In this document: positions 1 to 32,000 of the stretch, piece by piece
Layout: every line of letters begins with the position of its first letter
Position numbering within the stretch: position 1 is the stretch's first letter
NCBI GenBank assembly: GCA_963765875.1
Contig: CAVXYK010000025.1
Location: 48,153 to 80,152, forward strand
Origin: an uncultured Chloroflexia bacterium
Lineage (GTDB): Bacteria > Chloroflexota > Anaerolineae > Caldilineales > Caldilineaceae
Reading direction: 5' to 3'
DNA length: 32,000 nucleotides
The notes under the pieces: generated by a model
Told to the model about the DNA's origin: nothing
The model's input: only the letters and a program-made list of their open reading frames with translations
Database searches by the model: none
Program-made: the position numbers and the translations under genes

Positions 1-106
1 GCGCCGCTTCCATCACAGCTGCGGCGGCTGGCACAACCTCGATACCGATGCCGTCTCCGGGAATCAGCCCGATGCGTAGCCTTCGAGCTTCGTTATTTTG
101 GTTCAT
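1..106 (-). CDS. beta-decarboxylating dehydrogenase (isocitrate/isopropylmalate/homoisocitrate family). Only the first 35 codons are present; the gene runs off the left edge. Context suggests homoisocitrate dehydrogenase.
   Basis: The reverse complement of 106..1 reads ATG MNQNNEARRLRIGLIPGDGIGIEVVPAAAAVMEAA. The I-x-x-I-P-G-D-G-I-G-x-E-V motif is the N-terminal signature of this family. It is absent from the ORF track because it is truncated. Confidence 0.6.
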   Translation of the reverse strand, partial: MNQNNEARRLRIGLIPGDGIGIEVVPAAAAVMEAA

Positions 107-348
107 ATCAGTACGCTCATAATCATTAGGACGTTTTCAATATGGGTCGACTGCGTGCCTTGTCCGCCGACCAACAAGCCTCAGAAATCACCTAGCACGG
201 ACAAGGCATTCCTAGGGCCATTTCAGCAAGCGATCGATGCCGTGCAATTTGGAATCTATCGGTCGAAGGCACGCTCGACGGGGAATGCCATGTCCCTACG
301 CGTCTCAACTCGTTCCGTTTGCTCGGCAGACGCAATGCACCAACACAC

Positions 349-966
349 TCATATCAACACACTCAACAATGCATAGATGCCAAATGCCCCGATGACGACG
401 CCGGCAATTCGGTTGATCCATTGCATGGCCTCAGGACCGATGCGGCGCCGAAAGAGCGAGCAACCGCCGCTCAGCAACAGCCACCAGAACGCCGACCCGC
501 AAAATACACCGGCCACGATCAATATCGCCGTGCGGTAGTCGTTCTCGTCTGATGCCAACCCCAACCCGGCAAAAATAGCCACAAACGACAGGATCGTGAT
601 CGGATTGGTCAGCGTAAGCACGAATGTCGACAGGTAGGCCGCCGGCAGTCCCCCGCTCCGGGCACTTGCCGCTTGATCCGCGGGTGGCGTAAGAAATGTA
701 CGCACTGCCAAATAGCAGAGAAAGAGCCCGCCGACAATGGCCAGCCAGAATTGATGTTCGATCAGAAAGGCCGAGACCAAGACCAGCCCAAAGGCGGCGA
801 TGCAGCCATAGACGGCGTCGGCGGTTGCCGCGCCCAGGCCGGAGACCAGTCCGGTCACACGTCCATCATTCAACGTACGCTGAATACAGAGCAGACCGAT
901 GGGGCCGACCGGTGCAGCAATGGCAAACCCGATGCCCAATCCACGTCCAAACAAGCCAATGTCCAC
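349..966 (-). CDS. LysE/RhtB-family amino-acid exporter
   Basis: 205 aa and very hydrophobic. The N-terminus GLGIGFAIAAPVGPIGLLCIQRTL is typical of LysE-type translocators. GTG start lies 3 nt after the stop of the upstream NUDIX gene. Confidence 0.75.
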   Translation of the reverse strand: MDIGLFGRGLGIGFAIAAPVGPIGLLCIQRTLNDGRVTGLVSGLGAATADAVYGCIAAFGLVLVSAFLIEHQFWLAIVGGLFLCYLAVRTFLTPPADQAASARSGGLPAAYLSTFVLTLTNPITILSFVAIFAGLGLASDENDYRTAILIVAGVFCGSAFWWLLLSGGCSLFRRRIGPEAMQWINRIAGVVIGAFGIYALLSVLI

Positions 967-969
967 AAT

Positions 970-1434
970 CTACCACTTCCCTGTTGTGACGCCTTCACCT
1001 GTAGAATACTCTCCAATTCGCCTGGCAGTCGCCGGCGAAACATCGACGGGCAATGCGTCCAGGTCAAAGGATCGACAGGCTTCGATCTCCCAGCGGTCAG
1101 ACCGATCCCCTTGCTCAAACTGTTCACAAACAAACAGAACGATATGGTCACTCTTGTGCTCGATGAAGTTCGAGAAGAGACCGGCCAGTCGCAGGTGCTC
1201 TCCCACCTCCGCGCCGACTTCCTCCATCACCTCGCGCCGGGCCGCTTCAATTGGCATCTCGCCCTTCTTGACTGCACCGCCGGGCAAGTACCAGTGATCC
1301 TGATAGGTATGTCGCACCAGAATCACCTGCCCATTCTGGATCAACAACACGCGAACACCCACGATCATCGGCCGTGTGAACCACCAGTATATGGTCGCCA
1401 GCCGGTAGACCAGGCGCATCAGCAACGACTTCAT
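970..1434 (-). CDS. NUDIX hydrolase
   Basis: Nudix box [26 protein letters not shown] (GX5EX7REUXEEXGU). The ATG overlaps the stop of the upstream small-subunit gene as ATGA (1434-1431). Confidence 0.85.
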
Positions 1435-1925
1435 GCCACGGCCAGCCTGGCTTTGACATAGTCAACCAGGCCGCCCGCCTGCACAATGCCCAGCACGCTG
1501 GGGCTGAGCGGTGGGAAGCCAAACTCGCCTGCCCCACATCTGACCAGATTGCGTTCCAGATCGATTACGACTTCCTCTCCGGCCACGATCTTCGGGACAG
1601 CCGCCGGGCAAGCAATAACCAGCAGGCCGTTGTTGAGTGCATTGCGATAGAAGATGCGACTGAAACTCTCGGCAATCACTGCACCGATGCCGTTGTAGAC
1701 CAGGCAGGTCGCGGCCTGCTCCCGGCTGGAGCCGCACCCCCAGTTGCGCCCGGCCACAATCAGATCCCCGGGTTGTACGCCTTCTACAAAAGTCGGGTCC
1801 AGGTCCTCCAAAGCGTGCGCGGCAATTTCAGATCGCTCCGTCAATGTGTAGGTGTATTTGCCGGGAAAAATGACGTCGGTGTTGACGTTATCCCCGTATT
1901 TCCAGGTTCGACCGGTGATTTGCAT
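1431..1925 (-). CDS. hacB: homoaconitase / 3-isopropylmalate dehydratase small subunit (archaeal/Thermus type)
   Basis: 164 aa. N-terminus [20 protein letters not shown] and GCGSSREQA are typical of LeuD-type-2/HacB. GGAG Shine-Dalgarno sits 5-6 nt upstream of the ATG. It lies next to the large subunit and in a cluster with homocitrate synthase. Confidence 0.85.
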
Positions 1926-1939
1926 GATGTCTCCAGATA

Positions 1940-2025
1940 GGACGGCGATGACACGGACAAGGCGGATGCTGACGAATCTCCTGTCACTATCCCTGCGTAT
2001 CCGCTAGACCTGTGTCATCCGTCGC

Positions 2026-2026
<1 letters not shown>
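1940..2026. repeat. imperfect intercistronic palindrome between the homoaconitase subunits (syllables GATGACAC / CGGATG)
   Basis: gacggcgatgacacgg...gcggatgctgacg // cgtatccgc...cctgtgtcatccgtcgcc. The arms are roughly reverse-complementary, with indels. Confidence 0.3.
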
Positions 2027-3381
<1,355 letters not shown>

Positions 3382-3395
3382 TTGGATTTCGTCTC

Positions 3396-3456
3396 AAAAA
3401 CTTCACCACGGAGACACAGAGATTGCACAGAGATCACGGAGAAAAGACAATTCTCC
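3396..3456. repeat. CACGGAG/CACAGAG syllable element (single arm plus small hairpin) in the hacA 5' region
   Basis: aaaaacttcaccacggagacacagagattgcacagagatcacggagaaaagacaattctcc. Same vocabulary as the element at 24162-24275. Confidence 0.6.
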
Positions 3457-3522
3457 ATCAGTGATGGCATGCACACTGAACGGTGAGGTTGGCAAAAGTA
3501 CTGAACTCGTCGTGCCTTCAGT

Positions 3523-4104
3523 TTAGATCAGTTGATTAAGCACTAGATAGGCGACGGCGGCCACGGTCGTGCGCTCTTTGATCTCGCCCGAACGCACTGC
3601 TTCCTTGAGCCAATCGACCGAACACCAATGCAAGGCGATGAACTCGGTCGGCTCCAGCGCGGCGGCGGCGCTGGGCACGACATCAAAGGCAGCAACAACA
3701 TGGCTGACCGTAGGCCCCAATCCCGGGTTGTCCCAGACACCGCCCAGATAGCGCACGGTTTCATCATTGACGGCCTTGGGCGCGTAACCGGTCTCTTCAG
3801 CCAGTTCGCGCAGCCCTGCTGCGATCAGATCCTCGCCTTCATCAACCAGACCGCCGGGCAATTGCCAGATCACCTGGCCCAGTCCATGCCGGTACTCACG
3901 TTCGAGCAGGATGCGTCCTTCGCCGTCAAAGGCCGCTACGGCCACGCCGACGCCGGCTGGCCGAAGGCGAGTGTACTCGTACTCGACGCCATTGGGCAGC
4001 CGTACCTCGTCAACATAGATGCCGGCCCAGCGATTGTCGAACTCGACCCGGGTCGAGAGCGTCTGCCATGGCCGAGGATCAGAGACTCTGTTTTGGTCAC
4101 CCAT
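3523..4104 (-). CDS. NUDIX hydrolase (ADP-ribose pyrophosphatase-like)
   Basis: Nudix box GGLVDEGEDLIAAGLRELAEETGY. The start overlaps the upstream stop by 1 nt (TGATG). Confidence 0.8.
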   Translation of the reverse strand: MGDQNRVSDPRPWQTLSTRVEFDNRWAGIYVDEVRLPNGVEYEYTRLRPAGVGVAVAAFDGEGRILLEREYRHGLGQVIWQLPGGLVDEGEDLIAAGLRELAEETGYAPKAVNDETVRYLGGVWDNPGLGPTVSHVVAAFDVVPSAAAALEPTEFIALHWCSVDWLKEAVRSGEIKERTTVAAVAYLVLNQLI

Positions 4105-4676
4105 CAGTCTGTCCTTTGCACCTGGGTAAGAACATCATCGGTCTCAACCACGGTGGCGAATTCGCCATGCAAGCTGGCCAGAGCCAGGTCGTGCACCTGC
4201 TCAGCCGGATAGTGGCGACCATCATGGCCGGTGCGGTCGAATGTTGCCGTTGCATCGGCCACGAGATACGTCTCGAAGCCCAGATTGCCGGCCATCCTCG
4301 TCGTCGTCGAGACGCAATGGTTGGTGGTCAGCCCGACAATGACAAGCGTGTTCAGATCGTGTTTCCGCAGATAGTCCTCAAGATCCGTACCGATGAACGC
4401 GCTGTTGACGCTCTTCCGGAAGATGGGTTCATCTTCGATCGGCCGGGCAAATTCCTGGAACTCAACGCCAGGCTGATCCGGCAGCAGCGGCGAACCGGGT
4501 GTGACCGAGCAATGTTGAACATGCAGAATCGGGCGTCCGGCAGTGCGCCATTCTGTGAGGAGGCGAGACATGTTTGCTTCGGCGCCCGGGTTGTTGCGAC
4601 GCCCCCAGACCGGATCGCTGAACCCCTGCTGTACGTCGATCATCAGCAACACGGCATCTTGCGGCAGAGCGTTCAT
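4104..4676 (-). CDS. isochorismatase-family cysteine hydrolase (nicotinamidase-like)
   Basis: LLMIDVQQGF N-terminal motif and the VIVGLTTNHCVSTT Cys motif of the isochorismatase/PncA family. AAGGAA Shine-Dalgarno upstream. Confidence 0.75.
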   Translation of the reverse strand: MNALPQDAVLLMIDVQQGFSDPVWGRRNNPGAEANMSRLLTEWRTAGRPILHVQHCSVTPGSPLLPDQPGVEFQEFARPIEDEPIFRKSVNSAFIGTDLEDYLRKHDLNTLVIVGLTTNHCVSTTTRMAGNLGFETYLVADATATFDRTGHDGRHYPAEQVHDLALASLHGEFATVVETDDVLTQVQRTD

Positions 4677-4825
4677 TCTGATTCCTTGTTCAATTCTTGA
4701 TCACAACTCCTAGTCACGACATTTCCAGACTTGACGGAATGATACTGGGATAGCGCAGGTGTGGTTTGCAACCGCACGATCAATGACTGCCTCTGAATTT
4801 CATGAGCATTGTGCGGTTACAAACC

Positions 4826-5031
4826 CATGCGCATCAAGCTAAGCGTTATGTCTAGCGTTGCCATTGATTGCGGCAGGGATAAATCCCGCCGCTAACAGCG
4901 ACAAGCCGCCTCAGCGGCTGGAGTTAAACGCCTGTGGGCGCTTTTCGCTGTTAGCAGCCGGCTTCAGCCGTTGCTGCGTGCCGGTTCAAATCGGTGCGGG
5001 ATTTAACATAATCCTTAGCTTGATGCCTATG
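4826..5031. mobile_element. non-autonomous MITE-like element (206 bp) with 18-bp terminal inverted repeats
   Basis: Terminal inverted repeats are catgcgcatcaagctaag (4826-4843) and cttagcttgatgcctatg (5014-5031), 16/18. It is flanked by the perfect 11-bp direct repeat ggttacaaacc (4815-4825 and 5032-5042). The interior consists of nested small hairpins and has no ORF. Confidence 0.5.
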
Positions 5032-5096
5032 GGTTACAAACCGCACCTACAATGACGGCGCTAATTCATCAATCTTCAAGATATCGAGATGCCAAT

Positions 5097-6302
5097 CTAT
5101 GCCACATCCCCGTTCAGCGAGCCGTTCAACATCGCCTCGGCAATCACCGCATCCGACGCCGTGGTATGCACATCCTGGCTGTGATAGTGGCGCAGCAACA
5201 CATCCACATCGTCCAGGCTCAGGTTCTTCTGATCGGCCAGCGCCTTGATCTGGGCGGTGATGATCTTGATCTGCTCATCGGTCAGATCGAGTTGCAACTG
5301 CTCGGCCCGCTGCTTGATGGCGTTCCAGCCGGTCAGGCGATGGGCGACGTGCACGTAACGGGTCAAACCAAAGTCGGCTGGGTCCAGGATCTCGTAGGTG
5401 CTCGGGTTGTTGAGAATGGCCTTGGCATGAATGCCTGCCTTGTGAGTGAAGGCAGTGTAGCCGGTGATGTAGTTGTTGAAGGGCACATCGACGCTGACCA
5501 ACTCGGCCACAATGTTCTCCACCTCGCGCAGCAGCGGCAGATCGTAGCGACTGCGAATGCCTTCAGGATCGTCGGCGTACATGCGGGCGATAAAACCGCC
5601 CAGCGGCGTGATGCCGTTGCGCTCGCCGATTCCCAGCACGGACGTGTCAATGTGGGTGGCCCCGGCCGACAGCGCGGCATAGGCATTGGCGATGGCGCAG
5701 CCGGTATCGTTGTGGCCATGAAACTCGATGTCACAGCCGACGACGCCGCGCAGCGTCTTGATCAACTCGTAGACCTGCATCGGATGGGCGATGCCCACCG
5801 TGTCGGCGATACCGACACGGTTGATGCCGATGGAGTCGACCTGGCGGTAGATGGTGAGCAGATCGACCAGATCGCTGCGGAAGCTGTCCTCGCTGCTGAA
5901 GCGCACCTCGATGCCCTGGCTCTTGACAAACTCGACGACCTCGATGGCCGACTCGATGATGTGGGCGATGTCCTTGCCGTGGGAGAACTCGCGCAGCAAA
6001 CTGCTGGTGCCAAAGAGCACGTCAATGCCGTCGACGCCGGTGTCGATGGCGACCTTGGCATCGTCCATATGGCAGCGCACATGGGTCAGGATCTTGGCAT
6101 TGAGGCCAAGCCCGGCAATGCGCTTGCAGTCAGCCAAACTCTGAGGGCTGGCCACGGGTGATGTGACTTCCAGATATTCAACGCCGAAGGCGTCGAGCAA
6201 TCGGGCGATTTCCGCCTTCTGATCGCTGGTGAAGAAGGCGTTGGCAAACTGCTCGCCCTCGCGCAGCGTCGATTCAATGATGGCAAAGTTCTCAAGGCTC
6301 AT
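5097..6302 (-). CDS. hcs: homocitrate synthase (alpha-aminoadipate lysine pathway)
   Basis: [31 protein letters not shown] and [13 protein letters not shown] resemble Thermus-type HCS as I remember it. It lacks the LeuA C-terminal regulatory domain. I prefer the ATG at 6302 (GGAG 9 nt upstream) over the TTG at 6326 used by the ORF track. Confidence 0.85.
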
Positions 6303-6365
6303 GGGCTGGTTCTCCTGAAGGTCCAAACTCGTGTCGGTCCAGTTTCAGCGAGTCTTTGGAAGGGC

Positions 6366-6486
6366 GTTTTTGTCACAGATTTTCACGGATGAAAAAAGAT
6401 AGGGCACAGATAGGGTTAGGAATATTCTGGGATCCCTGGAACATCTGTGAGAATCCACCCTTTATCTGTGGCCATCTGTGTCTCGC
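6366..6486. repeat. degenerate CACAGAT-syllable palindromic element in the hcs 5' region
   Basis: gtcacagattttcacggatg...gggcacagat // acatctgtgag...ttatctgtggccatctgtgtc. Confidence 0.6.
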
Positions 6487-6588
6487 TCTTCCTGGCATCG
6501 TTTTACGCCAAAACTGGGTTTTCATACCGGGTCTGCGTCCATGCAGGAGGCCATCGTTGGCAGTCGATTTGGGAAGTATGGTATGCAC

Positions 6589-6622
6589 AAAAAAACCGGC
6601 TCATCCGTCTGGATGGCCGGTT
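6589..6622 (-). terminator. intrinsic terminator (candidate attenuator terminator)
   Basis: The minus-strand RNA reads AACCGGCCAUCC-AGAC-GGAUGAGCCGGUU followed by UUUUUUU. The stem is 12 bp with one bulged A. Confidence 0.65.
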
Positions 6623-6663
6623 GCTATCTACTCAGAAGTGCGAGCAAGCACGGATATCCAGAC

Positions 6664-6735
6664 TTAGTCCGGGTTCGACTTCTTGCTCTTCTTGTTGATG
6701 GAAATGCTGCGTTCAAAATGCATGTTGGTTGCCAT
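6664..6735 (-). CDS. candidate 23-aa Lys-codon leader peptide MATNMHFERSISINKKSKKSNPD
   Basis: Hand translation; the ORF is below the track cutoff. Four AAG codons fall within five consecutive codons. It is flanked by a promoter-like pair upstream and a terminator downstream, on the same strand as hcs. No clear Shine-Dalgarno. Confidence 0.4.
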   Translation of the reverse strand: MATNMHFERSISINKKSKKSNPD

Positions 6736-6768
6736 TGGTCTGCGACATTGGCGTCAAGAATGTGCGGA

Positions 6769-6797
6769 ATGATAGCAGCGTCACCAATGGCTGTCAA
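6769..6797 (-). promoter_or_regulatory. sigma70-like promoter for the leader transcript
   Basis: On the minus strand: TTGACA (6797-6792), a 17-nt spacer, then TATCAT (6774-6769). Confidence 0.45.
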
Positions 6798-6826
6798 ATT
6801 CATACGGCTGCGCGCACACAGGGAGG

Positions 6827-6926
6827 CAGGGTTCAAACCCGCCTCTAGCACCGACCCGTCGCCTCAGCGACTGGCCCATGGCGCAAATGGCATGCTCAAC
6901 ACAAAGCGCCTGAGGGCGCTTCTCGT
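6827..6926. repeat. about 100-nt hairpin-module repeat, copy A
   Basis: About 85% identical to 7194-7295. Contains the gtcgc-ctca-gcgac and gcgcc-tgag-ggcgc tetraloop hairpins and a gggttcaaaccc hairpin. Confidence 0.7.
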
Positions 6927-6993
6927 TGTCAAACTGAGGTCAATTTGAAACCTACGGTTCGGTGATGCGACCTTTGGATCGAAAAGACACTCT

Positions 6994-7085
6994 GTCATTC
7001 CGAACAGAGTGAGGAATCTTGACGCCACCGATCTCAAGATTCCTCACTCCGTTAGCGCTTAGCGCCCACTTCGTGAACGGATGAC
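6994..7085. repeat. GTCATTCC...GGATGAC palindromic element
   Basis: gtcattccgaacagagtgaggaatctt...aagattcctcactccgtt...cggatgac. It is nested between the inverted ctacggttcgg (6951-6961) and ccgaaccgtag (7106-7116). Confidence 0.6.
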
Positions 7086-7193
7086 ATGCATTGTTGCTTC
7101 TGCAAAACCTGCTCCCGAACCGTAGTCTTCAATCTGACATGAGTATAGCCGCGGAATTCGTTCCCGCGGGCCATGGTCAGGCCATCATCGATG

Positions 7194-7295
7194 CAGGGTT
7201 GAAAACCCGCCTCCAACATCGACCCGTCGCCTCAGCGACTGGCCCATTGGCGCAAATAGCACGCTCAACACAAGCGCCTGAGGGCGCTTCTCCCT
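7194..7295. repeat. about 100-nt hairpin-module repeat, copy B
   Basis: Aligns with 6827-6926. It is bracketed by a 22-bp direct repeat, agccgcggaattcNttcccgcg (7147-7168 and 7299-7320, 21/22). Confidence 0.7.
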
Positions 7296-7442
7296 GTTAG
7301 CCGCGGAATTCATTCCCGCGTTCATGTATGCGTCGGCATGATTCCTATTGCCCCCTTTGTAAGCCGATTTGCATAAACCGGCCCATTCTTCCGCTACGAT
7401 ACGGCTAGACTCGGGTATCTCGCATCTCGAAAAGGAGATCGC

Positions 7443-8732
7443 ATGGTTCAACGACAACGCCGCATTGTAGGCATGGCCCTGTTACTGGTTTTCCTGGTAC
7501 TGGCGCTTGCCGGCTGCCAGCCTGTTCTCCTATCTGACGAGACCGCCGGGGCGGCAATGCCCTTGCCCGGAGAACTGTCGACAAGGACATCTCCCAGTTC
7601 TGAGAACCGTCTGCTTGTCCTCGGCTCTGACGGCAACATCTACACTGTCAACCCGGACGGCACGGAGCGCTTCTCGTTGACCAACGACGCCTCCTCCAGT
7701 AAGCAATACTTGCAGCCGACCTGGTCGCCCGACGCAGAGCGTATCGCCTGGACCGAGATCGAGCTGACCGATGGCGACCCGACCAGCACGATTATCACGG
7801 CCCAGTGGGACGGCAGCGAACGCGTCGATGCGGAGGTGCCCTTTGCGCCTTTCTACATCTTCTGGAGCCCGGACAGTTCGAGGCTTGCCTACCTAAGCAA
7901 CTGGCTCAACGGCAGCCTCCCCTCAATGGCGCTGCGCCTGGCTGAACTACCCACTAACCTCGATGGTTCCGAGCCATTGGCCACGTCCACATTGGCCCAG
8001 GGACAGCCACTCTATTTCTCCTGGTCGCCGGACAGCCAACGGCTGTTGACCCACACCGGCGATGACGAGTTGGCAGTCCAGGCGCTGGACGGCAATCGGG
8101 AATCGATCGATGCCCCCGCAGGCGCGTTTCCAGCGCCTCAATGGGCAACCAATGGTAATGAATTGGTCTATGCGGTGACCGAGGAAGACAGACAGCGTCT
8201 GATCGTCACAGATCTCGAAGGTGATCTGTTGGAGGAAGTCACGGATTACGTTGATCGCATCACCTTTTCGCTCAGCCCCGATGGGCGTCAGGTTGCCTAT
8301 GTCGTAAGCGAAAGCGATGCCAGCATGGCCGCACTAGGCCCGCTCTTCGTCTACGAGTTCGAGTCGCAGCAGACGCGGGAGCTGTCGTCAATTCCGGCGA
8401 TCGCCTTCTATTGGAGTCCCGATAGCCAGAAACTGGCCTACCTGACACCCGACTCGGGGGGACAGCGCATTGATTTTCTCTGGAACGTCTGGGATGGAGA
8501 GCAGAAGATCGAATATGCCGATTTTTTGCCGTCGCGCACCTTCTTCCAGTCGTACCTGGCCTTCTTTGACCAGTACGCCCAGAGCATGTCGATGTGGGCG
8601 CCGGACAGTAGCGCCTTCGCCTATGCAGGCACGGATCGGGGCAGATCGGGAATATGGGTGCAGCCGCTCGGAGAGGGTGAGCGGCCGGTTGCAGTCGGTC
8701 CGGGCGTCGTGGTGGCGTGGTCGCCCCGGTGA
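7443..8732 (+). CDS. PD40/TolB-like beta-propeller lipoprotein
   Basis: Signal peptide with lipobox LALAGC. Reiterated W-S-P-D-(S/G)-x-x-(L/I)-A-Y PD40 motifs. AAGGAG Shine-Dalgarno. Confidence 0.75.
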   Translation: MVQRQRRIVGMALLLVFLVLALAGCQPVLLSDETAGAAMPLPGELSTRTSPSSENRLLVLGSDGNIYTVNPDGTERFSLTNDASSSKQYLQPTWSPDAERIAWTEIELTDGDPTSTIITAQWDGSERVDAEVPFAPFYIFWSPDSSRLAYLSNWLNGSLPSMALRLAELPTNLDGSEPLATSTLAQGQPLYFSWSPDSQRLLTHTGDDELAVQALDGNRESIDAPAGAFPAPQWATNGNELVYAVTEEDRQRLIVTDLEGDLLEEVTDYVDRITFSLSPDGRQVAYVVSESDASMAALGPLFVYEFESQQTRELSSIPAIAFYWSPDSQKLAYLTPDSGGQRIDFLWNVWDGEQKIEYADFLPSRTFFQSYLAFFDQYAQSMSMWAPDSSAFAYAGTDRGRSGIWVQPLGEGERPVAVGPGVVVAWSPR

Positions 8733-8780
8733 TGTTCGATCTATTTGGAAACCATGTCAACGTATGACCCTACTGCAAGA

Positions 8781-8885
8781 AACCCTTTCTTGACACGAAT
8801 GGCTACGAATTTTCACTAATTTCGTCGTCGCCCCAGAGAGAAAATTCGTGATAATTCGTGTGAATTCGTGTCTGGATCTCTTTTT
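8781..8885. repeat. CACGAAT-syllable palindromic element
   Basis: cttgacacgaatggctacgaattttcac...gagaaaattcgtgataattcgtgtgaattcgtgtctggatctcttttt. About 90% identical, in inverted orientation, to 12127-12236. Confidence 0.75.
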
Positions 8886-8958
8886 GGAGTAGAGTCACGC
8901 ATCACGTTTCGATTCACCACACGAAAATTTCAAAACTCGCGATCGCGCAGTTGACCTT

Positions 8959-10266
8959 CTAGTCGTCTTCCGGCCGCGGCAATGCATCCATCTCGTCAGT
9001 CTCATCGTCGTAGCGGATGACGGTTGCTGACTCTCCGGCGTCTTCCGGTCGCAGCATGGTTTGTGTGGCCGGCTCTTCCCATGCATCACTGAAATCAGAA
9101 TCAACTTCATCCAAATTGGGCAAGGGCCAGCGGCTCGTGATGGAGGCCTGGACAATCAGATCCTCCAACTCTACTATCTCATCATCGCTGCTGTTGGCAT
9201 CGACACTCGGTGCGTCATCGGCTGTGAGCAGGCTGCGATCGGCGGCCTGGAGACGCGCATAAAGCGTTGCCATCAACTGCTTCACTTGCATTGGCGGTAC
9301 CTGTTGGCGCACCGGCGTATCAGACGACTCCCAAAGATCGCGTAGTGCCTGGAAATCCCACTCCGCCGTCAGTACGCCTTCACTGCGCTGGTTGCCCATC
9401 TCGACAAGCACGCCATTGTAGCGAGGCGTCAGTTCCTGAGGTGCGAAGATGGCGGACTTGCCGACAAAGGGCGATCGTTGGCGACGACTCAGTTCATTGC
9501 CGCCGACAAGAAAGCTGACCAATCCGAAGAGTTGATTGTCCTGCATGCGGGCCAACATGCCGGCACGCACCTTGTTGTAGAGGATCGGGTCAGGGCAGGC
9601 GCCCTGGCAGATCAGCACCTCTGCGCCCTGGTAGGCCAACAGACGACCCACTTCAGGGTAGAGTACATCGCTGCCAATCATGATTCCCAACCGTCCAACG
9701 TCGCTCGGTACCACCTCCCAGCCGGAACCAGCCCGGGCCAGATCTTCATCTTCAGGATGCAGCAATACTTTGGACTGGGTGCCGAGCAGTTCGCCGTTGG
9801 CCCCAAATACACCGGTAAGGTTGCGAATGACACCGTCGAACGGGTCGGGAAGATAGGCGGACGGGGCAACAATGGTCACGTTGAATTCGCGCGCCAGTTC
9901 ACCGAAGACAGTCGTATAAGAATGCCAGAGCTCGGTGGCCGAGGCATCGAGCAACCCGGCGACGCTGATGCGCAGGTCTGCACGCATGGCAGAGGCCACG
10001 CTACCAGCAAGGACACCATTGACCCGTTGCCAAAAATTAGCATGGCGACGCCGACCACGATCCGCTTGTTTTAGCATGCTTGAGCGGACATCGCCCAACA
10101 GGGGCAGAGCCGCCATCAAACCTGCCAACTCCGGAAAGACCACCAGTCGCGCATTCTTATTCTGAGCAGCGCGCATAAATCGAGTCAAGTCGTTTCGAAA
10201 GTCATCGACAGTATGCGGCAGCCGCATGCGCTGTTGTACACAAGCGACGACCAGTTTATCCGCCAT
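8959..10266 (-). CDS. carbon-nitrogen hydrolase (nitrilase-superfamily) fold protein lacking the nucleophilic Cys, with a long acidic C-terminal tail
   Basis: VVFPELAG (catalytic Glu) and QSKVLL (Lys) are present. The Cys elbow reads [12 protein letters not shown], with Gly where Cys is expected. I prefer the ATG at 10266 (GGAGGA 5 nt upstream) over the ORF-track start at 10455. Confidence 0.65.
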
Positions 10267-10491
10267 GCTTCCTCCATCAAATCTTAGAACCGAACTCGGG
10301 TTGTTGAACCGTACGAGCACCTTGAGTCTACCATAGCGTAGAGATTGGGAACAAAGAGGATACCAGAATCGACATTGAGGCCCTGGATGAGACCCTGGTC
10401 GAGACAGTAGAAATGTGTTCACAGCCAGATGGGCGCTCGGCGCCATGAGCCTCAAGCCATCGAATCTCTACCACTTTTTCGAACCTCGAAT

Positions 10492-10520
10492 TTGACCAAC
10501 TTTCCACCCCCTGTTATACT
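10492..10520 (+). promoter_or_regulatory. sigma70-like promoter of tRNA-Glu
   Basis: TTGACC (10492-10497), a 17-nt spacer, then TATACT (10515-10520), about 50 nt upstream of the tRNA. Confidence 0.6.
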
Positions 10521-10571
10521 ACCGCAAGTCCTAGAAATGGCTGAGAGAGATGACAGTCAGTTCGGGTTTGT

Positions 10572-10647
10572 GCCCCCATCGTCTAGTGGCCTAGGACTCA
10601 GGCCTTTCAAGCCTGCAACAGGGGTTCGAGTCCCCTTGGGGGTACCA
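10572..10647 (+). tRNA. tRNA-Glu (anticodon UUC), CCA encoded
   Basis: Hand-folded cloverleaf. Acceptor stem is GCCCCCA/TGGGGGT (G1-U72 wobble). D arm is GTCTAGTGGCCTAGGAC. Anticodon stem-loop is CAGGC-CTTTCAA-GCCTG. T arm is AGGGG-TTCGAGT-CCCCT. Discriminator A is followed by CCA. Confidence 0.9.
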
Positions 10648-10656
10648 AACAGAGAA

Positions 10657-10688
10657 GAGGCGTCGCCTAGTGCGACGTCTCTTTTTTT
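10657..10688 (+). terminator. intrinsic terminator after tRNA-Glu
   Basis: gaggcgtcgc-ctagt-gcgacgtctc (10 bp with one G-U) followed by T7. Confidence 0.65.
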
Positions 10689-10790
10689 GCAGTACCGCAA
10701 AACTTGCTATGAGCCCAGAGGTAGCATCTGGAACGGTTGATCTGCGCTACAGGAGTGTTCGTAGCAAGTTTTGCGGTACTGCCTTTTTTT
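10689..10790. repeat. long hairpin element with a 21-bp perfect stem, a 52-nt loop and a T-run
   Basis: gcagtaccgcaaaacttgcta (10689-10709) pairs with tagcaagttttgcggtactgc (10762-10782), followed by cttttttt. Confidence 0.55.
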
Positions 10791-10923
10791 GTTTGCGCCT
10801 CTTGACGCCACTGCGAATCTTGGCTCCCTCCACCTTCGAGCGAATTCAGTAGTTCACGAGTTCAAGCAGAACAAGATTCTTCGCTGGTCATTTGCCAGAG
10901 TGAACTTCAGTACTTCACAAATT

Positions 10924-11057
10924 GTCATTCCGATCATGTAGTGGGGTGGGCGCAAAGCGCCATGATCGGAGGGAAGAGGAATCTCGGGTTCGCCAAGGAG
11001 AGATTCCTTCCTTCGGCAGGCTCAGGACAGGCAGTCGCTTCGCTCTGTCGGAATGAC
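10924..11057. repeat. GTCATTCC...GGAATGAC palindromic element
   Basis: gtcattccgatcatg...gaggaatctc...gagattcc...ctgtcggaatgac. It is nested inside a larger inverted repeat: cttcagtacttcacaaattgtcattc (10905-10930) against gaatgacaaatcgtgaagtactgaa (11168-11192). Confidence 0.55.
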
Positions 11058-11124
11058 AGTTGCGACCAAATCGATAACTACTGAAGTTGTTCGGTAGACT
11101 CACTTCTAATGACACAACCTGTTT

Positions 11125-11174
11125 GTCATTCCAGTTAGAGCGCCGGGAACCCGGCGAGGAATACTCAGAATGAC
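11125..11174. repeat. short GTCATTCC...GAATGAC hairpin element
   Basis: gtcattccagttagagcgccgggaacccggcgaggaatactcagaatgac. Confidence 0.5.
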
Positions 11175-11217
11175 AAATCGTGAAGTACTGAAATTCTTTG
11201 TTCGCACCTTTCTCGGA

Positions 11218-11254
11218 TGGTACAATAGCCAAGCCAATACAAAACAAGTGTTCG
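11218..11254 (+). promoter_or_regulatory. extended -10 promoter plus Cheo-like (LexA-type) box upstream of recO
   Basis: TGgTACAAT (11218-11226), then AAACAAGTGTTCG (11242-11254). The 13-mer is identical to the one at 12885-12897 and matches GAAC-N4-GTTC at 11/12 positions. Confidence 0.45.
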
Positions 11255-11282
11255 GTTCTTGAATGGATAGCAACAGCCAACC

Positions 11283-12068
11283 ATGCCAGCCAACCAGCGC
11301 CAAAGAGCCTATCGAACCCATGCAGTCATTCTGCGGCGTCGCGACTTCAGCGACGCCGACCGCATTCTGACTGTCTACACGCCGTCCATGGGCAAGCGCG
11401 TGCTGATTGCCAAAGGAATCCGCAAAACGACCAGTCGCAAAGCGGGCCATTTGGAACTCTTCGCACACACGTCGTTGCTGGCATCCCATGCACGAACCTG
11501 GGATATCATCACCGAAGTCGTAACCGTTGAGAGCTTCCGCCACCTGCGTGACGATCTGGAGGGCATCGGTCGTGCCGCCTACGTTTGCGAGCTGGTGGAT
11601 AGCTTCAGCGAAGAAGAGGACGAAAACCAGCTGCTCTGGGATCTGCTGCTGTTTGCCCTACGCCAAATCGACGCGATGGGCGCACAGGCGGAGCAGCAAC
11701 GGGCTGATGTACTACTACGCTGGTATGAGTTGCGGCTACTGAGCGTCACCGGATTCCAGCCAGAGTTTTTTCGCTGTATCGGCTGCGGCCAACCACTTGA
11801 GCCGGTGACCAACTTCCTGGTTCTTGCAGAAGGCGGCGTGCTCTGCCCTCAATGCCAGGCAGAACGTCGCGACGCCGAGCCAGTGACGCCCGACGTGCTG
11901 AAGGTGTTGCGCTATTTACAGAGCCGGCCGTGGAGTGAAGTAGAGGCGCTTGTCGTGCGCCCGGCGATCATGCAGATCGTCCAGAATGTTCTCCACCGCT
12001 ACCTGCTAGCGGTTCTGGAACGGCATCTCAAATCTACCGAGTTTCTGCGACGCCTGCGAAGCCCGTAG
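11283..12068 (+). CDS. recO: DNA repair protein RecO
   Basis: 261 aa. N-terminal OB-fold region YRTHAVILRRRDFSDADRILTVYT and the Zn motif CIGCG...CPQC are typical of RecO. Confidence 0.85.
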   Translation: MPANQRQRAYRTHAVILRRRDFSDADRILTVYTPSMGKRVLIAKGIRKTTSRKAGHLELFAHTSLLASHARTWDIITEVVTVESFRHLRDDLEGIGRAAYVCELVDSFSEEEDENQLLWDLLLFALRQIDAMGAQAEQQRADVLLRWYELRLLSVTGFQPEFFRCIGCGQPLEPVTNFLVLAEGGVLCPQCQAERRDAEPVTPDVLKVLRYLQSRPWSEVEALVVRPAIMQIVQNVLHRYLLAVLERHLKSTEFLRRLRSP

Positions 12069-12126
12069 CGTAGAACGTACGCTTGTGGAACTCGAATCAA
12101 AGATCTTGCCACAGATGACTCCACTG

Positions 12127-12236
12127 AAAAAAAGGATCCAGACACGAATTCACACGAATTATCGCGAATTTTCTCTCTGGAGCGACAACACAATTCGTGA
12201 AAATTCGTAACCATTCGTGTCAAGAAAAGGCTTTTT
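12127..12236. repeat. CACGAAT-syllable palindromic element (inverted copy of 8781-8885)
   Basis: aaaaaaaggatccagacacgaattcacacgaattatcgcgaattttctctctgg...caattcgtgaaaattcgtaaccattcgtgtcaagaaaaggcttttt. Confidence 0.75.
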
Positions 12237-12244
12237 GCAGTGGA

Positions 12245-12358
12245 CCCACAGATTTACACAGGTAAAAATAGGATAAGACAGAGAAGGTACCGGGATTACT
12301 CTAGACATCTGGTAAACATCTGTGAAAATCAGCTCCTTATCTGTGGCTATCTGTGGCA
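12245..12358. repeat. CACAGAT-syllable element (degenerate), directly abutting the CACGAAT element
   Basis: cccacagatttacacagg...aacatctgtgaaaatcagctccttatctgtggctatctgtggcag. Confidence 0.6.
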
Positions 12359-12383
12359 GAAATGGCTAAACAAGGAATATCCA

Positions 12384-12770
12384 ATGCAAATTCGCGAATA
12401 TCAAACTTGGCTCAAAGAGTGGGATCAGGCCCGTGACTGGGATCGGGTGCTGCCCAGCCACACATTGTTGCACGCTGTGGAAGAGATGGGCGAAGTCAGC
12501 AAGCTCGTGCAGATGATCGAAGGATACCGTGCGCCCGATCCCGACGATCTCGAAACCATCCGCAATGAGCTGGCGCTCGAGCTGAGCGATCTGCAGGTGA
12601 TGCTCTTCAAGCTGGCCTATCTGTGTGACATCGATATGGAAGAGGCCATGATACGGGGCCAGACCAAAGCCGATCAGCGATTCCCTGACCCGACCACGGG
12701 ACCCAAAGAACGAGATGAATACTGGCAACGCTTCAGGTCCTTTGTCGAAAACAGCGACCTCGATATCTGA
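12384..12770 (+). CDS. MazG-like nucleotide pyrophosphohydrolase domain protein
   Basis: 128 aa. HAVEEMGEVSKLV and ELALELSDLQVMLFKLA helices resemble the MazG EExxE/D pattern. ATG at 12384 with AAGGAA upstream. The ORF-track start at 12240 lies inside a repeat. Confidence 0.7.
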   Translation: MQIREYQTWLKEWDQARDWDRVLPSHTLLHAVEEMGEVSKLVQMIEGYRAPDPDDLETIRNELALELSDLQVMLFKLAYLCDIDMEEAMIRGQTKADQRFPDPTTGPKERDEYWQRFRSFVENSDLDI

Positions 12771-12819
12771 GTCCCCCTACGCCTTTCCTGAACCGTAACC
12801 GCCAATTATCCCATTTTCA

Positions 12820-12897
12820 GAACAAACGTGCGTTTTGGGTATTGACACAGCACAGATGTTCTTGTATACTTGGGATAATTTGGGAAACAAGTGTTCG
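12820..12897 (+). promoter_or_regulatory. lexA promoter flanked by two Cheo-like boxes
   Basis: GAACAAACGTGC (12820-12831, 11/12 to GAAC-N4-GTTC). TTGACA (12842-12847), a 17-nt spacer, then TATACT (12865-12870). AAACAAGTGTTCG at 12885-12897. Confidence 0.55.
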
Positions 12898-13068
12898 CAT
12901 TGGGAAACTTTTGGGTTAACGATACACCCTACCGGTGAACCTTACTGGTGGGGCCGTGAACCCAACAGCGCAACCGCTAAATGGAATAACATGGCGGACC
13001 GGCTAGAATCCAAGCATCGTTTGGCGAATCACGACAAATCGGTGACGAAACAAAAGGAAAGGCAACGC

Positions 13069-13794
13069 ATGGTGTCGCTCTCGGAACGTCAGCAGAGAAT
13101 GTTGGAATTTATCATATCCTTCTATCGAGAAGAGGAGTTCCCACCGACCATTCGCGAGATTGGTGAGAAAGTTGGGATATCCAGCACATCGGTCGTGAAC
13201 TACAATCTGACACGGCTCGAAGAGTTGGAATTGGTGACACGGCATCAGAAAGTCAGCCGCGGCCTTTCTCTCAACTGGCCCAAGCTTATCGAAATGGATT
13301 TTGTTGACGATTCAGATGTACCGCCTATCCCCGGCAACCACTCAGCAAAGACATCGGCGCCCTCTGCCGTCGACACCCATATGCGAGTGCCGGTACTTGG
13401 TTACATCGCAGCCGGTGAACCGATACAGGTTGAACCGAGCAGCGATGCCAATCCTATCGATTGGATCGATGTTTCCGAGGCCATGCTGGAACCGGGCAAA
13501 CTGGGCGCCATCAACGGCCTTTATGCACTCAAGGTGCAAGGGGACTCAATGATTGACGCCAGCATCCGAGATGGCGACGTGGTCGTCCTGCGACATCAAC
13601 AACGTGCGGAAAATGGTCAGATGGTTGCAGCATGGATCGATGGAGATGAGGAGACGACGCTGAAGTATTTCTATCCCGAAGGAAAAAAGGTGCGATTACA
13701 GCCGGATAACCCCGCCTACCAGCCAATCGTACGTGATGCGAGCAAAGTTCGGATCATGGGCCGAGTGGTCTCCGTCATTCGATACTATGCCTAG
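13069..13794 (+). CDS. lexA: LexA repressor (S24 peptidase)
   Basis: The winged-helix N-terminus has LSERQQRMLEFI and PPTIREIGEKVGISSTSVV. The Ala-Gly cleavage site is in YIAAGEP. Catalytic GDSM Ser and TLKYF Lys are present. ATG at 13069 with AAAGGAAAGG upstream. Confidence 0.9.
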   Translation: MVSLSERQQRMLEFIISFYREEEFPPTIREIGEKVGISSTSVVNYNLTRLEELELVTRHQKVSRGLSLNWPKLIEMDFVDDSDVPPIPGNHSAKTSAPSAVDTHMRVPVLGYIAAGEPIQVEPSSDANPIDWIDVSEAMLEPGKLGAINGLYALKVQGDSMIDASIRDGDVVVLRHQQRAENGQMVAAWIDGDEETTLKYFYPEGKKVRLQPDNPAYQPIVRDASKVRIMGRVVSVIRYYA

Positions 13795-13827
13795 CGCGAC
13801 TTGGAACAGGAACCATCGCCGAAGGCA

Positions 13828-13900
13828 AGAACGACAAGCAAAGAGCGGGAGCGAAGATACTTTATCTTCGCTCCCGCTCTTTGCTTGTCGTTCTATTTTT
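13828..13900 (+). terminator. very long perfect hairpin terminator (about 32-bp stem) followed by a T-run
   Basis: agaacgacaagcaaagagcgggagcgaagata-ctt-tatcttcgctcccgctctttgcttgtcgttct, then attttt. It lies between the convergent lexA and acpP genes. Confidence 0.75.
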
Positions 13901-13961
13901 GAAGTAGGAACGCGAACGAACTCTTTCGGATTCAATCCACTTTCAGAAGCGTTCGCGTTAC

Positions 13962-14201
13962 CTAGGCTGCCTGGCTGTTGAGATAATTTACGACATCGCC
14001 GACAGATGTCAGATTTTGTGCTTCATCGTCACTGATCTCACCGCCGAATTCCTCTTCGAACGCCATGATCAGTTCCACCAGGTCCAAGCTATCGGCTTCG
14101 AGATCGTCGCGGAAGCTGGCCTCCATGGTAACTTCGTCCGCCTCCACACCCAGTTGCTCGACAATGATAGCCTGTACGCGCGCAAAAGTGTCATTTGCCA
14201 T
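13962..14201 (-). CDS. acpP: acyl carrier protein
   Basis: 79 aa with the phosphopantetheine-attachment motif [17 protein letters not shown] Shine-Dalgarno. Confidence 0.9.
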
Positions 14202-14669
14202 AAATCGTTTCTCCTTGATGCCAATATGGAAATTGAGTTCTTATCTTTATCGCTATTTCAGTCTGTCCCGGCGGCCTTCCTCACAGCCTTGCGGTCAACA
14301 TCACACAAGGCTTGCCTCAGGAATCGACGCACGGGCTATTGTAGCTAGTGCACTGTTGCCTGTCAAACATCGGGGACAACACAGTGACACAACACGCGCA
14401 CAACACGCCGCCCCTACAATAGTACGTAACTGTTAGCGAGAGTTCAACCAGTTGCTCCATCGGTCAATAATTGGGACCGACGACTCTGCCCTCTCCCAAC
14501 AGAAAACACCTTCAAAATGGATAAGTTGCGGTGAACTTCGCGATCAATCCGAATCTGCAAGATGGGCTGGCGCCTGCGACCATTCCGCATAGCGGTTGAG
14601 ACCAAGTTAGTCACGCTGGAACGCTGCGAGCAAGCTTGACGCTTCCACCAGAGTTTCGACCTTTGTGCG

Positions 14670-14701
<32 letters not shown>

Positions 14702-14709
14702 GACATCCA

Positions 14710-14741
<32 letters not shown>

Positions 14742-14886
14742 TGGGCCCATCGACATTTTTATGTCGGTGGGCCTCTCCCATTCTGCAGCCAATATAAAAA
14801 TAGGCGTACTGGGCCACACCCCGTTTCTCGACGGACAGCCTCGTCTTATCGCCGGGCGATCGCCTGGTGTATAATTGCGCGCAACC

Positions 14887-16128
14887 ATGAAACAATCTAC
14901 CGACTTTCCAAACAAAAAGCTCTTTTACCCCTTGTTCATTGCCCTGTATAGCGTGCTGTTTTCCGGTTGTATCGCCGCCACGCCAGGAGTAGAAAGCCCC
15001 GATTCCAACACAAACGAACACCCGACTCTAGACGATTATTGGGACGGAACGGCAGAGTTCGCGCTCGAAGCGCAATCAACCGGGCTGCCGATGGGCGAAT
15101 CGGATACGCTGGGAATCGAGGACGGCCGCCTTCTATCCTACATTCATGCAAGCGAGCAGTCGGCCGGCGTCATCGACCAATGCGGTGATCCCGTTGCGTT
15201 CCCAGGCTGTGTCGTGTTGCTTGCGAGCGAAGACGGCGGCAGGACGTTTGCACCATGGCGTCCAACCGGGCCGGAAACTGGCGGACAAAAGACAACCTGT
15301 CTCATCCCATGCCGCCAATGCCCGTGTGACTCGCAGAACGACCACATCGATCAACAGCAATACCCACAGGTTGTCCGTCATGTCGATAGACATGGCGAGA
15401 AATGGTTGATGGTCTATGAGTATCGAGCCAACAATTTCCTGCGTCGTTCAACCAATGGCGTGGACTGGTCTTTGCCTGAAGAGGTACCCATGACGGGTAT
15501 TTGGGCGGACTGGCTGATGCCCTGTCGACCGGAGGCAAGAATTGGGACGCATCCATACGCCGGCCAGACGTATGATTGCCTGGTCGGTAGCCCGCCGGGT
15601 CTGACAGTGGCGGACAATGAATTTGGCGAAAAAGAGCTCTTTCTATTTGTTGGAACTGGACAGAACCCAAGCAGCATGGGCTGCTACCGCGGGGATCCAG
15701 GCTCACCGGCAGCATTATTGCGAACGTGCAACCATAACCCGCTGTTCACCGGTTCAGAGACCTACGGCCCCGCCGACACATCCGGCCCTGAAGCCAATAC
15801 GACCTTCGATTTTCGGACCATCAGTTCGGCGGATCTACTCAGGGTCGGGGAGCGAACCTATATGTTTTTTGAAGGGGTGCGCGGCCCCGGAGCAGGCGAC
15901 GCAGGTGATACCCAATTTGGCCTAGGCCTGGCCCGCAGCCTCACCGACCAGATCGATGGTCCATGGGCGCTCTTCACCGGGAACCCGATACTGATCGACC
16001 TGCCTGGCAACGTAGGCCTCGGCCATGCAGATGTCGTCGTCATCGATGGCCGGACGACGCTCTACACATCACTTGACGGCAAGATGCGAAGCCGACTCGT
16101 ACTCCATTGGAAACAACCAATGGAATGA
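14887..16128 (+). CDS. Cys-rich secreted lipoprotein with Asp-box/BNR-like motifs (beta-propeller, glycosidase-like); function unknown
   Basis: Lipobox LFSGC. SEDGGRTF and STNGVDWS resemble S-x-D-x-G-x-T-W Asp boxes. ATG at 14887 is preferred over the TTG at 14875. Confidence 0.5.
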   Translation: MKQSTDFPNKKLFYPLFIALYSVLFSGCIAATPGVESPDSNTNEHPTLDDYWDGTAEFALEAQSTGLPMGESDTLGIEDGRLLSYIHASEQSAGVIDQCGDPVAFPGCVVLLASEDGGRTFAPWRPTGPETGGQKTTCLIPCRQCPCDSQNDHIDQQQYPQVVRHVDRHGEKWLMVYEYRANNFLRRSTNGVDWSLPEEVPMTGIWADWLMPCRPEARIGTHPYAGQTYDCLVGSPPGLTVADNEFGEKELFLFVGTGQNPSSMGCYRGDPGSPAALLRTCNHNPLFTGSETYGPADTSGPEANTTFDFRTISSADLLRVGERTYMFFEGVRGPGAGDAGDTQFGLGLARSLTDQIDGPWALFTGNPILIDLPGNVGLGHADVVVIDGRTTLYTSLDGKMRSRLVLHWKQPME

Positions 16129-16291
16129 CCCATGGAGCATCGAAGTTGATACCGCCAATCCTGGGATCGGCATTCAGAAAACTGTGAGGCGTAACAAATG
16201 AAACGGGAGGATCGCCAGACCACTCATTTCGCTTCACTCGTCACGCCTCACAGTCCAGACGCCATCGATGCTTCCTAACAAAACTCAACGC

Positions 16292-17662
16292 CTACTCTGT
16301 TGAAACGGCCGGCATGAATAACTTCTGATCACACAGAATGTTGGTCTCGCCAGGTGTGGCGCACACCAGAATCTGTTTCTGGCCATCCGGCCCATCAGGA
16401 TAGCGACCGTAGGCAACATCCACGGTGAGTCGACCATACTTCAGCCGATCGATCTCAACGCTGCCCTCCGCCCCAAATAACCCTACCGTTTCGCCTTGGT
16501 CATTGAGTCTGAAATTGGTATGGAAATCGCCCTGCTCCTGCTGCTCATCTGCATAGAAGAGCACGTAGGCGCCCGGAGCAATGGTCACCCCATCGGTGAT
16601 TGCAAACTTGGTCGGATTACTCATTTTATCCGTCAAGAAAAGCCCATCCAATAGGACCGTGGATGATCCCGCATTGTACAGTTCAATCCAGTCAGGATAG
16701 TCGCCAGGATCTTGCGGATCTTCAAGCACGCTCTTGTTGTCGGCCATGATCTCGTTGATGACCAGATTTGGTTTCACGTAACCGATGGGGACACGATACG
16801 AAGTGAGTCGCACCAGATCCGGGTCCGGGGCCACTAAACCATCGTTGTCGCGGGCTGTGACGCGGTAGAAAACCATCGCGCCGCTGGACTGGGGCGGAAT
16901 CTGTGCAGCATAGCGATTGCCTGAAACCAAGGTCATTGACACCGTAATGGGCGGCAGCACGGTCGTATTGCCTCGAACCCCGGTAACACTATAGGTCAGA
17001 GATGCCTGCACAATCTGACCATCGTCACTGATCACGGCCGTTACCTCAATCACATCGTCCGAGCTTGGAAGCTCCGGCGAGTGTGCCACATCGGTGATCA
17101 ATGGCGGCGAGACGGTGTTGGTGCGCCCCGGTGTTGGGCGACTAAATAGCTGCCAAGTGCTGCCGCCATCAGGGTTTCGCCCCTCAGAGGTATTAGTAGC
17201 CTGCGGACCATAGAGCCGCGTATCGATCGGTTCAGTGGCGTCCAGATCAGCATAAAGACCGATCTGGCCACCGTCTTTGTTCAGACGAAAATCCGTGTGT
17301 AGCTTTCCTTGCGAAGGATCGTCATCAGCATAAAAAACCAGGAACCCCTGTGCAGGAATCGAAAGACCCGTGCTGATGGCAAAACTGACGGATTCGGCCG
17401 GATCACCCTCCACCAGATAGAGCCCATCCAAGCTCACTTCGGAATCAGACGGATTGTATAGCTCGATCCAATCGGGAAACTCACCCGGCTCGTCCGGATC
17501 TTCCAGCACCTTACTGTTGGAGGCCATGAATTCATTGATCCGGATCTGGCCTTGGGCGGGCGAGGCAGAAAGGATCTCTCCAGCAGCAGCCACGGATCGT
17601 AGCGAAATCACTAGCGTCGCTGTCAACACAATTCCGATGAGTACCATCAAGCGTATTTTCAT
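16292..17662 (-). CDS. secreted protein with two lamin-tail domains (LTD) flanking an Ig-like middle domain
   Basis: INEFMASNSKVLEDPDEPGEFPDWIELYN and INEIMADNKSVLEDPQDPGDYPDWIELYN are LTD signatures. I prefer the start at the signal peptide MKIRLMVLIGIVLTATLV (ATG 17662) over 17851. Confidence 0.7.
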   Translation of the reverse strand: MKIRLMVLIGIVLTATLVISLRSVAAAGEILSASPAQGQIRINEFMASNSKVLEDPDEPGEFPDWIELYNPSDSEVSLDGLYLVEGDPAESVSFAISTGLSIPAQGFLVFYADDDPSQGKLHTDFRLNKDGGQIGLYADLDATEPIDTRLYGPQATNTSEGRNPDGGSTWQLFSRPTPGRTNTVSPPLITDVAHSPELPSSDDVIEVTAVISDDGQIVQASLTYSVTGVRGNTTVLPPITVSMTLVSGNRYAAQIPPQSSGAMVFYRVTARDNDGLVAPDPDLVRLTSYRVPIGYVKPNLVINEIMADNKSVLEDPQDPGDYPDWIELYNAGSSTVLLDGLFLTDKMSNPTKFAITDGVTIAPGAYVLFYADEQQEQGDFHTNFRLNDQGETVGLFGAEGSVEIDRLKYGRLTVDVAYGRYPDGPDGQKQILVCATPGETNILCDQKLFMPAVSTE

Positions 17663-17798
17663 AGCGTATACCCTGTTCATAATAAGAAGCGGTCCGAGAA
17701 GTATCGGCCAATAAACGGTACGACGGACTGACCTTTCTATCAACCGGCGATCAGCAGGCAATGATGTGCCCTGGCCCATAAAGAAACGTCTAGAAAGA

Positions 17799-18395
17799 TC
17801 AATCCTGTTCCAACTTGATCGGCTGGCGCTGCAATCGATAGCGAAAGTCACAGAATGGGGCGCCGTCCATGATCGTTTGAGTCCGTGTCAACGCAACGTC
17901 AGTATTGAATCCTTCGATCAATGCGTTGTCCCGATTGCAGGAGAGTAACGCGCCCAACTCGGGGATACCAAGTGACCGATAGAGTTCAGCATACCGGCAA
18001 CGGGTTACGTTGAAAGAAAATGTCTGCTCATCGCGTGCGATCAGGTCGATCTCCAGCGCATCGTCTTTTGTCCAGAACTGTAGCGACTCGGCAAAGGCAT
18101 CGAGCGAATCACCACCCATGGCCTCAACGAGCTGCGCACCTTGCTCATGTGCGATGCGGATGATGGCGTCGCGCACGACATCATGGACGGCATCTCGTCC
18201 AAATTCGTTGGACAGCGCATCCAGAATCGGCGCAAGCACGCGTGCTTCCACCTCGCGTCTTGTCAACACGCCGATCAGTGCATTCAAGTTGTCCGGCTTC
18301 GACACGCTCTCCCCTGAGTCCTGCACTTGTTCTTCCAATTGATACCTCCCGCGGGTACTTCTGTCAACGCACCGACAACAGCTTCTGCCGGTCAT
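17799..18395 (-). CDS. L-2-amino-thiazoline-4-carboxylate hydrolase-like family protein
   Basis: The C-terminal region [11 protein letters not shown]...LSCNRD...GAPFCDFRY resembles the ATC-hydrolase family as I remember it. The ATG at 18395 overlaps the upstream stop as ATGA. Confidence 0.5.
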
Positions 18396-19189
18396 ATCAT
18401 GGGTACCAGAATGTGGCCTGCTTCGAGAGAGCCATAGATCTGTGTACGTTTCGGTCCATGATGCCACAGATAGCAGGCAATGTACGCACACGAAACTGCA
18501 TCAAGTCGATCTTCATGGGCTTTGAGCGCTTTGCCGCGCATGGCAGACAAGTCACTGCTCAGCAGTTCGTCAAGCCCGGCGGCAATCGGCGGATCACCAT
18601 CGCTCAACTTCGCTAGATAGCTATGGTATCGTTCAAACTCAACATGTCGATCGGCAAGCGACCTGCCTTTGCGCGCCTTGTACTTCAGCGTCTTCGCCAA
18701 GCCAAAGAGCGTGACGTGGGCCGGATGGGGATAGACTTCGCAGACGATTCGCCGTCGAGTACGCTGCGGAATCTCCGCACTTTCATCAAACCCGCAACAC
18801 GATCGCAACATGGCGACAAGGGCTTCGCCACGAACGTTTCCATCGACCGTCAGCAGGTTGCGGTTGGCGGGCAACGCGCCGGCATCAAAGCGTCGCCAGT
18901 CGGTCGACAGATCGCGATCGCACTGCCGCGAACCAGTTTCATTCGGCACACGCAACGGCGCGTCAATGCCGATGACAGCAGGCGCTCCATCCGACACCCA
19001 CTGTTTCACGAAGCCGACAATCTCGTCATCCGATCCCAGATCGCCGGTCGATGCCAGCAACGCACCGTCTCGAATGACCGCGCCGCCGCTGGCATTGCGA
19101 TGGCTCCATGCCAGATCAATGCCGACAAAGGTAGCAGAAGGTGCAGTCACAAGCAAGACCTGCTTATGCTGAGGCCCAGAGGTGGGCAT
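18392..19189 (-). CDS. DUF429-like (RNase H-fold) protein
   Basis: FVGIDLAW...VIGIDAPL pattern. The start is uncertain: ATG 19189 overlaps thrC by 26 nt, and an in-frame GTG at 19150 is the alternative. Confidence 0.5.
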
Positions 19190-20345
19190 ACTTCAGACCA
19201 GACCCGGTATTGAAAAGAACGACAGTCTCATCGCTCTTGATCCAGCCACTTTCGAGCAGATGCACCTGGGCTGCCAGACAGGCGGCGCCCTCAGGCGCGG
19301 GGAATATGCCGGTATTCCGGCCCATGATGCCGGCATAGTCAAGCATGGCCTCATCAGGCACAGAGAGGGCCGTACCCTGACTGCTGCGCAGGGCCTTCAG
19401 AATGAGGAAATCGCCCACGGCAGCAGGCACGCGCAGTCCATCGGCGACGGTGGCCGCGCCCACCCACGGCTCTGCAAACTCGTCTCCCTGATCGAAGGCA
19501 CGGACAATCGGCGCACAGCCGGTGCTCTGCACACTGACCATGCGTGGGCGCTTCGCCCCGATCAGCCCCATTTCTTCCATCTCATCGAACGCCTTCCACA
19601 TACCGACAAGCCCTGTACCGCCGCCTGTGGGATAGATGATCACATCGGGCAGCGTCCAGTCCATCTGCTCGGCAACCTCGTAGCCCATGGTCTTCTTGCC
19701 TTCGATGCGATAGGGTTCTTTCAACGTGCTCACATCGAACCAGCCATGAACCTCGACGCCCTCGCGCACCTTGACGCCACAATCGGTGATGAGTCCGTCG
19801 ACCAATGTCACCGTTGCGCCGAGTTGGTCACATTCCACCTGAAAGAGGCTGGGCACATCTTGCGGCATGTAGACATGGGCAGGCAGACCGGCGGCAGCAG
19901 CATAGGCGCTCATGGCCCCGGCAGCGTTGCCGGCACTGGGGATGGCAAGCTCTTTGGCCCCAAGCTCAAAGGCACGGCTGACAGCGATGCTGAGCCCGCG
20001 GGCCTTGAAGCTGCCTGTCGCATTGACGCCCTCGTCTTTGATGTAGGTATTGGGACAACCAATCTCTTCGCCCAGGCGTTCGGCACGACGCAACGGGGTC
20101 CAGCCCTCGTGCAGGCGCAGCATCGCCTCTGTCTTGCGGATCGGCAGTACTTCCTCGTAGCGCCAGAGGCTCGGTTCGCGCGAGCGAAGGGCCTCCTTGG
20201 TCATCGTCTTAGCAGCGTTTGCCAATTCATATCTGGCCAGAAGCGGCTTGCCGCACTCGTCGCAAAGATTGACCAACTGATCGGCGTAGTGGTTTTTTCC
20301 ACAGTAACCACATTCAAGATGAGTGAGCGTTGACTTTGTATCCAT
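19164..20345 (-). CDS. thrC: threonine synthase-family PLP enzyme with an N-terminal Zn ribbon
   Basis: CGYCGK...CDECGKPL Zn ribbon. PLP-lysine motif GSFKARG. Start chosen at MDTKSTLTHLEC (ATG 20345). Confidence 0.8.
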   Translation of the reverse strand: MDTKSTLTHLECGYCGKNHYADQLVNLCDECGKPLLARYELANAAKTMTKEALRSREPSLWRYEEVLPIRKTEAMLRLHEGWTPLRRAERLGEEIGCPNTYIKDEGVNATGSFKARGLSIAVSRAFELGAKELAIPSAGNAAGAMSAYAAAAGLPAHVYMPQDVPSLFQVECDQLGATVTLVDGLITDCGVKVREGVEVHGWFDVSTLKEPYRIEGKKTMGYEVAEQMDWTLPDVIIYPTGGGTGLVGMWKAFDEMEEMGLIGAKRPRMVSVQSTGCAPIVRAFDQGDEFAEPWVGAATVADGLRVPAAVGDFLILKALRSSQGTALSVPDEAMLDYAGIMGRNTGIFPAPEGAACLAAQVHLLESGWIKSDETVVLFNTGSGLKYAHLWASA

Positions 20346-20485
20346 CCGGTTTGGATCCTTATCGGAATCTAGATGATCGGTTGACAATGGCAACGGGCTA
20401 AGAACAGATCGGCATGATAGCAATGGTATAGTGTTCGCACTGCGTTTTGAAGTGAGTCATTGTCCGCATACAACTTAGCGACACC

Positions 20486-20550
20486 AACCTCCGGGAGGTG
20501 GTCACGAAATTCCAGGTAAGCGAACTGGTGCTGACCACCTCCCGGAGGTT
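20486..20550. repeat. 19-bp perfect inverted repeat with a 27-nt spacer; each arm contains the palindrome CCTCCGGGAGG
   Basis: aacctccgggaggtggtca (20486-20504) pairs with tgaccacctcccggaggtt (20532-20550). It lies in the divergent thrC/isomerase intergenic region. Confidence 0.6.
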
Positions 20551-20760
20551 ACTTGCGGGCAGTCACTATACATTTGCGCCTTCGCTGGTGGCTCAGGACG
20601 GCGGCGCAAATAAGGCCTTCGGCAGTATCGACGAAGATTCGAGCGCCTATCGACACTTTTTTGTCGATGCCATTTCGTAAGCGCCCAAGTGTTCAGATAG
20701 AATCTCTAGCTCATACAACAATGACGGACATCCAACCAATCGCATGAAAGGCATTTCGTT

Positions 20761-21675
20761 ATGGACAATCCTCAACTAGACATTCGTATCGGCACCATCG
20801 TACAAGGCACGGCCACAGCAGGTGACTACGTTGCACAGATCATTCCCCATGGCTTCGAGTCATTCCAACTCTTCTTCTGGCAACAGATCCCGGATGATGT
20901 CGATCTGCCCAAGATAGCCGACGACATCCGTACCGCCATCGGCGACCGGGATATCACCATCTCTTCGCTGGAGATCTGTGGCAACCCATTGGACGACAGG
21001 GAGATTGATCGTAAATCGCTGGAGGCGTGGGAGCGGCTGATAGATAACGCCCACCACTTTGGAGCCGGCATCGTCGCCGGCTTCACCGGCCGACTGCGAG
21101 GCAAGTCAATCCCCGATTCCATGCCCCGTTTCCAAGCGGTCTTCACCCCGCTAATCGAACGAGCGGCGGCCAAGGGCTTGCGCATCGCCTTCGAAAACTG
21201 CCCGATGGACGGCAACTGGCAGAGCGGCGACTGGAATCTGGCCCATAATCCGGCAGCCTGGGCGTTGATGTTCGATGCCGTTCCGGCTGAAAACATGGGC
21301 CTGGAGTGGGAACCGTGCCACCAGATGACCCAGTTGATCGACCCCATGCCCCAACTGCGTACCTGGGGTCACAAGATGTTCCACATTCACGGAAAGTGCG
21401 CCACCATCAAATGGGACGTCGTACGCGAGTACGGCATCGGCGGGGCCGAGCCCTTCGTCTTCCATCGAACGCCCGGCTTCGGCGACTGCAACTGGACTGA
21501 TATCATCAGCGATCTGCGGCGTGGCGGCTTCCAGGGAGAGATCGACATCGAGGGCTGGCACGACCCGGTCTACCGCGGCGATCTGGAGATGACCGGCCAG
21601 GTCCACGGGCTCAACTACCTCAAACTGTGCCGCGGCGGGGCCTACGTGCCCAATCCCGTGGTGGACGAGGGATAG
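20761..21675 (+). CDS. sugar phosphate isomerase/epimerase (xylose isomerase-like TIM barrel)
   Basis: 304 aa. The pattern FENCP...WEPCH...HIHGKC...IDIEGWHD is typical of the AP-endonuclease-2/xylose-isomerase-like fold. Confidence 0.7.
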   Translation: MDNPQLDIRIGTIVQGTATAGDYVAQIIPHGFESFQLFFWQQIPDDVDLPKIADDIRTAIGDRDITISSLEICGNPLDDREIDRKSLEAWERLIDNAHHFGAGIVAGFTGRLRGKSIPDSMPRFQAVFTPLIERAAAKGLRIAFENCPMDGNWQSGDWNLAHNPAAWALMFDAVPAENMGLEWEPCHQMTQLIDPMPQLRTWGHKMFHIHGKCATIKWDVVREYGIGGAEPFVFHRTPGFGDCNWTDIISDLRRGGFQGEIDIEGWHDPVYRGDLEMTGQVHGLNYLKLCRGGAYVPNPVVDEG

Positions 21676-21677
21676 TG

Positions 21678-21801
21678 AAAAAAAGCAATTTGCCACAGAT
21701 AAACACAGAATTCCACAGATGATTCGCAATTTTCCCGGCGGTACAAAATCCTTCTAGAAAACATCTGTGAAAATCTGAGCCCATCTGTGTTTATCTGTGG
21801 C
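21678..21801. repeat. CACAGAT-syllable palindromic element (18-bp perfect terminal stem)
   Basis: aaaaaaagcaatttgccacagataaacacaga...catctgtgaaaatctgagcccatctgtgtttatctgtggc. It lies between convergent genes. Confidence 0.75.
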
Positions 21802-21818
21802 TGATCCCTTACTCTTTA

Positions 21819-23012
21819 TCAATACTTCACATCGACGTGTCGGCGGTTGTCCGAGGACTCCAAGATCGCATCGCAGACCACGGCGGCGCGATAACCGTCG
21901 TTGAAGTCGGCTCCGTGGGGCGCGACCTCGCGGTCGTTGACGATACAGTCCAGCAGATGAGAGATCTCGTGGACGAAGGTGTGCTCCCAGCCGATCATGT
22001 GACCTTGGGGCCACCAGTTCTCCCACCAGGGATGATAGGGCTCTGAGACCAGCACCTGATGGAAACCACGGGTCTCCTTGGGCTCATCGTCGTTCCAGAA
22101 GACTTCCATCTCGTTGAAGCGCTCAAGATCGTAGCGGATGCTGCCCTTTTCGCAGTTGATCTCGAAGCAGTTGGCATTCTTATGGCCGGCTGCAAAGCGA
22201 GTCGACTCCAGTGTGCCCAACGCCCCATTCTCAAACTCAACAGTGGAGACGAAAGCATCGTCTACATCGACCGTGCCCATGGTGCCGTCGTCCCAGGGAC
22301 GTTCGGTGACGAAGGTGCGGGCCATTGCGCTGACGCTGGAGATGCCGCCGACCAGGTAGTGAGCCAGGTCAATGATGTGGGCGCCGAGGTCGCCGAGCGC
22401 ACCGCTGCCTGCATTCTCCTTGGTAAGCCGCCAGATCATGGGCATGTTGTAGTGAGGCATGATCCATTCCTGCAGATACGATGCCCGGAAATGATAGACC
22501 CGGCCCATGGCCCCGCTATCGAGGAGATAGCGAATCTGACGCACTGCTGGCACGAAGCGGTAGTTGAAAGCGACCATGTGCTTGACGCCGGCCTTGTTGA
22601 CCGCGTCGAGCATGGCCTTGGACTCCTCAGCGTTTCGCCCAAGCGGCTTCTCGCAGAGGATGTGCTTGCCGGCCTGAGCGGCAGCGATACAGGGTTCGGC
22701 ATGGGCATCGTTGGGGCCGCCGTTGTCAAACAACTGGATATCATCGTTCTCCAGCATATCTCGCCAATCGGTGTAGTAGCCTTCATAGCCGAAGCGCTGG
22801 GCTGCCGCCGCCACTGCGGCCTCGTTGCGACCGGCCACCGCCACCATCTTCGGGATCGCCGGCGGCGGATACATCATGTAGGGAATCGTCTTGTAGGCGT
22901 TGCTGTGGGCCTTGCCCATGAAGGCATAGCCGAGCATGCCAACGCCAATTTCAGGGATATCTTCGCCGACTGCGCCGGCAGCCATTGAGGTGAATCCACC
23001 ACCTTCAGCCAT
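21819..23012 (-). CDS. Gfo/Idh/MocA-family NAD(P)-dependent oxidoreductase
   Basis: The Rossmann N-terminus IGVGMLGYAFMGKAH and the EKP motif (ILCEKPL) are present. AAGGAG Shine-Dalgarno. Confidence 0.85.
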   Translation of the reverse strand: MAEGGGFTSMAAGAVGEDIPEIGVGMLGYAFMGKAHSNAYKTIPYMMYPPPAIPKMVAVAGRNEAAVAAAAQRFGYEGYYTDWRDMLENDDIQLFDNGGPNDAHAEPCIAAAQAGKHILCEKPLGRNAEESKAMLDAVNKAGVKHMVAFNYRFVPAVRQIRYLLDSGAMGRVYHFRASYLQEWIMPHYNMPMIWRLTKENAGSGALGDLGAHIIDLAHYLVGGISSVSAMARTFVTERPWDDGTMGTVDVDDAFVSTVEFENGALGTLESTRFAAGHKNANCFEINCEKGSIRYDLERFNEMEVFWNDDEPKETRGFHQVLVSEPYHPWWENWWPQGHMIGWEHTFVHEISHLLDCIVNDREVAPHGADFNDGYRAAVVCDAILESSDNRRHVDVKY

Positions 23013-23032
23013 TGTTTGTGCTCCTTTGTGTT

Positions 23033-23125
23033 GGGGAATGGGAATTGGGGATTAGTGATTAGGGAAGTGACGAAGCAGTCGCCTACTCTCCCGATCCCTA
23101 ATCCCAATTCCCTAATCCCTTTTTG
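23033..23125. repeat. GGGATTAG/GGGAATTG-syllable palindromic element
   Basis: ggggaatgggaattggggattagtgattaggga...tccctaatcccaattccctaatcccttttt. It is intercistronic on the minus strand. Confidence 0.7.
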
Positions 23126-23129
23126 TCCA

Positions 23130-24128
23130 CTATCCTTCAGCAAACGCGGCATCAAAGGCCACATTCGACGGATCAAAGTCCTGGCTGCGAACCAGCGCCA
23201 GCGATTCCTGGGCGCCGAACTCGCGGTCCATGCCGCTGTCCTCCCACTCAATGGAGAGCGGGCCTTGATAGCCGACACGATTCAACGCCCGGATGATCGG
23301 ATCCCATTTGACGTCGCCATGACCCGGCGAGACGAAGTCCCAGCCGCGTCGATAGTCGCCGAAGTCCAGATGAGAGGCCAGGATACTGTTGCGGCCAGTC
23401 AACTGAATGCGCGAGTCCTTGATGTGGGCGTGATAGATGCGATCCGGGAAGGCGTTGATCAACTCAACCGGGTCCAAGAACTGATGGATCAAATGACTGG
23501 GATCAAAGTTGATGCCGAAGGCCGGGTGAAAGTCGACGGCTTCCAAGGCGCGCTGCATGGTGATGATGTCGTACGCGATCTCGGTGGGGTGAACTTCCAG
23601 CCCAAACTTGATGCCGTCGGCCTGGAATGAGTCGAAGATTGGCGTCCAACGCTCGGCGAAATCGACATAGCCTACGTCGATATCGGCCTGGCTGGTCGGC
23701 GGGAAGAAGTAGAGCTTGGCCCAGACGCTACTGCCCGTAAAGCCGTTGACGACGTCAACGCCAAAGAGCTTGGCGGCCTTGCCCGTGTTGATGATCTCCT
23801 GGGCAGCACGTTGGCGCACACCTTCGGGTTCACCATCGCCCCACACGTACTCGGGTAGAATGCCCTTGTGGCGGTTGTCGATGGGGTCGCAGACACACTG
23901 GCCCACGAGATGGTTGCTAATCGACCAACAGTTCAGGCCATTCGCCTCCAGCAGATCGCGTTTTTCGCGGACGTAGCTGTCGCTTTCCAGCGCTTTGTCT
24001 ACTTCGAAGTGATCGCCCCAACAGGCCAGTTCCAGGCCGTCAAAGCCCCACTCGCCGGCCATCTTGGCCAGGGTCTCCAGCGGCAAATCCGCCCATTGTC
24101 CGGTAAATAGAGTTACGGGTCTTGCCAT
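23130..24128 (-). CDS. sugar phosphate isomerase/epimerase (xylose isomerase-like TIM barrel)
   Basis: 332 aa. N-terminus [33 protein letters not shown], then HPTEIAYD and HAHIKD motifs. Confidence 0.75.
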
Positions 24129-24161
24129 GATAATGTCCTTTCAGTCAGTTGCGGTTGTCTA

Positions 24162-24275
24162 TTTTTCACCACAGAGACACGGAGGGGGCACGGAGGACAG
24201 AGAGAAAAGCAATTTCAATCCCTGCTTTTCCTCCGTGTCCCTCCGTGGTTCTCTGTGCCTCAATGGTGAAAGCTT
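24162..24275. repeat. CACGGAG/CACAGAG-syllable palindromic element
   Basis: tttttcaccacagagacacggagggggcacggagga...tcctccgtgtccctccgtggttctctgtgcctcaatggtgaaagctttt. Confidence 0.75.
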
Positions 24276-24283
24276 TTGCTAAA

Positions 24284-24664
24284 CTACAATCCCAAATAGT
24301 CATCCTCGATGGTTGTGATCTCGATCAGATTGCCGAACGGATCACGGATGAAGTAGCGCGGCCGGCCTGGCACCGGCGTCGTGCCCACAACTGCGACGCC
24401 TTCGCCCATTAGCCGTTCACGCAACGCCTCCACGTTTTCCACAGCGATACAAAAATGGCGGCCGGAGTGATCTTGCCCGGTCGATTCTTCGACCAGCAGA
24501 TGCAGTTCAGTGCTGTCGAGCTGATACCAGATCAAGTTGCTCTCCGCCAACGAACGAGGCGGCTCGATCTCCTCAAGGCCCAACAGTTCGCCGTAGAAAT
24601 GGCGGGCAGTGTCGTCACTCCCCGGCGGACGAGGGACGCTCACATGTTGAATTCGGATACCCAT
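24284..24664 (-). CDS. VOC-family (glyoxalase/bleomycin-resistance/dioxygenase fold) protein
   Basis: 126 aa. IQHVSVPRP...ARHFYGELLGLEEI...HFCIAVENV...DPFGNLIEI is a typical VOC beta-alpha-beta-beta-beta pattern. GAGGAG Shine-Dalgarno. Confidence 0.75.
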   Translation of the reverse strand: MGIRIQHVSVPRPPGSDDTARHFYGELLGLEEIEPPRSLAESNLIWYQLDSTELHLLVEESTGQDHSGRHFCIAVENVEALRERLMGEGVAVVGTTPVPGRPRYFIRDPFGNLIEITTIEDDYLGL

Positions 24665-24704
24665 GGATCAACGCTCCTCATTGAGTGATACAATTACCTG
24701 TAGC

Positions 24705-24766
24705 ACGACATTTATGTCGTAGCCTACCGGCTCATCTGATAGTCGGCACTGCGACATAAATGTCGC
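24705..24766. repeat. pair of CGACAT-N-ATGTCG micro-hairpins in opposite orientation
   Basis: acgacatttatgtcgt (24705-24720) and gcgacataaatgtcgc (24751-24766). Related hairpins occur at 14744-14773 (gggcccatcgacatttttatgtcggtgggcc) and 20649-20668 (atcgacacttttttgtcgat). Confidence 0.6.
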
Positions 24767-24791
24767 CTTACAAAGTCAGCCGTCTAGCATG

Positions 24792-25784
24792 CTAGCGCGC
24801 CTCAAACACATCAGGATTGACCACATCCTGCGGGCGCGAGCCGCTGAAGAAGGCCAGCACCCGCTCCACGGCCATGCGCTCCATGCGCAGACGTCCGTCC
24901 ATGGTCAACGAGGCGATGTGCGGCGTGGCGATGATGCTGGGGTGATCACGCAGGCGCGAATTCACCGGCGGCGGCTCCGACGCGAAGACATCCAGCCCGG
25001 CGCCGGCCAGTTTGCCGCTGTCGAGCGCGTCCAGCAGCGCGGCCTCATCAATCAGTGGCCCGCGCGCCATGTTGAGCAGATAGGAGCCGTCCTTCATCTG
25101 AGCGAGCCGTCTGCTGTCCATCATGCCGATGGTCTCCGGCGTGGCCGGCACATGCAGGCTCAGGAAATCAGCGTCGGCGATCACTTCGTCCAGATCGACC
25201 AGCGCCACACCCATCTGGGCGGCGTGCTCTTCCGTCACAAAGGGGTCGCAGCCGATGATCGTCATGTTGAGCCCGAGGCGGCAGATCTCCGCCACCCGTC
25301 GTCCGATGCGCCCCAGGCCCACCAAGCCAAGCGTTTTGCCCATTACCTCGGTGCCAATGAGCGGGGCCTTGCGCGGGCCAAATTTGCCGGCGGCCAAGTT
25401 GTTGTTGCCATGCTTGAGACTCTTGGCCAGGCCCAGCAGCATGGCCACAGTGTGTTCAGCGGTCGATTCTGTGGGCCCGTCAGGCGTGTTGGTCACAACG
25501 ATGCCGCGCTCGGTGGCGTCGGCCAGATTCACATTGTCGACGCCGATGCCGGTGCGTGCAATCATGGCCAGATTGGGCAAGCCATCCATGGCAGCACCAT
25601 CATAGTCCACACGGGATGAGGCGATGATCACCTGAGCTGCGAGCGCGTTGTCGAGGGGCGAGGCGGCACCAGAAACAGCGTCAATGACCGTAACCGATCC
25701 GGGCAACATAGCCAGTGTTTGAGGAAAAAGCGGCGCTTCCAGCCAGAGATGGGTCAGGTCATCAAGGGTGCGTTTGGACTCCAC
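24792..25784 (-). CDS. D-isomer-specific 2-hydroxyacid dehydrogenase (PGDH/GyaR-like)
   Basis: NAD-binding site GLVGLGRIGRRVA. The catalytic region has ARGPLIDE and TPHIAS. I prefer the GTG at 25784 (GGAGA 6 nt upstream) over the TTG at 25838. Confidence 0.8.
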   Translation of the reverse strand: MESKRTLDDLTHLWLEAPLFPQTLAMLPGSVTVIDAVSGAASPLDNALAAQVIIASSRVDYDGAAMDGLPNLAMIARTGIGVDNVNLADATERGIVVTNTPDGPTESTAEHTVAMLLGLAKSLKHGNNNLAAGKFGPRKAPLIGTEVMGKTLGLVGLGRIGRRVAEICRLGLNMTIIGCDPFVTEEHAAQMGVALVDLDEVIADADFLSLHVPATPETIGMMDSRRLAQMKDGSYLLNMARGPLIDEAALLDALDSGKLAGAGLDVFASEPPPVNSRLRDHPSIIATPHIASLTMDGRLRMERMAVERVLAFFSGSRPQDVVNPDVFEAR

Positions 25785-25987
25785 AAGGCGTCTCCAACAG
25801 GCTGGGTGGTTCGATGAATAATAATGGCGCCGGAGCAAGAGCCTGAAACAGAAGCTCCAAAGGCGGCACAGTCTTTCGGGAGCGCTATCCAGTCAGGATT
25901 ATATCATGATTTTTGGGTCGCACGAAAAGCGTCTGGCAGGGCAAAAGTGTGTAGAAGAATGACGGAAATGAAAGGGAGGAGACCAAA

Positions 25988-26016
25988 TTGACAGCCACTG
26001 AGGAATGAAATATAGT
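25988..26016 (+). promoter_or_regulatory. near-consensus sigma70-like promoter of the GRE gene
   Basis: TTGACA (25988-25993), a 17-nt spacer, then TATAGT (26011-26016). The -10 sits inside the inverted repeat aaatat-agtttac-atattt. The predicted 5' UTR is about 100 nt. Confidence 0.55.
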
Positions 26017-26123
26017 TTACATATTTGCTTGGCAGAGGATTTAGGTTTCTCGGTTATGCCTGATAGTCGGACCTTCAGATTCGGCCTGCACGCATTTCCC
26101 CAAATATCCGATGGAGGATGAAC

Positions 26124-28379
26124 ATGCCAACGTCAGTGACTGCTTCAATGTCCACCACAGAGGCGTGGACGCAACTGACCTACCAAGAACGATTGGATCT
26201 GCTGCGCGAGAAGAAGCTGGCGCAGACTGAGGAGAAACGTCAGGTCATTGGGGCCATGGATCACGACGACTGGGCGCTGATCTTGCCGCCGCCGGAGTTG
26301 CGCAAGACCGTCCAGGCCGTCAGCGGCTCAGGCGTGCCCATCACCGATGTGCTCATCGACGGCGTGGAGATGGAGAGCAACCATGCCAACGGCAGCTTCT
26401 ACGGACCTTCGGCCTGCGGTCGTAACTTCCGACGCCTGCTCGATGCACACCCGCCCTACGTCGATCCGCTCTGCTCGATTGCCGGTTCGGTGATGGCCAA
26501 CTACTCTTCCTATCGAACGGTGGGCTGGAATCCGGACTACGACTTCTCCCACCTGCAGGACGAGCAGGAAAAATATGGCCTGGTCCATGGCATTGGCGGC
26601 TCGCAACACTTCTGCCCCGATCTCACGATTGGCTTTCAGCTGGGCTGGGCGGGTCTTTTGAGCAAGATCGCCTACTATCGCGACGAAAACGGGCCCTCAT
26701 CCGACGAATTTTACGTGGGCCTGGAAGAGGTCATCTACGGCATCCAGGATTGGATGCGCCGCAATGCAGACGAGGCGCGCCGATTGGCCGGGCTTGAAGA
26801 GAACCCCCAGCTGCGAACCAACTTGGAAACCCTGGCCGACATCAATGACCGGCTGGTGACCGAGCCGCCGCAGACCTTTCACGAAGCCTGTCAGTGGATG
26901 ACCTGGTACCTGATGGCGGCACGCATGTACAACGGCAGCGGCGCGCTCGGTCGCCTGGATATGCTGCTGCAGCCCTTCTACGAAGCGGATGTTGCGGCCG
27001 GACGTCTCACCGACGAAGAGGCGACCTTCCACATTGCCTGCTCACTGCTGCGAGATACAACCTACGCCCAACTGGGCGGTCCGGACAGCGAGGGGAACGA
27101 CGTTACCAGCCGCATCTCCTACCTGGTGCTTGACGCCGTCGACCAACTCAAAGTGCCGGCCAACATCGGTGTTAGCGTCGGTCCCAATGTGGATCCAGGC
27201 CTGCTGAGCAAGGGCGTGGAGATCCAGTTCGAGCACAAGATGGGCTTTCCCAAGTTTCTTGGCGTCGACAGCACGGTGCAGGGCCTGATCAAGAACGGCT
27301 ATCCTGCAGAGATCGCGCGGCTACGCGCCTACTCCGGCTGTCATTGGTGCGCCGTGCCTGGTCGTGAATATGCCATGCGCGACATCATCAAGATCAATTT
27401 CGCCACCATCTTTCAGATCGCACTACGCGAGACCGTTGAAGCGGCCGATGAGTCGACCACGGTCGACGGCCTCTGGCAGCGCTTTGACCGCCACTTGCGG
27501 CGGGCGGTCGAGGTCACCGCCGAAGGACTGGCCTTCCACCTGGAGCACATGCACAAGGTCTTCCCTGAGTTGGTCCTTGATCTGCTCTGCGATGGCCCGC
27601 TTGAAAAGGGTGATGACGCATCCCACGGCAGCCTTGAGATCTACAATATCGGCATCGATGGCGCGGCGCTGGCCACCGTAGCCGACTCGATTGCGGCGAT
27701 TGAGCAGCGTGTCGAAGACGAGGGTCTCCTTTCGTGGCAAGAACTCATGGACTACCTGGAAAACGACTGGGATGGTCCTCAGGGTGAACGCGCCCGGCTG
27801 ATGATGAAGAGCGTGCCGAGTTATGGCGCAGGTGGCACACGGGCTGACGATTGGGCCAAGCGCATTGCTCGCTCCTTTACGCAATCCGTCCGGGAGGTCT
27901 CCAACGAGGAACTCCAGTTGACGCCCGGCCTCTTCTCCTGGGCGGCTACGCTGAGCCTCGGCCGTGCTCTGGGCGCCACCCCCGATGGCCGTAATGCAGG
28001 TGATCCCATCTCCCACGGCAGCAACCCCAATCCGGGATTCCGTGAAGACGGCGCCACCACAGCCATGGCCATCGCCATCGCCGGCGTGCAGCCGGGGCTG
28101 GGCAACAGCGCGCCCATGCAGCTTGAGCTTGATCCGGGTTTGTCGCGCAGCGACGAAGACTTGCAGAAGGTCGGCAGCCTGATCCGCACCCACTTTGACC
28201 TGGGCGGCACCCAGATCAATCTGAACGTGCTCGATAAGGAGAAGGTGCTGGAGGCTCACGCCGATCCGTCCAAACACCCGGACCTGATCGTGCGCGTCAC
28301 CGGCTTCAGCGCCTACTTCGCCAGCCTCTCGCCCGAGTTCCGGCAGATCGTCGTGGATCGGATCATCGCGGAGAGTTAA
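26124..28379 (+). CDS. glycyl radical enzyme (PFL-like superfamily), divergent, substrate unknown
   Basis: C-terminal glycyl-radical motif LIVRVTGFSAYFASL (Gly codon 28302-28304). The Cys loop is AYSGCHWCAVPG (27336-27350). It is followed by a dedicated activase. ATG at 26124 (GGAGG 6 nt upstream) is preferred over 26118. Confidence 0.85.
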   Translation: MPTSVTASMSTTEAWTQLTYQERLDLLREKKLAQTEEKRQVIGAMDHDDWALILPPPELRKTVQAVSGSGVPITDVLIDGVEMESNHANGSFYGPSACGRNFRRLLDAHPPYVDPLCSIAGSVMANYSSYRTVGWNPDYDFSHLQDEQEKYGLVHGIGGSQHFCPDLTIGFQLGWAGLLSKIAYYRDENGPSSDEFYVGLEEVIYGIQDWMRRNADEARRLAGLEENPQLRTNLETLADINDRLVTEPPQTFHEACQWMTWYLMAARMYNGSGALGRLDMLLQPFYEADVAAGRLTDEEATFHIACSLLRDTTYAQLGGPDSEGNDVTSRISYLVLDAVDQLKVPANIGVSVGPNVDPGLLSKGVEIQFEHKMGFPKFLGVDSTVQGLIKNGYPAEIARLRAYSGCHWCAVPGREYAMRDIIKINFATIFQIALRETVEAADESTTVDGLWQRFDRHLRRAVEVTAEGLAFHLEHMHKVFPELVLDLLCDGPLEKGDDASHGSLEIYNIGIDGAALATVADSIAAIEQRVEDEGLLSWQELMDYLENDWDGPQGERARLMMKSVPSYGAGGTRADDWAKRIARSFTQSVREVSNEELQLTPGLFSWAATLSLGRALGATPDGRNAGDPISHGSNPNPGFREDGATTAMAIAIAGVQPGLGNSAPMQLELDPGLSRSDEDLQKVGSLIRTHFDLGGTQINLNVLDKEKVLEAHADPSKHPDLIVRVTGFSAYFASLSPEFRQIVVDRIIAES

Positions 28380-28391
28380 TAGCGGCGAACG

Positions 28392-28538
28392 AAAAAAGAT
28401 CTGCCACAGATAAACTCAGATGGGCTCAGATTTTCACAAATACTTTCTGAGTCAATTCTGTGTCGTCAGAGACAAACGACGAGGCCATCTGTGTCTCATC
28501 CGTGGAAATCTGTGTCTATCTGTGGCAGATCCCTTTTT
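28392..28538. repeat. CACAGAT-syllable palindromic element between the GRE and its activase
   Basis: aaaaaagatctgccacagataaactcagatgggctcagattttcac...ccatctgtgtctcatccgtggaaatctgtgtctatctgtggcagatcccttttt. It has a 15-bp perfect terminal stem, with an A-run and a T-run at the two ends. Confidence 0.8.
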
Positions 28539-28558
28539 ACTGTTATGAGGTTTCGAAT

Positions 28559-29458
28559 ATGCAAGGACTCATCACCAATATTCAACGCTTCTCCGTCCAT
28601 GACGGGCCGGGGATCCGCACGACCGTCTTCCTCAAGGGCTGCAATCTACGCTGCTTCTGGTGTCACAACCCGGAGGACATGAATCCATATCCGGAGATCC
28701 AGTTCTTCGCCGAGCGCTGCATCCTCTGCAATGCCTGCGTAGAGACCTGCACCCACGGGGCCCATACGATTAACGGCAACGGTCACGAGTACAACCGCGC
28801 CCTGTGTGAGACCTGCGGCGATTGCGTCGAGACCTGTTATGCCAAGGGGTTGATTCAAGTGGGCGAATGGATGGACGTTGAGAAGGTCGTCACAGAAATC
28901 CTGGCGGACCGGCCCTTCTACGAGCGATCCGGTGGCGGCGTGACGCTTTCGGGCGGCGAGCCGCTTTTGCAGATCGATTTCGTACGCTCGATCTTTGAAC
29001 GTTGCAGAGAAGAAGGCATCCCGACTGCCGTGGAGACAGCGGCCAACGTACCCTGGCAGCGCATTGAATCCGTGCTGCCTCTGCTGGATCTGGTCATGAT
29101 GGACGTCAAGATGATGGACTCGGACAAGCACCAGCGCGCGACAGGCGTCCCAAATGCGCGCATTCTTGACAACGCAAGCAAGCTCGGTCAAGGGTCGCTC
29201 CCGCTCATCGTGCGCACGCCCATCATCCCCGGCCTCAACGATACTGTGGAGGATATCGGAGCTGTGGCCGAGTTTGTCGCGACGCTGCCCAGCCTCGAAT
29301 ACTACGAGTTGCTCCCCTACCACCCCATGGCGACGAGCAAATATCGCAGCCTGGAGCTGGAGTACGACGCCGCAGATCTGAAACCGCCACCCAAAGAGCA
29401 GATGGGCGAATTGGCCGATGTGGCGCGGCGGTCAGGGATTGAGGTTCGCACTGGATGA
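28559..29458 (+). CDS. glycyl-radical-enzyme activating enzyme (radical SAM, with two auxiliary 4Fe-4S motifs)
   Basis: GPGIRTTVFLKGCNLRCFWCHNPE contains the CX3CX2C motif. The ferredoxin-like motifs are CILCNACVETC and CETCGDCVETC. The C-terminus has LLPYHPMATSKY. Confidence 0.9.
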   Translation: MQGLITNIQRFSVHDGPGIRTTVFLKGCNLRCFWCHNPEDMNPYPEIQFFAERCILCNACVETCTHGAHTINGNGHEYNRALCETCGDCVETCYAKGLIQVGEWMDVEKVVTEILADRPFYERSGGGVTLSGGEPLLQIDFVRSIFERCREEGIPTAVETAANVPWQRIESVLPLLDLVMMDVKMMDSDKHQRATGVPNARILDNASKLGQGSLPLIVRTPIIPGLNDTVEDIGAVAEFVATLPSLEYYELLPYHPMATSKYRSLELEYDAADLKPPPKEQMGELADVARRSGIEVRTG

Positions 29459-29485
29459 GGATCGATTGTTGCCCACTAGGCTGGG

Positions 29486-29521
29486 CGGATACCCAATCCG
29501 CCCTACCCGATTGGGTATCCG
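29486..29521 (+). terminator. 13-bp perfect hairpin just after the activase stop (no T-run)
   Basis: cggatacccaatc-cgccctaccc-gattgggtatccg. Confidence 0.3.
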
Positions 29522-29787
29522 TCTGGCCGAAAGGAGCGATGCGGGGCAAAGGATCCTCGCTGACAACCAAAGGGAACACTCTAAACTGAATGCACGACGA
29601 GATCACTAGGTTTGCCAACCATTGTGCTAGACCCGGCTTCGACGCTTCGGCAGGCTCAGCGCACTGCAGGCTCAGCCTGCGCTCCTAGGTAGCCGTCGCC
29701 TGAGCTTGGCCTGTACTGAGCCTGACGAAGTATCGAAGGCAAAGGCGGTCGCATCAGTGTAAGTCATGATCTCGTAGAGATTGCAGT

Positions 29788-31269
29788 TTAAACTTGAGCC
29801 ATACGCCCAACCAATTGCGGTCGCTCCGTCGGGCCGAACGATACGTTGAGTGACGAGTCGAGGGTCAGGCTGTCGCCACTATAGCGACAGGTGAACGTCA
29901 GATAGTAGGGCGTCTGGATGAAGTGAACTCGCATGCAGTAGGTCTCTTCATCCACCCAGGCGCCTGCCGCGGCAATCGCACTGGGGACCTCATTCTCCAG
30001 GGATGTGACGCCTTTCCTCCAAGTCTGATTGCCCGCGACGATGCGATGCGCTGTCCCTTCCTTCTCGAAGGTCAAGACAGATTTATCACCAGCGAAGACA
30101 AACGAAAGCCCATTGATGCCTTGTTGATTAGGCTCGGTTTGATAGTGCTGACCGGACACCTTTGCGGCCAACGCTGACGACTCAGCCCCTTCTGGAAAAG
30201 GCAATGTCAATCCGCTCAATTTGGCATGCAGAGCCTGTTGAGCCGCAACATCTTCGGGCAGAGGATCATCACTCATGGCCGTCAACAGGTGCACCCACAC
30301 CTGGTCAAGCACCGACTGCATAACCTCAACGCCGCTGGTGATGGCCAACACCGCGTCCTGATCGGGCATGACGATACAGAACTGGCCGAAGGCGCCGTCG
30401 CCGCGGTAGACGTTGTGGCGACAGCGCCAGAACTGGTAGCCATAGCCCTGCGCCCAGTCGTTCAAACTGTCATCATCGTTGTCGCCCATGCCGGATCCGG
30501 CGTTGGGGACCTGGAACGATGTGGCAGCGCTTACCCACTCGGCAGAGAGAAGCTGTTGTCCCTGCCACTTGCCCTGCTGAAGGCAGAACTGGCCAAAGCG
30601 GGCGATATCATCGGTGGCGAGGCTTAAGCCCCAGCCACCTGTGTTGATTCCACGCGGACAGGTCTCCCAGACCGGATCCTGGATGCCCAGCGGCTCGAAG
30701 AGGCGCGGCGTCAGATAGTCAACCAGCGTCTGGCCTGACAGCTGCTGAACGATGGCAGAGAGCATGTAGGTAGCGCCGGAATTGTAGAGGAAGTGCGTTC
30801 CCGGCTCGTACTCGACGGGTAGCGAAAGAAAGGCTCTCGCCCAATTGCCGTCTTCTTGCTCACGCACATGGATCAGCGTGTCCTCTGCATGGCCGGTCGT
30901 CATGGTCAGCAGATCATGTACGCGCATAGCGGCCAGATTATCGCTGATATCAGGCGGCAGGTCATCAGAGAAGTAGTCGATCACTCGATCGTCGACGGTT
31001 AGCAGGCCTTCGGCCACGGCAAAACCGACGGCGGTCGATGTGAAGCTCTTGCTCAACGAATAGAGCATGTGCTGCCGATCGGGTTCGTATGGATCCCACC
31101 ATCCTTGAGAAACCACATTCCCGTGGCGCAGCAGCATGAAGCTGTGGATATTGCCGGGATCTTTCTCGACGGCATCAACAAAGCCAAGAATTGCTGACGA
31201 TGGTATGCCCTGTGCCTCCGGTGTACTAACCGGCAGTGCAGTGATCTGATTCACAGAGTCGCTCCTCAT
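29788..31269 (-). CDS. serine hydrolase of the beta-lactamase/transpeptidase-like family (class C/esterase type) with an extra C-terminal domain
   Basis: 493 aa. The S-x-x-K motif is in MLYSLSKSFTS and the Y-x-N motif is in FLYNSG. Confidence 0.75.
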   Translation of the reverse strand: MRSDSVNQITALPVSTPEAQGIPSSAILGFVDAVEKDPGNIHSFMLLRHGNVVSQGWWDPYEPDRQHMLYSLSKSFTSTAVGFAVAEGLLTVDDRVIDYFSDDLPPDISDNLAAMRVHDLLTMTTGHAEDTLIHVREQEDGNWARAFLSLPVEYEPGTHFLYNSGATYMLSAIVQQLSGQTLVDYLTPRLFEPLGIQDPVWETCPRGINTGGWGLSLATDDIARFGQFCLQQGKWQGQQLLSAEWVSAATSFQVPNAGSGMGDNDDDSLNDWAQGYGYQFWRCRHNVYRGDGAFGQFCIVMPDQDAVLAITSGVEVMQSVLDQVWVHLLTAMSDDPLPEDVAAQQALHAKLSGLTLPFPEGAESSALAAKVSGQHYQTEPNQQGINGLSFVFAGDKSVLTFEKEGTAHRIVAGNQTWRKGVTSLENEVPSAIAAAGAWVDEETYCMRVHFIQTPYYLTFTCRYSGDSLTLDSSLNVSFGPTERPQLVGRMAQV

Positions 31270-31299
31270 GAGTACATGTTGAGTACAACAACAATCTTT

Positions 31300-32000
31300 T
31301 CACCTATCCGGCTCAGCATCCCTGCGACGTTGCCAGTCGACAACATCTCGATAGGGAATCTCACCGCCGAAGATGTCGAGCGCGCTGCCGATGGTCAGAT
31401 CGACACGGCCCCGGCCGAGTTCCTCGACTTGATCCAGGTCGTCAAAGGAGCGAACGCCGCCCGCGTACGTCACAGGAATCGGCGAGTACGCACCCAACAG
31501 ATCAACCAAATCGGCTTGAATGCCCTGCATCTTGCCTTCGACGTCAACGCCATGGACCAGGAACTCGTCGCAGTGGTCAGCCAGCAGCTTGAGCGTCTCG
31601 GCACGAAGAGGCGCCTCGGTGAAGCGCTGCCAGCGGTCGGTGACAATCCAGAAATCGCCCTTTCGCCAACGACAGCTCAGATCGAGCACCAGCCGCTCTT
31701 TTCCTACGACATCAACGAGTGCATGCAGGCGTTCCATGTCGATTTGGCCGGCCCTGAAAACGTAGGAAGTCACGATCACATGACTGGCGCCCGCATCCAG
31801 GAAGCTGCGTGCATTGTCGGGATTGATACCGCCACCCATCTGCAATCCACCAGGCCATGCGCGCAGGGCCATCAGTGCGGCTCCCTCATTGCCGGGCCCC
31901 AAGGCGATGACGTGACCACCCGGCAGGTCGTCAGCCTGGTAGAGGCGTGCATAGTCAGCCGAGGAGCGCTCGGTCGTGAAATTGGTATGGGGCGCCTCGT
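31300..32000 (-). CDS. hisA: His6-type 1-(5-phosphoribosyl)-5-[(5-phosphoribosylamino)methylideneamino]imidazole-4-carboxamide isomerase. The N-terminus lies beyond the right edge.
   Basis: GGLQMGGGI, LVLDLSCR and VHGVDVEGK...PVTYAGG are present. The frame stays open upstream of the ORF-track TTG at 31902; hand translation gives ...FTTERSSADYARLYQADDLPGGHVIALGPGNE. Confidence 0.75.
   Translation of the reverse strand, partial: EAPHTNFTTERSSADYARLYQADDLPGGHVIALGPGNEGAALMALRAWPGGLQMGGGINPDNARSFLDAGASHVIVTSYVFRAGQIDMERLHALVDVVGKERLVLDLSCRWRKGDFWIVTDRWQRFTEAPLRAETLKLLADHCDEFLVHGVDVEGKMQGIQADLVDLLGAYSPIPVTYAGGVRSFDDLDQVEELGRGRVDLTIGSALDIFGGEIPYRDVVDWQRRRDAEPDR

Follow-up and report, generated by a model that had tools for sequence, protein, structure and literature searches.

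The region upstream of hcs, the homocitrate synthase gene of an uncultured Chloroflexia bacterium from the Caldilineaceae, raises the question of whether a translating ribosome could report the supply of lysine to this gene. Leader-peptide attenuators are well known from the enterobacteria (trpL, hisL, leuL, thrL, ilvL, pheL). The lysine (AAA pathway) gene cluster of Thermus thermophilus reportedly carries one as well and is, to our knowledge, the one studied example of lysine-specific leader-peptide attenuation. A preliminary description of the Caldilineaceae locus had proposed, from its letters alone, a Lys-codon leader peptide followed by mutually exclusive RNA helices on the minus strand. 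We analyzed this proposal in a window of 32,000 nucleotides (assembly GCA_963765875.1, contig CAVXYK010000025.1, positions 48,153 to 80,152) and in the hcs loci of related genomes.

Anatomy of the hcs Leader

The leader elements follow each other on the minus strand in the order promoter, small ORF, GUCUGGAU, CUUGCUC, AGCAA and terminator, and hcs comes next (Table 1). All the coordinates given in the preliminary description proved correct when checked on the minus strand, including those of the TTGACA-17 nt-TATCAT pair and of the 23-codon ORF with four AAG codons in five. The promoter matches the sigma-70 pattern at 11 of 12 positions and, having a TG at 6777-6776, carries an extended -10 element (TGcTATCAT, 6777-6769). 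It was the sole promoter-like site in a scan of positions 6000-7500, which revealed no internal promoter between the terminator and hcs. Transcription from it would start near 6762. The small ORF has a second in-frame ATG at 6723. Its Lys codons are unusual in this genomic setting: lysine makes up 2.0% of the residues in the proteins of the operon, and the chance expectation for four Lys in five codons is approximately 1.5e-5 per 23-residue peptide. Four longer reading frames that overlap the region (6478-6948 and 6356-6667 on the plus strand, 6373-6588 and 6624-6851 on the minus strand) were rejected as genes. None has a family match, and the last one spans the promoter.

Table 1. Features of the hcs leader and of the genes downstream, in window coordinates.
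Feature	Positions	Strand	Details
Sigma-70-type promoter	6769..6797	-	-35 TTGACA 6797-6792, 17-nt spacer, TATCAT 6774-6769
Leader small ORF, 23 codons + UAA	6664..6735	-	ATG 6735, TAA 6666-6664; encodes MATNMHFERSISINKKSKKSNPD
Putative sensor codons	6679..6693	-	AAG AAG AGC AAG AAG (K K S K K), from the sequence; Lys codons kept in relatives
Region 1	6667..6688	-	GAGCAAG 6688-6682 + CCGGAC 6672-6667; 5' arms of the two-part 1:2 'protector'
Region 2	6642..6663	-	GUCUGGAU 6663-6656 + CUUGCUC 6648-6642; partner is region 1 or region 3
Region 3	6607..6625	-	AGCAA 6625-6621 + AUCCAGAC 6614-6607
Intrinsic terminator (3:4)	6589..6622	-	AACCGGCCAUCC-AGAC-GGAUG(A)GCCGGUU + U7
Dispersed palindromic CACAGAT/ATCTGTG repeat copy	6374..6480	.	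Within the terminator-to-hcs spacer
hcs, homocitrate synthase	5097..6316 with Shine-Dalgarno; CDS ATG 6302 to 5097	-	TIGR02146
hacA, homoaconitase subunit	2026-3381	-	Family matches 487-510 bits
hacB, homoaconitase subunit	1431-1925	-	Family match 169 bits

The next gene on the strand had been read as homocitrate synthase, and this assignment holds. Its product scores 492 bits against NCBIfam TIGR02146 (cut-off 413) and its PDB matches are homocitrate synthases; a Shine-Dalgarno sequence (AGGAG, 6316-6312) precedes the start codon. Past hcs, the gene order is isochorismatase-like, Nudix, both homoaconitase subunits, Nudix and a LysE/RhtB-type exporter.

Mutually Exclusive Helices in the Leader RNA

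The hairpin at 6622-6589 is the strong intrinsic terminator that had been proposed, with a 12-bp stem, seven U residues and a folding energy of -19.9 kcal/mol (z -6.1). The stem contains one bulged A, which made a simple terminator scanner miss it. Both complementarities noted in the preliminary description are also present. GUCUGGAU at 6663-6656 is the exact complement of AUCCAGAC at 6614-6607, and the GUCUGG that it contains can pair either with CCGGAC at the end of the ORF (1:2) or with CCAGAC in the terminator (2:3). We identified a further pairing that the earlier reading had missed, between CUUGCUC and the GAGCAAG that lies among the Lys codons; the CCGGAC/GUCUGG hairpin sits inside this helix. 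Region 2 (GUCUGG...CUUGCUC) is, therefore, complementary to regions 1 and 3 in the same nested layout, and region 3 serves twice, as 5' arm plus loop in the terminator and as 3' strand in the antiterminator.

Left unconstrained, the leader folds into GAGCAAG:CUUGCUC, CCGGAC:GUCUGG and the terminator, and the region 1 pairing is present in the MFE and centroid folds alike. The 1:2 fold has an energy of -18.1 kcal/mol (z -3.2). In the nascent RNA 6666-6607, which does not yet include region 4, the 2:3 fold reaches -23.9 kcal/mol (z -4.7), a value equalled in none of 200 shuffles, though such tests overstate significance. The comparison of terminator and antiterminator energies that had been suggested as a check gave the order expected for an attenuator: the combination of 1:2 and 3:4 is the most stable (-38.0 kcal/mol), followed by 2:3 and then by 3:4 alone. 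This predicted ranking is the classic attenuator order, and representative relatives fold likewise.

Conservation across Caldilineales

Using the hcs protein, we fetched 80 hcs loci from a species-representative genome collection. The highest-ranking matches (81-86% identity) come from Caldilineaceae; Candidatus Amarolinea is represented as well, both taxa belonging to the order Caldilineales of the Chloroflexota. One locus, L031, is that of Litorilinea aerophila, a cultured relative. The 67 distinct leaders were aligned (A1), giving the consensus AAGAAGAGCAAGAAG-6 nt-CCGGAC-stop-GUCUGG-~10 nt-CUUGCUC-variable hairpin-AGCAACCGGCCAUCCAGACGGAUGGGCCGGUUUUUU, and a covariance model (R1) was built from the alignment. 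R1 matched 73/80 Caldilineales loci with 58-124 bits (119.5 bits for the element in the window), at one plus-strand site each and always immediately 5' of hcs. Among these matches were locus L076 and several variants that a regex screen had missed, namely CIKSEK (L037, L038), NSSKEKPD (L049) and SKHNSKKEKPD (L057). No additional copy beyond the site at hcs was found by R1 in the 637 kb searched, nor was there a second one in the window or its flanks; a 2-mismatch match at 30883 lies within an ORF, is at chance level and was rejected as a second copy.

The members of the family share the promoter, a small ORF containing 3 or more Lys codons, GUCUGG, CUUGCUC and the terminator. The promoter (ATTTGACA-17-TAnnAT) matches at 9 or more of 12 positions in 64/67 leaders, with a spacing that is nearly always 17 nt, and a terminator with a U-tract is found in all 67, its loop CCAGAC being itself conserved. 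The preliminary description had named conservation in hcs relatives as a check, and the outcome was positive: the Lys small ORF, the GUCUGG/CCAGAC complementarity and the terminator recur upstream of hcs in 73 of the 80 loci.

Support for the individual helices came from the pairing of their arms across the 67 leaders. Paired cells amount to 92-93% for helix 1:2, 89% for the terminator helix, 98.7% for the 2:3 core (GUCUGG/CCAGAC) and 78% for UUGCU/AGCAA, and shifting the partner by 1-3 columns reduces the pairing of the 1:2, terminator and 2:3 helices to only 19-57%. The core helices are nearly invariant and their column-wise covariation is weak. The cores hardly vary because each of them must pair with two partners. 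In place of column-wise covariation we used the extension of the helix in each sequence and the swapping of partners between sequences. The flanks of the 2:3 helix do co-vary, forming 32 distinct arm pairs: GUCUGGAU/AUCCAGAC in the window is replaced in relatives by CGUCUGGAUA/UAUCCAGACG, CCUGUCUGGA/UCCAGACAGG, AUUCUGUCUGGG/UCCAGACAGGAU, GGUCUGGUUGA/UCAGCCAGACC or GUCUGGUAG/CUGCCAGGC, for example. The helix averages 8.78 bp with its own partner versus 7.64 bp with swapped partners, and 0/5000 permutations reach the observed value, although the leader sequences are related and shuffle and permutation tests alike overstate significance. RNAalifold returned an empty consensus structure for A1, probably due to the competing structures and the gappy flanks, and was uninformative.

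The distance between the terminator and hcs had been raised as a caveat to the regulatory link. The palindromic repeat noted there is real and is a copy of a dispersed element, but the spacer measures 286 nt rather than about 260. The CACAGAT/ATCTGTG repeat is outside the attenuator. CACAGAT heptamers occur 27 times in the window versus 4.9 expected, in four clusters of identical layout. Relatives have other heptamer hairpins in the spacer or nearly none, and in approximately 25 of them the terminator lies 25-35 nt from the hcs ATG. By this comparison, the spacer is a lineage-specific insertion of the dispersed repeat. Being lineage-specific and often absent in relatives, the insertion is no argument against the link to hcs, and the objection is thus resolved.

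These comparisons also bear on another reading of the locus, in which an unrelated small protein gene ends in an ordinary terminator, the complementarities are incidental and nothing is regulated. A promoter, a small ORF and a terminator would indeed suffice for a minimal transcription unit. Yet the peptide lacks conservation in its N-terminal two thirds, which is what one expects of a leader. The terminator loop is conserved; it is complementary to region 2 and has co-varying flanks. The unit is, furthermore, always located at the 5' end of hcs, often within 25-35 nt of its ATG and with no second promoter in between. We regard an unregulated small gene as highly improbable on these grounds.

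Coding Signature of the Small ORF

The family peptide has the consensus K-K-S-K-K-x-x-P-D-stop. We analyzed the reading frames of the 67 leaders by anchoring them on the invariant AGC codon. In 57/67 leaders the Lys frame runs without a stop from an ATG situated 6-20 codons before the anchor, versus 2/67 and 1/67 for the other two frames, and in all 67 no stop interrupts it over at least the 11 codons that precede the anchor. A stretch of 11 codons contains 3 or more Lys codons in each leader, AAG and AAA varying synonymously, and the Pro codon varies among CCG, CCA and CCC. The Lys frame, and only the Lys frame, looks like a coding frame by these signatures. Codon +7 is a stop in 48/67 leaders (TGA 30, TAA 12, TAG 6). 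Across the leaders the stop lies 7, 8, 11, 12 or 16 codons past the Ser codon, and those at 8, 11, 12 or 16 codons fall just after GUCUGG or just after CUUGCUC. In every leader the stop codon immediately precedes region 2, lies within it or falls at its end, and a ribosome that reached it would, from its position, never leave region 2 uncovered. The Lys run and CCNGAC are two variable codons apart, with length changes almost absent, a spacing that fits the stalling geometry proposed below.

Part of the peptide conservation is driven by the RNA: GAGCAAG in the Lys motif doubles as a helix arm, the Ser codon is always AGC and the hexamer CCNGAC is kept in leaders where the frame differs (TLT* in L006, PG... 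in L011). We mostly rejected 'PD' as a conserved amino-acid signal for this reason; what is retained is the RNA hexamer CCNGAC. The absence of an obvious Shine-Dalgarno sequence from the small ORF, already noted as a caveat in the preliminary description, extends to the whole family. A search for AGGA, GGAG or GAGG at -18 to -4 gave hits at 10/60 of the small-ORF ATGs, which equals background (10%), versus 63/67 for the same test at the hcs ATG. The small-ORF ATG lies approximately 25-80 nt from the presumed transcription start and, hence, the transcript would not be leaderless.

Such features could instead describe an RNA switch that is not translated, whose helices change partners on binding of a ligand, protein or tRNA and in which the Lys codons are conserved as a helix arm only. 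The pairing of the GAGCAAG of the Lys codons with CUUGCUC, the invariant AGC, the conservation of CCNGAC as RNA whatever the frame and the missing Shine-Dalgarno sequence are all consistent with it. However, only one frame shows the ATG and open-frame signal, three different stop codons are in use and always at region 2, and codon +2, which is unpaired, encodes Lys in 56/67 leaders. Nor is there an obvious aptamer left once the arms of 1:2, 2:3 and 3:4 have accounted for all the conserved RNA. Rfam offered no candidate: the leader has no match at the gathering threshold and, below it, only matches to unrelated families (E 1.2-9.3). At the gathering threshold the window as a whole matched tRNA-Glu only, and a permissive scan of 6250-6950 returned chance-level miRNA and sRNA matches only; the leaders of the relatives matched no Rfam family. 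We consider an untranslated switch unlikely and favor a translated leader.

What a translated leader would report is a separate matter, because a ribosome that slowed for whatever reason over the final third of the small ORF would alter the RNA structure in the same way. The signal might thus be translation capacity in general, or several amino acids, and not lysine in particular; in one clade (CIKSKKR) the Lys run is indeed followed by Arg codons. Against this stands the enrichment of Lys alone in every member (3 or more of 11 codons in 67/67, in a proteome with about 2% Lys) and the identity of the regulated gene, which encodes the first committed enzyme of lysine synthesis and has a lysine riboswitch in the same slot elsewhere. 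A signal broader than lysine is, in our assessment, quite unlikely.

A Model for Attenuation of hcs

The leader has the parts expected of an attenuator: a promoter, a Lys-codon ORF, a terminator, an antiterminator that excludes it, and region 1 and a stop codon in the appropriate positions. The 1:2 / 2:3 / 3:4 geometry, recognized in the preliminary description, is now supported by conservation, co-variation of the flanks, the Lys-frame signature and the order of the energies. We infer that the small ORF is translated, that ribosomes stall at its Lys codons and that lysine regulates hcs through the leader. The element is very likely a ribosome-mediated attenuator that makes hcs, and probably also the homoaconitase genes, depend on how much charged tRNA-Lys is available, and it would most likely turn hcs off when lysine is plentiful.

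The steps of the model are drawn from the anatomy of the leader and from established knowledge of trp-type attenuation. The conserved promoter would start the leader transcript and a ribosome would read its 23 codons. With Lys-tRNA in good supply, the ribosome would reach the UAA at 6666-6664 and cover GUCUGGAU (region 2a). The masking of region 2 would then allow region 3 to pair with region 4, and the terminator would end transcription before hcs. The terminator would also form in the absence of translation, as region 1 (GAGCAAG...CCGGAC) would pair with region 2 (GUCUGG...CUUGCUC). When Lys-tRNA is scarce, on the other hand, the ribosome would stall at the AAG codons, most effectively at the last two. 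With the A site on these last Lys codons, its footprint would extend over region 1 to about the CCG of CCGGAC. Region 2, now free, would pair with region 3 (AGCAA...AUCCAGAC) once the latter has been made, and the 2:3 pairing would sequester the 5' arm and loop of the terminator, letting the RNA polymerase read through into hcs.

A variant of the model assigns a role to the peptide itself. TnaC is a nascent peptide that senses tryptophan in the exit tunnel. K-K-S-K-K-x-x-P-D-stop could, by analogy, be a nascent-chain module that slows termination and release or senses free lysine in the tunnel. The ribosome would then be parked over region 2 and the element would be an arrest-peptide attenuator rather than one that responds purely to tRNA charging. 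This might explain how regulation is possible despite the lack of a Shine-Dalgarno sequence and a presumably weak translation. We give such a module little credence and retain the stalling of the ribosome for want of charged tRNA-Lys as the preferred mechanism.

Relation to Known Lysine and Leader-Peptide Systems

The preliminary description had pointed to leader-peptide attenuation of the AAA cluster in Thermus, and the sequences fit this. We rebuilt the T. thermophilus HCS sequence from a PDB alignment and used it to retrieve metagenomic Thermus contigs encoding an HCS with 100% identity to PDB 2ztj. Upstream of hcs, the Thermus leader has a TTGACA...TATACC promoter and an ORF encoding MLARAKKLGRRGVG* (AAA AAA). 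The terminator GGCCCGgguuCGGGCC, with a U-tract, follows and lies approximately 20 nt short of hcs. Loci at a greater distance (83-87% HCS identity) have leaders of the type M..AKK..G*. The Thermus and Caldilineales leaders are alike in lying directly 5' of hcs in the same pathway, under a promoter of their own, and in having a short ORF with adjacent Lys codons, a stop a few codons on and an intrinsic terminator. They show no detectable relationship in sequence. The Thermus ORF has 14 codons with two AAA, whereas the Caldilineales ORFs have about 18-23 or more codons with 3-6 Lys codons, mostly AAG, around the invariant AGC. The helix sequences are different as well, and only in the Caldilineales element does region 3 mimic region 1 in two parts. 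R1 had no match at E<=1 in the loci tested (L081, L083, L095, L096), whether from Thermus or of 83-87% HCS identity. The enzymes also belong to different branches, with the HCS of the window scoring 458 bits to the Thermus enzyme versus 596 bits to a fungal HCS.

The architecture of the Caldilineales leader is that of the trpL-type attenuators, with which it shares the 1:2 / 2:3 / 3:4 helices, the regulatory codons in region 1, the stop codon between regions 1 and 2, the terminator followed by a U-tract and the order of the energies. Unlike them, it has lysine as the putative sensed amino acid, a host in the Chloroflexota and no Shine-Dalgarno sequence, and it had no match among the Rfam leader families. 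Matches to the T-box (RF00230) were likewise absent from the Rfam searches of the window leader and its relatives.

The lysine riboswitch (L-box, RF00168) occupies the same slot before hcs in 10/20 other bacterial loci tested (55-112 bits), and its output is presumably the same, termination at high lysine. Its sensor is an aptamer of approximately 180 nt for free lysine and not a translating ribosome. In the window, RF00168 had no match in 6250-6950 at the gathering threshold or at E<=10, and none was found in the relatives, whereas this search does recognize it at other hcs loci. The presence of a riboswitch in this position elsewhere supports, by analogy, lysine as the signal of the Caldilineales leader. 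Taken across lineages, this distribution of putative sensors shows that lysine control at hcs has been invented repeatedly and independently. The 5' end of hcs would have been captured by at least three lysine sensors, the riboswitch and two unrelated leader peptides.

We found no description of a Chloroflexota lysine leader in the literature searched, and the Caldilineales leader appears not to have been described previously. The element is a distinct and widely conserved family, although its mechanism is a textbook one and no concept is changed by it. It would be a second lysine leader-peptide attenuator, apparently independent of the one in Thermus and much more widely conserved. Caldilineales are abundant in wastewater, soil and sponge microbiomes, and R1 is a ready tool with which this regulatory leader, small ORF and RNA alike, could be annotated across hundreds of metagenome-assembled genomes. 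The mimicry of region 1 by region 3 in two segments makes the element suitable for work on the evolution of attenuators under triple pairing constraints, and its small ORF is well suited to the study of leader translation without a Shine-Dalgarno sequence. R1 also gave weaker matches to one Acidobacteriota locus (Thermoanaerobaculia, L075, 29 bits) and to two unclassified metagenome contigs (L128 and L135, 27 bits), which carry weaker relatives of the element.

Leaders upstream of hcs in other lineages

Two distant members of the family, L068 and L069, carry a second Lys-rich small ORF (MKPARHASTKDKKGLKPYVESGQ in L068 and MSSHQRTITKRSKSKRPDRGSG in L069, each followed by a stop) past the first terminator and still upstream of the homocitrate synthase gene, hcs. 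Each of these ORFs has its own GUCUGG segment, the pairing element of attenuator region 2, and the attenuators of both loci appear to be arranged in tandem. Terminators of like sequence (GGCCAUCCAG...GGAUG.GCCGG) also lie immediately upstream of hcs outside the Chloroflexota, in Thermoanaerobaculia (L072, L075, L077 and L079) and in metagenome contigs (L128 and L135). The small ORF of L075, MIIHGSGTKRGVKRGGRAASG, has an end complementary to the terminator, and L128 and L135 encode peptides ending in AKKESKKQAGGPG. These three loci gave weak matches (27-29 bits) to R1, the covariance model built from the Caldilineales leaders. The leaders may be remote homologues, or may have moved along with hcs by transfer.

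Many other bacteria have a lysine riboswitch (RF00168) in front of hcs; it was found immediately upstream of the gene, at 55-112 bits, in L110, L112, L115, L119, L124, L126, L127, L130, L134 and L148. T-box-like leaders (GGGUGGUACCACGG) appear to be present in L139 and L160; Rfam at its gathering threshold reported no T-box for either locus.

Homocitrate synthase and its operon companions

The encoded homocitrate synthase (HCS) is much nearer to the fungal mitochondrial enzyme (Schizosaccharomyces pombe 3ivs, 596 bits) than to that of Thermus (2ztj, 458 bits), and about three quarters of some 374 residues are identical to the former, as judged by eye. Such similarity hints that the enzymes of Caldilineales and fungi have a common origin or were transferred from one lineage to the other. 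The genes interspersed with hcs and the homoaconitase genes hacA and hacB are unusual company for an AAA-pathway operon. The exporter among them could serve as an efflux pump for lysine or an intermediate, controlled by the same attenuator.

Features in the window and in distant hcs loci
Feature	Location	Position	Strand
Isochorismatase-like hydrolase, two Nudix hydrolases, LysE/RhtB-family exporter, interspersed with hcs, hacA, hacB	window	349-4676	-
hcs	window	5097-6302	-
Palindromic CACAGAT/ATCTGTG element, copy 1	window	6374-6480	
Recurrent block	window	6540-6565	-
Palindromic element, copy 2	window	12247-12355	
Palindromic element, copy 3	window	21694-21799	
Palindromic element, copy 4	window	28405-28524	
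Apparent tandem leader	L068	2584-3000	
Apparent tandem leader	L069	352-760	

Sequences between the attenuator and hcs

Just downstream of the attenuator terminator lies a short block, GCCAAYGAUGGCCUCCUGCA..GACGCAGA, that is also present in relatives (L008, L013, L044, L049, L057, L058 and L065) and could form two hairpins of 4 bp each. The palindromic repeat, of approximately 110 nt, is dispersed in the window and has the heptamer CACAGAT/ATCTGTG as its unit. In every copy, a pair of heptamers on one strand is followed by three on the opposite strand, at spacings of 21 and 10 nt. The heptamer occurs 27 times in the window against 4.9 expected, a count matched by none of 100 shuffles. Analogous hairpins occupy the hcs spacer of relatives, with other heptamers (GAGATTG, GTGACTG, GCGACTG, CACAGAG and CCCCAGT/CCCCAAT), the last of which is reminiscent of cyanobacterial STRR repeats.
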